Shown: positions 1-64,000 of the stretch, piece after piece
Position numbering within the stretch: the stretch's first letter is position 1
Layout of the letters: each line of letters starts with the position of its first letter
From: Calditrichia bacterium
Lineage (GTDB): Bacteria; Calditrichota; Calditrichia; JAJRVZ01
NCBI GenBank assembly: GCA_963777955.1
Contig: CAVZSQ010000022.1
Coordinates: 128,001-192,000, forward strand
Length of the DNA stretch: 64,000 bases
Direction: 5' to 3'
Made by a program: the position numbers and the translations under genes
Notes under the pieces: generated by a model
Databases searched by the model: none
Told to the model about the DNA's origin: nothing
Seen by the model: only the letters and a program-made list of their open reading frames with translations

Positions 1-1
1 A

Positions 2-409
2 CCGGTCTACCGTTATGCCTGCGATATCATCGGCGGCCTGAATAACTGGCTGACCGGCTGGGTGGATTGGAATATTGTGCTGGATGATAAAGGGGGTCCG
101 AACCATGTCCGTAACTGGTGTATTGCACCGGTTATAGTTAAACCGGAAACAAAAGAGGTGTACTATACACCCCTTTATTATGTAATGTGTCATTTCAGTA
201 AATATATGCGTCCTGGTGCCGTACGCCTCGGGATCAATAGCAGCAACGCAGATTTAATGATTACCGCCTGTCTGAATACGGATAACAGTATAGCCGCGGC
301 TGTTTTAAATCGGACAGAAAATCCGGTTACTTATGATATAAAACTGTCCGGCAAGGTAACCACAGTCACTATTCCGGAAAATGCCCTGCAGACCATAGTC
401 ATTCAATAA
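2..409 (+). CDS. Glycoside hydrolase family 30 (glucosylceramidase-like), C-terminal part, truncated at the window edge
   Basis: The frame is open from base 2: PVYRYACDIIGGLNNWLTGWVDWNIVLDDKGGPNHVRNWCIAP...YYVMCHFSKYMRPGAVR. This is the typical GH30 C-terminal signature, followed by the beta-sandwich. Confidence 0.88.
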   Translation, partial: PVYRYACDIIGGLNNWLTGWVDWNIVLDDKGGPNHVRNWCIAPVIVKPETKEVYYTPLYYVMCHFSKYMRPGAVRLGINSSNADLMITACLNTDNSIAAAVLNRTENPVTYDIKLSGKVTTVTIPENALQTIVIQ

Positions 410-444
410 CCGGCTGCAGGATACTGCACAATGGGGAGGGAACT

Positions 445-2652
445 TTGAAAACGAATCACATCTTATCGGTTAAGGAAAAAATTGGATACGGACTTGGGGA
501 TACGGCTTCGAATTTTTATTTCCAGATGTATATCAATTTCCTGCTTTTCTTTTATACTGATGTTTTTGGAATTCCGGCGGCAGTGGCCGGTACCCTGTTT
601 CTGATTTCAAGAATCTGGGATGGTATCAATGATCCCATCATGGGCATGATCGCGGACCGCACCAACACCCGCTGGGGAAAATTCCGGCCCTATCTGCTGT
701 GGATGATGCTGCCGCTGGCAATAATCGGTGTGATCATGTTCACCACACCTGATCTGTCGGTTAAAGGGAAAATTATATATGCCTACATCACCTATAATTT
801 AATGATGATGGCTTATACCGCTATTAATATTCCTTATTCGGCCATGCTGGGCGTCCTTTCACCGGATACACAGCAAAGAACCAGCGCTTCGACCTACCGG
901 TTTGTGCTGGCCTTTGTCGGTGCTCTGGTAGTGCAAAGTGCCACGCTGCCATTAGTCTATTCCATCGGCCGTGTGGACCAGGGCATAACCCTGGCTGATC
1001 ACACCTTGAGAATTCAGGAAGTTAATAACCGGACCGCCAGAATTATTGTGCAGGCTGATGACGGGATTAACCAGACCACGAATGAATTTTTAATCAACAT
1101 TGACCGGAAGGGCGAACAAAGTCCAATCGTAAAAACGCCGCTAAACGACAGAGTCTTTGAACAGGGTTTTAAAATCAGTGAAACGAATATATCAGCAGTT
1201 TTTAACGATCCGGATGGAGATAAGTTGACCTATGAAGTCAGGAACAAGAACGACGATGTGGTAGAAGCCTATTTAACCGATAGTATCCTGACCCTGGCCG
1301 AAAAAGGGATTGGTGTTTCAGAAATAACTCTAACGGCTCGTGATGGTCATTATGGTCAGACCAACGATTTGTTCACGGTTTACGTTAATGCCGCCGGAAA
1401 TCATGCCCCTGTACTGGCTAGTGCGATTGCCGATACACTATTTGACCTGGGAACCCCGGAGCGCACTATCAATTTATCCGGCAGATTCTCCGACCAGGAC
1501 GGGGACCAACTTAAGTATGAAGTGCAAGCGGAGAATGGTACTGCTGTCTCGGCCAAAGTTTCAGACGCAATGCTGACTTTTCAGCTGAATAAGGTTGGTA
1601 TATCAAAATTTATTTTAACTGCCAGTGATAATAAAGGCGGGGAAGCCCGGGATATATTTTTAGTAAAATGTTCATCAGGAAAAAATGATCCTCCGGCTGT
1701 CGCCATTCCTCTGCAGAATGTCAAACTGGCGGCAGGATTCAAAGAGTACTCGCTTGATATTGGCGGGACTTTCCAGGATCCGGACGGCGATCCGTTGACC
1801 TATTCTATCCGCAAGGTTGATGTGGCCAAAGGATTTCAATTCACTTTAATAATCTACGGTTTGCTGGCCTGTATTTTATTCTATTTTACATTTAGAATGA
1901 CCAAAGAACGCGTACAACCGCCTGTGGATCAAAAAACATCAATGAAGAATGATCTGAAAGATCTGGTTCATAACAGGCCCTGGATGGTCCTGCTGGTTAT
2001 GGGTATTTTCACCCTTGGGTATATTATTATTCGTTCCGGCACCATCATGTATTATTTTAAATATTATATTGAAAATGAGCTCCTGGCTTCTCTGTTCATG
2101 GTTAGCGGAACAGCGGCAGTCATCGCCGGCGTGGCCTGTACGGATTTTCTAGCGAGAATCCTGGGTAAGAAAAAATTATATTTGATCGTCATGGGCCTGT
2201 CCACTATTCTGACCATGCTTTTTTATTTTATTCCCAGGGAACAAATTGTACTGGTTTTTACAGTAAATATTATCCTGCAATTTATCATGGCTCCGCAGGC
2301 CCCCTTGCTCTGGGCTATGTATGCCGATACGGCTGATTATTCTGAATGGAAAAATGGTCGAAGAGCTACCGGTCTTATTTTTTCGGCAGCAACATTTGCG
2401 CAGAAATTTGGCATGGCGTTGGGCGGAGGACTGGCCGGCTGGCTGTTAGCCATGTTCGGGTTCCAGGCCAATGTTCAGCAAACTCCGGAAACTCTCAATG
2501 GTATTTGTCTGATGATGAGTTTTATACCGGCCGTCGGGACCATTATTGCCACCGTGTTTGCTTTTTTCTATGAGTTGGATGATAAGACCATGAAAAAAAT
2601 TGAAAAAGATCTGGCTGAGCGAAAAAGTCAATACGAAATAAAAACAAGTTGA
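445..2652 (+). CDS. GPH-family (MelB-like) glycoside:cation symporter with a ~285-aa cadherin/Ig-like insertion in the TM5-TM6 loop
   Basis: GPH motifs EKIGYGLGD, WDGINDPIMGMIADRTNTRWGKFRPY, NIPYSAM and WAMYADTADYSEWKNGRRATG. Residues ~176-460 are hydrophilic with three F-x-D-[PQ]-DGD-x-L-x-Y motifs. Confidence 0.92.
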   Translation: MKTNHILSVKEKIGYGLGDTASNFYFQMYINFLLFFYTDVFGIPAAVAGTLFLISRIWDGINDPIMGMIADRTNTRWGKFRPYLLWMMLPLAIIGVIMFTTPDLSVKGKIIYAYITYNLMMMAYTAINIPYSAMLGVLSPDTQQRTSASTYRFVLAFVGALVVQSATLPLVYSIGRVDQGITLADHTLRIQEVNNRTARIIVQADDGINQTTNEFLINIDRKGEQSPIVKTPLNDRVFEQGFKISETNISAVFNDPDGDKLTYEVRNKNDDVVEAYLTDSILTLAEKGIGVSEITLTARDGHYGQTNDLFTVYVNAAGNHAPVLASAIADTLFDLGTPERTINLSGRFSDQDGDQLKYEVQAENGTAVSAKVSDAMLTFQLNKVGISKFILTASDNKGGEARDIFLVKCSSGKNDPPAVAIPLQNVKLAAGFKEYSLDIGGTFQDPDGDPLTYSIRKVDVAKGFQFTLIIYGLLACILFYFTFRMTKERVQPPVDQKTSMKNDLKDLVHNRPWMVLLVMGIFTLGYIIIRSGTIMYYFKYYIENELLASLFMVSGTAAVIAGVACTDFLARILGKKKLYLIVMGLSTILTMLFYFIPREQIVLVFTVNIILQFIMAPQAPLLWAMYADTADYSEWKNGRRATGLIFSAATFAQKFGMALGGGLAGWLLAMFGFQANVQQTPETLNGICLMMSFIPAVGTIIATVFAFFYELDDKTMKKIEKDLAERKSQYEIKTS

Positions 2653-2687
2653 TAAATAATAACAGTGAATTTAAATCCGGGAGTCGT

Positions 2688-3479
2688 ATGAAAATTAAAT
2701 TATATTTTATCTGCCTGGTTTTGCTGTGCACGGCAACTTATTGCGGCAAGGGGTGGAAACTGGCCTGGTCGGATGAATTTAATTATACCGGCCTGCCGGA
2801 TTCCCTGAAGTGGGGATATGATGTCGGGGGGCATGGCTGGGGAAACCAGGAAAAACAGTATTACACTGAGAACCGCCTGGAAAATGCCCGGGTGGAGAAT
2901 GGCTTGCTTACCATTGAAGCCCGTAGAGATTTCTGGAATGAGCATGAATATACTTCGGTGCGCCTGGTCAGCAGGGGCAAGGGTGACTGGACCTGCGGGC
3001 GTTTTGAGATACGGGCAAAACTCCCCTCAGGCCGGGGAACCTGGCCGGCAATCTGGATGCTGCCTACGACCGGGAATTATGGCAGCGGCGGCTGGCCGGA
3101 TAACGGTGAAATTGATATCATGGAACATGTGGGTTATAATCCGGGAATGATCCATGGTTCTACTCATTGCCAGGCCTATTACTGGAAAAATCATAATCAA
3201 AAAACAGGTACTATCAAAGTCCCCGATGCCGAAACGGAATTTCACAATTATATCCTGGAATGGTATCCGCAGGAAATCAAGGTGTTTCTTGACGACAGTC
3301 TTTATTTTACCTCCAAAAACGAAGGTAGCGGTTGGCAGGTCTGGCCTTTTGATAAACCATTTCATTTGCTGCTAAATATTGCTGTCGGCGGCGCCTGGGG
3401 AGGGGTACAGGGAATAGACAGTACCATTTTTCCGCAAAGGATGGATGTGGATTACGTCCGGGTTTTCCAACAAGAATAA
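2688..3479 (+). CDS. Glycoside hydrolase family 16 (laminarinase/beta-1,3-glucanase type), exported
   Basis: Motifs WSDEF, GTWPAIWML, catalytic GEIDIME, PFDKPFHLLLNIAVGG and VDYVRV. The ATG at 2688 follows GGGAG and leads into a hydrophobic signal peptide. Confidence 0.93.
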   Translation: MKIKLYFICLVLLCTATYCGKGWKLAWSDEFNYTGLPDSLKWGYDVGGHGWGNQEKQYYTENRLENARVENGLLTIEARRDFWNEHEYTSVRLVSRGKGDWTCGRFEIRAKLPSGRGTWPAIWMLPTTGNYGSGGWPDNGEIDIMEHVGYNPGMIHGSTHCQAYYWKNHNQKTGTIKVPDAETEFHNYILEWYPQEIKVFLDDSLYFTSKNEGSGWQVWPFDKPFHLLLNIAVGGAWGGVQGIDSTIFPQRMDVDYVRVFQQE

Positions 3480-3488
3480 TATGCTTTT

Positions 3489-6400
3489 ATGCAGAAGCAG
3501 ATCATTGCCGGCAAAGCCCCGCTTAAGAACAAATCCAAACCGGTCAAGGGCGGATATGTTGTTTTAGAAAATGAACTTTTCTACCGGATCGCCAATTATG
3601 ACTGCATGAATCCCTTCTTCATGAGTATCGTCAGCAATTCCGATCATTGGATGTTCATCTCGTCAAATGGTGCTCTCAGCGCAGGACGGAAAAATCCCGA
3701 TCACGCTTTATTCCCCTATTATACGGAAGACAAAATTCAGGACAGTGCCGGGATTACCGGCAGTAAGACCATTATTCGTCTTGAGGAAAAAGGGCGGGAT
3801 TTTTTATGGGAGCCCTTTTCCACCAGGTATCAGGGACTATACAATATTGACCGCAATATTTATAAAAATATATACGGTAATAAAATAGTTTTTGAAGAAA
3901 TAAATAATGACCTGAAACTCTGTTTTTCGTACACACTGGTTGAATAGCGAGCGGTTCGGCTTCATTAGAAAATCAAAAATCATAAATCTGGGCAGCAGAA
4001 ATGTAGCAGTTAACCTGTTGGATGGAATTCAGAATCTGTTGCCTTATGGTATCAGCCAGCGTTTCCAGGCAGACTATAGTACGCTGGCCGATGCCTATAG
4101 AAAAAATGAGTTAGAGCCTGCTGCCGGCCTGGGTATTTATTCATTAAGTTCCATCCCGGTAGACAAGGCCGAGCCCAGCGAAGCCTTAAAAGCCACCACG
4201 GTCTGGTCAGCTGGTATCCAGGTCAAGAATATACTGATCTCCTCAACTCAATTGGATTCATTCCGTAACGGTCTGGTGATTAAACAGGAGACCGATAAGC
4301 GGGCGGTTCGCGGAGCGTATTTGCTGAATATTGCGACCCGTCTTACGGTACATCAGGGAAAAACATGGTACATTGTAGCTGATGTCGATCAGGATGCAGC
4401 AGATGTCGCGGCCTTAACTCAAATGCTGGTTAGCAAAAAAAATCTGATCCAACAGATTGAAACAGATGTGGATCAGGGCACCGGGAATCTGATCAGCATG
4501 GTGGCCAACTCCGACGGACTGCAGAAATCGGCGGATAGATTAAGTACTTCCCGTCATTTTTCAAATGTGCTGTATAATATATCACGCGGCGGAGTGTTCT
4601 GTGATAATTATCAGATAAATACCGTGGACCTCAGATCATTTATCCATGAGGCCAATAAAAAAGTATTTAAGAAATTTCAGCATTACTTAAAAGGCCTGCC
4701 TGCAGCGATTGATTTCGGCGAGTTAATTAAGCAGGTTGATCAAAAACACGATCCCGATCTGCAGAGATTATGTTATGAATATCTGCCTTTGATCTTCAGC
4801 CGGCGCCATGGCGATCCCAGCCGGCCCTGGAACTGGTTTTCCATCGATATCAAGGATGAACAAGGGGAAAAAAATTTAAATTATCAGGGCAACTGGCGCG
4901 ACATTTTTCAAAACTGGGAAGCACTGGCCCTGTCATTCCCGGTCTATATCGAAAACATGATTTGTAAGTTTGTCAATGCCTCCACGCCCGATGGTTATAA
5001 TCCATACCGGGTCACCCGGGCCGGATTTGACTGGGAAGTGCTGGATCCGGCGGATGCCTGGTCCTATATCGGCTACTGGGGAGATCATCAGGTTATCTAT
5101 TTACTCAAGTTGCTGGAACTCTCGCGAAAATACCACCCCGGGAAATTAGAATATCTTTTAATCAGGGATATTTTTGTTTATGCCGATGTACCCTACCGTA
5201 TCAAAACATACCAGGAAATATTAGCGAATCCGCATAAAACCGTCGATTTTGACCGGGAGCAGGAGGATTTGGTCCGGCAGCGTGTAGAGGAAACCGGCAG
5301 CGATGGGAAACTATTGTGCAGCGGCCAGGGTAATATTTATCATGTCAATCTCGCCGAGAAACTATTGGTGCCCATTTTGACCAAGGTATCCAATTTTATT
5401 CCGGAAGCAGGAATCTGGATGAATACCCAGCGTCCCGAATGGAACGATGCGAACAATGCCCTGGTTGGTCACGGAGTATCGATGGTGACTTTATACTATC
5501 TGCGCCGGCACATATTATTCTGCCGCGACCTGTTTAATGCTTTTCAAACTGAAACTGTTCTGTTGTCCAGCGAGGTCAAGATCTGGTTTACCAGCATCTT
5601 CAGGGAATTGGAGCGACAAAAGTATTTATTGCAGAGCGCTGTCTCTGATAAAAACCGCAGAACCGTACTTGATCGGCTGGGTGAAGCAGCCAGCACTTAT
5701 CGCGCAAAAATTTATTCAAAGGGTTTCTCGGGGTACAGGTTAAAGGTCAAATCCGGACAACTGGTCAAATTTTGTGAATTAGTCCTGGCCTACATCGATC
5801 ATTCAATCCGGGCCAATAAGCGTGCAGATCAGTTGTATCATGCCTATAATCTGATGAAGACCGGAAAACAGAAAACCATCACTATCCGGCATCTGTATGA
5901 AATGCTGGAAGGGCAGGTGGCTATCCTGAGTTCCGGATTTCTGACGGCCAGGCAGGCGATTCAACTTTTGCGGGCGCTGAGAAACAGCAAACTCTATCGT
6001 GAAGATCAAAACACTTATATTCTGTATCCTGACCGCCAGTTACCCCGCTTCAGCAAGAAGAACAATATACCTGCCGGGGCCATTAAAAATCCGGCGTTAT
6101 TAAAAATCCTGCTGAACAGCAGGAATAAAATGATCATGAAACGGGATGCCAGGGGCGGACTTCATTTCAATGGCGCCTTCCGCAATGCTGCGGATCTGCG
6201 GCAGGCTCTGGACAGTATACGGCAAAATGATCCGCGGTCGCTCACTGCAGAGGATCTGGATCTTGTATTAAAAATATTTGAAGACATGTTTGATCATCAG
6301 TCTTTTACCGGAAGATCGGGAACGTTTTACAAGTACGAGGGTTTGGGCTGTATCTACTGGCATATGGTTTCCAAACTCCTGCTGGCCGTTCAGGAAAACT

Positions 6401-6945
6401 ATTATCGTGCTTTGCAGGTTAAAGAGGAAAAGGCCATCCTGGCGGAGTTAAGAGCATATTATTATGCCATCAGGGCCGGACTCGGCCTGGCCAAATCCCC
6501 CGACCTGTACGGCGGTTTTCCGACAGACCCCTACTCTCATACCCCCGGTCACACGGGAGCCCAGCAACCCGGAATGACCGGACAGGTGAAAGAAGATATT
6601 ATTTCCCGCTTTGCGGAACTGGGCATTATGATTCACGATGGGACGATCAGTTTTCATCCCGGATTGCTGCGCCGGGAAGAATTTCTGGTCGAATCCGGTT
6701 TGTTTTCATTTTTTGATGTTAACGGTAAGCGGCAAAGCATCCGGCTGGGATCAAAGTGTCTGGCTTTTACTCTGAACCAGGTGCCGATGGTGTATCATCT
6801 GTCCGAAACTGAAAAAATCGTCATGACCACCATCGCAAACAAAACGAAGACAATCCTGGGACTTACCCTTGACGGAAAATATTCTTTAGCCATTTTTAAT
6901 CGTGAAGGGAAGATCAAAAAACTGGATGTGTATTTAAAGTTTTGA
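3489..6945 (+). CDS. GH149-like beta-1,3-glucan phosphorylase (~1150 aa), one frame break near 3935
   Basis: ORFs 3489-3947 and 3940-6945 join as FSYTWLNSERFGF when one base is removed. Motifs RRHGDPSRPWN, GNWRDIFQNWEAL, YIGYWGDHQ, EWNDANNALVG, YEGLGCIYWHMVSKL and FPTDPYSHTP..QQPGMTGQVKED, plus size and GH16/GH30 context, fit GH149 as I recall it. Confidence 0.78.
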
Positions 6946-7105
6946 TTTGGTAATCGAGAAATTCACGAGTACGACGAAGTTACACGAAGATCCACGGTAA
7001 AGAATTTAAATTTTCTCGTGCACTGTAATTCTCTGAAACCATGAATTTTAATCCGGACCTCTAGCTAGAACAAAATTTGGTACATCGAGTTTGGTCAATT
7101 GGAAT

Positions 7106-7559
7106 TTAAAAAAAGTATCTTACGCCTATCGCACCGTTAACGCTGAAATCTGTTCCCGGTACCAGATCCAGGACCGGCGCAAGTTCCAGAAATATATCTA
7201 CCGGCGCCCGGGCAAACATGTAATCGAGTCCTATCACGCCGCGTACGCCGAGGTGTGATTTGTCGGCAAATAAAACACGACCGCCTATACCATAGTACAG
7301 GGGCAGGTCGCCTTGATCAACCGGTATAAAATTAAATTTATGCCAGAGATAATCGCTATGAATATACAGGGCACCCCCTTCACCAAAACCCCAGGCAATG
7401 CCGCCGTCCCAGGCATTTGTTTTCGATAACCAGGATTTTAAACTGATCCCGGTAGGTTCGCCCAGCATAATACCTAGATCCAAAACCACCGGCCGGTCCC
7501 GAAATATTTGCGGCAAAAAGAATACAGGGGATACAACACAGCAAAATTATTTTTTTCAT
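7106..7559 (-). CDS. Small outer-membrane beta-barrel protein (DUF3996-like), frame break near 7478
   Basis: Signal peptide MKKIILLCCIPCILFA joins GFGLGIMLGEPTGISLK after removing one base. Amphipathic beta-strands and a C-terminal GVRYFF (BAM-type terminus). Confidence 0.75.
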
Positions 7560-7572
7560 CTCATGCTCCAGG

Positions 7573-8520
7573 TTAATTTGGAATTTGGTGTTTGGAATGC
7601 CTCGACTCCGCTCGGCACAAGTTTGGAATTTCCTCCGGCGGATAGTCGCTTCTCTTTCTTTTCCAGCGTTTATGCGTCCATAACCAGTATTCCGGTTTTT
7701 CGATAATCTGTTTTTCCAGCAGGCGGGTATGCCCTTCGGTAATCGAGCCGTAGGCAGCTGCAGTTGGATTCTCTTCCAGAATCTCAAAAGCAACTTTAAA
7801 ATAACCGCGTTGTACTCTGATTACCCGGGCAAAAATAACCGGATAATTATATTCCCGGGCATATTTTTCCGAGCCATACATAACAGCCGTATCCTGGTTA
7901 AGGAAGTTCGTCCAGTAGACTCTCTTGCTGGCCAGGGAAGGGGATTGATCGGTACCAAATACTACGGCTTTAACTTGATCCTGCTGGCTGGCAAAATATT
8001 CTTTCACGTTTGCTTTAGGCAGGAGTACCACCTGAAAGCGGTTTCGGGAGGCGGAAAACTTTTTTTCAAAATAGGGATTACTGAGCGGGGTATAAATACC
8101 CACGGCCTGATGTTTCATCAGCAGATCACAGCTATGGGCAAACATTTCCCAATTATCATAGTGTCCGGCCACGATAATAACACTGCGGCGCTGATCATAA
8201 AAACTGTCCAGCAATTCGGGATTGGCGACTTTGCACCTGGCCAGTAATTCATTCTTGGGCATGCTGAATAACCTTACGCTTTCGACAATCAGATCACAGA
8301 GATGATGGTAAAATTTCCTGGCGATGGTTTTGATTTCCTGTTTGCTCTTATCAGGAAATGAACGGGTCAGATTGACAAGTACAACTTTTCTGCGGTAGCC
8401 GATCAGGTAATAGATGATATAGTATGACAGATCGGAGCAAAGGTATAATACCCGCAGCGGTAAAAGCGAGAGCGGTTTAATTATCAAATAATAAATAATC
8501 CAGCTGGCAATAGTTATCAT
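7573..8520 (-). CDS. Lipid A late acyltransferase (LpxL/HtrB family)
   Basis: Motifs YRRKVVLVNLTRSFP, GHYDNWE, GTDQSP, FLNQDTA and PEYWLWTHKRWK. ATG 8520 is preferred because the longer start lies within a repeat. Confidence 0.88.
   Translation of the reverse strand: MITIASWIIYYLIIKPLSLLPLRVLYLCSDLSYYIIYYLIGYRRKVVLVNLTRSFPDKSKQEIKTIARKFYHHLCDLIVESVRLFSMPKNELLARCKVANPELLDSFYDQRRSVIIVAGHYDNWEMFAHSCDLLMKHQAVGIYTPLSNPYFEKKFSASRNRFQVVLLPKANVKEYFASQQDQVKAVVFGTDQSPSLASKRVYWTNFLNQDTAVMYGSEKYAREYNYPVIFARVIRVQRGYFKVAFEILEENPTAAAYGSITEGHTRLLEKQIIEKPEYWLWTHKRWKRKRSDYPPEEIPNLCRAESRHSKHQIPN
7577..7631. repeat. AAATTCCAAA-type repeat interrupted by a 24-nt palindromic REP-like unit (7598-7621)
   Basis: Without 7598-7621, the remainder is 29/31 identical to the reverse complement of 8570-8600. 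The 24-mer recurs at 35107-35130 with 3 mismatches. Confidence 0.8.
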
Positions 8521-8569
8521 ATGATTTGTTGTAATGTTTCCCCGGTAGCAGATTACATTATAATATACA

Positions 8570-8630
8570 AAATACCAAATTCCAAGCACCAAATTCCAAA
8601 CGAATGATTAGATTCTGGTATTTGGAATTT
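8570..8630. repeat. AAATTCCAAGCACCAAATTCCAAA-type intergenic repeat with a partial inverted arm (TGGTATTTGGAATTT)
   Basis: Seen directly; matches the 7577-7631 copy in the opposite orientation. Confidence 0.7.
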
Positions 8631-8671
8631 TTCTTTTTGAATTTATTTTTATGTATAGTAAATGAAGGTCT

Positions 8672-8881
8672 TTATTTCTTTTGCAGAGTATCGACTTTAT
8701 ATGAATCCATTGCTAATGGACAGGCGACGTCGAGAGCATAACCATAATTGTTGAAATATTCCAATGCCAGCAGGAACTGCACGGTGGTCACCGTCTGCTG
8801 ATTCTTTTCAAACCAATCCCATACCCGGATTCTCTGTTCGATGTTTTTGATAATTACATGCATATAGTTTCTTCTCTGCAA
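8672..8881 (-). CDS. Small hypothetical protein, possibly the 3' part of a longer disrupted ORF
   Basis: 69-aa ORF, co-oriented with its neighbours. Upstream sequence to ~8963 looks coding but is interrupted. Confidence 0.35.
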   Translation of the reverse strand: MQRRNYMHVIIKNIEQRIRVWDWFEKNQQTVTTVQFLLALEYFNNYGYALDVACPLAMDSYKVDTLQKK

Positions 8882-9066
8882 TTATTCAATAATCTTATCA
8901 TTATTCGGTCAATAGTCCGCGAGTCTTTAGATGACCTGAAGAAGATGATTAGAATCTAACCATATTTTATCACAGGTATATCTTAAATATAAATAATGTG
9001 TTATAGGCTGAAGTATTACTCAGGTTAGCATCGCAAATAAAGAATTTTCCGGATCGGATTTCCCGG

Positions 9067-9861
9067 TTATTCGCTTTTTGCCGGTTTTCTGCCGGCCGGG
9101 ATGCGTGATTTTGGAAGAATAACTTCATGGGGTGCAATGACTGCTCCGGCGCCGATTTCCACATCAGCCATAATTGTAGCTTTCAAACCCATGGTAACCC
9201 CTTTACAGATTTTCACACGTTCGACGACCAGGTAGCCCTTCGAGGCGTAATGCGCTATGATATGCACCGATCCGCCGATGATCACCTTGTCTTCGAGTTC
9301 AATCAAAGCAGGATCGGATATATTGGTAGAATTAATATGTACGCCTTTGCCGATCTTCATACCCATCATCCGGAAATACAGTACATTTAACGGGCTGGGA
9401 GTAATGAATTCCAGGAAGGTATAACGAACTACGTAATGCAGAGCGTTATGAAAGTACCAGGGAATACTGGCCAGCGAGTAAAATCCGCCCCGGAATGGTT
9501 TAAGCCTGAATGGTAATAAAAAGTTGAGCAGCGGTACTACGAATATCAGGGTAAGGCCATAAATAAAATAACCGGTTACTATACCAAAAGCACAGGCAGC
9601 AAAATACAGAATCCGCGGAAAATCAGCAGCGCCAGCGGAAAGAAAATTATAAAATGCGACAGCCGGAGTGGCAGCAATACTCATGGCCAGTATACAAAGC
9701 AAATACAGCGGTATTAAGGCGATGATATAACTCACCAGGCGGAAGCGGCGCAAGGCGGATTCTAAAATACCGGCCAGACCACCTCGCTCTGAAGTCGAGG
9801 CATCCACGTCCTCTACTTTTTTTATATCAGAATCTTGCTTAGAAGTCATATTGTTATTCAC
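9067..9861 (-). CDS. Membrane-anchored left-handed beta-helix (hexapeptide-repeat) acyltransferase-like protein
   Basis: Two long hydrophobic segments, then YFRMMGMKIGKGVHIN, IELEDKVIIG, VKICKGVTMG and VEIGAGAVIA hexapeptide repeats. Confidence 0.75.
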   Translation of the reverse strand: MNNNMTSKQDSDIKKVEDVDASTSERGGLAGILESALRRFRLVSYIIALIPLYLLCILAMSIAATPAVAFYNFLSAGAADFPRILYFAACAFGIVTGYFIYGLTLIFVVPLLNFLLPFRLKPFRGGFYSLASIPWYFHNALHYVVRYTFLEFITPSPLNVLYFRMMGMKIGKGVHINSTNISDPALIELEDKVIIGGSVHIIAHYASKGYLVVERVKICKGVTMGLKATIMADVEIGAGAVIAPHEVILPKSRIPAGRKPAKSE

Positions 9862-10055
9862 TTTCTTAAATCGTTTATTTTTATAGACTTATATTATCAG
9901 GATTATTCTTACTCTTCGTATTAATTTGATTTTATTTATCTATCAACTTTCCAGATTAATGAATTTAGATCAACAGGAAATTATTGATTATTTGAATCCT
10001 TTACAATTAAGAAAAGTATTATTTATGGCGATCCGGTCTCAAATCAATAAAAGAT

Positions 10056-10207
10056 TTCTGTGACAACCTCGATGGTAAAGATGTCTTAAAATAAAATGGT
10101 AAATACAATATCAATAATCAGGTGAAAATTCTGAACTTCTGTGACAACCTCATGGAAAGATGCTTAAAATAAATGGTAAAACAATATCAATAATCATGAA
10201 AATTCTG
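10056..10207 (+). repeat. Imperfect tandem duplication (78 bp at 10056-10133; 71 bp at 10137-10207)
   Basis: The second copy equals the first minus 7 nt (six indels), with no substitutions. Confidence 0.9.
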
Positions 10208-10308
10208 CCTGAAACTGACGTCTAAGTTCTATCATCACTAAAATAAGGAATGTTTTTAGGGTTAGTTTTTGTTATGTATATTAGAGATAAGGCGGAGATA
10301 GAGGACAA

Positions 10309-11706
10309 TTGACCATGAGTATACTCTGTAAAATAATCGACGTATCTTTATATATTAAAAGATGTGTATTGGCCATACTACCCGCCCGGAAATTATGGCC
10401 CGGATTGTTATTTGTGACGGTCTTATTTTGCAGTAATTATTCATGGGCCCAGAATATCCGGCAATTGACCCTGCAACAGGCTGTACAATTAGCCCTGCGG
10501 GAAAATATCAATCTGCAGCAGGCACAAAACCAGTACCAGCGCAGTACCATTGATTGGCGGCAGGCACGCTCTAATCTGTTCCCTGATCTGTCGGCCAGTG
10601 CCTCATTGAGCCGCGACTATCCGGCCAAGGGCAGCAATAGCCAGAGTTTCAGTGCCGCTGTCAGCAGCAGTCTGAATCTTTTTAATGGTTTTGGCGATAT
10701 GGCCGGCATTCATTCGGCCAGATACAATATGCTGGCTGACCAGTCCAGTCTGGCCAGGCAGAGCGAGGCTATATCTTTCGAGATCGCCAGCCGTTATCTG
10801 CAGACGGTTCTGGATAGTGCTTTCATTGCTATCGAACAGGAAAATCTCAGATCGCAGCAACTGCAATTACAGCGGATCCAGGAATTTCAAAAAGCCGGAA
10901 ACCGTTCGATAGCCGATGTATACCAGCAAATGGCGGATATTAAACAGAGCGAATTACAGGTTTTGCAGGCATTGAATAATTATGACATAAGTTGTCTGCA
11001 GGTACTGCAAACCCTGGGCCAGCCAGCCGAAAACGAGATCAGCTTCATTGCTCCGCCGGTAAGCCGATTAGCCGCTGCCCTGCCGCAGCATCTTGATTCC
11101 ATAACCATCCAACTGGCTGTGGCAAAGCGTAATGATGCGCAGGCGCAACGCCAGCAGATTTCAGCAGCTCTTGAACAGATTCGCAGCGCACAGGCTGATT
11201 ACTGGCCTTCGTTACAACTATCAGCCAGCGGACGATCAAGTTACAGCGACCGCCTGGACACTCCGGGATTTAATGGCCAGTTTTTTGACGACAATCCCAG
11301 CGCCAGCGTCGGTTTAAACATGAGTGTTCCTTTATTCGACCGGTTGCTGACCAGTCATAGCGTTCAGCGTGCCAGGATCAATTATGCGGATCAGAATTTA
11401 AGCCTGAAGAACCTGGAATTACAAATCGGCTCGGAATTGCGCCAGGCCCTGTTAAATTATACCACGGCGGTTAAACAGCGTGAAGTGGCTCAGGCCCTGT
11501 TTCAGTACAGCAATGAAGCCTTAAAAGTTTCGGAAGAGCGCTACCGGGTCGGAGCGGTTACCTTTGTGGAGTTAAGCCAGGTACGGGCGACTTTTGTCGA
11601 TGCCTCCTACCAGCAGGTCAGCGCGGATTATAATCTATTATTGCAATATATTACGGTTTTTTATTATGCCGGGAATATCAATCAGGCCCTGGCCGTGATT
11701 TATTAG
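10309..11706 (+). CDS. TolC-family outer-membrane efflux protein
   Basis: LTLQQAVQLALREN after a signal-like segment; FPDLSASAS, LNLFNGF, WPSLQL, VPLFD and ERYRVG. The exact start is uncertain. Confidence 0.9.
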   Translation: MTMSILCKIIDVSLYIKRCVLAILPARKLWPGLLFVTVLFCSNYSWAQNIRQLTLQQAVQLALRENINLQQAQNQYQRSTIDWRQARSNLFPDLSASASLSRDYPAKGSNSQSFSAAVSSSLNLFNGFGDMAGIHSARYNMLADQSSLARQSEAISFEIASRYLQTVLDSAFIAIEQENLRSQQLQLQRIQEFQKAGNRSIADVYQQMADIKQSELQVLQALNNYDISCLQVLQTLGQPAENEISFIAPPVSRLAAALPQHLDSITIQLAVAKRNDAQAQRQQISAALEQIRSAQADYWPSLQLSASGRSSYSDRLDTPGFNGQFFDDNPSASVGLNMSVPLFDRLLTSHSVQRARINYADQNLSLKNLELQIGSELRQALLNYTTAVKQREVAQALFQYSNEALKVSEERYRVGAVTFVELSQVRATFVDASYQQVSADYNLLLQYITVFYYAGNINQALAVIY

Positions 11707-11729
11707 TGCAGAGCAGGAAGGATAGTGTA

Positions 11730-13007
11730 ATGAAAAAGAAAGTGATTGTCGCTGCCGTCATTTTACTGGGATTGGTACTACTGATTTACGGTATCTATAA
11801 TTTCAGTGGTGGAAATAGTAATAATAAGTTTCAACTGGCTGATATCAGCCGCGGGGATCTGGTTACTACCATTTCCAGCAGCGGAACCCTGAGTCCGGTT
11901 ACCACCGTGGATGTGGGTACCCAGGTCTCGGGAACCCTGGCCCGGATTTTTGTGGACTTCAACGATGTGGTCAAAAAAGGGCAGTTGCTGGCGGTGCTGG
12001 ATACGGTGATGCTCAAGGCCTCGCTGGTAGATGCCGATGCGGGCGTGCAGCGTTCGGAAGCCTTGCTGGAACAAGCGCAACTGGATTATAACCGCAACAA
12101 GCCGCTCTATGAAAAAAACCTGATTTCAGAGGCCGAGTTTTTACCTTACCAGATAAATTTAAAAACACAGAGGGCAAATGTAAAATCAGCTCAGGCATCT
12201 TACCAGCGCGCCGAACGGAATCTGAAATATGCCGTAATCTGCTCACCTATTGCCGGAACAGTAATCCAGCGCAATGTTGAAGAAGGTCAGACGGTAGCGG
12301 CAAGTTTTTCCACGCCGACTCTGTTTAAAATCGCCGAAGATCTGTCCCAGATGGAAATCCTGGCTGATGTGGATGAAAGCGATATCGGCTTAATCAAGGA
12401 GGGCCAGCCGGTGCGTTTTGATGTACAGGCCTACCCTGACAAAAAGTTTGAAGGCACAGTCAACCAAAAGCGTCTGCAGCCGACGGTTGTTTCCAACGTG
12501 GTTACATATACCGTGGTGGTCAGTGCCATTAATAAAGATTATCTGCTGCTGCCGGGTATGACCGCAACCGTGGATTTTATAATCGATGAAAAGAAAGATG
12601 CACTGCTGGTACCCAATACCGCCTTACGCTTCCAGGCCCCGGAAGATATGTTGCAGAAAGCCAGGGCCGAAGCGGAAAAATTTTTTGCAGCACTGCCCGA
12701 TTCGGTCAAAGCGAAACGAGCCGGCGGCGGAATGGGGGCAGGACCGGGAGCACAGGGCCAGGGCGGTACGGAACGGCCGCAAATGGCCGGAAATTTTAAA
12801 ATGATCTGGTACATCGATGAGAATGGCAAACCGGTCGCAGACCGCGTGGTGCTGGGACAGACAGACGGTACCAATACCGAAATTGTGCGCAGCCGGAAAT
12901 TACAGGCCGGGATGAAAGTCATCATAGCCCTGGCCGGTGAAGAACAAAACCGGAAAACCACAACCACCTCCGGGCCGATGGGACCAATGGGCAGGCCGCC
13001 TTTTTAA
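11730..13007 (+). CDS. Periplasmic adaptor / membrane fusion protein (MacA-like)
   Basis: N-terminal TM; VDVGTQVSG, VDFNDVVKKGQLLA, ICSPIAGTVIQRNVEEGQTVAASFSTPTLF, VDESDIG and LLPGMTATV. Confidence 0.93.
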   Translation: MKKKVIVAAVILLGLVLLIYGIYNFSGGNSNNKFQLADISRGDLVTTISSSGTLSPVTTVDVGTQVSGTLARIFVDFNDVVKKGQLLAVLDTVMLKASLVDADAGVQRSEALLEQAQLDYNRNKPLYEKNLISEAEFLPYQINLKTQRANVKSAQASYQRAERNLKYAVICSPIAGTVIQRNVEEGQTVAASFSTPTLFKIAEDLSQMEILADVDESDIGLIKEGQPVRFDVQAYPDKKFEGTVNQKRLQPTVVSNVVTYTVVVSAINKDYLLLPGMTATVDFIIDEKKDALLVPNTALRFQAPEDMLQKARAEAEKFFAALPDSVKAKRAGGGMGAGPGAQGQGGTERPQMAGNFKMIWYIDENGKPVADRVVLGQTDGTNTEIVRSRKLQAGMKVIIALAGEEQNRKTTTTSGPMGPMGRPPF

Positions 13008-13055
13008 ACCAGCTGCTATAATTTTATCTCTGAAAGTAGTTTGAGGAAAATCATA

Positions 13056-13817
13056 ATGGATTATGTGATCGAAACCAGGAAACTTACCAAAACATTTACA
13101 ATCGGGGAGGTCTCCGTACATGCCCTGCGCGGAATCGATCTGAAAATCGCCAAAGGTGAATTCGTGGCGATAATGGGAGCTTCCGGCTCCGGAAAGTCTA
13201 CCCTGATGAATCTTCTGGGCTGCCTGGATACTCCCAGCAGCGGAGATTATTTTTTGGATGGGCGCCATATCAACGAGATGAGCCGCGACGAATATGCCGA
13301 CATTCGCAATCAAAAGATCGGATTTGTTTTCCAGGGTTTTAATCTTTTGTCACGCACCAATGCCCTGGAAAATGTGGAATTGCCGTTATTATACGACCGT
13401 CAGTTGCGAATAAAAGATCCAAAACAGGCGGCGCTGGCCGCGCTGGAGCGGGTGAACCTGCTGGATCGCAAAAGTCATGAACCGAATCAACTCTCCGGCG
13501 GACAGCAGCAGCGGGTGGCCATTGCCCGGGCCCTGGTCAATCAGCCGGCCATTATCCTGGCTGATGAACCAACCGGCAATCTGGACTCGCACACTTCGGT
13601 CGATGTTATGGCAGTATTCCAGGAATTGAATGAACAGGGTATTACAATTATTCTGGTAACCCACGAACGGGACATTGCCCAGTATACCCGGCGCATTGTC
13701 GAAATGCGCGATGGACTGATCCTGCATGATCATCCCGTGGAAAATCGCCATGATGCCAGGACCGATTTACTGGCTTTGCAGGATGAATTGATTACTGATC
13801 CAGCCGCGGTTAAGTAA
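13056..13817 (+). CDS. ABC transporter ATP-binding protein (MacB/LolD type)
   Basis: Walker [10 protein letters not shown], signature [15 protein letters not shown], Walker [12 protein letters not shown] and H-loop VTHE. Confidence 0.96.
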
Positions 13818-13844
13818 CCATTTGGATTGAGGAGTTGTGCAGTT

Positions 13845-15071
13845 ATGTTACGGTTATATTTCATCATTAAGGCAGCATATAAAAGTTTGTTGAAAAACCG
13901 CACCCGCAGTTTACTCACCTCGCTGGGTATTATCATCGGCGTCAGTGCGGTAATTGTAATGGTGGCGATCGGGGCAGGATCACAGGAAATGATTGCCCGC
14001 AGTATTGATTCACTGGGCAGCAACCTGATTATCGTTTATCCCGGTGTCAGCCGCAGCGGGGGTGTCAGCCGCGGATCCGGAAGTGTTAATCGTATTACAC
14101 TGGAAAATGTGGAGAAACTAAAAAAAGAGGCAACACTGATAGACAAAATTTCCCCGATTGTGCGCAGCGGCGGCCAGATCATCGGCGGGCAGGGAAACTG
14201 GTTTACCTCGGTTTTTGGTGTTTCAACCGATTATTTCGATATACGCTCGATGCAGGTTGAATCAGGCGAATTTTTCAGCGAACGAGATATCCGGGCCCGT
14301 AAAAAAGTGGCAATTCTGGGTAAAACAGTTGCTGATAATCTCTTTCCCAACCAGGATCCCAGTGGTGCAAAAATCCGTATCCGTAACGTGCCTTTTACGG
14401 TGATCGGTGTGTTAAAAGCCAAAGGCCAGAGCGCCATGGGTTCGGATCAGGATGACCTGATCCTGGCGCCCTATACCACTGTCTTATACCGGCTGCGCGG
14501 GCATTGGGGCATGCATGTCGATATGATCAACATCAGCGCCGTAAATAAAGAGCAGATTAAACCAGCCGAACAGGAAATCCGCGGTATTATGCGTGCGGCA
14601 CACCGCCTGGAAGTGGGCCAGGATGATGATTTTACTATTCGTGACCAGGAGGAAATAACCGAAACGGCATCGCAAACCTCGCGGGTGATGACCCTGCTGC
14701 TGGGCTCCATCGCAGCCGTGTCCCTGATTGTCGGCGGGATCGGGATCATGAACATCATGCTGGTATCGGTCACGGAACGGACGCGCGAGATAGGTATCCG
14801 TATGTCGGTGGGAGCACGCAGCGGCGATATCCTGTCCCAGTTTCTGACCGAAGCCACCGTGCTCAGCCTGGCCGGCGGCATTATCGGGATATTATTATCG
14901 TTCGGGATTTCATACATTTTGAATCATTTTACGGAAATTGATGCGTTGATCCAGTTGCCGGTGGTGATTATGGCTGTGCTGTTTTCCGGTATAGTGGGAA
15001 TTTTCTTCGGCTTCTATCCGGCCAGAAAAGCCGCTGCGCTCAATCCGATCGATGCCCTGCGTTATGAATAA
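13845..15071 (+). CDS. ABC transporter permease (MacB/FtsX type)
   Basis: RSLLTSLGIIIGVSAVIVMVAIG, VGGIGIMNIMLVSVTERTREIGIRMSVGA and FGFYPARKAAALNPIDALRYE. Confidence 0.95.
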   Translation: MLRLYFIIKAAYKSLLKNRTRSLLTSLGIIIGVSAVIVMVAIGAGSQEMIARSIDSLGSNLIIVYPGVSRSGGVSRGSGSVNRITLENVEKLKKEATLIDKISPIVRSGGQIIGGQGNWFTSVFGVSTDYFDIRSMQVESGEFFSERDIRARKKVAILGKTVADNLFPNQDPSGAKIRIRNVPFTVIGVLKAKGQSAMGSDQDDLILAPYTTVLYRLRGHWGMHVDMINISAVNKEQIKPAEQEIRGIMRAAHRLEVGQDDDFTIRDQEEITETASQTSRVMTLLLGSIAAVSLIVGGIGIMNIMLVSVTERTREIGIRMSVGARSGDILSQFLTEATVLSLAGGIIGILLSFGISYILNHFTEIDALIQLPVVIMAVLFSGIVGIFFGFYPARKAAALNPIDALRYE

Positions 15072-15120
15072 AGCAAAAAAGCAGGGCTACCCGTTGTTTA
15101 ACTGATTTCCGGCAGCATGC

Positions 15121-17365
15121 CTACAGATTGAACAGGTAAGTAAATTTAATAAGTAAAGTCCGGTTTTCACTCCGGGTTTGTATGCCTGATAAATCCAATA
15201 ACTCGTTATAAACAATAAACAGATCGCTGCCCGGTCTGTGAATAAAGTTAATCAGCAGATTGCTGCTGATCTCCCGGCTGTCGCTGTTCCACTGAATAAA
15301 TGGTTTGACGAACAGGCGCGGATTGAAAGAATAAACCAGGCGCAGTCCGAGAATTGAGGTATTAAAATCACCAGACACAAGATGGGCGTTGTTATAGTCC
15401 AGCATCAAATTTGTTGTAAGATGAGCCCCGATCTTAAGATTTAATTTCAGCCCGTAACTGGTTAAGTTTCCATTATAAAATCCACCGCTGCGCCAGCTGA
15501 ATAATGCAGAAAGAAAGCGGCTTTTATCTGTCTGGAATTCGGCATAAATATTTTCAAAGCGGTAAACATCCACGGGTATGATTACATCATCAAAAATCTC
15601 GAATTCTTCGGTTAATCTTTCGTAATTCAGCAAATATAAAAATAACAGATACGATCCATTGTTGAACAGGGCCCAAAAACCGGGATAATTCAGACGGGTT
15701 TGTAACTGGCCATTCTGACTGCTCAGATAATTGAAATCGTTAAAGAAATAGATCTGACGGATGCTCAGTATTCCGGGGCGTGGTGAATAGGAGGCATATA
15801 AATCGGTTCGGCGGATATCAGTACGCGGGAAAAATCCCATTTCGGCATTGAAATTTTCCTGGATACTGCTCTGGGCCGCGAGAAAAATCCAGCTGTCATC
15901 CAAATAGAAAAAGTCCAGATAACCGGCGTAATCCTGCCCGTACTGATTGGCAGTGAATGAGCGGGCCAGGTAACCGCTCAACTGAATATTTTGAGACAGC
16001 ATTAAATTCAGATCCACTGCTATATTGCGGTTAAAGGACGAATCTTCGAGTGATTGTTTATTAAGGCCGATTACGCCAAGGGCCGAGTTGTTGAAAATGG
16101 TTTTTTTAACTCTGAACACGGAAAAATTGGTACGACCGATGGAAACCGCTTGCTCATCATCGTTTACATAATCGATTCCTTCAGCCAGTATATTCAAGAG
16201 GCCAATATCGAATCCTGCTGTTTTTCCGGTCAGTTTCAATCCACCGATCAGCGGCATTGGCTCATTATCTTCGGATAGACCCAGGCGGCGGCTGAAGAAG
16301 AGCATGCTGGGCATGAAGTAGGGATTAAACATTCTTTCACTGCAATTAAAGGTACTTGCTCCTTCCAGAAAAAATTCACGTTTTTCCGGAAAAAACAACT
16401 CGAAACGGGTCAGATTAACCTGTTCCTGATCGGCTTCCACCTGGGCAAAATCCGTATTCCAGGTTAACGCTGCCGTCAAGTTCGGGGTGATTAAATATCT
16501 GGCGTCAAGGCCCAAATTCAGTTTTTCTTCATAATGCTCGCTTTGGTTATAATCACGCTGTACACCGGTCAAAGTAAATGGTTTAATTTCCCAGCGGGTA
16601 GGACTTTGGACGTTTTGAATCCCGCTAAGATGGCCGAAGGTAGAGAGATGGTATTTTCCCCAGAAACCGTACTCTCTCAATATAGGCGACCAGAATGCTT
16701 CCTCGCGTTTACGGGGAATAATACGGGCGATGTTAAGTCCCCAGGTCATCTGTTCGGCGGTTTTAAAGCGCAGTGTTTTGAAAGGAATAGCAATTTCAGC
16801 ATGCCAGCCGGTACTATCGATGCTGGAAGCATTTGTCCAGACACCATTCCAATCCCAGTTCTGGACTTCATCTATCAGATTGGCCAGGATGATTCCATCC
16901 CGTTGAGCGCCCAGGGCATTGGTGGAAAAATAGAAGGCCGATTGATGGTCGTGGTAAGTATCCAGGTAAATCTCCAGACAATCATTATCCAGCAGATTCT
17001 GATCCCGGCGCATTTCATTGGCGACTATTTCAGCCGGTTGCACATCGTGACAGTGAATGCCAAAGTACAGGTTATCTTCATCGTAATAAATTAATATCTC
17101 GGTTTTTTCAGAAACCGGCAATCCAGCATTGGGTTCACGCTGGATCAAGCGATCAAGCAAAGTGGCCTGTCGCCAATGAGCTTCATCCAGCCGGCCATCA
17201 ATATGCAGGAGTCTGATTGAGTTTGATTATATGTATAGTTTGGGTGGTATCCGAACTGTGTGCCGCCGGATGTTGTCCCGATCCGGTTTTAAACCCAAGT
17301 AATAACCATAGCAACACAATAGAATATAAGTGCACTCCTCTGAAGAATAATATCGCTCTTACCAT
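15121..17365 (-). CDS. CBM9-like + DUF5916 outer-membrane protein, frame break near 17206
   Basis: The signal-like N-terminus from ATG 17365 joins PHIDGRLDEAHWRQA. Motifs YDEDNLYFGIHC, WHAEIAIPFKTLRF and NTDFAQVEAD...NLTRFELFFPEKREFFLEG; C-terminal KFTYLFNL. Confidence 0.8.
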
Positions 17366-17602
17366 AAGGCAAGCATTATGATGAAAGTAAACTGATTTAA
17401 AGATATACTAATTTTACAGGCAATTTAGCGAATTATCGATGGATTTGGAATAGAAAATGCGTTGGTATTTGTAGTGCTTGCCGGCAATGGTGTGACACCA
17501 GGCATTCAGATTTTTATAAAAACTAGTTTTATCTAGTCCCTGAATACTATAAATTCTCACAAAATACAGAACTTTATACCGGTTAAATGATACGTATGGC
17601 GA

Positions 17603-18514
17603 ATGAATAAATTTGATCTGTGCCTGGCCTGGAATTGGGAATATGATGCAGATTTTATAAAAGTGATGCTGGAAACCTGCCGGAGCCGCCAATTATCACT
17701 GCTGCAGGTGCTGCCCGAAAACCTTAATGATACACTAACAGCTCTGACTAATCAGCAAATTGTTTTCTCGTCTTTTTTAGACCGTGCTTCGGAAGCGGAT
17801 GTCCGTTTCAGGCCGCTGGTCAGCTGGGCTTATGAGCATAATCGCTATTGTCTCAATCGTCATGAGCATGCTGCCCGCAGTTGTGACAAAGCCACCATGC
17901 ATTATACGCTGATAAATGCCGGGATTTATACTCCCTATACGATCATCCTGCCATCTTATGAAGAACAGCCTGTCCTCACTTCGCTTGATCTGGATCCGCT
18001 GGGGAAAAAGTTCATTATTAAACCGGCCCATGGCGGCGGCGGCGAGGGGGTAATTACCGAGGCTATCTCACTGGCACAGGTTCTGGCAGCCCGGCGGGAG
18101 CATGCCCAGGACCGCTACCTGCTGCAGGCATTGATTGTACCCAAAGCAATCGATTCACGCCTGGCCTGGTTTCGGGTGCTGTATTGCGGGGGAGGAATCT
18201 ATCCTTGCTGGTGGAATACCCGGACCAAAATATATATTCCGCTGATCCCGGCCGAAGAAGAGCAATATAACCTGGGTTCTTTAAAAGAGATTACAACTTC
18301 TATCGCGCAACTGAGCGGGCTGGACCTGTTCTCGACCGAAATTGCTTTAACAGCCGAAGGTCATTATGTGGTAGTGGATTATGTCAATGATCAGCCTGAT
18401 TTACGATTGCAGTCCAGAGCAATTGATGGCGTTCCGGACCGAATCGTACAGGATATTGCGGCACGGATTACCGAATTAGTGTCCAGTCATTTCCCCCCGG
18501 CCGGACAGAACTAA
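17603..18514 (+). CDS. ATP-grasp fold protein of unknown function
   Basis: DKATMH, FIIKPAHGGGGEGV, YLLQALI and YVVVDYVND follow the ATP-grasp motif order. Confidence 0.65.
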   Translation: MNKFDLCLAWNWEYDADFIKVMLETCRSRQLSLLQVLPENLNDTLTALTNQQIVFSSFLDRASEADVRFRPLVSWAYEHNRYCLNRHEHAARSCDKATMHYTLINAGIYTPYTIILPSYEEQPVLTSLDLDPLGKKFIIKPAHGGGGEGVITEAISLAQVLAARREHAQDRYLLQALIVPKAIDSRLAWFRVLYCGGGIYPCWWNTRTKIYIPLIPAEEEQYNLGSLKEITTSIAQLSGLDLFSTEIALTAEGHYVVVDYVNDQPDLRLQSRAIDGVPDRIVQDIAARITELVSSHFPPAGQN

Positions 18515-18526
18515 AGTAAGGATGTT

Positions 18527-19654
18527 ATGAAAGTACATGTTCAGGAAGTAATTAACAATTCCTCGCTGAAAAGATTTGTCGCTTTTCCTTTTTCACTTTA
18601 TACCGGGCATAAATGCTGGGTACCCCCTTTACACCTGGATGAACTGAGGACCCTGCGCAAAGACAAAAATCCGGCTTTTGAGTTTTGCGAGGCCAAATAC
18701 TGGCTGGCCTGGCAGGATAACCGCATTGTTGGCCGGATCGCCGGCATCATCAATCATAAATTTAATCAGAAGGTGGGTAAAAATTATCTGCGTTTCGGCT
18801 GGATAGATTTTGTCGATGATGCAGAAGTAACCCGGGAACTTTTTACCGCCCTGGAATCATGGGGCCGGGAAAGGAATATGCATTTTATTCATGGTCCCCT
18901 GGGTTTCACGGACATGGATTATGAGGGTATGCTGATTGAAGGATTTGAGGAACTTGGTACTCTGGCTACGATTTATAACTATCCATACTATCCGTCTCAT
19001 CTGGAAAGACTGGGTTACCGCAAAGATATCGATTGGCTGGAATATGAATTAATACCACCCCAACAGATACCGGAAAAAATTTCCAGGGTTGCCGCAGGTA
19101 TTGCTGAACGGTATGATCTTAGATTATTAAAAGTAAAAAAGGCCAGGGAAATATTACCGTATGCGCATCAAATATTTGAAGTATTGAATAGTGCTTATGA
19201 TCAACTATACGGCTTCGTACCCCTGACCGGGAAGCAGATTGATTATTATATCAAACAGTATTTCAGTTTTATCATCCCCGAATATGTACCGGTGGTGCTG
19301 GACCGGAACGATAAAGTGGTAGCCTTTGGTATTACCATGCCTTCGATGTCCAGGGCGCTGCAGAAAAGCAAGGGTAAACTTTTTCCCTTTGGGATCATCC
19401 ATCTGCTGAAGGCGATGAAAAATAATCATAATGTTGATCTATACCTGACTGCGGTGCGTCCGGATATGCAGAATAAAGGGGTTAACGCGATGCTGATCAA
19501 TGAAATGAACAAGATTTATGTAAAGAATAAAATTAGTCACGTCGAATCCAATCCCGAATTAGAGGAAAACCAGAAGATCCAGGCTCAGTGGCGATTAATC
19601 AGTTACCGCCAGCACAAACGCCGCAGATGTTATATTAAAGAAATATTAAGATAA
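18527..19654 (+). CDS. Tandem-GNAT N-acyltransferase (YghO / bacterial ceramide synthase-like family)
   Basis: WVPPL..DE, NPAFEFC, VGRIAGIIN, RFGWIDF, GPLGFTDMDYEGMLIEGF, YNYPYY and AVRPDMQNKGVNA. Confidence 0.75.
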   Translation: MKVHVQEVINNSSLKRFVAFPFSLYTGHKCWVPPLHLDELRTLRKDKNPAFEFCEAKYWLAWQDNRIVGRIAGIINHKFNQKVGKNYLRFGWIDFVDDAEVTRELFTALESWGRERNMHFIHGPLGFTDMDYEGMLIEGFEELGTLATIYNYPYYPSHLERLGYRKDIDWLEYELIPPQQIPEKISRVAAGIAERYDLRLLKVKKAREILPYAHQIFEVLNSAYDQLYGFVPLTGKQIDYYIKQYFSFIIPEYVPVVLDRNDKVVAFGITMPSMSRALQKSKGKLFPFGIIHLLKAMKNNHNVDLYLTAVRPDMQNKGVNAMLINEMNKIYVKNKISHVESNPELEENQKIQAQWRLISYRQHKRRRCYIKEILR

Positions 19655-19659
19655 AAAGT

Positions 19660-19755
19660 TACACGGAGTGCCACGGCGAAACTACTAAATTAGGATTAAA
19701 ATAATCAAATTCTACTCTGTGTTACTCTATGATCTCTCCGTGGAACTCCGTGTAA
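19660..19755. repeat. Degenerate ACACGGAG/CTCCGTG inverted repeat between convergent genes
   Basis: TTACACGGAGTGCCACGG pairs with CCGTGGAACTCCGTGTAA; extra CTCTGTG units lie between them. Confidence 0.6.
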
Positions 19756-19775
19756 TAAAAATACCATTAATAACC

Positions 19776-20492
19776 TTATTCCACAAACATATAACCCGCG
19801 CCGCGGATACTCTTTATATAAACCGGATTTTCGGGATCGGGTTCGAAATATTTTCTCAGCCGCACAATAAAGTTATCCACCGTTCGCGTTTCGATATCGG
19901 GAGCCTGCTTCCAGACTTTTTCCAGAATTTCCTGGCGGGAAATGATTTTTCCTTTATTCTCTATCAGATATTTTAATACCATCGCTTCACGCAGGGTCAG
20001 ATGAATTTCCTGGTTGTCCCGTGTGGCGGTCAGATTCTCGAAATTTATTTCTGCCTGACCAACGCGATAGATCCCGGCAATGACCGACAGGTCTTTATAC
20101 CACATCTTTCTTTTTAACATTCCCTGTAAGCGCAGGAGCAATTCCTGCAGGTGAAAGGGCTTGGCCAGGTAATCATCAGCCCCCAGTTCCAGTCCTTTCA
20201 GGCGGTCCTTTACCCCGGTACGGGCAGTTAAGATCAGGATAGGCAGTTGCGGCGACTTGCTCCTGATCAATGCGGCTAACTCAAAACCATCCAGGTAGGG
20301 CAGCATGATGTCCAGGATGACCAGATCGAATTCGGCCGTGGTCAATAATTTTGCCGCCTGCCGGCCGTCAGCCGCACGGGTGACCTGATAACCTTCGGAG
20401 GTTAAATTATATTCCAGGCCGATGGCCAGAGAATCTTCATCTTCGACCAGAAGAATCCGCGAACCTTTGAGTTGTTCTTTATTTATTTCCAT
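19776..20492 (-). CDS. OmpR/PhoB-family response regulator
   Basis: ILLVEDE, DLVILDIMLP, LILTAR, GADDYLAKPF; winged helix RTVDNFIVRLRK...IRGAGY. Confidence 0.96.
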   Translation of the reverse strand: MEINKEQLKGSRILLVEDEDSLAIGLEYNLTSEGYQVTRAADGRQAAKLLTTAEFDLVILDIMLPYLDGFELAALIRSKSPQLPILILTARTGVKDRLKGLELGADDYLAKPFHLQELLLRLQGMLKRKMWYKDLSVIAGIYRVGQAEINFENLTATRDNQEIHLTLREAMVLKYLIENKGKIISRQEILEKVWKQAPDIETRTVDNFIVRLRKYFEPDPENPVYIKSIRGAGYMFVE

Positions 20493-21501
20493 GGCTTGCT
20501 GTCCTGTCCTGTCCCCGGGATTTTTTCAACAAACGACTTGTAAACCACTTTCTGGACCGGCGGTAAATGGGCAATTCTATCCGAAAGGTAGAACCGCATT
20601 TAGTCCCGGCGCTGAATGCCGCTACGCGTCCGCCGTGCGCTTTAATGATTTCCTTAACCCAGTATAAACCCAGACCGGTTCCTTTCACACTGGGAATATT
20701 CAAACTGTACGCCCGGGCGAACTTATTGAAAATCCGTTTTTGTTCTTTATCGGGTATACCGATACCGTTATCGGTAAAATCCGCCCTGAAATATTTTTTA
20801 TCTGTTGATAATTTTATATCTATCCGAACCGGTTTCTCCGAATATTTAATGGCATTATCAAACAGGTTATTTACTACGATTTTCATGGCCCGCTGATCGA
20901 AGACACATTCACATCCGGTTTGACCCTTTACCGACACAGCAGCTGGTTCCAGATTGAATTGACTGATCGCTTCGGATATCAGTGCCTGCAGCACTTCATC
21001 ACTCTTGCCGACCTGAAAATTATAGGCCAGTTTTTTTTGCTCCAGAGCGGCGATATCGAGTATAGAATTGATCAGGGCATGCAACCGGTCGGCATCTTTC
21101 AGCATGAGCCCGACAAATTGTTTCTGATGTGGTAGAGGTACCTGTTTATCGTTCAGAGTTTCCAGATGTAACTGGATCGACGACAGCGGTGATTTCAGTT
21201 CATGGGTAATATTGGCAATAAAAGTGTCATACATGCGGGTCAGATTCAATTGCCTGGTAAGGTAAATAAAGATCATAGACATGGCCACCGAGATCAATAC
21301 CAGCAAAATCAAACCGCTGACCAGGGCCAGCACATTCATACCGCCGCTGATGATCCGCGTCGATAACCGGTTGCCGGCTTCAGACAGCAGGATGTAATTA
21401 GACACATACCAGTAGATCCATAAGCCCAGCAATGAAAACCAGGCCAGCTGGGCCAGACTGAAGAGTACAATATAGGTAACAAATGAGTTCTGTTTCTTCA
21501 T
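20479..21501 (-). CDS. Membrane sensor histidine kinase (two TMs, short loop)
   Basis: H-box ITHELKSPL, N-box NLFDNAIKYS, G1 DNGIGIP, G2 GTGLGLY; overlaps the regulator start. Confidence 0.95.
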   Translation of the reverse strand: MKKQNSFVTYIVLFSLAQLAWFSLLGLWIYWYVSNYILLSEAGNRLSTRIISGGMNVLALVSGLILLVLISVAMSMIFIYLTRQLNLTRMYDTFIANITHELKSPLSSIQLHLETLNDKQVPLPHQKQFVGLMLKDADRLHALINSILDIAALEQKKLAYNFQVGKSDEVLQALISEAISQFNLEPAAVSVKGQTGCECVFDQRAMKIVVNNLFDNAIKYSEKPVRIDIKLSTDKKYFRADFTDNGIGIPDKEQKRIFNKFARAYSLNIPSVKGTGLGLYWVKEIIKAHGGRVAAFSAGTKCGSTFRIELPIYRRSRKWFTSRLLKKSRGQDRTASHGNK

Positions 21502-21702
21502 GATCGATAGGGTCGCGGATTAATTACCAGGTAATAAAACGCATCGTTAGATCTAATTTACAGATCGCGATATCCATGTGCTAATTCCGCTTAAACTTTT
21601 ACATTAATTTTACAATCTGCCGGGAAAATTTTCCTTATAATTATATTGTAAAATTTATCCTGTTCAAGACAGACTAATATAATCATTAGCGGGAGAATCA
21701 TT

Positions 21703-23181
21703 TTGAAAATTTTACTGGTATATCCGCAAATACCCTCCACTTTCTGGAGTTTTCGCAACGCCTTGAAATTTATTTCCAAACGGTCATCTGAACCGCCGCT
21801 GGGTTTGCTGACGGTCGCCAGTCTATTGCCGGCGGAGTGGGAAAAAAGGCTGATCGATATGAATGTCAGTCCATTAAGCGACGACGATATTTTATGGGCC
21901 GATTATGTTTTCCTCACCGCCATGGCGATTCAGCGCACTTCGTTTAATGAGGTGGTCAGCAGATGTAATGACCTGAAGGTAAAGGTCGTTGCCGGTGGTC
22001 CGATGTGCAGCAGTGATAACCAGGAAGCAGCGGGGGTGGATTATCTTGTACTGAATGAAGCCGAGCTAACTTTACCCCGGTTTGTCAATGATTTGCTGAC
22101 CGGAAATCCTCAAAAGGTATATCGCAGTGATGATTTCCCATCATTGGACTTAACTCCCGTACCGCAATGGCAATTGCTGGATATGAAAAAATATGCCACG
22201 ATGACCATACAGTATTCCCGTGGTTGTCCGCATGATTGTGAATTTTGCAGCATTACTGTGATGAACGGCAGAGTACCGCGTACTAAAAGCAAAGAACAGT
22301 TCTTGAAGGAACTGGATGTCCTGTACGGATTAGGCTGGCGTGGTACAGTTTTTATCGTCGATGACAACTTTATCGGCAACAAGAAAAAATTAAAACAGGA
22401 GATCCTGCCGGCCATGATCCAGTGGTCGCGGGAGCATCATTATCCTTTCAGTTATATAACCGAAGCCCCTATCCAACTGGCCGATGACGATGAACTTATC
22501 CGGATGATGGTTACGGCTGGCTTCGACGGGGCCTTTATAGGCATTGAGACACCCCATGATGAAAGTTTACAGGAATGCGGCAAAAAACATAATCAACACC
22601 GCGATCTGATCAGTGCAGTAAAAAAATTACAACGTAATGGCCTGATGGTTTCAGGCGGTTTTATTGTGGGTTTCGATAATGATCCTGCCAACATCTTTGA
22701 ACGGCAGATCCGTTTTATTCAAAGTAGCGGCATTGTTACGGCAATGGTTGGACTTTTAACCGCCCCGCCGGGAACCCGTTTGTTCAAACGTCTCCATGCT
22801 GAAGACCGTATCCGCCAGGATTTCAGCGGAGATAACATGGATGGTACGACGAATTTTATTCCTAAAATGAATATTCAAAAATTGAAGGAAGGTTACAAAA
22901 ATATACTGGTGACGATTTATGCTCATAAAGAATACTATGAACGGGTCCTGACTTTTTTAAAAGAATATCAGCTTCATTCTTATCGTTCCTGGAAACTTAA
23001 CCGCTATCAGATCCAGGCTTTTATAAAATCGCTGTTGATTCTGGGCATCTGGGAACGGGGACGCAGGCATTTCTGGAAATTTCTCCTGGCAACCCTGATC
23101 CGCTATCCGCATAAATTTGCCCTGGCTATAACTCTGGCCATCTACGGTTTTCATTTTCGCCGGGTGGTGGAGACAATTTAA
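21703..23181 (+). CDS. B12-binding radical SAM protein with DUF4070-type C-terminus (HpnP-like)
   Basis: PPLGLLTVA, VVAGGP, SRGCPHDCEFC (CxxxCxxC), FIVDDNFIGN, FIGIETP and GGFIVGFDND. Confidence 0.9.
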   Translation: MKILLVYPQIPSTFWSFRNALKFISKRSSEPPLGLLTVASLLPAEWEKRLIDMNVSPLSDDDILWADYVFLTAMAIQRTSFNEVVSRCNDLKVKVVAGGPMCSSDNQEAAGVDYLVLNEAELTLPRFVNDLLTGNPQKVYRSDDFPSLDLTPVPQWQLLDMKKYATMTIQYSRGCPHDCEFCSITVMNGRVPRTKSKEQFLKELDVLYGLGWRGTVFIVDDNFIGNKKKLKQEILPAMIQWSREHHYPFSYITEAPIQLADDDELIRMMVTAGFDGAFIGIETPHDESLQECGKKHNQHRDLISAVKKLQRNGLMVSGGFIVGFDNDPANIFERQIRFIQSSGIVTAMVGLLTAPPGTRLFKRLHAEDRIRQDFSGDNMDGTTNFIPKMNIQKLKEGYKNILVTIYAHKEYYERVLTFLKEYQLHSYRSWKLNRYQIQAFIKSLLILGIWERGRRHFWKFLLATLIRYPHKFALAITLAIYGFHFRRVVETI

Positions 23182-23718
23182 ATGTCGTTGCAGGGAAGAT
23201 TTTTTTGCCCCGGGCATTAAAGAATTTTGATTATTTGATTTCGTCTTACTATTTGTCTATATTTGTACTAAATTATTAATAAGGTTTAATATCTTTTTAC
23301 ACCTAATTATCAGTTTATATTCACTTTAGGAAGAGATAAATCCTGGCCGAATGCTTTTATTAGTTGCTGCAGAGATTCAAAACAGGAATAAAACCGGTTA
23401 AGTATTTGTTATATCGTTAAAACAAAGACAAAAACGCAAATTAAAAAAGGGCAGAAGAATAGGGCAAAAGAGACTGGCTCAAATATTGTAACTGGCCGAC
23501 AGGTTAGGGATTCATTGTCTTGCGTTTCCTTCCTAGAAAAAAATCTTGATCTGATCTCGAGAATTCGCTTATAATTCTTCCTCAATCAAAGTTGAAAAGA
23601 TCTGTGCTATATTTTATTAAAAACCATGCCAGAGAACTTGAGTTCACAGTGGTATTATAGATGTTTTATTTTTAAAAATAATTAACCTTAAACATTCAAT
23701 ATTCTTAGGAGATTAAGC

Positions 23719-24042
23719 ATGAATATTTACGTTGGTAATTTATCACGCGATGTGGTTGACGATGATCTGCTTCAGGCATTTAAAGAATTTGGTGAAGTAA
23801 AATCGGCTGCCGTATTAAAAGACCGCTACACCGGTGAAGCCAGGGGTTTTGGTTTCGTCGAAATGCCCAACAAGGAAGAAGCGCAAAAAGCAATTCAGGC
23901 CTTGAACAGCAAGGAAATGAAGGGACGTCACATGATCGTGAATGAAGCCCGTCCGCCCAAAGATAAAAAACATACTGGCGGCGGTGGTCCACGCAGGAGT
24001 CGTCCCGGTGGCGGCGGCGGCGGCGGTTACCGCTCATGGTAA
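23719..24042 (+). CDS. RRM RNA-binding protein with Gly-rich tail
   Basis: RNP2 IYVGNL, RNP1 RGFGFVEM and VNEARP; RBS AGGAGA. Confidence 0.95.
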   Translation: MNIYVGNLSRDVVDDDLLQAFKEFGEVKSAAVLKDRYTGEARGFGFVEMPNKEEAQKAIQALNSKEMKGRHMIVNEARPPKDKKHTGGGGPRRSRPGGGGGGGYRSW

Positions 24043-24077
24043 AAATATAACACCTTAAAAATTGTTATAATAAGTTC

Positions 24078-24113
24078 AAAAGCCGGGAGAATAATTTTTC
24101 TCCCGGCTTTTTT
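24078..24113 (+). terminator. Rho-independent terminator, possibly bidirectional
   Basis: Stem AAAAGCCGGGAGAA / TTCTCCCGGCTTTT followed by a T-run, just downstream of the RRM gene. Confidence 0.85.
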
Positions 24114-24134
24114 ATTACTAGGTGCAGTTAATTT

Positions 24135-24355
24135 ACTACGGATAAACGCGGATGGTGTGTATGCTTAAGAGATTCTCGCCTGTACTAAAACCTGACAGGG
24201 TATTCGCTCGGCGGGAATGACACCTGACTCCACCTATCACAGGTCTTCGATCTATGTCACTTTCAGCCCAGCGGCTGATAAGGGACTCAGGTATTTTTCC
24301 AGGGGAGTTAGTCACTCAGGTACCTTCAGGTTACTAAGAGACCTCGAAGGTAGCC
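24135..24355. repeat. Mosaic of degenerate REP-like palindromes
   Basis: AGATTCTCGCC...GGCGGGAATGACA (~24169-24222) encloses AAACCTGACAGG. ACCTTCAGGT...ACCTCGAAGGT lies at ~24322-24351. Confidence 0.55.
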
Positions 24356-24367
24356 ATACCTCTGTGC

Positions 24368-25889
<1,522 letters not shown>

Positions 25890-25899
25890 TTTCCTTGAG

Positions 25900-27315
25900 T
25901 TAACGGGTTGGTTGAGCATCTAATTTTTTCAGCATAATTGCGGCATTCTGATTGGCGGGATTCAACTCCAGGGATTTCAGATAGTATTGCCTGGCCAGAT
26001 CTTTCTGGCCGTCAATAAAATAGGCTTCGCCCAGACTGTCATAGACATTCGACGAGTGAGGATATTGCCGTGCGTTAAATTTTAATACAGCAATGGCCAG
26101 TCTTTTGTTCTTTTGCTGCAGAAAAAAATAACCCATGGCATTGATACTCCATTCTCCGAGCAAATCAGATTCCACACATTTCATTAATGCCGTCTCGATC
26201 AGTTTTTCTGCTGAATCTGCCTGGTTGATCACGAAAAGGGGATCCGCCTGGTCAAGTTTGGCACCTAATTCCATGTAGGATTGTACTGCCTGGTCGTCGG
26301 TTTTCTCGCGGTAAATCCGGGCGGCCTGGCGGGCTTTTTCCAGGGCAATACCAAGCGCTGCCGTTGATTCGATCTTGATATCGGGTGTAATTCCAACCCC
26401 CTCCCAGTTGGCAGCAGTAAGCGGATTAATGGCCCGGCCGACGGGAATAAAAATATTGAAGCGGGAATTGAGTTCATAGGTAAAACCGGGATTAGCGCCG
26501 CCGCCGGTAGTTTCTCCGATAGAGATGGCGCGTTGCCGTGTTTTTAAATTATAGGTGAATTCTTCTGCTGCTGAAAAGGTAAAATGACTGGTTAAAATAA
26601 ATAATGGCAGCCGGGGCAGTTTCCTGATGGAAACCCGGTCCAGACTCCAGAATTCCTCTGTATAATCATCACGCCGCCAGTAGAAACTGTTCAACAGCAG
26701 CGGCTGATCGAAAAAATGACTGCAGATATACTGAACCGTGCCCGGCATACCGCCGTTATTTTCCCGCAGATCGATGATCAGGGCATCGACATGCTCCAGC
26801 AGTTTCATAGCGGCATCGATTTTTGGCTGGGAGATCTCCAGCGGCTCAAAGGAAGTAATATTTAAATAACCGATATTGCCGATCATTATTTTAACTTCCC
26901 CGATGCCACCGCTTGTTTTTTGGGTCTGGTACATGGGCAGCAGAAATGACAACAGCGGATTTTTCTGCTGCAGTCGTTCTTCTGCCGGCAGCACGGTCTG
27001 TACGCGTACATGTCTATCCTTAAGTACAGTATATATATCACTGGTCAGCTTTTCGGCAAATTGGCGGGGATGACTGAGACGATCGTATTTACCAGAGTCG
27101 AATCGTTCTTTCAGCAGGTCGGAGCACTTTTGTGCCGGGTCCTCAAAAATATAATTTTTTATCAGCAGGGCGCCGATATCATTAATTATTTGCCGGCGCT
27201 CATCTAAAGATAATTTAGTAGTAATATCCTGGCCGGATATGGGATGGCAGAACCATAAATTGAACAGCAGGCTGACGATTGGCAGAATAATCATCTGCTT
27301 AAAATCTACTCGCAT
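25900..27315 (-). CDS. S41-family peptidase (IRBP-like) with C-terminal TPR
   Basis: Signal peptide; NIGYLNITSF, ALIIDLRENNGG, TFSAAEEF, IGETTGGGA and WEGVGITPDI; TPR NVYDSLGEAY...SLELNPAN. Confidence 0.9.
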   Translation of the reverse strand: MRVDFKQMIILPIVSLLFNLWFCHPISGQDITTKLSLDERRQIINDIGALLIKNYIFEDPAQKCSDLLKERFDSGKYDRLSHPRQFAEKLTSDIYTVLKDRHVRVQTVLPAEERLQQKNPLLSFLLPMYQTQKTSGGIGEVKIMIGNIGYLNITSFEPLEISQPKIDAAMKLLEHVDALIIDLRENNGGMPGTVQYICSHFFDQPLLLNSFYWRRDDYTEEFWSLDRVSIRKLPRLPLFILTSHFTFSAAEEFTYNLKTRQRAISIGETTGGGANPGFTYELNSRFNIFIPVGRAINPLTAANWEGVGITPDIKIESTAALGIALEKARQAARIYREKTDDQAVQSYMELGAKLDQADPLFVINQADSAEKLIETALMKCVESDLLGEWSINAMGYFFLQQKNKRLAIAVLKFNARQYPHSSNVYDSLGEAYFIDGQKDLARQYYLKSLELNPANQNAAIMLKKLDAQPTR

Positions 27316-27415
27316 AGTTGCACCTGATAATAAAACAGCTTATCACTCACATTTTAATTAATTGAAATCAATATGGCAATAGAACAATGGAAGGAATGGT
27401 TGAGGTGATTCAGGC

Positions 27416-27443
27416 ATAGGGGCAATTCATGAATTGCCCCTAT
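27416..27443. repeat. Perfect 28-bp palindrome ATAGGGGCAATTCATGAATTGCCCCTAT (GTAG-type REP-like)
   Basis: An exact inverted repeat. A partial copy (ATGAATTACCCCT) overlaps the stop codon of the adjacent TPM gene. Confidence 0.8.
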
Positions 27444-27446
27444 CGA

Positions 27447-27884
27447 TTATGAATTACCCCTGCTGGTGGTAATTTCGTTGGGCAATTCGTCCACATCATC
27501 TTTTTGATGTGGAAAGTATTCATGCAATTTTTCAGCGGCTCTTTGTACACCAGCAATTATACCCGTGCTGAACTGGCCTTTCGTAAAATTTTCCTGCATC
27601 TCGGCCTTAACATCAGTCCAGAAATTTTCCGGGACCAGTTGGTTAATACCTTTGTCGCCGTAAATAGCGAACTGCTTATCCTGGACGGCCAGATAAATCA
27701 AGACGCCATTGTGCTGCCTGGTTCGGTGCATTTTCAATCTCTTGAACCATTTGACGGTTCGTTTTGAGACATTTCCCCTGCAGTTCAGTTCCAGGTGCAC
27801 GCGTATCTCCCCGGAAGTCAGCCGTTCGGCAGATTTAATGGCCTGAGTGATTTGCTGTTTTTGTTCGGCGATTGAAGAAATCAT
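27447..27884 (-). CDS. TPM-domain protein
   Basis: AIKSAERLTSGEIRVH, NGVLIYLA..DKQFAIYGDKGIN and DELPNEI. Confidence 0.9.
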   Translation of the reverse strand: MISSIAEQKQQITQAIKSAERLTSGEIRVHLELNCRGNVSKRTVKWFKRLKMHRTRQHNGVLIYLAVQDKQFAIYGDKGINQLVPENFWTDVKAEMQENFTKGQFSTGIIAGVQRAAEKLHEYFPHQKDDVDELPNEITTSRGNS

Positions 27885-28037
27885 TTATATTCATAATGTT
27901 TTTATACTAATTTATTTATTTCATCCGATCCCTGCAGGATCGTAATTATTATAAGAGGACCTCTATTTCTACATACATTTGATGCCTACGGTATCATGAC
28001 CCCATGATTTCTTAATTCTTTAATCTTTCATCTTCAA

Positions 28038-28104
28038 CTCAGTGTCCCCTATGCCTGAGTACTAGTTTTTCTTTGTGCCTTTGTACCTCTGTGCCTTTGT
28101 CCCT
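28038..28104. repeat. Short-unit repeat cluster (CTTTGTGC/CTCTGTGC/CTTTGTCC)
   Basis: Tandem 8-nt units; related units (GGCACTGAGGCACTAAAGCACAAA, CCCTGAGTCCCTGAGT) occur at ~41765-41830. Confidence 0.55.
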
Positions 28105-28112
28105 TCTGTTGT

Positions 28113-28912
28113 TCACCAACTCCCGCTGGCTCCCCCGCCTCCGGAACTCCCGCCGAATCCACCGCTGAAACCACCGCCGCTGAATCCTCCTCCGCCGAAA
28201 CCGCCACCAAATCCACCGCCGGAACTCCCGCCGCCTCCCCACCAGAATGGTCCGTCATAATACGATTTTTTCCCTTTAGAATCATAACTGACCGAACGTC
28301 GTGTACTCAAAATCACAGAAAGAAAAATAAAAAGAAAGAAAATAAGCGATAATCGTACCCGGACCGAGAGTGAATCCTTCATTGGCCTCTCCGACTGACA
28401 GGAATTTTATATTTTCCTTCTACTGCCGGGATCAGGATATCCAGCGCTGCTTTTATCCCGGCATAATAATTCCCCTGCCTGAATTCAGGCGCCAGATAAT
28501 TGCGGATCAGGGTTGCCGATTGGGCATCGGTTACAACATCTTCCAGGCCATACCCAATCTCGAACCGTACTTTACGATCGTTGCTGAATATAACCAGTAA
28601 AATACCATTATCCTGCTCAGCCAATCCCGGTTTCCATTTATCATAAAGTCTGACTGAAAAATCATCTAAATAATAATTTTCCGGCAGCTGCTTAAAAATT
28701 GCGATGAAAATCTGATTGGACGAACGCTGCTGCAAATCTGCCAGCATATTATCGAGTGTTGTCTTTTCAGCACCGGACAATACACCGGCATAGTCCATTA
28801 CCCAGGAAGTTGGTTTATCAGGCAAGTCCGATGGTGACTGGGCCAGAGCAGGAGTGGCAGTGATCATTACCAGCAAGAAGAAAAATATTTTTATTTTAAA
28901 AAATGTTTTCAT
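28113..28912 (-). CDS. TPM-domain membrane protein (YgcG-like) with Gly-rich tail, frame break near 28380
   Basis: WVMDYAGVLS, DNGILLVI..DRKVRFEIGYGLEDVVTD, then a TM and GGGFSGGFGGSSGGGGASGSW in the second frame. Confidence 0.88.
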
Positions 28913-28956
28913 ATACAACAATTCAGCTGGTCAGATTAATTTTACCAATTTTAAAA

Positions 28957-29556
28957 CTAGAATTTTACCTGAGGAACTTTTTCGCTGCCGGGCTCCGATT
29001 TAAAATACATTTTTTCTTTAAAGCCAAAAATCGCTCCGACTATATTGGCCGGAAATACCCGCACAGCGACATTAAATTGTTGCACGGTTTCATTAAAACG
29101 GCCGCGTTCAACGCTGATACGATTCTCGGTGCCTTCCAACTGTGACTGCAGATCGGCGAAACGCTGATCGGCCTTAAGATTGGGATATGCTTCCACCACA
29201 GCCATTAAACGCTGCAAAGCCGATGAGAGGTCTCCCTGCACTTGTTGAAAACGGGCGAAGGCTTCGGGATTGTTCAGTACTTCGGGACCGATATTGATCT
29301 GTCCGCCGACCTTGGAGCGGGCATCGGTGACTGCTTCCAGGGTTTCCCGTTCATGCGCAGCATACCCTTTGACCACTTCCACCAGATTGGGAATTAAATC
29401 GGCCCGTCGCTGATATACATTTTCCACCTGGGCCCACTTCTGGTTGACCCCTTCTTCCAGGGCGACAAAATTATTATAGTTTCTTTTGAAGAACGAGTAA
29501 CCGAAAATGAGCAGGATAACCAGAATGACTAAAAAGATAATCGTACCTTTTTTCAT
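28957..29556 (-). CDS. lemA: LemA family protein
   Basis: N-terminal TM; WAQVENVYQRRADLIPNLV, VEAYPNLKA and LEGTENRISVER. Confidence 0.95.
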   Translation of the reverse strand: MKKGTIIFLVILVILLIFGYSFFKRNYNNFVALEEGVNQKWAQVENVYQRRADLIPNLVEVVKGYAAHERETLEAVTDARSKVGGQINIGPEVLNNPEAFARFQQVQGDLSSALQRLMAVVEAYPNLKADQRFADLQSQLEGTENRISVERGRFNETVQQFNVAVRVFPANIVGAIFGFKEKMYFKSEPGSEKVPQVKF

Positions 29557-29832
29557 TTTTCCTCCGATAAAGTTATAATCCGTTCCATATTACTGAACAT
29601 CCGGCCGGCGTTAAAATATTCCATCTTTAAAATGCCAGTATTGATCATCACTTTGATTTTAATCCCGGTTTCGATCAAAATATTTAATTATCCAGATTTT
29701 ATATTTTTTTATTCAAAATTCAAAGTATATTTTCACAAATAATCTCTTTTCGCCGAAAGTATGTTTTTCAAGAGCCCGGTAGGTAAAAAAGAACAATTTA
29801 TAGCCGATCGATTATTTCAAGCAGGAGTAACG

Positions 29833-30211
29833 ATGGATCCGGTTCGCGAGCAGTTATTAAAGAACATGGGTTTTTCTGAGAAAGCCATTGCGATTTTAGA
29901 TCAGAATCTGAATATGGGCAAACTGACGGATGCTTCGGTCAGTGCCCAACACCAGGGAGCCTGTGGTGATATTCTTTTTCTTTTTTTAAAAATTAGTCAG
30001 GATATCATCAGTGAAGCCAGGTTTGAATATATCGGTTGTGCCGGATTGCAGGTGTGCGCCTCGGCCCTGACCGAACTGATTAAAGGATTGACGCTGGATA
30101 AGGCGGGACAGGCTCGAAGCCCGGGATATAATTGATTATTTAGAAAGTATTCCGCAGCGCAAGTATGAATGCGCTGAGATTTCACGTGATACTTTGCGTA
30201 AAGTGATTTAA
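29833..30211 (+). CDS. IscU/NifU-N-type Fe-S scaffold-like protein, frame break near 30112
   Basis: GACGD, IGCA and, after removing one base, IPQRKYECAEIS supply the three Cys. RBS AGGAG precedes ATG 29833. The 3' end is approximate. Confidence 0.8.
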
Positions 30212-30258
30212 TCAGCTGGCAGCAGCCGGATTTAAAAGTTATCTGACAGGAGATAAAT

Positions 30259-30721
30259 ATGCAGTGCAAAAAGTGCGGCAGGGAATATCCCTCTGCCTAT
30301 TATTTTCAAACCAAGTACGTCTGCAAACAATGTTACACGACCATGAGTGAAAGTGAAAAAGTTGCGGCTAACAAGGAACAATTTCCAATCGATCCCGCTA
30401 TGACCACCACAACTTTCAACCTGGAAGGGTACCGTGTGGTCAGACAGCTGGGAGTGGTACGGGGTATCATCGTTCGTTCCCGCTCGTTGTTCGGCACCAT
30501 CGGCGGCGCTTTGCACACGCTGGTCGGTGGAAATATAACGCTGTTCACCGAGTTATGCGAGAAAACACGGGAAGATGCTTTTGAAGCCATGCTCAATCAT
30601 GCTCTGGAAATCGGGGCCAATGCCGTGATTGGTGTGCGTTACGATGCGACTGAGACTGATGAGCAGCGTTACGGAAGTATTATGCTATGGAACGGCGGTA
30701 GTAGTAGAACCGGCAAAATAG
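30259..30721 (+). CDS. YbjQ/UPF0145 family protein with N-terminal CxxC...CxxC zinc ribbon, frame break near 30655
   Basis: TTTFNLEGYRVVRQLGVVRG, GANAVIGVRYD and the corrected tail TELMSSVTEVLCYGTAVVVE; N-terminal CKKC...CKQC. Confidence 0.85.
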
Positions 30722-30979
30722 CATTAACCTGAGCGCGGCCAGGCCGGTAACTCTGCAACTCTGTAGCAATCCGTCAAGGATTTAAAAGATACTATGCGGA
30801 ACAATTAAATCCTTTCTGCGTATCGTTCGGATATCTTAGAACTTACAGGAATCATTATTTTTAAAAGGAGATTAATCAACAGATTTTAATAAGTACACAA
30901 TCAAATAACATATTGATCCCATTATAATTAATAGATTCTGAGAATAAAATCAATTTTTACCTAGATAAGGAGGCTGTTT

Positions 30980-31408
30980 ATGCGGAGAAAATTATTTCTG
31001 TTAATTATGTCGATCATTAGTGCTGTATTACTCTATGGTTGTGCCAGTTCAGGCGCTTTTATTGCGGCAAATGTAACCGGTGTCGAGTTGTCCGAACCAA
31101 ACTTTAAAGTAGCAGCGACCAGTGTCAGTGGCGAATCCTCAGCGAGTTATTTACTGGGTTTCAGTTTTTCGACCGGCACAATAACTAATACCTTGGCTCT
31201 GGTCAGGACAGGGGGTACCGGTCAATTGTATAAAGAAGCACTGGAACAATTGTGGCAAAATTATGAGAAAGATCATGGCAGTGCGGTGGGCAAGAAACTG
31301 GCCCTGGTCAATATACGCTATGATGCCGATATTCTTAATCTGGTCGTATACACGCAGGTAAAATATTATATCCGTGCCGATGTGGTTGAATTCGGGGTAA
31401 AGGAATAA
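30980..31408 (+). CDS. Lipoprotein of unknown function (DUF6567-like)
   Basis: Lipobox LYGC; VELSEPNFKV, LYKEALEQL, ALVNIRYD and IRADVVEF. Confidence 0.7.
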   Translation: MRRKLFLLIMSIISAVLLYGCASSGAFIAANVTGVELSEPNFKVAATSVSGESSASYLLGFSFSTGTITNTLALVRTGGTGQLYKEALEQLWQNYEKDHGSAVGKKLALVNIRYDADILNLVVYTQVKYYIRADVVEFGVKE

Positions 31409-31437
31409 AAACCGGCTCATTTGCACTGGAGACTGGT

Positions 31438-32080
31438 ATGTCCGTACTGAATGAATTTGAAAAACTGCTGAGCCGGCCCGAAAAAAAAGTTCTGGAGAAA
31501 CTAAGTACGCCCGCCGGGATCCAGTCCTTCCTGGATTCCATGCCATACTCCTCCGAATCCGTTTACCGCTGCCCTTTGCGCGTATTGCGGGAACAGGTGG
31601 CGCATTGTTTCGACGGAGCGCTGTTCGCTGCTGCCGCGCTGCGGCGGCTCGGATATGCCCCGCTTATCCTGGACCTGATTCCCAGTCAGCGGGACGATGA
31701 TCATGTGTTGGCCCTGTTCAAAATCGAGAAGCACTGGGGCGCTATTGCTAAATCCAATTTTGCGGGTCTGCGCTTCCGCGAACCGATTTTTCGCTCCTTG
31801 CGTGAACTGGCCCTGTCTTATTTTGAACAATACTATAATACAGCCAGAGAAAAAACATTACGCGGATATTCTCTGCCCCTGAATTTAAAAACCTTTGACC
31901 GGCTGGACTGGATGTATCAGGACCAGTCGCTGGAAATAATCGCAGCTGAAATTAGATACGCTGAAGCACTTTCCCTTACTGACCCGGAAAATGATTTCAG
32001 CTTTGCAGCCGGTCGACTTGCGCTCTCACCGGGCCGGCCTGCTTGGCGCAGACGAGCGGGGCTTATTCAAGCCGGATTAA
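31438..32080 (+). CDS. Hypothetical protein with possible transglutaminase/papain-like Cys-His, frame break near 31948
   Basis: AHCFDGALFAAA, DDDHVLALF and WGAIAKSN. The corrected frame ends GLLGADERGLFKPD at 32080, removing the overlap with galE. Confidence 0.65.
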
Positions 32081-32159
32081 ATATGAAATATTGCAATCGT
32101 AACAGTGAACTTCTAAATTTACTTTCAGACATTAAAACAGTTATGAGAAGGGGTTCAGT

Positions 32160-33140
32160 ATGCAAAAATTCTCCGATCCTATTTTGGTTACCGGTGGTGC
32201 CGGATATATCGGCAGTCATGTGGTCAGGCTGCTGTGCGATGAAGGATATAAGGTGATAATCCTGGACAACTTTTCTCAGGGCCGGCGTGAAAATGTCGAT
32301 CCGCGCGCTGTTTTAATTGAAGGGGATGTGCTTAATGCCGCTGACCTGGATAAGGCTTTTGCCCATGGCATTAAAGTGGTGATTCACTTTGCGGCCTGGA
32401 AAGCAGCCGGCGAATCGATGACCGACCCCGGCAAATTTGCCTGGAATAATATCAGCGGAACCCTGTTCCTGCTGAATGCCCTGTTAAAACATGGAGTGAA
32501 ACATTTTGTATTTTCTTCTTCGGCCGCAGTCTATGGGAATCCGCACTATCTGCCGATTGATGAAAAACATCCGTTAAATCCTACCAATTACTATGGCTAT
32601 ACCAAGATGGCTATCGAGCAAAATCTTTCCTGGTACAGCAAATTAAAGGGATTACGCTTTTGCGCCCTGCGCTATTTTAACGCGACCGGATATGATATCA
32701 ACGGCCAGATCAGAGGAAAGGAACGGAATCCCTCCAATCTCTCACCGGTAGTGATGGAAGTACTGTCCGGAATGCGCCCTGTCCTGGAAATTTTCGGTGA
32801 TGATTATTCCACCGCCGACGGGACCTGTATTCGTGATTATATTCATGTCAATGATCTGGCCTCTGCTCATCTGCTGGCCATGGATTATATCATTGAAAAA
32901 GACAAAGATCTGATTGTTAATCTGGGTACCGGACGCGGCCATTCAGTACTGGAAGTAATTAAAACTGCCGAAGAGGCGACCGGTAAAAAAGTGAATTATA
33001 AAATTGTCGGCCGCAGAGCGGGTGATACTGAAGAACTGGTAGCCAGTTGTGAACTTGCTAACAGATTATTGAAATGGCAGGCTAAATATTCCGATCTGGC
33101 GACTATCTTCAGAACCATGACCAAAGTTTATATGGAATAA
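32160..33140 (+). CDS. galE: UDP-glucose 4-epimerase
   Basis: TGGAGYIGSH, HFAAWKAAGES, FSSSAAVYG, YGYTK, LRYFNA and DGTCIRDYIHVNDLA. Confidence 0.95.
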   Translation: MQKFSDPILVTGGAGYIGSHVVRLLCDEGYKVIILDNFSQGRRENVDPRAVLIEGDVLNAADLDKAFAHGIKVVIHFAAWKAAGESMTDPGKFAWNNISGTLFLLNALLKHGVKHFVFSSSAAVYGNPHYLPIDEKHPLNPTNYYGYTKMAIEQNLSWYSKLKGLRFCALRYFNATGYDINGQIRGKERNPSNLSPVVMEVLSGMRPVLEIFGDDYSTADGTCIRDYIHVNDLASAHLLAMDYIIEKDKDLIVNLGTGRGHSVLEVIKTAEEATGKKVNYKIVGRRAGDTEELVASCELANRLLKWQAKYSDLATIFRTMTKVYME

Positions 33141-33157
33141 TATTTATAGCTACGGAA

Positions 33158-33532
33158 TCAATCTTCTTCGCGTTCCACAATTTCATAAGCATAGCCACCG
33201 GGATTGGTAGAGTAAAACGCGCATTCCTTTAAATCGTCCTCGCTCAGATTGGTGGTCAGGTCTTTAAAACAAACGAAAACTATATTATCACTGTCCAGGG
33301 CACTTTTTTCATCCCATTCGGTATAAGTTTGTTCTTCATATTCGTCTTTACCGAAATCATCCTGATATTCATCAAAATCCGAGTTGTCCAATATCTCTTC
33401 GTTGGTTAAACTCTGGATTTTATCAAAATCAGCGATGGTTTCTCCGGGTTCTAATTCGATGACATAGTCGGCATACTGCAAAGTTTCATCGTTTATCACC
33501 AGTTCTTCATCATTTAAGTTCAATATCCTCAT
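33158..33532 (-). CDS. Highly acidic hypothetical protein
   Basis: 124-aa Asp/Glu-rich ORF with a strong RBS (GGAGGGG) before ATG 33532. Confidence 0.7.
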   Translation of the reverse strand: MRILNLNDEELVINDETLQYADYVIELEPGETIADFDKIQSLTNEEILDNSDFDEYQDDFGKDEYEEQTYTEWDEKSALDSDNIVFVCFKDLTTNLSEDDLKECAFYSTNPGGYAYEIVEREED

Positions 33533-33855
33533 ATGCCCCTCTTTTCGTTTATCGTTATTCTTAGACTCCCAATCTCCGCACGGGTTCCCCAAACAAGAAT
33601 AAAGTCAATAATTAACGTCTTGGAGGGTGAAATATATAATAAAAAATAAAAAATGCAATTAAAAATTTAAAAAAATTAAAATAATGGCCAACGACTTAAA
33701 GACTTGATATTATGAGGGTTAGATATAATACAATTTTCCGGCGATATGAAGATTTCATTGATCTGCCGGGGATCATGGATAGAAAATCCTTTTTCTTGAC
33801 TGAAGGCAAATATTCTTCTACATTTTTTATATTGGTATTGAGATGGAGTAGTTCC

Positions 33856-35070
33856 ATGCGCCAGATAAAATCTGCCATTGTAATATCTGATCTTCATTTA
33901 GGACGGCCCAGCAGTTATTTATGTTCAGATCACTCCGCCTTTGCGGCAAACCGGAAGGCCATATTGAATTTACTGCAGCAGGCTGGTGCTCAGGATGAAT
34001 TGATTTTAAATGGAGATATCATGGAGTTATCTCTGGCCGGCTGGAAGGAGGTAGGGCGGGAACTGGCTGAGTTTTTTAATCTGCTGGCTGAAGCCGGGCC
34101 CTATCAACGGATTGTATATATTCCGGGGAATCATGATCATCACTTCTGGCGGTTGCTGGTGGAAAAGATTCTGTTGTTGCATAACGTGGAAAATAAAAAT
34201 GCTCTGCCGGATATAGATGAATATCCGTTCTGTTTCGTTGATCAAAAGTTTTCCAGCAGGGATTACGATGTCATTCTGAATCACTTCTGGCCGGCCGGCA
34301 GTACGATGCCCGAAATGGTGATAAAATATCCGCATCATCTGTTGCAGGTCAAAGGACGGCAGGCCGCTGAGCAAACTTATCTGATCACTCATGGTCATTT
34401 TCTCGAGGATCTGTTTGTCCCTATGAATATACTGATTGAGCCGGCCCGCCTGGATGAACTGGAGGCCTTTAATAATATCTGGTTGGAGGCCTTTCACTAT
34501 CATCTCGGCCAGGCCGGCAGACTCTCCAACCGGGTCAGAGCCTTGCTGGACGGGTATGAAAAAGGGGGGAGTCAGGCCTATCGGGTGATTAAAAAAGTCC
34601 TGGATGAAATTTATGTGCGTATCAACAGGAGATACCGCATTGTCTGGCCCTTCAACTGGATGCTCAAACACGCCATTAAAAAAATAGTGAAAAAAGTATC
34701 TCTCAGCCGCCACAGTGAATTATTCGGTGTGGCCCTCAATAAGGATCTGAAGAAAAACATCAGGGCTTATGTTAATAAGTACTTGTTATCCCGCTATAAA
34801 AAAACATTAAGAAGCGATTTCCATTTTCCGGGTGGAACAGATATCCCCACGCCTTTTACATTTCTGTTCGGGCATACCCATCGACCGGTTGCCGGACCGG
34901 AAACAGCCGAAGCCTGGATCGAAATTGAAAAGCAGATTTTTCCCATCGCTAATAGTGGCGGCTGGCTGCGCAGCGACACTACGGGAAAAACCAAGGGCCA
35001 GAATGCCGGCATCATCCTGATTAACCAGGACGGCTGGAAATGGCATTCATTGACAGGACAACTGCGATAA
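33856..35070 (+). CDS. Calcineurin-like metallophosphoesterase
   Basis: All five motifs are present: ISDLHLG, LNGDIME, PGNHDH, ITHGH and FGHTH. RBS GGAG precedes ATG 33856. Confidence 0.88.
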   Translation: MRQIKSAIVISDLHLGRPSSYLCSDHSAFAANRKAILNLLQQAGAQDELILNGDIMELSLAGWKEVGRELAEFFNLLAEAGPYQRIVYIPGNHDHHFWRLLVEKILLLHNVENKNALPDIDEYPFCFVDQKFSSRDYDVILNHFWPAGSTMPEMVIKYPHHLLQVKGRQAAEQTYLITHGHFLEDLFVPMNILIEPARLDELEAFNNIWLEAFHYHLGQAGRLSNRVRALLDGYEKGGSQAYRVIKKVLDEIYVRINRRYRIVWPFNWMLKHAIKKIVKKVSLSRHSELFGVALNKDLKKNIRAYVNKYLLSRYKKTLRSDFHFPGGTDIPTPFTFLFGHTHRPVAGPETAEAWIEIEKQIFPIANSGGWLRSDTTGKTKGQNAGIILINQDGWKWHSLTGQLR

Positions 35071-35103
35071 CCTATCTCCTTACTCCCCTTCCCCGGTCCC
35101 GGG

Positions 35104-35135
35104 CGACTTGTGCTGAGCGGAGCCGAAGCAAGTCG
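35104..35135. repeat. REP-like palindrome CGACTTGTGCTGAGCGGAGCCGAAGCAAGTCG
   Basis: Its core matches the reverse complement of 7598-7621 (21/24). It sits in a larger pyrimidine/purine inverted repeat between convergent genes. Confidence 0.7.
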
Positions 35136-35166
35136 AGGAGATAAGGGAAGGAAGAAGGTGCAGAGG

Positions 35167-35511
35167 TCAGTCTATTTTCACTCCATCATCATGCGGGTAA
35201 TAACGGCGATAAACGATATTGCTCAGCATGACCGCCCCCTGATCATTAACTTTAATTCTACGTTTGGTTAATTCGGTCTCGATCAGTTTTAAGGAATCCT
35301 GCCAGGAATGATGTGATTCCAGCTGCTGAATAAATTGCCTGAACTCGGCTTCTCTGCCGTTGAATACCTTATTATTGATTAATTTTGTAGTCCTGGGATT
35401 CAACAGAGAATCTATAGAAGCCAGATTCCGGACGGGTTTTGTTCCGCGATGTTTCGCCGGAGCTGGTGCAGTAATCTCGTCGTCACTGCGACTTATTAAT
35501 TTATCTGTCAT
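35167..35511 (-). CDS. Hypothetical protein
   Basis: 114-aa ORF from MTDKLISR with GGAG upstream; helical C-terminal domain. Confidence 0.65.
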   Translation of the reverse strand: MTDKLISRSDDEITAPAPAKHRGTKPVRNLASIDSLLNPRTTKLINNKVFNGREAEFRQFIQQLESHHSWQDSLKLIETELTKRRIKVNDQGAVMLSNIVYRRYYPHDDGVKID

Positions 35512-35622
35512 GTCATAATCTCCAAATATTTCCAGAGTTTTGATCAAGGTCAAAATCAAAAACTCGAATTAATAATTTTGTCAGTTCAAATATGCTACCG
35601 GTACTTTTATGATATTATGAAA

Positions 35623-35778
35623 TTACTTTCGCACGATATTATTTGCGTTGGATGCCTCGTTTTTAATCTGCTGATCAACTTTTTTTGCTGAAAAAGTCAG
35701 ATAGAGCAGATATAACAGTAAAGCCAGAAATACGGCGGCCACCGCAATGATGGCCAGCCAACCTATGATTGAGTTCAT
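35623..35778 (-). CDS. Small single-pass membrane protein (51 aa)
   Basis: RBS GAGGAG, then MNSIIGWLAIIAVAAVFLALLLYLLYLTFS with a basic tail. Confidence 0.65.
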   Translation of the reverse strand: MNSIIGWLAIIAVAAVFLALLLYLLYLTFSAKKVDQQIKNEASNANNIVRK

Positions 35779-35894
35779 GAATGAATACTCCTCTGTATAA
35801 AAAGTACATGGCTTTGCAGTATAGAAATTCCAGGAAATCAAAAATTCTGAACTATACTGCTAATTTTATATGACTTGAAATAAAGGGGAGTAAT

Positions 35895-36245
35895 TCAACC
35901 ATCAGCCGTATGCTGGCTGACTGCGAATTTGAAGCAAATCAGCGGAATGTTAAAATGCAGATCATTGTGTTGAATATATGTTTTCAGGACAAAAAATTGT
36001 GATCTGACAAAAACATCTTCTTTCTTTACCTGGATGGGTTTTATTTTAAAGGTCGAGGCATTCTCTTCATTCACTAAAAAAAGTTGCCCGGTAGCAGGAT
36101 CTAATGAATTGGTCCAATATACGCTGGCTGCAGATTGTCCGGCGGCATTACAGCTGGTCGAATAACCATTCAGCAGGGAGCTTAAAAAATAAGCATTGTA
36201 TAGAATGATTAATAAGTATGTTCTGTATTTTAGAAAAATTTTCAT
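35895..36245 (-). CDS. Hypothetical protein
   Basis: The ATG lies 4 nt past the upstream stop and is followed by a hydrophobic N-terminus. No recognisable domain. Confidence 0.45.
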   Translation of the reverse strand: MKIFLKYRTYLLIILYNAYFLSSLLNGYSTSCNAAGQSAASVYWTNSLDPATGQLFLVNEENASTFKIKPIQVKKEDVFVRSQFFVLKTYIQHNDLHFNIPLICFKFAVSQHTADG

Positions 36246-36249
36246 ATTC

Positions 36250-37068
36250 TTATAGGCGGATAACGGCCTCGGCATGTTCGGGTAAAGCCCGAAAAATCGC
36301 TTTGGCATCTGCTTGCGACAGTTTGATTTTTATCCTCAACTCCGGTTCCGGCCACTTCAGTTTTGTCAGAGTATATATAAATTCAAGTCCTTTTTCAAGG
36401 CGAAATTGTAAATTCCGGAAATGTTTTTCAAACCATCCGGTAAAAATGAATGCTTCGGTCTGATCGACCTGTATGATCAGGTTTTTATTGAATTGCAGGA
36501 TGAAACGGACATCCTGTTTCTCCAGCGGGGGATTAGCATCGACCATTTCCTTAGCTTCATTAGTGTCAGCCGGAGCCTCTTTCACTTTAATGGGCGCTTT
36601 GGGCAAAGTAGCCCAGTAATCCTGCAGGAAAAAACTGTCGGCAAACCAGGAATTTAATACACCTTTCTCTTTGGCATAGCGCAAAACCGGCGAGATATCG
36701 TAATCCTGAATCTTGCAAGAGCGGACCGAAACTCCTTTAATATCGATACTGATCAGACTATCGGACAAATCAACCGCCATTTTGATGGAATCTTTTTTAG
36801 CCATTTTTAACCGGTTCTTCCAAAAATTCCTGGCTATAAACAGATCGCTAAATTCCGAATTTTCGCCGGCAGGAACCTGTTGCGGGTCAGTTATAGTTTT
36901 AGCGGTAATGTTTTCCGGTACACTGGCGGCAGGTCCAGACAATAACTGCATATAATGCAGGGAACTTATCAGGTTGATGACAATCAGGGTGACGGCCGGC
37001 AACAGAATTACCAGACAAACAATGAACAGCCGTTTGCCGCTTTTAAACAGATAGTTCCTGATTTCCAT
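36250..37068 (-). CDS. Membrane-anchored LDT-fold-like protein lacking the catalytic His/Cys
   Basis: N-terminal TM. IKMAVDLSDSLISIDIKGVSVRSCKI and IKLSQADAKAIFRALPEHAEAVIRL resemble the first and last elements of the YkuD fold, but there is no HG...GC motif. Confidence 0.6.
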   Translation of the reverse strand: MEIRNYLFKSGKRLFIVCLVILLPAVTLIVINLISSLHYMQLLSGPAASVPENITAKTITDPQQVPAGENSEFSDLFIARNFWKNRLKMAKKDSIKMAVDLSDSLISIDIKGVSVRSCKIQDYDISPVLRYAKEKGVLNSWFADSFFLQDYWATLPKAPIKVKEAPADTNEAKEMVDANPPLEKQDVRFILQFNKNLIIQVDQTEAFIFTGWFEKHFRNLQFRLEKGLEFIYTLTKLKWPEPELRIKIKLSQADAKAIFRALPEHAEAVIRL

Positions 37069-37084
37069 AGATGTGTTCAAGTCT

Positions 37085-37870
37085 TCAATAAATAAATATT
37101 CTTGAACCAAGGCTCAGTGCCTGGTATACTTTTCGCAAGTCTTCATCGCCCAGGCGAATACAGCCGTGAGTTACCGGCATGCCCAGGAACCTTTGATAGA
37201 GGGTTCCATGAACCAGATAACCGTTACCGAAGGCCAGGGCATATTCACCTAACACACCATATTCATAGCGCTCAGGTGAATCGGGCGGGGGCACAGGCAG
37301 GCCTTCTTCGATGAAAGCCCAATCCGGCATACGCCATACCGGCGCTTCAACTTTCACCTGTACCCGGTACATTCCACGGGGAGTCTGAAATATCCATTGA
37401 CGCTGGTCGGATGCTTTGAGTAGTATGAAACTGCCGGTGGAACATACACCGTGATGTAAAACTTTTTTTCCATTTCTTATATAAAATTCATTATCGGCTG
37501 AACTTACTACCAGGTAGGGTTGTCTGGGCGTCAGTTGATCGAAAGCGCGGCGTAAAGCGGCCACTTCATACTCGAGTTTCTTCCAGGTCTTCGATTTTTT
37601 GGCCGCCGTGCTGTCAATTTGCCGGGCAGTGGTCATCCAGGCTGCACCTGTCGCCCATATCTCCCGGATTTCCGTGGTCAGCAGCATGATCACTAGCGCC
37701 AGCCCGAGACCGGCAGCGACTACGCTAATCCAGAATCTGCGCGGGTTGATATTCCCAGCGGACTGGATTTCCTCCCGGTCAGGGATTATTTCCTGCCCGT
37801 GCTTTTCAGTTTCCGGGCCGCTGTCACTTTTTTCAGTAGCTGAGTGGGACCGGGCGTTTGTTTCCTGCAT
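37085..37870 (-). CDS. L,D-transpeptidase (YkuD/ErfK type), membrane anchored
   Basis: CSTG, TPRGMYRV..K..APVWRMP, LGEYAL and YLVHGT...VTHGCIRL. Confidence 0.93.
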   Translation of the reverse strand: MQETNARSHSATEKSDSGPETEKHGQEIIPDREEIQSAGNINPRRFWISVVAAGLGLALVIMLLTTEIREIWATGAAWMTTARQIDSTAAKKSKTWKKLEYEVAALRRAFDQLTPRQPYLVVSSADNEFYIRNGKKVLHHGVCSTGSFILLKASDQRQWIFQTPRGMYRVQVKVEAPVWRMPDWAFIEEGLPVPPPDSPERYEYGVLGEYALAFGNGYLVHGTLYQRFLGMPVTHGCIRLGDEDLRKVYQALSLGSRIFIY

Positions 37871-37876
37871 AGATGG

Positions 37877-39026
37877 TTAATTTAAATGATTGTTAGAATG
37901 ATTGAAATTGATTTGATAATTTTTTGTGGTGCCAACGATAGTAACCGGGGTACCCACCTGGACCATGGCAAAAATCTTATCAATTTCCTGGTTACGTAAA
38001 GCGATACAACCGTCGGTCCAGTTCAGACCCTGGCCGCCCTCGCCGTGAATCTCAATAAGGCCGCCTATGTTGGCATCGAGGGGAAGATCTCCGTTAACCA
38101 GGGCAGAATAAAAACGCAGCCAATCCGCTTCATTGGGATAATCAAGATTCAAAGCTTTATAAAATTGAGTTTCTTTTCCCTGGCGTTTTTTGGTGACATA
38201 ATACCTGCCTTCAGGAGTGCGTCTATCACCTTTGTGCGTCTTGGTGCCGATCCAATTAGGGCCCATCTCAACGGCAAACTCGAATAAAAGAGTATCAGCC
38301 TGAAAGACACGACAGGTATGATCCAGTTTATCTACAATCAGTGCCGTGTGGCCGGAACTTTGCGCATAGTCCAGTGTCTCTTTTACCCATTGTTGCCATG
38401 TGGGAATTTTACTTAAGTATTTGTTAATTTCTTCCACCAGATTAGAATTGGCAAACGATATATGTTCCGCGGCTTTTTGCAGGATCAAATCTGCAGCAGA
38501 ATAATCTTTGCGTTCCAACAAATACCCTCCCTGCCGGACCAGTAATTCACCATGGATGATATGTTGACGCAATTCGACAGCGATGGGTATGATGTCAAAT
38601 TTTATGCGGTACTGCTCAGCCTGGTCCTGCAGATAAAACATTTTCAGTCTCAGCGCAAGTTTCAGGGAATCTTTGCATCACCTGAGTCCGCCGGATGGCT
38701 TGCCGGAGATCGGTATTGATTTTTAATATTAATTTTTCCGCAGTTTCATAGCGGCGAAGAGGGGGGAAACGTTTATTCTGAGTCTGGATCATCTGCCGGG
38801 ACTTTTCCCAGTTGTCATGGGCCTGCTGCATCACCGGCGCAACATAATTTTCAGCATCAATTTTTCGTGCTTGACTGTTGAGTTCGAGATACAGGATCAT
38901 GGCCGCCTGCGGCAAGCGCGGTTGCAGAACCAGCATCAGGATTATACCCATTATCAGGACTACAGGAATGGAAACTGCCAGTACGACCAGGCGGACTAAT
39001 TTTCTATTATAAGGCAGATTAAACAT
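37877..39026 (-). CDS. LDT-family protein (YafK/Csd6-like subgroup) with N-terminal TM and helical stalk, frame break near 38673
   Basis: The halves join as TQVMQDSLKLALRLKMFYLQD. Motifs KGDRRTPEGRY, ALNLDYPN, IEIHGEGG..NWTDGCIAL and GTPVTIVG. Confidence 0.88.
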
Positions 39027-39109
39027 ACTGAATATATTCGTAATTTCTTTAAAATCGATTAATATTAATTTTACGATTGTCTTGTAATGTACACTTGTTT
39101 TTAAAGGTC

Positions 39110-39156
39110 AAAAAAAAACCTCGTCTTAAAAGATGAACACTCTTAAAACGAGGTTT
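39110..39156 (-). terminator. Rho-independent terminator after the lipoprotein gene
   Basis: Minus strand reads AAACCTCGTTTTAAGAG-loop-CTTTTAAGACGAGG followed by a 9-T run. Confidence 0.85.
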
Positions 39157-39178
39157 CAAAAATACGCTGAATCGTTTA

Positions 39179-39796
39179 TTACTTGCTCATGGAAGTGATC
39201 TTGGCTTTCATGGCTGCGGCATTGCCCAATTCGGCAATCATATTATTGACCTGATCCAGGACGGTTTTGGCTTTGTCCCGGGCAACCATGTACTGGCCTT
39301 GCTCCTGGCTCTGTGCGGCCACGGTCAGTTCTGAAGCGATCGTTTGCAGATCATTCTGGAACTGCATCATGACCATTTTGCCTTCTTTGCCTCTGGGTGC
39401 TTTGGCTAATTTTTTCTTAGCCAGATCTATAGCGGCAGCGGCCTGTTTGATCAAGGTATCGGCTTCGGCACGTACTTGTTCTTTATTTACGGCAGCCTGT
39501 TGACCAAGTCCCGCGGCTGCGTTGGTTACGCCTTCAAGCAGGGTCTTAACCCGGTCATAGTTTCTGAACAGACCGAACTTGGCATCCTGAGTTTGTATCT
39601 CAGCCTGAGCGGCTTCGAGAGAATCAGTTACGGCTTTAAAAGCATCGGCAACGTAAATATTAGCTTCGGCTTTAACCGCACCTTCCAGGGCAGCTTTGGC
39701 TGCTTCCAGTTCCTGAACAGGAGCTTTGGCGCACCCGCTGAACAGGACCAGAGTCAATACCATCACAACCAGAGTAAGCATAGTGTTCAACTTCAT
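39179..39796 (-). CDS. Ala-rich helical lipoprotein (DUF4398-like) ending in Lys
   Basis: Lipobox FSGC (Cys22); coiled-coil-like A/E/K/Q composition; C-terminus MKAKITSMSK followed by TAA TAA. Confidence 0.85.
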   Translation of the reverse strand: MKLNTMLTLVVMVLTLVLFSGCAKAPVQELEAAKAALEGAVKAEANIYVADAFKAVTDSLEAAQAEIQTQDAKFGLFRNYDRVKTLLEGVTNAAAGLGQQAAVNKEQVRAEADTLIKQAAAAIDLAKKKLAKAPRGKEGKMVMMQFQNDLQTIASELTVAAQSQEQGQYMVARDKAKTVLDQVNNMIAELGNAAAMKAKITSMSK

Positions 39797-40218
39797 AAAT
39801 TATCCTTTCTTGTTAGATATTTTTGGTTTAAATTTCTGTAAACTACTTAATTATAAGTATTTATCCATGCAAAATAATGTTACTGTTCTTTCTAAATCCC
39901 CCGGGGGCATATATTTTTTCGCACTTACAATGATCAGCTGTTCAATCAAATTCTTATTTAAGGCCCCTTATTGGATGGGAAAAATATCCTATAATTTAAT
40001 TCAGTAAACCATGTTTGTCAATATCTTGATTAGTCTCTGTTATTATTTTTTTAGTATTGGTAATCAGGTAAAGTTGGACCCTTTCAGGCTTGATTGTATA
40101 GGGCTGATTTTCTTTTCTTTAAAATCTTGCAATTATCGTTTTCTTTTTTTAGAATCCAGCTCATCTATGTTAATCCTCATCAGATCATTTCAATGAAAGT
40201 AAAAATCAGAGAGTGCTT

Positions 40219-41810
40219 ATGCGTACGGAAAAATGTTCTCAGCTGTTTTTGATCTTCTCAATTTTAATTATCGACGCAGTCCTGCTTAATTTTCTACCGT
40301 CCTGTCAACAAAATAAAGAGCTTCTTCAAAAAACCTATGCTGCCGATACCCTGGTGGGTGACTGGCAGGGTAAAATAGTAACGTCGACCGGAATCGAACA
40401 ACCGCTCGCTGCCCAGATCGTCTCCTATGCCGGGGGGAAATACAGATTGAATCTGCTCGGCAATTTTGATACGCGCGATAGCGCGCTGGGCAATCTGGAT
40501 GCCCGCGAAAAAGACAGCCTGCTTGATTTTTCAGGAATAAGTAATGGTAGCGAATGGCAGGGCACCATCGATGGTAATAGTTTTAAAGGGGTCATATCCG
40601 GAAAGTTAACCGGTCAATTTAATATGGCCAAAGTTGAGCGTTTATCGCCTACCCTTAATCAAAAACCACCGGAACAGGCTGTTGTTCTGTTTGCCGGGAC
40701 GGGTCTGCAGCATTGGCAACAAGTGGGCGATCCGGTCTGGTATCTGAATTTAGCCCGGCAGTTGGGTGGAAATGATCGGGTAGCTTATCTGCGCAGTTCC
40801 CTGTGGTCCGATACTGATCAGCAGGTAATGCTGTTATTGGGCAGCGATGATGGAGTGAAAGTCTGGCTTAATGACAAGCTGGTCTGGTCCAACGCCAGGA
40901 ATCGCGGGGCCGAACCAGACGATGATACAGTTAATGTAGCGTTGATCGAAGGCTGGAACACGATCATGTGCAAAATCGCCAATGGGGATGGTGGTTGGGG
41001 CGCATATGTGAAAATGGTAAATCCGGATGGTTCTGCTCTCAATAATATATATGAACAAATAGCTGCTGCAGCGGATGGCAAGAGCAGAGACAGGCTGGAA
41101 AAAAATGATAATTATTTGACGGTGTGGCAAATCAGCCGTCAGGCCTTTACGCAGAAAGGATTGACGGGTAATCAGTTACTGGAGCCTGTTTTCCCCCCGA
41201 GCAACAGGGGGGTGACTGGCAGGAATTGGGTTTGAGTGCGGTGAATTATTCAGCAAAGTGGAAAGTTAAAGATGGTGCTATGGAGGTATTGCCCGGCAGC
41301 GGTTCCCTGGTGAGTAAACAGAAGTTTACTGATTTCTTCCTGCATATTGAGTTTCGTACACCATTCATGCCTGATCAAACCGGACAAAAACGGGGTAACA
41401 GCGGTGTTTATCTGCAAGGCAGGTATGAAGTTCAGATACTGGATAGTTATGGACTGGAAGGTGCAGATAATGAATGCGGAGGCATCTATAAAGTCGCCCG
41501 GCCGCGGGTCAATATGTGCGCACCGCCCCTGCAGTGGCAGACTTATGATATCACCTTTACCGCGGCACGATTTGATTCCGGCGGCGTTAAAATAAACCCG
41601 GCTCAGATTACCGCAATTCATAATGGCGTACCTATACATGAAAATCTGATTCTTCCCGGACCGACCGGTGGTGCCCTGGACCGGAACGAGAATGAACCCG
41701 GTGGTATCATGCTGCAGGATCACGGGAATTTAGTGCAATTCAGGAATATTTGGGTGGTGGATAAAGGCACTGAGGCACTAAAGCACAAAAGGAAAGTGCG
41801 ACCGCCCTGA
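40219..41810 (+). CDS. Exported DUF1080 (3-keto-disaccharide hydrolase family) protein with an inserted jelly-roll domain, frame break near 41197
   Basis: PPEQAVVLF..W, then an insert containing LGSDDGVKVWLN, then KWKVKDG, FTDFFLHIEF, GNSGVYLQGRYEVQILDS, WQTYDI and LQDHGNLVQFRNIWV. Candidate lipobox LPSC. Confidence 0.85.
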
Positions 41811-41828
41811 GTCCCTGAGTTCCTAAGT

Positions 41829-41948
41829 GACCCTCCCCTCTTTCCCCTCCCTTTCAGCCGCTGGGCTGAAAGGGAGGGGACGAAAGGGGTGGGTCGTGTC
41901 ATTCCGCCAGACGGATGATTTGCTTGATCGCATGTTGGCGGGAATCTT
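41829..41948. repeat. Two adjacent REP-like hairpins
   Basis: A perfect 17-bp stem at 41843-41859/41864-41880, then TGTCATTCCGCC...GGCGGGAATCT, which shares its termini with the reverse complement of ~24169-24222. Confidence 0.7.
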
Positions 41949-42070
41949 TGAGAATGAGATGAAAGTTAAGATCAGAGATTTAAGAAGGTATGCTGTACGG
42001 AAGCCGAAGGCGTTAAATTTTTGTAGAAAACCTGTTAAACAAAAAATTAATCAATCTTGAAAGGATAGAT

Positions 42071-43433
42071 ATGAGCAGCAAAAAAATCCAAAATAAAAAA
42101 GCAGATCCGATGACCCGGCGGGAATTCATCAGCCGTACGGCAGCTGGAACCGCAGGGATAATGATTGTGCCGCGATTTGTTTTGGGCGGTCCGGGCTTAT
42201 GTGGCCCCCAGCGATAAACTGAATATCGCCTGTGTCGGAGTCGGCGGCCAGGGAGAACATGATGTGGAAGGGGTCAGTTCGGAAAATATCGTAGCGTTAT
42301 GCGATGTTGATGACGAACGGGCAGCTGCAATGTATGACAAATTTCCCAAAGCAAAGAAGTATCCTGATTTCAGGATTATGCTGGAGAAGGAATATAAGCA
42401 TATCGATGCCGTTACCGTCACCACTCCCGATCATACCCATGCGGTTATTGCCATGATGGCTATTAAAATGAAAAAGCATGTGTATGTGCAAAAGCCTTTG
42501 ACTCATACTATCTATGAAGCACGTAAACTGGCGGAAGCGGCCCGGGAATATAAAGTAGTTACCCAGATGGGCAACCAGGGACATGCCAGCGAAGGGGCCC
42601 GCCTGATCAATGAATGGATCTGGGATGGCGCTATCGGTAATGTTTATGAAGCACATTGCTGGACTAATCGTCCGATCTGGCCGCAAAACATTCCACGGCC
42701 CGATACTCTTCCCTCCCTGCCGCCTACCCTGGACTGGGATCTGTGGATCGGTCCGTCACCGTGGAGGCCTTATCACCCTGCTTATGCTCCCTTCGCCTGG
42801 CGGGGTTGGTGGGATTTCGGTACGGGTGCCATTGGTGATATGGGCGCCCATATCATGGATCAGCCATTCTGGACTTTGAAACTGGATGCTCCCGATACCA
42901 TTCAGGCCAGTTCAACCGAGTTCAATGATGAAACATATCCGATCGCTTCAGAAGTAACTTTCACTTTTCCGGCCCGCGGAAATATGGGTCCGGTCAAACT
43001 GGTATGGCATGATGGCGGACTGATGCCGTCCCGGCCGGAAGAATTGGAAGACGACCGAAAAATGGGCAGCCGTGAAGGCGGTTCCTTATTTATAGGCGAG
43101 CGGGGAAAACTTATCTGCAGTACTTATGCTGAAAATCCACGCCTGATACCTGAATCCAAAATGAGAGAATATAAACTACCGGAAAAAACCATACCCAGGT
43201 CACCCGGAATCCGTGAAGAGTGGATCGCGGCCTGTAAGGGTGGTCCGCCAACCACTTCCAATTTCGATTATGCCGGTAAACTCACCGAAACAATGTTGCT
43301 GGGTAATCTGGCCATCCGTCTGAAAGAAAGAAATACGATCCTGAAATGGGATCCGGCCAATCTGCGCATCACCAACCTGGAAGAAGCCAACGATTTCATC
43401 CAGATGAAATACCGCCAGGGTTGGGGATTATAA
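42071..43433 (+). CDS. Tat-exported Gfo/Idh/MocA oxidoreductase, frame break near 42197
   Basis: MTRREFI...[11 protein letters not shown] joins [19 protein letters not shown]. Motifs [19 protein letters not shown] and [18 protein letters not shown]. Confidence 0.92.
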
Positions 43434-43444
43434 GGAATTAAGAC

Positions 43445-44518
43445 ATGCCTGAAACGATCCGGGTGGTGGTAATCGGTTTAGGGCAAATGGGTAGTTCGCA
43501 TGCCCGGGCTTACCGGCAGATCCCGGGATTTGAGCTGGCCGGTCTGGTGGATACCAGTAAAGAGAGATGTGCACAGTTATCCGCCGAACTCGGCGGTATC
43601 GCACGGTTTTCATCCCTGGCTGATGCACTCAGCACTGCTAAACCGGATGCGGTGGCGGTCTGCACCTATCCCGATACTCATAAACAATATATCCTGCAAA
43701 GTTTACAGGCTGATGCTCATGTTTTTACAGAAAAACCACTGGCCCTGACGGTAAAAGATGCCCGGCAGATTTTAAAAATGGCCGGACAAAAAAATAAAAA
43801 AGTTGTGGTCGGTTATATACTGCGTCATAACCCGTCCTGGATCCGCTTTATTGAACTGGCCCGGACACTGGGCAAACCTCTGGTCATGCGCATGAATCTG
43901 AATCAGCAGAGTAATGGTTCAGCCTGGCAAATCCATAAGAATCTGATGAACTCCATGTCACCGATTGTCGATTGCGGTGTGCATTATGTCGATGTGATGT
44001 GTCAGATGACCCGCAGCGCTCCGGTTCAGGTCCAGGCCATTGGCGCCAGGTTAAGCGCAGAAGTTCAACCGGACATGTATAATTATGGAAATTTACAGGT
44101 GCGGTTTGCTGACGGTTCGATAGGATGGTATGAAGCTGGCTGGGGACCCATGATGAGTGAAACTGCTCATTTTGTTAAGGATGTAGTCGGTCCGCTGGGC
44201 AGTGTCAGCATTATGGACCCGGGAACGGTAAAAACCGGCGTCTCGGAGGATATCCAGTCTCATACCAGGACCAATTGCCTGCTGGTCCATTATTCCGGAT
44301 TGGATGATCGGGGCAGGTTCCTCAAGAGTGATGAAATGATTGATACCAGTGCTGAACCGGATCATCAGGAACTGTGCAACCGCGAACAGCGCTATTTTCT
44401 TAAAGCGATTCAGGAAAATATTGACCTGAGTGAACACCTGCGGGATGCTGTTAATAGTCTGCGTATAGTTCTTGCTGCGGACCGGTCGGTACGAACCGGC
44501 AGAACAGTAAAGTTGTAA
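43445..44518 (+). CDS. Cytoplasmic Gfo/Idh/MocA oxidoreductase
   Basis: VIGLGQMGSSH, HVFTEKPLA, VGYILRH and DCGVHYVD; no signal peptide. Confidence 0.92.
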   Translation: MPETIRVVVIGLGQMGSSHARAYRQIPGFELAGLVDTSKERCAQLSAELGGIARFSSLADALSTAKPDAVAVCTYPDTHKQYILQSLQADAHVFTEKPLALTVKDARQILKMAGQKNKKVVVGYILRHNPSWIRFIELARTLGKPLVMRMNLNQQSNGSAWQIHKNLMNSMSPIVDCGVHYVDVMCQMTRSAPVQVQAIGARLSAEVQPDMYNYGNLQVRFADGSIGWYEAGWGPMMSETAHFVKDVVGPLGSVSIMDPGTVKTGVSEDIQSHTRTNCLLVHYSGLDDRGRFLKSDEMIDTSAEPDHQELCNREQRYFLKAIQENIDLSEHLRDAVNSLRIVLAADRSVRTGRTVKL

Positions 44519-44569
44519 AGAAAAATGTAGCTATGATTATCGATAAACAGAGCAGGGAAGGAGAACAGG

Positions 44570-45772
44570 ATGAAACCTAAGATTTATGCTCAACTCAGCG
44601 TGATGATGTTTCTGGAATTCTTTATCTGGGGAGCCTGGTTCGTTACATTGGGAACCTATCTGGGATCACTTAAATTCAGCGGTACTCAGATCAGGTATAC
44701 TTATTTGATGAATAATATTGCTGCAATTGTTTCTCCTTTTTTCGTCGGCATGATTGCAGACCGGTTTTTTGCTTCGCAGAAAGTTATGGCCGTGTTACAT
44801 CTCCTGGGGGGGATTGTGATATACTATGCTTCCAACCTGGTGACGGCAGGCGGCTTAATTCTGGGATTACTTTTATATAATTTATTGTACATGCCGACCA
44901 TCGCGCTGGCCAATGCGGTCTCATTTCATCAAATGGAAAATCCGGACGCCCAGTTTCCCCGTGTGCGCGTCTGGGGAACGATCGGCTGGATCGTCGCGGG
45001 ATTGAGTATTACCCTGATTCTGGGGAGATACTACGGGCACGTTGAAGCCACGGCCGTTCCGCTGAAGATGGCAGCCTTTGGTTCGATATTGCTTGGTCTG
45101 TATTCGTTTTTCCTGCCGGATACACCGCCCAAAAATGTAGGCAAAGATATTACCATGGGTGATATTCTTGGTGTCAAGGCACTCAAATTGCTGAAGGAAA
45201 AGAATTTTCTCATTTTTGTGATTTCATCACTGCTGATCTGCATCCCCCTGGCTTTTTATTATAATTTTACCAATCTGTTCCTGAATGAACTGGGCATGAC
45301 CGGAACAGCTGCCAAACAATCGATGGGTCAAATGTCCGAAGTGCTGTTCATGATTCTGATGCCCTGGTTCTTCGTACGTTTAGGTGTCAAGAAAATGCTG
45401 CTGGTCGGCATGCTCTCCTGGGTGTTGCGTTACATCCTGTTTGCCTATGGCAATGCGGGCAGCCTGGTCTGGTTACTATATTTGGGTATCCTGCTGCACG
45501 GCCTGTGCTATGATTTCTTTTTTGTTACCGGGATGATTTATGTGGATAAGAAGGCGGGTACAGAGATACGCGCCCAGGCGCAGGGTTTTATCTCCCTGGT
45601 TACTTATGGAATAGGCATCGGACTCGGATCAGTACTCTCCGGACAGATTGTCGATTGGTTTACTGTGGACGGAGTTAAACAATGGCAGACTATCTGGTTG
45701 ATCCCGTCGGTCTTTGCAGCAGGGGTATCACTCTTGTTCGTACTGTTATTTAAAGATGAGAAAAAAGCCTGA
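44570..45772 (+). CDS. MFS nucleoside:H+ symporter family transporter
   Basis: LSVMMFLEFFIWGAW, GMIADRFF, FPRVRVWGTIGWI, GQMSEV and LHGLCYDFFFV. Confidence 0.92.
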   Translation: MKPKIYAQLSVMMFLEFFIWGAWFVTLGTYLGSLKFSGTQIRYTYLMNNIAAIVSPFFVGMIADRFFASQKVMAVLHLLGGIVIYYASNLVTAGGLILGLLLYNLLYMPTIALANAVSFHQMENPDAQFPRVRVWGTIGWIVAGLSITLILGRYYGHVEATAVPLKMAAFGSILLGLYSFFLPDTPPKNVGKDITMGDILGVKALKLLKEKNFLIFVISSLLICIPLAFYYNFTNLFLNELGMTGTAAKQSMGQMSEVLFMILMPWFFVRLGVKKMLLVGMLSWVLRYILFAYGNAGSLVWLLYLGILLHGLCYDFFFVTGMIYVDKKAGTEIRAQAQGFISLVTYGIGIGLGSVLSGQIVDWFTVDGVKQWQTIWLIPSVFAAGVSLLFVLLFKDEKKA

Positions 45773-45778
45773 TAACTT

Positions 45779-47032
45779 ATGAATCGCCGCCACTTTTTAA
45801 AATCTGCTGCATTGACTACGGGTGTATTCACGATTGTACCGCGGCATGTGCTGGGGGGCGTCGGTTATACAGCTCCCAGTGATGTGCTGACCAGAGCTGT
45901 TATCGGTGTGGGCGAGATGGGCAGCAATCATGTACAGTATACCAATGGCCGGCTGCTGGCAGTATGCGACGTAGACCGGGAACACCTGCAGCAGGCGCTG
46001 GAAATTGCCGGTCCGGGTGTACAGGGTTATCAGGACTTCAGGGAGGTCTGCGACCGCACAGATATCGATCTGGTCCAAATTGCCACTCCGCCGCACTGGC
46101 ATGCCCTGATCGCCATAGCAGCAGCCCGGGCCGGCAAAGACATCTGGTGCGAGAAACCGATGACCCGCACCATTGCCGAAGGCCAAAAACTGGTCGAGAC
46201 AGTTCAGAAAACCGGGGTGATGTTCAGGATTAATACCTGGTTCCGTTTTCAGGATGTTTTTTATGAGTTGGGCAGTACTATCGCGCCGGTCAAAAAAATT
46301 GTACAAAATGGCCTGCTAGGCTGGCCGCTTAAAGTTACAGTCGGTGCCGTGACAGGATTTGACTGGAAATCATACTGGCAGGGACAAACCAATCTGCAGC
46401 CGGAATGGATACCCGAGAATTTAAATTACGATATGTGGTTGGGTCCGGCACCGTATAAACCTTATAACAAACACCGGGTTCATCTTAATTTCCGCGGTTA
46501 CTGGGATTACGATGGCGGAGGATTGGGGGATATGGGCCAACATTACCTGGACCCGGTACAATATCTTCTCGATAAAGATAATACAAGTCCGGTGGAGGTC
46601 GAGGCCGAGGCGGTCCAGGCTCATCCCGATGCCGTGGGTAATTTTCGCCGGATCTGGATGCGCTATGCGGATGGGTGTGAACTTATTCTGGACAATGAGT
46701 CGCAGAATGAAAAAATACCTTTCCTGGAAGGGCCTCAGGGAAAATTATATAAGGGAATGGAGTCTACCATTCCTGATCTGAAAAATATACTACGGCAACT
46801 GCCTGATCCGGAACCGCAACTTACCGATTTCAATGAATCGATCCGTATGCGCCGCAGGTTTGCATTGAATGAACAAAATGCACATCGTTCAGCCACCCTG
46901 GTCAACCTGGCCAAAATTGCCGTGCAAACGGGCAGGAAATTATATTTCGATCCGCTGGCCCAGCGGTTTATCAACGATGAGAGTGCCAACCGGCTGGTGG
47001 AACAACCCATGCGCGCACCATGGCATCTGTAA
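45779..47032 (+). CDS. Tat-exported Gfo/Idh/MocA oxidoreductase
   Basis: MNRRHFLK, IATPPHWH, DIWCEKPM and FRGYWDYDGGGLGDMGQHY. Confidence 0.92.
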   Translation: MNRRHFLKSAALTTGVFTIVPRHVLGGVGYTAPSDVLTRAVIGVGEMGSNHVQYTNGRLLAVCDVDREHLQQALEIAGPGVQGYQDFREVCDRTDIDLVQIATPPHWHALIAIAAARAGKDIWCEKPMTRTIAEGQKLVETVQKTGVMFRINTWFRFQDVFYELGSTIAPVKKIVQNGLLGWPLKVTVGAVTGFDWKSYWQGQTNLQPEWIPENLNYDMWLGPAPYKPYNKHRVHLNFRGYWDYDGGGLGDMGQHYLDPVQYLLDKDNTSPVEVEAEAVQAHPDAVGNFRRIWMRYADGCELILDNESQNEKIPFLEGPQGKLYKGMESTIPDLKNILRQLPDPEPQLTDFNESIRMRRRFALNEQNAHRSATLVNLAKIAVQTGRKLYFDPLAQRFINDESANRLVEQPMRAPWHL

Positions 47033-47062
47033 TTTAATCCGCTACACACAGAAAGGAAAAAA

Positions 47063-47659
47063 ATGCGAGTAAAAATGTTGGTGTTCTTAATAGCCATGAT
47101 GGTAATCATAACTCAGACCATAGCCCAGACTCCTGTGAAAAAATATGATATAAAATCGGGCATCGTAACCTATGATTTGATTATGAAAGTGGGAACTATG
47201 GAGTTAAAGAAAAAGTTCATAGTTTATTTTGACGATTACGGGATGAAAGAGTGCAAAGAGACTTATTCCGATAATAAATTAGTACAGAGTTATCTCAGCG
47301 ACGGTAAAGATTTATATTCTTTAGAACATAATAAAAAGAAGGCATCTAAAAAAGGTCCGGCCTTTCGTGGAACCGAATTGCGGGTAGAATGGTCGGAATT
47401 CGGAACGGAAAAAGACCGCCAGTCCGGCAAAATTAAAAAAGTGCCTGCGATAACGGTCGCCGGGAAAAGTTGCGAAATGTTTGAGTCCAAAGATGAAAAG
47501 GGCAACATAACCCAATATGGTGGTTGGAATAAAATTTTATTATTGCTGGATACACAGATGCAGGGTACCCATAGCATCCAGCGTGCAGTAAAGGTTGAAG
47601 AGAATGTAAATGTTTCCCCGGATAAATTTAAAGTACCTGCAGGATATACTTTACAGTAA
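47063..47659 (+). CDS. Secreted hypothetical protein
   Basis: Signal peptide (..TIA-Q); KKYDIKSGIVTY, YFDDYG, TVAGKSC and C-terminal FKVPAGY. Confidence 0.75.
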   Translation: MRVKMLVFLIAMMVIITQTIAQTPVKKYDIKSGIVTYDLIMKVGTMELKKKFIVYFDDYGMKECKETYSDNKLVQSYLSDGKDLYSLEHNKKKASKKGPAFRGTELRVEWSEFGTEKDRQSGKIKKVPAITVAGKSCEMFESKDEKGNITQYGGWNKILLLLDTQMQGTHSIQRAVKVEENVNVSPDKFKVPAGYTLQ

Positions 47660-47721
47660 TATATTCAGGTTAGACCTGCTGGATACTAATTAGACAGTTC
47701 ATCACTTATGTAAATAGTATT

Positions 47722-50513
47722 ATGCCGAATACATATTTTAGATCTTTTTTTAAAACGATATCATTACTTATCAGAATACTTTTAGTTAATTTGCTGATTC
47801 TGCTGATTGCCTGCTCCAGAGACAACGTAGAATCCCGGAATGACAATAATCTATCAATACCGGAATTGCTGCAACTCATACCGGCAAATACTGCAACTCA
47901 AACCTACTTGATCAATAAGGCGCTATTGGCACAGGGTCGCAGCGGTGTTTTAGATCTCGGCATGATGCTAAATGATAAAGATGAACAGATCAGGACCGCA
48001 GCGGAGTATGCACTATCATCTTTGGCTTTTCAGGTCACCCGTGGTAATAATGCTGAGGAACGGCAGGAATTCCTGCAGGGAATTTATCTGGCTCTGCAGG
48101 CGGATCAACTCCGTACTGTCCGGCCTCTGCTGATCAGTTTATTAAAAATCGCCGGGGATGAATCTTCAATAAAACCACTGGCTCATTTTCTTACAGATGA
48201 AAAGTTATGTGCACTAATTATACCCACCATGCTGAATATCGGTACGCCTTCGGCGGCAGCGGGCAAAGAGTTACTGTCAGCATTACCCCGGAGTTGGGGG
48301 AGTAATAAACCGGCGATCATCCAGGCCCTGGGCCAGTTGAGATATATACCGGCAGCTGCCGGGATATTTGAATATATCAGCGATCCGGATACTGTCATCA
48401 AGTTGGCAGCCATTTCTGCTCTGGCAAATATGGGATATGAACCACTGCGTCCGGTTTTGCTGGAAAGCATCACTGAAAGTGGTACGTCATACAGAGAGCA
48501 ATTAATTATAGATTACCTTAAATTCATAGAACAGTTGAAGGATAAATCTATGGCGGCACAATACTGCCGGGAAATAATTACCGATTCTCCGGATTATTTT
48601 TCCGGGCATAATCGCCTGACCGCCGCAGGTATGTTAATTGCAATCCAGGGTGGCCCAGCTGCTTTGCCTGATGTTTTGAATTTCATGCAGAATTGTTCTG
48701 CCAAAGACCAACTGACTATCCTGATCTTCCTGGAAAATATGGATATCACAACCCTGATTGACGCAGTATCCGCAGTAAAATATAAACTGTCTCCAGCATG
48801 GCAGGCCGGATTTATTACCATGCTCGGTTCCAGAAAAGATCAAAAAGCGATACCATTTATCGAAGCCGCATTGCAGGATACCGCAGTCATTGTCCGGGCT
48901 GCAGCCATAAAATCTCTGCTGCAGATCCGACCGGCGCGGGCGAGTGAATTTTTGATACCGGTTATGTGCCGGGAAAGCGATTCGCTGATACGCGATGCTT
49001 TGTATACCAGTTTAAAAACCGTACCCACTCAGGAATTGTTCCCCGGCCTGGCAGAGCATTATCCCGAGATGAATCTGGCTGGCAGGCAACTGGTGCTGAA
49101 TATAATGGGAGAACGCCAGATCAGAATGTATACTGATTTTGTCATCGGTCAAATGTCCGCCGGGCAGGCAGAAGTACGGATTGCGGCTATGCAGAATATT
49201 GCCGATCTGGCCGCTGCCGGTGATCTGCCGGTTCTGCTCAGCCAGTGGCAGAGAACATCTGCAGCCTGAACAGGAAATATTATTCAAATCAATCCTGGAA
49301 CTGATCGACCGCTATCAGGATGAGCCGGCTATACATCAGGCCATCATGGGAATTTGCACAAAATAAAAATGATTCCAACCGCGAATTTTTATTACGGATG
49401 CTCAAACGGAGCGGTGCTGACCAGGCTCTGCAGATTTTACGGGCGGAAATAAAATCCGGCAAAGCGGAAATAAAAGACGCGGCCTGGCGGACACTATGCG
49501 AATGGCCGCGGCTAAATGCGCTGAATGATCTCTTAAACCTGGCGGCCAGCAAGGAAGATCTGACTTACCGGGTACTGGCTACCCGCGCCTGTTTGCAACT
49601 GCTGCAGGAAAATGATTCAGGCCAAGAAATTGAATTTCAGAATTATCAGAAGTTATTCGAATCCACACCGCGCTTAGCAGAAAAGCAGTTGGTTTTATTT
49701 GCTATGGCTGATCTGAAATCGGAAAGTGCCTTACATTACCTGACTGCATTGATCAATGATCCCGATCTTGGTTCCACAGCGACGATGACCATCATGAATA
49801 TGGTTAAATCTGCCTCTGACAGCAGTGCGGAAATAAAAGGTACTGAAATCGCTGCAGCTGGTCTGCAAGGTCAACTAAAACCGGGATCAGCTGCTGAGAA
49901 GATGGTCCTTGAATCAGCTGATTCATCTCATAATCGACCTCCCGTGGGGTTTGTCGCCCTGTTCAACGGTCATGATCTGACCGGCTGGCAGATTATTGAC
50001 GGTTTGCCTGACAGTTGGCAGGTGCAGGATAGCGTACTATACACCACCGGTAAAGGGGGCGGCTGGCTGTCCTCTGACCGGATTTTTAGCGATTTCAAAA
50101 TGGCATTGGAATTTCGCTCACCGGCAGGGGGCAACAGCGGGATATTCATCCGGGCGCCGCATGAAGGGGATCCGGCCTACACCGGTATGGAAATTCAGTT
50201 ACTGGATGATTTTGCCCGGAAAAATGCTGGCTTGAAACCATGGCAGTACTGCGGCAGTATTTACGGGATTCAAGCACCCGTGCAGCGCGTCAGCAAGCCT
50301 GATGGTACCTGGCAGAAAATGGTAATCGACTGCCGGGGACCGCAAATTAAAGTAACCCTTAATGATGTTATGATTATTGATGCAAATTTGGCCGAGTACA
50401 TGGATCAGGAAACAGTCCATCCGGGGATTAAGCGTCGCAGCGGACATATTGGGCTGCAAAATCATTCGACCCCTGTGGAATTCAGAAAGATCAGGATCAT
50501 CGAATATGAATAA
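47722..50513 (+). CDS. HEAT-repeat lipoprotein with C-terminal DUF1080, frame breaks near 49267 and 49349
   Basis: Lipobox LIAC; HEAT-like repeats (IIQALGQLR, AAISALANMG, VRAAAIKSL); GFVALFNGHDLTGW, GNSGIFIR, EIQLLDD and GHIGLQNH..VEFRKIRI. Confidence 0.82.
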
Positions 50514-50619
50514 TTAACCGCGGACGATCCGCACGGATTCTTCGAGCGCAAAGAATAGTATATGAAGTGAATACAATTAGTATTAATTTTTCCATATAAA
50601 ATAAAATGGGAGTTGTCAT

Positions 50620-52074
50620 ATGCGTTATTTTGTAAAAATAATGAGATGTATGATCATGCTGATCATTCTTCCTGTATTTAGTTTATTCGCCAAAAACGAT
50701 ATACTGCCGGTATCATCACATCCGGTAACCGATGTGTATCCCGGCTGGCAACTGGGGATACAGTTGTGGACATTTCACAAATACACTTTTTTTGAAGCAA
50801 TTGATAAAGCGGCGTCAACAGGTGTGTCATGGGTTGAGGCGTATCCCGGACAAAAATTAGGGGTTGAATACCCGGATCAGAATTTTGATCATAATCTGCC
50901 GGCAGAATTACGGGAGAGGGTGAAACATAAACTTGCCGGGTATGGCTTGTATCTTTCTGCTTATGGGGTAGTGGACATGCCCAACGATGAGGTCAAGTGC
51001 CGCCAGGTTTTCGATTTTGCCAGAGATATGGGCATCGGCGTGATTGTTGCTGAACCGCCGGCTGAAGCCATGGCCATGGTCGACCGCTTGTGTAATGAAT
51101 ACAAGATCAGTGTAGCCATTCATAATCATCCCGAGCCTTCCAATTACTGGAATCCCGATAAAGTGGTTGAAGCGGTAAAGGGTTGCAGCAAATATATAGG
51201 ATCCTGCGCCGATCTGGGACACTGGCCGCGATCAGGTGTCGGTCCGCTGGCAGCTCTGAAAAAACTGGAAGGCCGGATTGTCAGTCTGCATTTTAAAGAT
51301 CTGAATGAATTCGGTAATAAAGAAGCGTATGATGTACCCTGGGGCAGCGGTATCCTGGACATGCCGGCAATACTGAAAGAATTACAGCGCCAGAAATTTA
51401 CAGGTCCAATTTCGATTGAATATGAACACAACTGGGAATCTTCGCTGCCCGAGATCAGGCAATCTATAGCAGCCTATAATAATGCTACAGCCAAACTGCA
51501 GAAACCGGCCTGGAAAAATCTTTTCAGCAATGATCTCATCAATGCCATATCTAAAAAAGGTAATTGGGAATTAAAAGAAGGGGTTCTCGGAGCTCTGGGT
51601 GGTGATGATATCTGGACAAATGAAAAGTATGGTGATTTTATTCTTGATCTGGAATTTAAACTGGATAATGAAACCAATAGCGGTGTTTTTTTGCGCACCG
51701 GTGATATCGTTGAATGGTTGGAGACGTCAATTGAAGTGCAGATTCTGGATTCGTACGGGAAGACGGTTCCGGACCGGCAGGACTGCGGTGCTATCTTTGA
51801 CTGCCTGGCACCATCCAAAAATATGGTTAAAAAACCGGGAGAATGGAATCGCTACACCATTACCTGTAAAGCCAATAAAATATATGTGGTCTTGAATGGC
51901 CAGCAGATAATTGACATGGATCTGAATTTGTGGAAAGAAGCAGGCAAAAATCCCGATGGCTCAGCCAACAAATTTGATACGGCTTATCAGAAAATGCCGC
52001 GCAAAGGAAATATCGGGTTGCAGTACCACGGCCACCCGGTCTGGTTCAGGAATATTAAAGTGCAGGAATTATGA
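50620..52074 (+). CDS. Exported fusion of a sugar phosphate isomerase/epimerase (AP-endonuclease-2 TIM barrel) and DUF1080
   Basis: LGIQLWTF, VAIHNH, CADLGHW, SLHFKD and ISIEYE, then YGDFILDLEF, NSGVFLR, IEVQILDS and IGLQYHG..VWFRNIKV. Confidence 0.88.
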   Translation: MRYFVKIMRCMIMLIILPVFSLFAKNDILPVSSHPVTDVYPGWQLGIQLWTFHKYTFFEAIDKAASTGVSWVEAYPGQKLGVEYPDQNFDHNLPAELRERVKHKLAGYGLYLSAYGVVDMPNDEVKCRQVFDFARDMGIGVIVAEPPAEAMAMVDRLCNEYKISVAIHNHPEPSNYWNPDKVVEAVKGCSKYIGSCADLGHWPRSGVGPLAALKKLEGRIVSLHFKDLNEFGNKEAYDVPWGSGILDMPAILKELQRQKFTGPISIEYEHNWESSLPEIRQSIAAYNNATAKLQKPAWKNLFSNDLINAISKKGNWELKEGVLGALGGDDIWTNEKYGDFILDLEFKLDNETNSGVFLRTGDIVEWLETSIEVQILDSYGKTVPDRQDCGAIFDCLAPSKNMVKKPGEWNRYTITCKANKIYVVLNGQQIIDMDLNLWKEAGKNPDGSANKFDTAYQKMPRKGNIGLQYHGHPVWFRNIKVQEL

Positions 52075-53411
52075 AAAACAAAATAAGAAATATTAACCGG
52101 CGGAATTTTGTAAAAACCGGAATGGCGGCGGGAGCCGGACTGATCATTGCTCCGCTGATTATGAAACATGCCCGGGCCAATGATTCCAATGATCTGAATG
52201 TTGCTTTGCTGGGCGCCGGTGCGCAGGGACAGGTTCTGCTCAACGCCTGCCTGAAAATACCCAACCTGCGATTCAAGGCCGTATGCGATATCTGGACTGA
52301 GTACAGTTTAAAACGGGCTCACAATCTGCTGCAGAAGTATGGACATGAATTGAATGCCTACCAGGATTACCGCGAAATGCTGGCCAGGGAGAACAGCCTT
52401 GATGCCGTGTTGGTCGCCACACCTGACTTCTGGCATGCGGCGCATACCGAGGATTGCCTGGCCGCCGGGCTTAATGTCTACTGTGAAAAAGAGATGTCCA
52501 ATACTCTGGAAGGTTGCCGGCGCATCGTCCGTGCAGCCCGTAGAAGCAGTAAACTGGTTCAGATCGGACATCAACGGCGCAGTAATCCGCGTTACCTGCA
52601 TTGTTATGACGTCCTGCTGCAAAAAGCACGTCTGTTGGGCCGTATTACTACGATTAACGGACAATGGAACCGCTCCGTACAACCTGATCTGGGCTGGCCG
52701 GAAAAGTATACTATTCCACAACCGGTATTACGCACCTACGGTTTTCAATCCATGCAGCAATTCCGCAACTGGCGCTGGTACCGGGCTCTGGGCGGCGGAC
52801 CGATTGTGGATCTGGGCTCTCACCAGATAGATATCTATAACTGGTTTCTGAACAGCCGGCCGGTTTCGGTCTTTGCCAGCGGCGGAACCGACTATTATAA
52901 AAAGATCGGCCATGAGTGGTACGATAATGTTCTGGCCATTTACGAATACCAGACCGGAGACGGAATGGTGCGCGCTTATTATCAGACTATTACCACCAAC
53001 AGTAACCTGGGTTATTATGAAAGTTTTATGGGCGATGAAGGTACACTGCAAATATCCGAATCGTCCAGTCGTGGATCGCTCTACCGCGAACAAAATGCCC
53101 CACCCTGGGATAAATGGATCGAAATGGGTTATTTAGTCGCTCCTGAGGAAGCAATTGAAAAACCGGCTGCCGGTGCGGTAATTGATGTGCGGGAAACCAT
53201 CGCACCACCCAAGCATGAACTGCCGGTAGTGTTTACCGATCCTTATCATAAACCGCACCTGGAAAATTTTTTCAATGCTATCCGCGGCCAGGAAAAATTG
53301 AATTGCCCGGTGGATGTGGGTTATGAAACGGCAGTGGTTGTGCTGAAAGTGAATGATGCCGTGGCTGCCGGGAAGAAGTTAAAATTTTCCGCTGAAGAAT
53401 TTAAGGTTTGA
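52071..53411 (+). CDS. Tat-exported Gfo/Idh/MocA oxidoreductase
   Basis: INRRNFVK, LGAGAQG, VATPDFWH, VYCEKEM, QIGHQRRS and WRWYRALGGGPIVDLGSHQID. Confidence 0.92.
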   Translation: MKNKIRNINRRNFVKTGMAAGAGLIIAPLIMKHARANDSNDLNVALLGAGAQGQVLLNACLKIPNLRFKAVCDIWTEYSLKRAHNLLQKYGHELNAYQDYREMLARENSLDAVLVATPDFWHAAHTEDCLAAGLNVYCEKEMSNTLEGCRRIVRAARRSSKLVQIGHQRRSNPRYLHCYDVLLQKARLLGRITTINGQWNRSVQPDLGWPEKYTIPQPVLRTYGFQSMQQFRNWRWYRALGGGPIVDLGSHQIDIYNWFLNSRPVSVFASGGTDYYKKIGHEWYDNVLAIYEYQTGDGMVRAYYQTITTNSNLGYYESFMGDEGTLQISESSSRGSLYREQNAPPWDKWIEMGYLVAPEEAIEKPAAGAVIDVRETIAPPKHELPVVFTDPYHKPHLENFFNAIRGQEKLNCPVDVGYETAVVVLKVNDAVAAGKKLKFSAEEFKV

Positions 53412-53434
53412 TTTCAAGATGGCTGCTGAGAAAA

Positions 53435-54565
53435 ATGATAACAGGTCCGGCAGAACGCCTGGTCTCTCTCGATGTCTTCAGGGGCATAACCATTGCTGCC
53501 ATGATCCTGGTTAACAATCCGGGCAGCTGGGATCATGTCTTCCCGCAATTACGCCATGCCTCCTGGCATGGCTGGACATTGACCGATCTTATCTTTCCTT
53601 TCTTTTTATTTATTGTAGGGGTGGCCATCGTCTTTGCCTTTTCGAAACGCATCGACCGTAAGGTCACCAAAACAGGCCTGTATATAAAAATTATCCGGCG
53701 GACCCTGATCATCTTTCTGCTGGGTCTGTTTTTGAATGCATTTCCCTATTTCGAACTTGCCACTCTGCGCATACCGGGAGTTTTACAGCGGATTGCGATT
53801 TGTTATCTCATTGCATCATTAATCTATTTAAATACGCGCAGCGCCTGGAAAGGACTGAGCATCTGGGCTGTGCTGTTCCTGCTGCTATACTGGTTAATGA
53901 TGGAATGGATACCGGTTCCGGAAGTGGGGGCTGGAATTTATAAGGTGGGTAAAAATTTTTCAAATTACATTGATAGCATTCTATTGCAGGGTCATATGTG
54001 GTCTTATACCGGTACCTGGGACCCGGAGGGAATTATCAGTACACTCCCTGCTATATCCACGACCTTGTTTGGAGTTTTAACCGGAAATTGGCTGAAAAGC
54101 AATAGATCAGCTCATCAAAAAACTCTGGGTATGTTAATGGCGGGAAATGTGGGATTGTTACTGGGGATTATCTGGGATAATTACCTTCCCATTAATAAAA
54201 GTATCTGGACCAGTTCCTATGTTGTCTTAACAGCCGGACTGGCATTAATTTGTCTGGCTTTCTGTTATTATTACATAGACGTGCAGGGTAAACGGAAGTG
54301 GATCCAACCGGCACTGGTCTTCGGTAGTAATGCAATCGCTGCTTATGTCCTGTCCGGTATCCTGGCCGATATATTTATTTCTGTTATTAAATACTATGCT
54401 GCCGATGGCACAATCCGGAATTTTCAGTCCTGGTTGTATGAACATGTGTTTTCTTCATGGTTAGGTCCACTTTATGGTTCTCTCGCTTATGCCATATGTT
54501 TTGTTTTACTAATTTATCTGATTGTGTTAATTCTGTATAAAAAAAGAATTTTCATCAAGGTATAA
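53435..54565 (+). CDS. HGSNAT/NagX-like membrane acyltransferase
   Basis: RLVSLDVFRGITIAAMILVNNPG, LRHASWHG.TLTDLIFPFFLF, GVLQRI, DPEG and PINKSIWTSSY. The start is uncertain. Confidence 0.88.
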   Translation: MITGPAERLVSLDVFRGITIAAMILVNNPGSWDHVFPQLRHASWHGWTLTDLIFPFFLFIVGVAIVFAFSKRIDRKVTKTGLYIKIIRRTLIIFLLGLFLNAFPYFELATLRIPGVLQRIAICYLIASLIYLNTRSAWKGLSIWAVLFLLLYWLMMEWIPVPEVGAGIYKVGKNFSNYIDSILLQGHMWSYTGTWDPEGIISTLPAISTTLFGVLTGNWLKSNRSAHQKTLGMLMAGNVGLLLGIIWDNYLPINKSIWTSSYVVLTAGLALICLAFCYYYIDVQGKRKWIQPALVFGSNAIAAYVLSGILADIFISVIKYYAADGTIRNFQSWLYEHVFSSWLGPLYGSLAYAICFVLLIYLIVLILYKKRIFIKV

Positions 54566-54602
54566 CTGATGAACATCCGATTTATCCTCTTTTATAAAAT
54601 TA

Positions 54603-54646
54603 AGATTCATCCTCGCCCCGATAAATCGGGGCTTGTCAGAATGGCA
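54603..54646. repeat. REP-like element enclosing the palindrome CCCCGATAAATCGGGG
   Basis: AGATTC...GAATGGCA termini resemble the 24169-24222 element; the inner hairpin lies at 54616-54631. Confidence 0.5.
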
Positions 54647-56509
54647 CTTATTAGCCGATCCCAGTATATATTATTTTTGTTCATGTTTATAGGTACTCAT
54701 CTTTTCGCCCAGGTCGAGTCAAAACTTGGCGATCTATCCGATGGCAGCCGAACCACTCCGGTACACCTGATTCAGTTGATCGACGAAGACAGTTCGGTGA
54801 TTCGTCTGGATGAACAACCTTTATTACCTTTTTCGCCTAAATTTACCTGCGGTGGAAAGTGCCATGATTATGAGAGAATAAAACATGGCTGGCATTTCAA
54901 CTCAGTCGATTCCATCGCTCAATCCGGGCGGCCGGGAGCCCCCTGGATATATGTGGATCAGCAGACTCTTACCCAGATTCCAGTATCTTTCCGTAATTGG
55001 CCGGGTGTATATTCACCCCTGAAGGCTGGATTAAGTACCATGCAGTTTCTACAGATTTTTGGACGGCAGATGCCGGGAGGCGGTGCGGGCGAGCAAGAAA
55101 ATATTCGTGAGCGCACCGACCTGTTTCGCTGGCAGGTATCCGGAAATCTGGAAATTAATTGCCTGGGTTGTCACAATGCCGACCCGGCTAATGATCCTGC
55201 CGAATATGCTGCCCAGACTGCCCGGCAAAATTTTCGCTGGGCGGCAACCGCGGCCAGCGGAATAGCATCTGTGCGGGGTTCGGCCAAAGCCATGCCGGAT
55301 AATTATGATCTGTACTGGGGCTCTGCTCCCGATCAGCCGCAGGATCTGCCGCCGCAGGTTGTTTATGATAGCGGCAGGTTCAATCAGAAGCAGGAAGTTT
55401 TTTTCAATATTACCCGTGATATTCCCAACCGTAATTGTTATTTCTGTCACTCGCTGAAAGTCATCGATCCCAATCGTACCGAACGCTGGCAACTGGGTGA
55501 AGATGTACATCTGGCTGCCGGTATGCAATGCGTTGATTGTCATCAGAATGGTCTGGATCACCGTATCAGCCGCGGTTACGAAAAAGAAACAGTTGCTTCC
55601 GGCACGGCTAGAAATAATTCCTTGAGTTGTGCAGGTTGTCATATAAAAAATCCGCAAGAAGCCGACACAGATCCGGGCAATGTAAGCGCGCCTCGTCCGC
55701 AACATCGCGGGATCCCCTTGATTCATTTTGAACGGTTGACCTGTACCGCCTGTCATGCCGGAGAATGGCCTCTGCAGGAAACCCGGCGGATAAAAACCGC
55801 CATCACCCATGGATTGGGTGTCAAGGGAATAAATAAATCGGAACAAATTTTACCTCATATTATATCACCTGTACTGGCAGAACAAGCGGATGGCAGGATT
55901 GCTATGCATAATATGCTCTGGCCGTCTTTCTGGGCGAAGCAGCATGGCGATACGATAATCCCCCTGGCCCCGCAAATGATATCACCTCTGCTGCAAAAAA
56001 TAATTGTAAATGATGATTCGACGCGAACAGGGGACTGGTTGAGGCTGAATGACTCTTTACTGCTACGGGTACTTGATACTTTAAAAACAATTATAGCGGG
56101 CAGCACTGAACCGGTTTTCATCAGCGGGGGAAAACTATATCGCCGGAGTTCTACCGGTAAAATAGTAATGCAGAAGCATCGCGCTGCAGAACCCTATCTC
56201 TGGCCGCTGGCACACGATATCAGACCGGCGTCACGTTCCCTGGGGATGAGGGGATGTAGCGATTGCCACACGCTTAATTCTCCGCTTTATTTCGGCAGGG
56301 TGGAAATCGATACCCCCCTGAAACTATCCGGTCAGGTTTATACCAGGATGATTGATTACCGGTCGCAGACCAGAATCCAGGCAGTGATCTTTTCATTCAG
56401 TTTTTTATTCAGACCCTGGTTAAAGATCTTGATCATTCTTGCCGTGGTGGTGATCACGGCTGTAGTTCTGCTATACGGCTTTAAGGGACTGGCCAGCCGT
56501 TCTGGCTAA
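54641..56509 (+). CDS. Membrane-anchored multiheme c-type cytochrome (6 CxxCH plus 1 CxxxCH)
   Basis: Signal peptide; CGGKCH, CLGCH, CYFCH, CVDCH, CAGCH, CTACH and CSDCH; C-terminal TM. The true stop may be 56531 if an extra base lies near 56494. Confidence 0.88.
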   Translation: MALISRSQYILFLFMFIGTHLFAQVESKLGDLSDGSRTTPVHLIQLIDEDSSVIRLDEQPLLPFSPKFTCGGKCHDYERIKHGWHFNSVDSIAQSGRPGAPWIYVDQQTLTQIPVSFRNWPGVYSPLKAGLSTMQFLQIFGRQMPGGGAGEQENIRERTDLFRWQVSGNLEINCLGCHNADPANDPAEYAAQTARQNFRWAATAASGIASVRGSAKAMPDNYDLYWGSAPDQPQDLPPQVVYDSGRFNQKQEVFFNITRDIPNRNCYFCHSLKVIDPNRTERWQLGEDVHLAAGMQCVDCHQNGLDHRISRGYEKETVASGTARNNSLSCAGCHIKNPQEADTDPGNVSAPRPQHRGIPLIHFERLTCTACHAGEWPLQETRRIKTAITHGLGVKGINKSEQILPHIISPVLAEQADGRIAMHNMLWPSFWAKQHGDTIIPLAPQMISPLLQKIIVNDDSTRTGDWLRLNDSLLLRVLDTLKTIIAGSTEPVFISGGKLYRRSSTGKIVMQKHRAAEPYLWPLAHDIRPASRSLGMRGCSDCHTLNSPLYFGRVEIDTPLKLSGQVYTRMIDYRSQTRIQAVIFSFSFLFRPWLKILIILAVVVITAVVLLYGFKGLASRSG

Positions 56510-56535
56510 GTTCGCAACTGGCGGGGAGTAGGACT

Positions 56536-57168
56536 ATGTTCCGGATTATTTTAATCATCACAGTCATCGGCAGTCTGGTCTGGCTTTATAAAACAATCAG
56601 GCGCGGTAATATAACCGCCGATAATTTGTGGCGCAGGATCAAAACAGAATTTTCGGTGTTTAAAAAATACAGCGAAGTTGAACCGGGACAGGTTTTGCTA
56701 AAACTCAGGAAAAGCACTTATCTGCTGACTCTGACTTTCTTGCTGGTTCTGGCCGTATCTGCTTACCTGCAGGTCATGATCTGGGGCGGCCCTTTAACCG
56801 GCTGGTTGTTAATTATTCACGTTACTGCTGCACCGCTATTCGCGATCAGTCTGATGTTAAATATTTTAGTCTGGGCGCAGCAAAAACGCTTTGACCAGCA
56901 GGATTGGTACTATCTGCGACAGATTCTCAGACAGAAAAAAATTCTGCTGCTGCGCAGCAATGATGCGGAATTCTGGAATAAACTGATTTTCTGGATTTTT
57001 ATGCTCAGCGCCATTCCGGCAATTTTTTCCATTGTCCTGCAACTTTATCCTGTTTTTGGTTCGGCAGGAATGGAGAACCTGCTGAGTATTCATCGTTACA
57101 GTACACTGATTCTGTTTATCGCGGTTGTAATTCACGGGCGTTTGTTGCTGCAGAACTTGAACAATTAA
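56536..57168 (+). CDS. Cytochrome b-like integral membrane protein (FdnI/HyaC-like)
   Basis: About five hydrophobic segments; a His in LLIIHVTAAP; two His 14 residues apart in the last helix (SIHRYS...VIHGR); WNKLIFW resembles the QKxxYW motif. Confidence 0.6.
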   Translation: MFRIILIITVIGSLVWLYKTIRRGNITADNLWRRIKTEFSVFKKYSEVEPGQVLLKLRKSTYLLTLTFLLVLAVSAYLQVMIWGGPLTGWLLIIHVTAAPLFAISLMLNILVWAQQKRFDQQDWYYLRQILRQKKILLLRSNDAEFWNKLIFWIFMLSAIPAIFSIVLQLYPVFGSAGMENLLSIHRYSTLILFIAVVIHGRLLLQNLNN

Positions 57169-57228
57169 GATAATTTGGCGTGTAATACTTTTAGTCAATT
57201 AATTTATAAATTAGCTGGAGGAACAGGA

Positions 57229-57933
57229 ATGAGATATTGCAGAAGCGGATCAGGTATTTTGGTTATCACCATAGTCCTGCTGGGCGCCTGCGGCCTCGCG
57301 ACCGGTCAACAACCACCGGTCAGCGCTGCTCAGTCCAATCAGGCACCGCTTGAAATTAAACTTCCGAAACCGGTATTCATCGGCACCCCTCAGAATATGC
57401 AGGTACCTAATCTGGAAAAACCACTGGGCAAGCCCCGTCCGCCCTTTTTGGCACCTGCCGGGACAAAGAATGCCGCTTTGAAAAAGACGGTGCATAGCAG
57501 CGACGAGATGCCGATCATTGGTGAACTGGCGCTGATCACCGATGGGGATAAAGAAGCAAACGAGGGCAGTTTTGTAGAACTTGGTCCTTTCTCCCAGAAT
57601 GTAACAATTGACCTGGGCAGCAAACATGACATCTATGCTATTGTGGTCTGGCATTATCATAACCAGCCGCGGGTATATTTTGATGTAGTGGTGCAGGTTG
57701 CGGATGACGCGGATTTTATCAAGGATGTAAAAACGATCTTCAATAATGATCATGACAATTCATCCAAACTGGGTGCCGGAAAGGATATGAATTATGTCGA
57801 GACGGCAGAGGGAAAACTGATCGATGCCAGGGGAGTACAGGGACGTTACGTAAGGTTGTACAGCAAGGGCAATACCAATAATGATTTGAACCATTACACC
57901 GAGGTTGAAGTGTACGGTAAGCCTGTTAAATGA
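57229..57933 (+). CDS. Secreted discoidin / F5/8 type C-like domain protein
   Basis: Signal peptide, Pro-rich linker, then NAALKKTV.SS, LITDGD, VTIDLG, GRYVRLY and EVEVYG. Confidence 0.8.
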   Translation: MRYCRSGSGILVITIVLLGACGLATGQQPPVSAAQSNQAPLEIKLPKPVFIGTPQNMQVPNLEKPLGKPRPPFLAPAGTKNAALKKTVHSSDEMPIIGELALITDGDKEANEGSFVELGPFSQNVTIDLGSKHDIYAIVVWHYHNQPRVYFDVVVQVADDADFIKDVKTIFNNDHDNSSKLGAGKDMNYVETAEGKLIDARGVQGRYVRLYSKGNTNNDLNHYTEVEVYGKPVK

Positions 57934-59535
57934 ACCGGCGAAAATTTTACTGCGGATCATGGGTACTTATTTTTTTGCTGGCAGCGGCTTTACGCATACC
58001 GTCGCTCTCTTTACGGCCCATGCATACCGATGAGGCAGTTCATGCTGTTAAATTCGCCGAGTTGCTGGAGACAGGACATTATCAATATAACCCGCAGGAA
58101 TATCACGGACCAACACTCTACTATCTGACCTTACCCGTTGCCTGGTTAGGCGGATATCATTCCTTAGCCCAACTGAATGAGTTCATTTTACGCCTGGTAT
58201 CAGTCGTCTGGGGCCTACTGGCCATATTTATATTCATCAGGTTAGGCAGGCAGGTTAACCAGGTTAACCAGGTTAACCAGCGCACGATACTGCTGGCAGG
58301 CTTGTTCTATGCCATATCATCAATAATTGTTTATTACAACCGGTATTATATTCATGAGACCCTGCTGGCCGTATTTGCCTGGTCGATGCTGGTTTATGGC
58401 TATCTGTTCATAAAAGAAAAGAGGGGTCTTTATGCCGTACTCTGTGGAATTAGTCTGGGGCTGCTGATTTCCACCAAAGAAACCTGGGTAATCTATGTGA
58501 GTGCTGCTGTTATTTCTGTAATCCTGTTGCCTGAATGGCGAAAAGCATTTGCCGCGAATATTATTGATACCGGTCTGTTGATTTTCACGCCGGCGTTGCT
58601 GATTGTAGGATTGTTCTACACTTCATTTTTTACCAATCCGCAGGGAATTCCGGATTTTATTCAGTCCCTCGGGAATTACTTTCACAGAGGTATCAGCAAT
58701 TCAATTCATACGCACCCATGGTACTACTATATTAAAACTTTGGTTTACTTTAAAGGCAACCAGGGACCGGTCTGGAGCGAAGGCTTTCTTTTATTTGCCT
58801 CAATTTTTGGGGCGATGCTCGTTTTTGTTAAAAAATTCCCGGCAGGAACCGCCGGCACCGCAAGGTCTTTTACTCCGCTTCATCAGCGTCTACACTCTGT
58901 TAGTGATTGTAATTTTTTCCCTGATTCCCTATAAAATGCCCTGGAATATTTTGGGCTGGATGCCCGGTCTCATTTTGCTGGCCGGCTGGGCATTCGATTA
59001 TTTGCTCTCTCATTCGAACCGGAAACTGGTTTTCATTCTTGTTTCTTTAATCTTGTTTCTTGGTTTTTTGCATGCAGCCTGGCAGTGCTGGCAGTTGAAT
59101 TATCGATATGAATGTGATCCGGCAAATCCGTACGTTTATGCCCATACGGGGAAAGATATCGAGTTGGTGCAAAAGACCATGACCGAGCTGGCCGTGCTAT
59201 CGGGCGACGCAGCCCTGCGCATCGATGTGATCTTCAGCGGACATGATTACTGGCCGTTGCCCTGGTATCTGCGTACTTTCAAATACGTGGGTTGGTGGAA
59301 TGATCTTGATCTGGAGAATCCTCCTGCGCCGGTAATACTACTCAGCGCGGATCAGGAAGAAAATTTATTAAAATTGATCTATGAAGTAACTCCGTTCGAA
59401 AGGCGTCAACTTTATATGAATCTTTTCGGCCGTGATATTGAGTTACGGCCGGGTTTAGCAATGCACGGTTATATAAGTTATGATCTATGGCAAAAACTAA
59501 AACCTCCCCGGCAGATTATAGAGACTCATCCTTGA
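57930..59535 (+). CDS. GT-C fold (PMT-like) membrane glycosyltransferase, TIGR03663-like, frame break near 58832
   Basis: RPMHTDEAVH, YNPQEYHGPTLYY, YYNRYYIHE, STKET, HPWYYY, IPYKMPWN and YWPLPWYLR; multiple TMs. Confidence 0.8.
58251..58280 (+). repeat. In-frame 9-bp tandem repeat (CAGGTTAAC x3 + CAG)
   Basis: Encodes QVNQVNQVNQ in an inter-helix loop. Confidence 0.9.
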
Positions 59536-60472
59536 ACTTTTCCGTTGATTCAGCGAAGATGATTTCTGCGGATTGGTCGAAGACTCACCGGCTGAGCCGC
59601 TTCGAACATCAGGCCATGGCCACCATTTTCGAAGTAATTTTATATCATCGTGATGCGCAGTATGCGGCTCAGGCAGTCCAGGCTGCTTTTATGGAATTGG
59701 ACAGGCTGGAACAGGAATTAAGCCGGTTCATCGAAAACAGCGATATCTCCCGCATCAACCGTGCTGTACCGGGAGCACTTCTGAAAATAGGCCTGGATAC
59801 GCTTACCTGTCTGCAGTTTTGTCAACAAATCTACAAACAAACTGATGGTGCTTTTGATATTACGGTCGGAGCGCTGGTCGATTTCTGGCGCCGTGCGGCT
59901 CCGGCAGTACTGCCAAAACAAAAGATAATCTGAATTTAATTAAACAAAAAACCGGCCTGAATCATCTGGTATTGGATTCTGATAATCATTCTGTGCAGGT
60001 ATTAAAAGCAGGTTTGAGTATTGATCTGGGCGGATTTGCGAAAGGGTATGCGCTGGATCGCATGGCGGCAATCATCGCCGAATGGGGTATATCCTGCGCT
60101 ATGTTGCACAGCGGTAACAGTACCGTCCTGGCCTCGGCAGCCCCGGCAAAAGAAAATGGCTGGCCCTTAGCGCTGAGGCACCCTCATTCCGGAAAGGTCA
60201 TTAAATATATTTCATTGACCGGTTCTGCGATCAGCGGTTCAGGATTACAGAAGGGAGCCCATATTGTAAATCCACACAGCGGTAAGCCGGTCGATAATAA
60301 ACTGGCCGCCTGGTCGACGGCCTCAACCGCAGCTTTAGCCGATGCGCTTTCAACAGCGTTTATGATTATGACCAGTACTCAGATTGAGAAATATATAAAG
60401 CATCATCCTGAAGTTGCTGCCTGTATTCTCTCTAAGCAAAAACCTCAAGTTCGATTTTTCGGAGAAATTTAA
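59532..60472 (+). CDS. apbE: FAD:protein FMN transferase (ApbE family), frame break near 59920
   Basis: AMATIFEV, LSRFIENSDISRIN, TDGAFDITVG, IDLGGFAKGYALD, HIVNPHSG and ADALSTA. No signal peptide; the start is uncertain. Confidence 0.88.
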
Positions 60473-60482
60473 CTTTGTTCAC

Positions 60483-60572
60483 CTTGCGTACTTTGCGCTT
60501 ACCTCAGCGACCTTGGCGTTTGAAAAGCTAAAACGCAAAGGGCGCAGAGGTCTTCGCCAAGAACGCAAAGAT
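60483..60572. repeat. Left palindromic direct repeat flanking the GxxExxY gene
   Basis: 60507-60561 is identical to 61016-61070 (55 bp); internally inverted CTTTGCG/CGCAAAG units. Confidence 0.92.
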
Positions 60573-60607
60573 TAATTATTGGTATGAATTTTGCATTAAT
60601 AATATTG

Positions 60608-60985
60608 ATGTCAGAAAATGAATTGGCAACAATAATTATCGGATCAGCCATAGAGGTTCATACAGCATTTGGTCCAGGATTACTGGAGTCTGTTTATAAA
60701 GAATGTCTGTTTTATAAGATAAAACAAAGAGGATTAGCGGTAGAAAAAGAAAAGCCTATGCCTTTGTTGTTGGAGGAGGTAAGACTTGAATGTGGTTATC
60801 GGATTGATTTAGTTATTGAAAACAAGGTAATCGTTGAAGTAAAATCTGTTGAAAGTCTCGCTGATATTCATCTGGCACAAATCTTGACATATTTAAGACT
60901 CTCAACTTGTAAACTTGGATTGTTAATAAATTTCAATGTATTACATCTCAAGGATGGAATTAGAAGAGTAGTCAATCATTTATAA
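60608..60985 (+). CDS. GxxExxY protein (PD-(D/E)XK nuclease-like)
   Basis: VHTAFGPGLLESVYKECL, YRIDLVIE..VIVEVKSV, HLAQILTYL and GLLINF; more AT-rich than its neighbours. Confidence 0.95.
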   Translation: MSENELATIIIGSAIEVHTAFGPGLLESVYKECLFYKIKQRGLAVEKEKPMPLLLEEVRLECGYRIDLVIENKVIVEVKSVESLADIHLAQILTYLRLSTCKLGLLINFNVLHLKDGIRRVVNHL

Positions 60986-60987
60986 TT

Positions 60988-61081
60988 CTTTGCGTCCTCT
61001 GCGTCGATGCCCTCTGCGACCTTGGCGTTTGAAAAGCTAAAACGCAAAGGGCGCAGAGGTCTTCGCCAAGGACGCAGAGAT
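60988..61081. repeat. Right palindromic direct repeat flanking the GxxExxY gene
   Basis: 61011-61081 matches 60502-60572 at 68/71 positions. Confidence 0.92.
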
Positions 61082-61102
61082 CAGTACATAAGCCTTATAT
61101 TA

Positions 61103-62722
61103 TTATCTGAGTAGAATCATTTTTTTACTTTGCACAAAAGAACCGGTTTTAATCTGATACAGGTATACACCTGAAGCCAGATCATTGGTTTCAACGCGAA
61201 CCTGGTGCAGGCCAGCCGGTAGATATGCATCAAGCAAAGTCATAACTTTCTGTCCGATCAGATTATATACTTCTATAACTACCCGGTTGGCGATTGGAAT
61301 ACTGAATCTGAAATTTGTAGCAGCATTGAATGGATTCGGATAGTTCTGTTCCAGCCGGTAACCGAAGGAGTGCTGCAGGTTATAATTGGTCAGGGTGGCG
61401 ATACTGGTTTCTGAAGCCCCCAGATCAGGTGCGTCATCAAGATATGCCAGCGCGGGGACGATCAAAGTATCTTTATTATCATTATATACGAGGTTAACCC
61501 CCTGGATTCCTGCTTCCCGGCAGGGAGAAAAATCCTGTAAACGGTAATCATCACTCAACGGTGCCAGGAACAGCGGATCAGAATTGAAATTACCTTCCAA
61601 CCAGAAAACTTTACTGTTCAGGTCTGCATAAATACTGTCCAGGCCTCCGCCGATATCGGAATGGGTGATCGTGATACTGCCGGAATCTTGCAGGTCGGTA
61701 TACACATAAATTTCCGGTTTAGAATCATTCCACAGTATGGAATTGACCAGGTCTGCCCGGCTATCCCAAACAAATAATCCTCCTCCGGCATAATTGTCGC
61801 CGATAATTTCGCTGACCTGATTATTGCTGATGGTGAGGTTCATTAACAGGGCATGAGCATGCGATGCAAGATAGATGCCGCCACCCTCGTAAGCACTATT
61901 GCCGGTAACGGTTACGCGTTCCAGATACGGATTCGACGACTGGCAATAGAAACCGCCGCCCTGGTCATCGGTCTCGTTATTGCGGATGGTGGAATTTTTA
62001 AGTTCAATATCTGAGGAATTTCCGCAGAAAATACCGGCGCCTGCCCAGCTGGTGTAATTTGCGCTGACCTGAATTTCTGAAAGTTGAGCGAAACAATTGT
62101 CATTAAAATATAGTCCGCCGCCATCCTCATTAGCCACATTATTATAGATCATAGATTGAGTAATCACAGGCGAACTGTATTGCTCACAGCAGATCCCGCC
62201 CCCTTTATAGATTGCCGCGTTATTATGGACCTTAACATTGACAATAGCAGGACTGGCATAACTGAAGCAATAAATCCCCCCGCCATTACTGGCTGTGTTT
62301 CCGGTTATGTTCAGATGTGCCAGCGTTGGCGATGAATTGAAGGCGCACTGTATACCCCCGCCCCCTGAGAAGTAACCACCGGTGATTGTAAATCCGGTCA
62401 AACGGCTGTTGCCATCCTCGCCATTGACAAAAAGTATCACGCAGCCCTGGTTGAGATAGTCATTATTACCATTAATGATCGTCTGATCTATATATGTAGT
62501 ATCCCCAGCCAGCAAAAACAGGCTGCCCACCGTTAACTGCTTTCCCTGAAAGTTTACATTTTCCAGGTATTCTCCCGGTTGAACCAGAACTGTATCACCG
62601 GTTACTGCAGAATCGATACCAGATTGTATGGTGGGATATTCAAGCGATGGCACATTCAGAACTGCGGCTGTTCCGGCAGTTACCAGAACCAGCAGGGCCA
62701 AGATTATGTATTTATTCCTCAT
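61103..62722 (-). CDS. Secreted right-handed beta-helix protein with T9SS type A-like C-terminal sorting domain
   Basis: Signal peptide; YPTIQSGID..GDTVLVQPGEY.EN; repeated N-x-A-x-x-GGGIYC units; C-terminal LEQNYPNPFN...YNLIGQKV...LASGVYLY...KKMILLR. Confidence 0.9.
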   Translation of the reverse strand: MRNKYIILALLVLVTAGTAAVLNVPSLEYPTIQSGIDSAVTGDTVLVQPGEYLENVNFQGKQLTVGSLFLLAGDTTYIDQTIINGNNDYLNQGCVILFVNGEDGNSRLTGFTITGGYFSGGGGIQCAFNSSPTLAHLNITGNTASNGGGIYCFSYASPAIVNVKVHNNAAIYKGGGICCEQYSSPVITQSMIYNNVANEDGGGLYFNDNCFAQLSEIQVSANYTSWAGAGIFCGNSSDIELKNSTIRNNETDDQGGGFYCQSSNPYLERVTVTGNSAYEGGGIYLASHAHALLMNLTISNNQVSEIIGDNYAGGGLFVWDSRADLVNSILWNDSKPEIYVYTDLQDSGSITITHSDIGGGLDSIYADLNSKVFWLEGNFNSDPLFLAPLSDDYRLQDFSPCREAGIQGVNLVYNDNKDTLIVPALAYLDDAPDLGASETSIATLTNYNLQHSFGYRLEQNYPNPFNAATNFRFSIPIANRVVIEVYNLIGQKVMTLLDAYLPAGLHQVRVETNDLASGVYLYQIKTGSFVQSKKMILLR

Positions 62723-63332
62723 CATAAATCTCCTGTTGTTTTTACTTATAATATAAACGATTTTAAAGAAAATCATAACAGAATCTTCATATTTAAATAT
62801 CACCACACCGGATATGGCGGCGATAATAACAATATCAGAGAATATGATAATCCTGGCGCATCATTATAAATTCTAACGCCCGGAAAAAAATTATATTCCG
62901 GCAGGCAGCTAAAATTAAAAATGATGCGCTGCTTGATCATCACGATGGGGAATTAATTATGGTAAGCTAAAACGAAGGACCTCAGCTGGCCAATCGTACA
63001 GATTGGGGGTCCTGAACTTCGATGACGTTTGAGGCAGGTCGGAGATCTTTTATGGTAAAAAAGACCTTTGATTTCAACTTAATCTTAATTTTCAATTTCA
63101 TGACAAAACCTCCTTATTTGGGTTGTCGTTCAATATTTGCATCAATAACGAAATTTAGACTAAATTTGTTTCAACTTACTGAAATATTATGCCAGGCTTG
63201 TGTTTCAAATCACTGGATTCCATATAAAAATTATAACATAATAGAGATAAACAACTTGTAGGAAGCTGAAATCTAAGACTAATAATATTAAGGTGATACA
63301 GGTTCAAAATGACGATATGGAAAGGAAGATTT

Positions 63333-63743
63333 ATGTCCGCGCAATTGATTCAGGCAGCCGGCGGAATTGTATATCGAGACCAGCAAAATAAAAGAAAAAT
63401 ATTTAGAATTCTTATCGTACACCGGCCAAAGTATGATGACTGGAGTTTACCGAAGGGAAAACTACTGGCCGGCGAATCATGGCAAGATGCAGCCAGGCGG
63501 GAAGTCAAAGAAGAGACCGGTTATTCGGTAAAGATTCATTCCTTTGCCGGACCGGTATTGTATACCGTGGGGGATATACCCAAACTGGTTTTATTCTGGA
63601 GAATGAAAATTCGTCGAGTTCAGAAATTTAAACCGACCAGCGAAGTGGATAAAATAAAGTGGGTGACCGTAAAACAAGCACTTAAGTTGTTATCATATGA
63701 ACTGGAAAAAGATCTGCTTATTGAGACTATGATTGATAAATAA
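63333..63743 (+). CDS. NUDIX hydrolase
   Basis: AAGGIV, HRPKYDDWSLPKGK and Nudix box GESWQDAARREVKEETG. Confidence 0.93.
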   Translation: MSAQLIQAAGGIVYRDQQNKRKIFRILIVHRPKYDDWSLPKGKLLAGESWQDAARREVKEETGYSVKIHSFAGPVLYTVGDIPKLVLFWRMKIRRVQKFKPTSEVDKIKWVTVKQALKLLSYELEKDLLIETMIDK

Positions 63744-63825
63744 TTTTATTCGATTTCCAATAATTGGATTTGATTGGAAAGATAAATAAATTAAAGCGTG
63801 AGGAGAGATATTCTCTGTACACATA

Positions 63826-63894
63826 CTTTGCGTTCTCCGCGTTTTAGTTTTTCTAACGCAAAGGATGCCGAGGAAAGCGCAAAGGTCGCAGAGA
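63826..63894. repeat. Solo copy of the CTTTGCG/CGCAAAG palindromic repeat family
   Basis: CTTTGCGTTCTCCGCGTT...AACGCAAAGGATGCCGAGGAAAGCGCAAAGGTCGCAGAG has the same unit architecture as the GxxExxY flanks. Confidence 0.7.
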
Positions 63895-63929
63895 AAAATT
63901 TGGAAATCTGAATGGAAGGGGAAAGGGAA

Positions 63930-64000
63930 GTGAAAAAGTCAAACATTGCTGAATTTATCCGCCATCATTACCGTCATTTTAATGCAGCTGCTGTGGTAGA
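63930..64000 (+). CDS. N-terminus of a probable deoxyhypusine synthase-family protein, truncated at the window edge
   Basis: VKKSNIAEFIRHHYRHFNAAAVV resembles the HFNAAALVDAA start of bacterial DHS-like proteins. Only ~23 codons are visible. Confidence 0.6.
   Translation, partial: MKKSNIAEFIRHHYRHFNAAAVV

Follow-up and report, generated by a model that had tools for sequence, protein, structure and literature searches.

The first genes of the window (the whole 64,000-nucleotide stretch of DNA analysed here) raise the question of how a sugar carrier came to hold an array of cadherin-like repeats in a membrane loop, how the array is folded there, and what it may do for the carrier. The carrier itself, read from a single unbroken frame (Table 1), belongs to a familiar family: it matches the GPH model TIGR00792 at 418.9 bits (cut-off 231.35), split in two pieces flanking a hydrophilic insert, and Pfam MFS_2 at 323.7 (cut-off 27), and it misses the ortholog cut-offs of the MelB and YagG models (PRK10429, 246 against 456; PRK09669, 448 against 610). 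The AlphaFold2 core superimposes on MelB with a Z score of 39.2 and an rmsd of 3.3 Å over 430 aligned residues, which is the 12-TM MFS fold. Residues D59, N62, D63, and T125 align with the TM2/TM4 cation site of MelB, where we take their counterparts to be D55, N58, D59, and T121, and all four are present in 20 of 20 rows of carriers with the same insert, whereas the sugar-site residues are unlike those of MelB. Judged from its sequence, the core is thus a cation symporter with an intact MelB-like cation site and a different sugar site. It shares the 12-TM core and the cation site with the characterized MelB/GPH symporters (TC 2.A.2; PDB 4M64, 7L16, 9OLI), but differs from them in those sugar-site residues and in a loop 5-6 of 288 aa. 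Because the sugar site departs from that of MelB, we assign the putative substrate from the neighboring genes alone, as probably a small beta-glucoside from the breakdown of beta-1,3-glucan.

Those neighbors comprise a TonB-dependent receptor, secreted GH16 and CBM9 proteins, and a GH30 gene upstream, and GH16 and GH149 genes downstream, a content that matches that of the beta-1,3-glucan clusters described in the portion of PMC5827456 consulted. The GH149 gene is 83% identical to its intact counterpart at locus L001, which matches PDB 6hq6 at 1318 bits; the extra base that divides it into two frames in the window is absent from contigs of sequencing runs X3 and X7, and represents either an assembly error or a strain-specific lesion. 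Scans for promoters and terminators gave only chance-level results, and no RNA holder is listed. Further along the window (10309-15071), genes that by eye encode TolC-like, RND-adaptor, ABC ATPase, and permease proteins stand in a row, as in systems of the MacAB-TolC type.

The insert occupies the TM5-TM6 loop, which alignment equates with loop 5-6 of MelB; the loop measures 288 aa, 281 residues more than the 7 aa found at 33 of 71 related genome loci. Loop 5-6 of 12-TM MFS carriers faces the periplasm. A preliminary description of this DNA had divided the insert into two complementary half repeats enclosing two whole ones, all within an outward and normally short loop, and each element of that account is borne out here: a profile, for which 85 repeats were taken out of surface-array proteins, maps the four parts in the same order and within the same limits (Table 1), with the two halves complementing each other along the profile except at positions 45-52. 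Pfam Big_9 matches R2 (aa 319-401) at 37.9 (cut-off 23.6), and Cadherin_4 matches the insert at 23.4, slightly below its cut-off of 25.1. The model of the insert is all-beta, and its Foldseek matches (6dms and 4m00 among them; E values of 1e-8 to 1e-5) are the Ig-like domains of GH107, which fit best, SraP, and cadherins; the closest solved relative by sequence is again SraP (4m03). Among the matches listed, VIA fold searches returned MFS cores only, and querying the ESM Atlas with aa 140-495 produced no usable match. The insert has a net charge of -14 (median -23 across 57 relatives), and its GC content is close to that of the flanks.

Table 1. Features of the carrier gene, its insert and neighbors in the window, and split-insert carriers of the POT family at other loci
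Feature	Position	Strand	Remarks
GH30 glycoside hydrolase gene, 3' end	1..409	+	directly upstream of carrier; start outside window; lipoprotein-like N-terminus by eye
GPH (MelB-type) cation/glycoside symporter with loop insert	445..2652	+	735 aa; family models, MelB alignment, AlphaFold2 core match
TM1-TM5 of carrier	445..960	+	MelB cation-site residues D59, N62, D63, T125 retained
C-terminal half of cadherin-like repeat (candidate first half of split domain)	988..1104	+	aa 182-220, profile positions 53-92
Whole repeat R1	1117..1392	+	aa 225-316, profile positions 2-93; Ca2+ motif degenerate
Whole repeat R2, Pfam Big_9	1399..1671	+	aa 319-409, profile positions 1-91; Ca2+ motif intact
N-terminal half of repeat (candidate second half of split domain)	1684..1815	+	aa 414-457, profile positions 1-44
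TM6-TM12 and C-terminal helix of carrier	1825..2652	+	domain matches, AlphaFold2 model
GH16 glycoside hydrolase gene	2649..3479	+	directly downstream of carrier
GH149 beta-1,3-oligosaccharide phosphorylase gene	3489..6945	+	two frames here, one extra base near 3934
POT peptide carrier with split insert	L106:611-2704	+	Big_9 halves and whole repeat
POT peptide carrier with split insert	L107:571-2667	+	Big_9 halves and whole repeat
POT peptide carrier with split insert	L108:750-2849	-	Big_9 halves and whole repeat

The layout is not peculiar to one assembly. The loop measures 287-289 aa at 11 of the 71 related loci, 100-123 aa at 23 (where the halves stand alone), and 7 aa at 33, while at the remaining 4 it is a longer variant with other inserts between the halves. 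Among the best 120 of 7539 proteins, at least 57 (a lower bound that includes the window's own) have all three domains' worth of insert, 1 has two, 8 have one, and 54 have no insert, and the ESM Atlas holds a 51-member cluster of the three-domain kind. Of the named relatives, the nearest, 92% identical, is from Calditrichota, and the matches listed also include records of Bacteroidota, KSB1, Fidelibacterota, and Krumholzibacteriota; within the class of the window genome, the whole insert is found in 4 of 86 genomes. Contigs from related strains bridge both junctions between insert and carrier (906-1229 in run X3, 1708-1913 in run X7), which supplies the junction support that the preliminary description had called for. 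Given these contigs and the recurrence of the layout in 11 of 71 loci and 57 of 120 listed proteins, a chimeric assembly is ruled out.

Several carriers depart from the basic forms. In one-domain carriers at L058, L061, L062, and L068 (Myxococcota and Planctomycetota records), extra stretches of about 45-210 residues that look helical lie between the halves or inside them. One-domain forms are also found in cultured hosts, Marinifilum flexuosum and Polaribacter marinus. In L034, L045, L052, P0240, P0271, and P0283, a hairpin of the C-terminal half or of R2 is lengthened by about 20 residues that look amphipathic and might contact the membrane. Loci L021 and L042 each carry two genes for GPH-type carriers, of which one bears the insert and the other apparently lacks it. 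The window genome has two further GPH paralogues, one in pieces through a frame change (G000:C18:145234-146690) and one intact with a short loop on C3.

How, then, is the array folded between two adjacent helices? We consider it likely, with a probability of about 0.85, that the two halves form one split domain and close the insert into a three-domain ring, a geometry drawn from deletion variants, motif pairing, and folding models; the proposal of the preliminary description that the halves pair thereby gains considerable ground. Among the best 120 of 7539 proteins, all nine shortened forms retain both halves and lack whole repeats from between them. In the two-domain form (P0224), R1 is gone, and about 29 residues bridge the gap in place of 4. 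Five one-domain forms that keep the N-terminal NxxP motif have linkers of 27-40 residues in place of the lost repeats, as expected if NxxP is tied to the domain's far end, whereas three one-domain rows (sharing one loop sequence), and likewise the Bacteroidota forms, have a short linker and have dropped the first strand. Motif pairing points the same way. A GF motif in the N-terminal half of a repeat and a glutamate in its C-terminal half occur together in R1 (G in 54, F in 57, and E in 57 of 57 proteins) and, across the two separated halves, in the split domain (G in 55, F in 54, E in 57), while R2 lacks both (G in 5, E in 7); such loss of motif pairs within repeat borders is as expected for a ring.

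The folding models are consistent with this arrangement. AlphaFold2, run with 69 rows (a single-sequence run was unusable, at a pLDDT of 38.9), gave a mean pLDDT of 86.8 (about 80-90 in the halves) and a pTM of 0.81, and predicts both halves as beta structure that jointly shows the strand pattern of one whole repeat. Modeling the C-terminal half as a complex with the rest of the protein lends weak support, with a score of 0.50 where the best control reaches 0.11; likeness to solved folds can also carry split halves past the mark. At least 92% of contacts recur between runs, and the partner pLDDT is at least 76. Of 157 solved pairs, 116 reach the mark used for such complexes, as do 2 of 215 mismatched ones; 18 of the 157 and both mismatches do so at 0.60 or below. 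The competing layout of three permuted domains in a row, each C-terminal half paired with the next N-terminal half, is disfavored by the mismatched motif pairs that it would create and by the long linkers of the deletion forms. Inter-domain linker length was discarded as a sign of a ring, the spacers of ordinary arrays being mostly 0-4 residues (commonest 3) and those of the insert 4-5. In the cadherin topology, the cut falls at the domain end where the last strand also finishes. The sandwich of the split domain would thus place its new ends side by side on TM5 and TM6, R1 would begin near the membrane, and R2 would return to the far tip of the split domain, completing a triangle.

The positions that are conserved across this geometry are informative. 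Over 57 three-domain proteins, the invariant positions of the insert are fold and Ca2+ residues only. The motifs NxxP, DxD, and AxD are complete in R2 (N319, D350, and D395, each in 57 of 57) and, across the halves, in the split domain (D206 in 56 for the C-terminal half; N414 in 52 and D445 in 55 for the N-terminal half); the C-terminal half also keeps E192 in 57 of 57. The Ca2+ motif that the preliminary description saw in both whole repeats therefore stands for R2, but in R1 it has mostly decayed (N of NxxP in 5 of 57; D255 in 17, D257 in 18, and D259 in 22). In alignment with SraP, D300, D350, and D395 fall on its Ca2+ ligands D645, D690, and D734. Since D350 and D395 correspond to D690 and D734, the equivalent site in the split domain needs D445 and D206, and we infer that it would take one ligand from each half. 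On these alignments, Ca2+ binding by the insert is predicted with good confidence. The rest of the surface drifts fast, most proteins being 29-54% identical to the window's insert while their cores are 70-86% identical. No insert column holds a conserved Trp across the 57 rows, and Tyr or Trp fills at least 40% of rows in three columns of the repeat core and at Y303 (29 of 57). In comparison with L001, each of the four parts has more synonymous codon changes than replacements.

As for its origin, each half is about as similar to array repeats as its sister halves are, which fits capture of three array periods. Array proteins such as P0030 (Big_9 with a secretion tail) match the insert at 37-41%. 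The insert may have entered loop 5-6 long ago as a fragment that spans exactly three periods of a Ca2+-binding surface-protein array and is cut mid-repeat. Insert and core identities correlate across the 57 three-domain proteins (Spearman 0.83, over non-independent pairs), and of 28 supported splits of the core tree, 22 recur in the insert tree and 2 conflict. On a core tree of 78 rows (built by a quick method, with long branches near the root and 22 near-duplicate, partial, or long rows excluded), three-domain forms are spread over deep as well as shallow branches, and forms with one domain or no insert nest among them, as they also do in a 74-row tree; the three-domain label requires 8 changes, at least 6 of them forced by the starred branches. 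The pattern is most simply read as a single old gain, with repeated reduction and loss afterward; gain of the insert through recombination between homologues is also possible. Recent capture from a gene of the window genome is rejected, as only a single weak repeat match, at 32%, exists elsewhere in it, and a search for a phage source found no match in 50,697 records.

The loci of these relatives indicate what the insert accompanies. Across 16 three-domain loci (whose flank lengths vary), GH16 occurs in 8, GH3 in 8, GH30 in 7, and GH149 in 6, and the same glycoside hydrolase families surround 17 close insert-less relatives, again with varying flanks. L002, with the insert, and L014, without it, carry GH30, carrier, GH3, GH17, and GH149 in identical order. 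Of 25 distant loci with one-domain or variant carriers, 20 have GH94 beside the carrier (flank lengths vary), and L082 combines a three-domain carrier with an adjoining GH94. GH30 lies directly upstream in 7 of the 11 three-domain loci with at least 1 kb of upstream sequence, against 2 of 17 close insert-less loci, a comparison to be read as a lead since the loci are kin and include two near-duplicate pairs. No partner gene is common to all the three-domain loci: 4 of 11 lack an adjacent GH30, and L082 has GH94. From this gene content, the insert is an accessory that accompanies beta-glucoside import generally: it is unnecessary for import, because insert-less close relatives occupy the same beta-1,3-glucan loci, and not laminarin-specific, because it is also found beside GH94.

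Carriers with an Ig-like domain in an outward loop, as here, have precedents. In PepT1 and PepT2 (SLC15), tandem Ig-like domains in an outward loop bind trypsin, which makes the substrate, and transport persists when the extracellular domain is removed (PMC4597091, in the part consulted). In Acinetobacter baumannii, AmpG1 has an Ig-like insert of about 196 aa in a periplasmic loop, and this insert binds Slt, the hydrolase upstream (apparent Kd about 6 nM, measured by MST; PMC13507758, likewise in part). The peptide carriers are, like ours, MFS proteins with outward Ig-like domains, but belong to another family, have two such domains, and are eukaryotic; AmpG1 is a bacterial MFS carrier with a periplasmic Ig-like insert, but belongs to the AmpG family, carries it in loop TM11-12, and is restricted to one genus. 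The consulted portions of PMC4597091 make no mention of a cadherin-like repeat or a permutation, and those of PMC13507758 describe no split repeat; the PepT domain is also absent from the two PDB sequence matches of the insert and from the fold matches listed.

Because PepT1/2 and AmpG1 both recruit an enzyme that makes their substrate, we place first, tentatively and at odds somewhat below even, the reading that the ring is a Ca2+-braced docking platform for periplasmic glucanases. The carrier would import a small beta-glucoside (laminaribiose, for example) with Na+ or H+ by the rocker switch of MelB, and Ca2+ would brace the split domain and R2. The ring would act as an accessory adapter outside the transport path, docking glucanases (GH30, GH3, GH16, or GH5, by lineage) beside the entry, with their products released at the carrier. 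Against docking stand the lack of a universal partner gene, the fast-drifting surface, and the insert-less relatives in the same loci.

The ring might instead bind beta-glucan oligosaccharides itself and raise their local concentration at the entry, which we regard as unlikely. Carriers with the insert lie mostly in beta-glucan loci, and related domains have been linked to glycans: the part of PMC12153261 consulted credits Saccharophagus degradans cadherin domains with carbohydrate binding and names RapA2, which consists of cadherin-like domains, as a Ca2+ lectin (both second-hand), and the Ig-like domains of GH107, the best fold match of the insert, are suggested fucoidan binders (PMC7698502, also in part). 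However, the insert has neither a conserved Trp column nor conserved exposed aromatics, and it is the same in beta-1,3-glucan and GH94 loci.

Equally doubtful is the view that the insert is a tolerated passenger, an old and cheap insertion selected merely to stay folded and shed stepwise. Its repeated shrinkage and loss (the 8 label changes on the core tree), its rarity in the class (4 of 86 genomes), and conservation confined to fold and Ca2+ residues are what such a passenger would leave. Yet the insert has been kept, co-diverging with its carrier, over cores only 47-57% identical, although clean losses are viable; one lineage retains a remodeled single domain, others add new pieces between the halves, and an apparently independent case is seen in POT carriers (described below).

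Rather improbable is a scaffolding role, in which the ring would staple TM5 to TM6, oligomerize carriers through ordinary contacts or swapped halves, or space the carrier from peptidoglycan or the TonB receptor. The precedent is SraP, whose cadherin-like modules are stiffened by Ca2+, dimerize, and alter shape without it (PMC4047093, in the part consulted). On the other side, one-domain forms with short linkers are able to fold within one chain, and from the cadherin topology, swapped halves would need the same bend-back of the chain as a ring within a single carrier. A Ca2+ sensor that gates uptake through movement of TM5 and TM6 is very unlikely: two nearly invariant Ca2+ motifs, one of them built from both halves, and the shape change of the SraP modules would suit it, but one-domain Bacteroidota forms have lost the motifs and periplasmic Ca2+ would normally saturate such sites.

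The docking reading, if correct, would bring glycan uptake by bacterial degraders of sediment and aquatic settings into the set of carriers with docking domains, so far represented by PepT1/2 and a single permease from Acinetobacter. The series of three-, two-, one-, and no-domain forms in similar carriers and loci offers natural controls for the role of the domain. A 2026 review gives bacterial glycoside transporters as 400-550 aa, with the C-terminal domain of LacS as the sole named exception, and its main text contains neither "Ig-like" nor "cadherin" (PMC13543919, in the part consulted). In the literature searched, largely outside subscription journals, we found no GPH carrier with such an insert or with a split-domain layout, the consulted portions of the reviews PMC8154325 and PMC13543919 included, and no paper that joins cadherin-like domains, circular permutation, and a bacterial transporter. 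The statement in the preliminary description that no such MFS carrier had been described thus holds for the permuted layout, but outward Ig-like domains on MFS carriers are known from PepT1/PepT2 and AmpG1, in the portions of the papers cited above. The SraP CDHL modules, the GH107 Ig-like domains, and the secreted arrays resemble the insert in fold or sequence, but are arranged head to tail in surface proteins; unlike them, the window's repeats are housed in a loop of an inner-membrane protein, and one of them is split. The case shows a head-to-tail array entering a 7-residue loop without tearing the fold, which could be useful for grafting tags or fiducials onto small transporters.

Split inserts also occur outside the GPH family. 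One lead from the ESM Atlas is a cluster of POT carriers with Big_9 (62 members, 19% with the family). Five long POT frames were then picked among the matches listed for 201 genomes of a single order of Bacteroidota (Bacteroidales). Three of the five (Table 1) have, between their last two helices, a C-terminal half (Big_9 positions 55-88), a whole repeat, and an N-terminal half (16-60), although the half matches are weak as isolated pieces (E of 0.007 and 0.003 in L106). Because repeat type, cut point, loop, and family all differ from those of the GPH case, the two split inserts look convergent. The other two, L109 and L110 (654- and 706-aa frames), are long POT carriers with loop inserts that have no match to the repeat profiles.

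It is conceivable, though we would bet against it, that a halved array repeat is a recurrent plug-in platform of MFS carriers, one that staples two neighboring helices and leaves room between its halves for cargo, be it a pair of repeats, a single repeat, helical pieces, or nothing. Such a platform would have arisen at least twice, in GPH loop 5-6 and in the last outward loop of POT carriers, and here would form a Ca2+-braced ring that recruits glucanases into a hydrolysis-import unit without a binding protein of the ABC type. A possible third split-domain case is provided by TLC/MFS carriers with He_PIG in the ESM Atlas, a lead that consists of clusters of 106 and 58 members, mostly from Pseudomonadota where the source is known.
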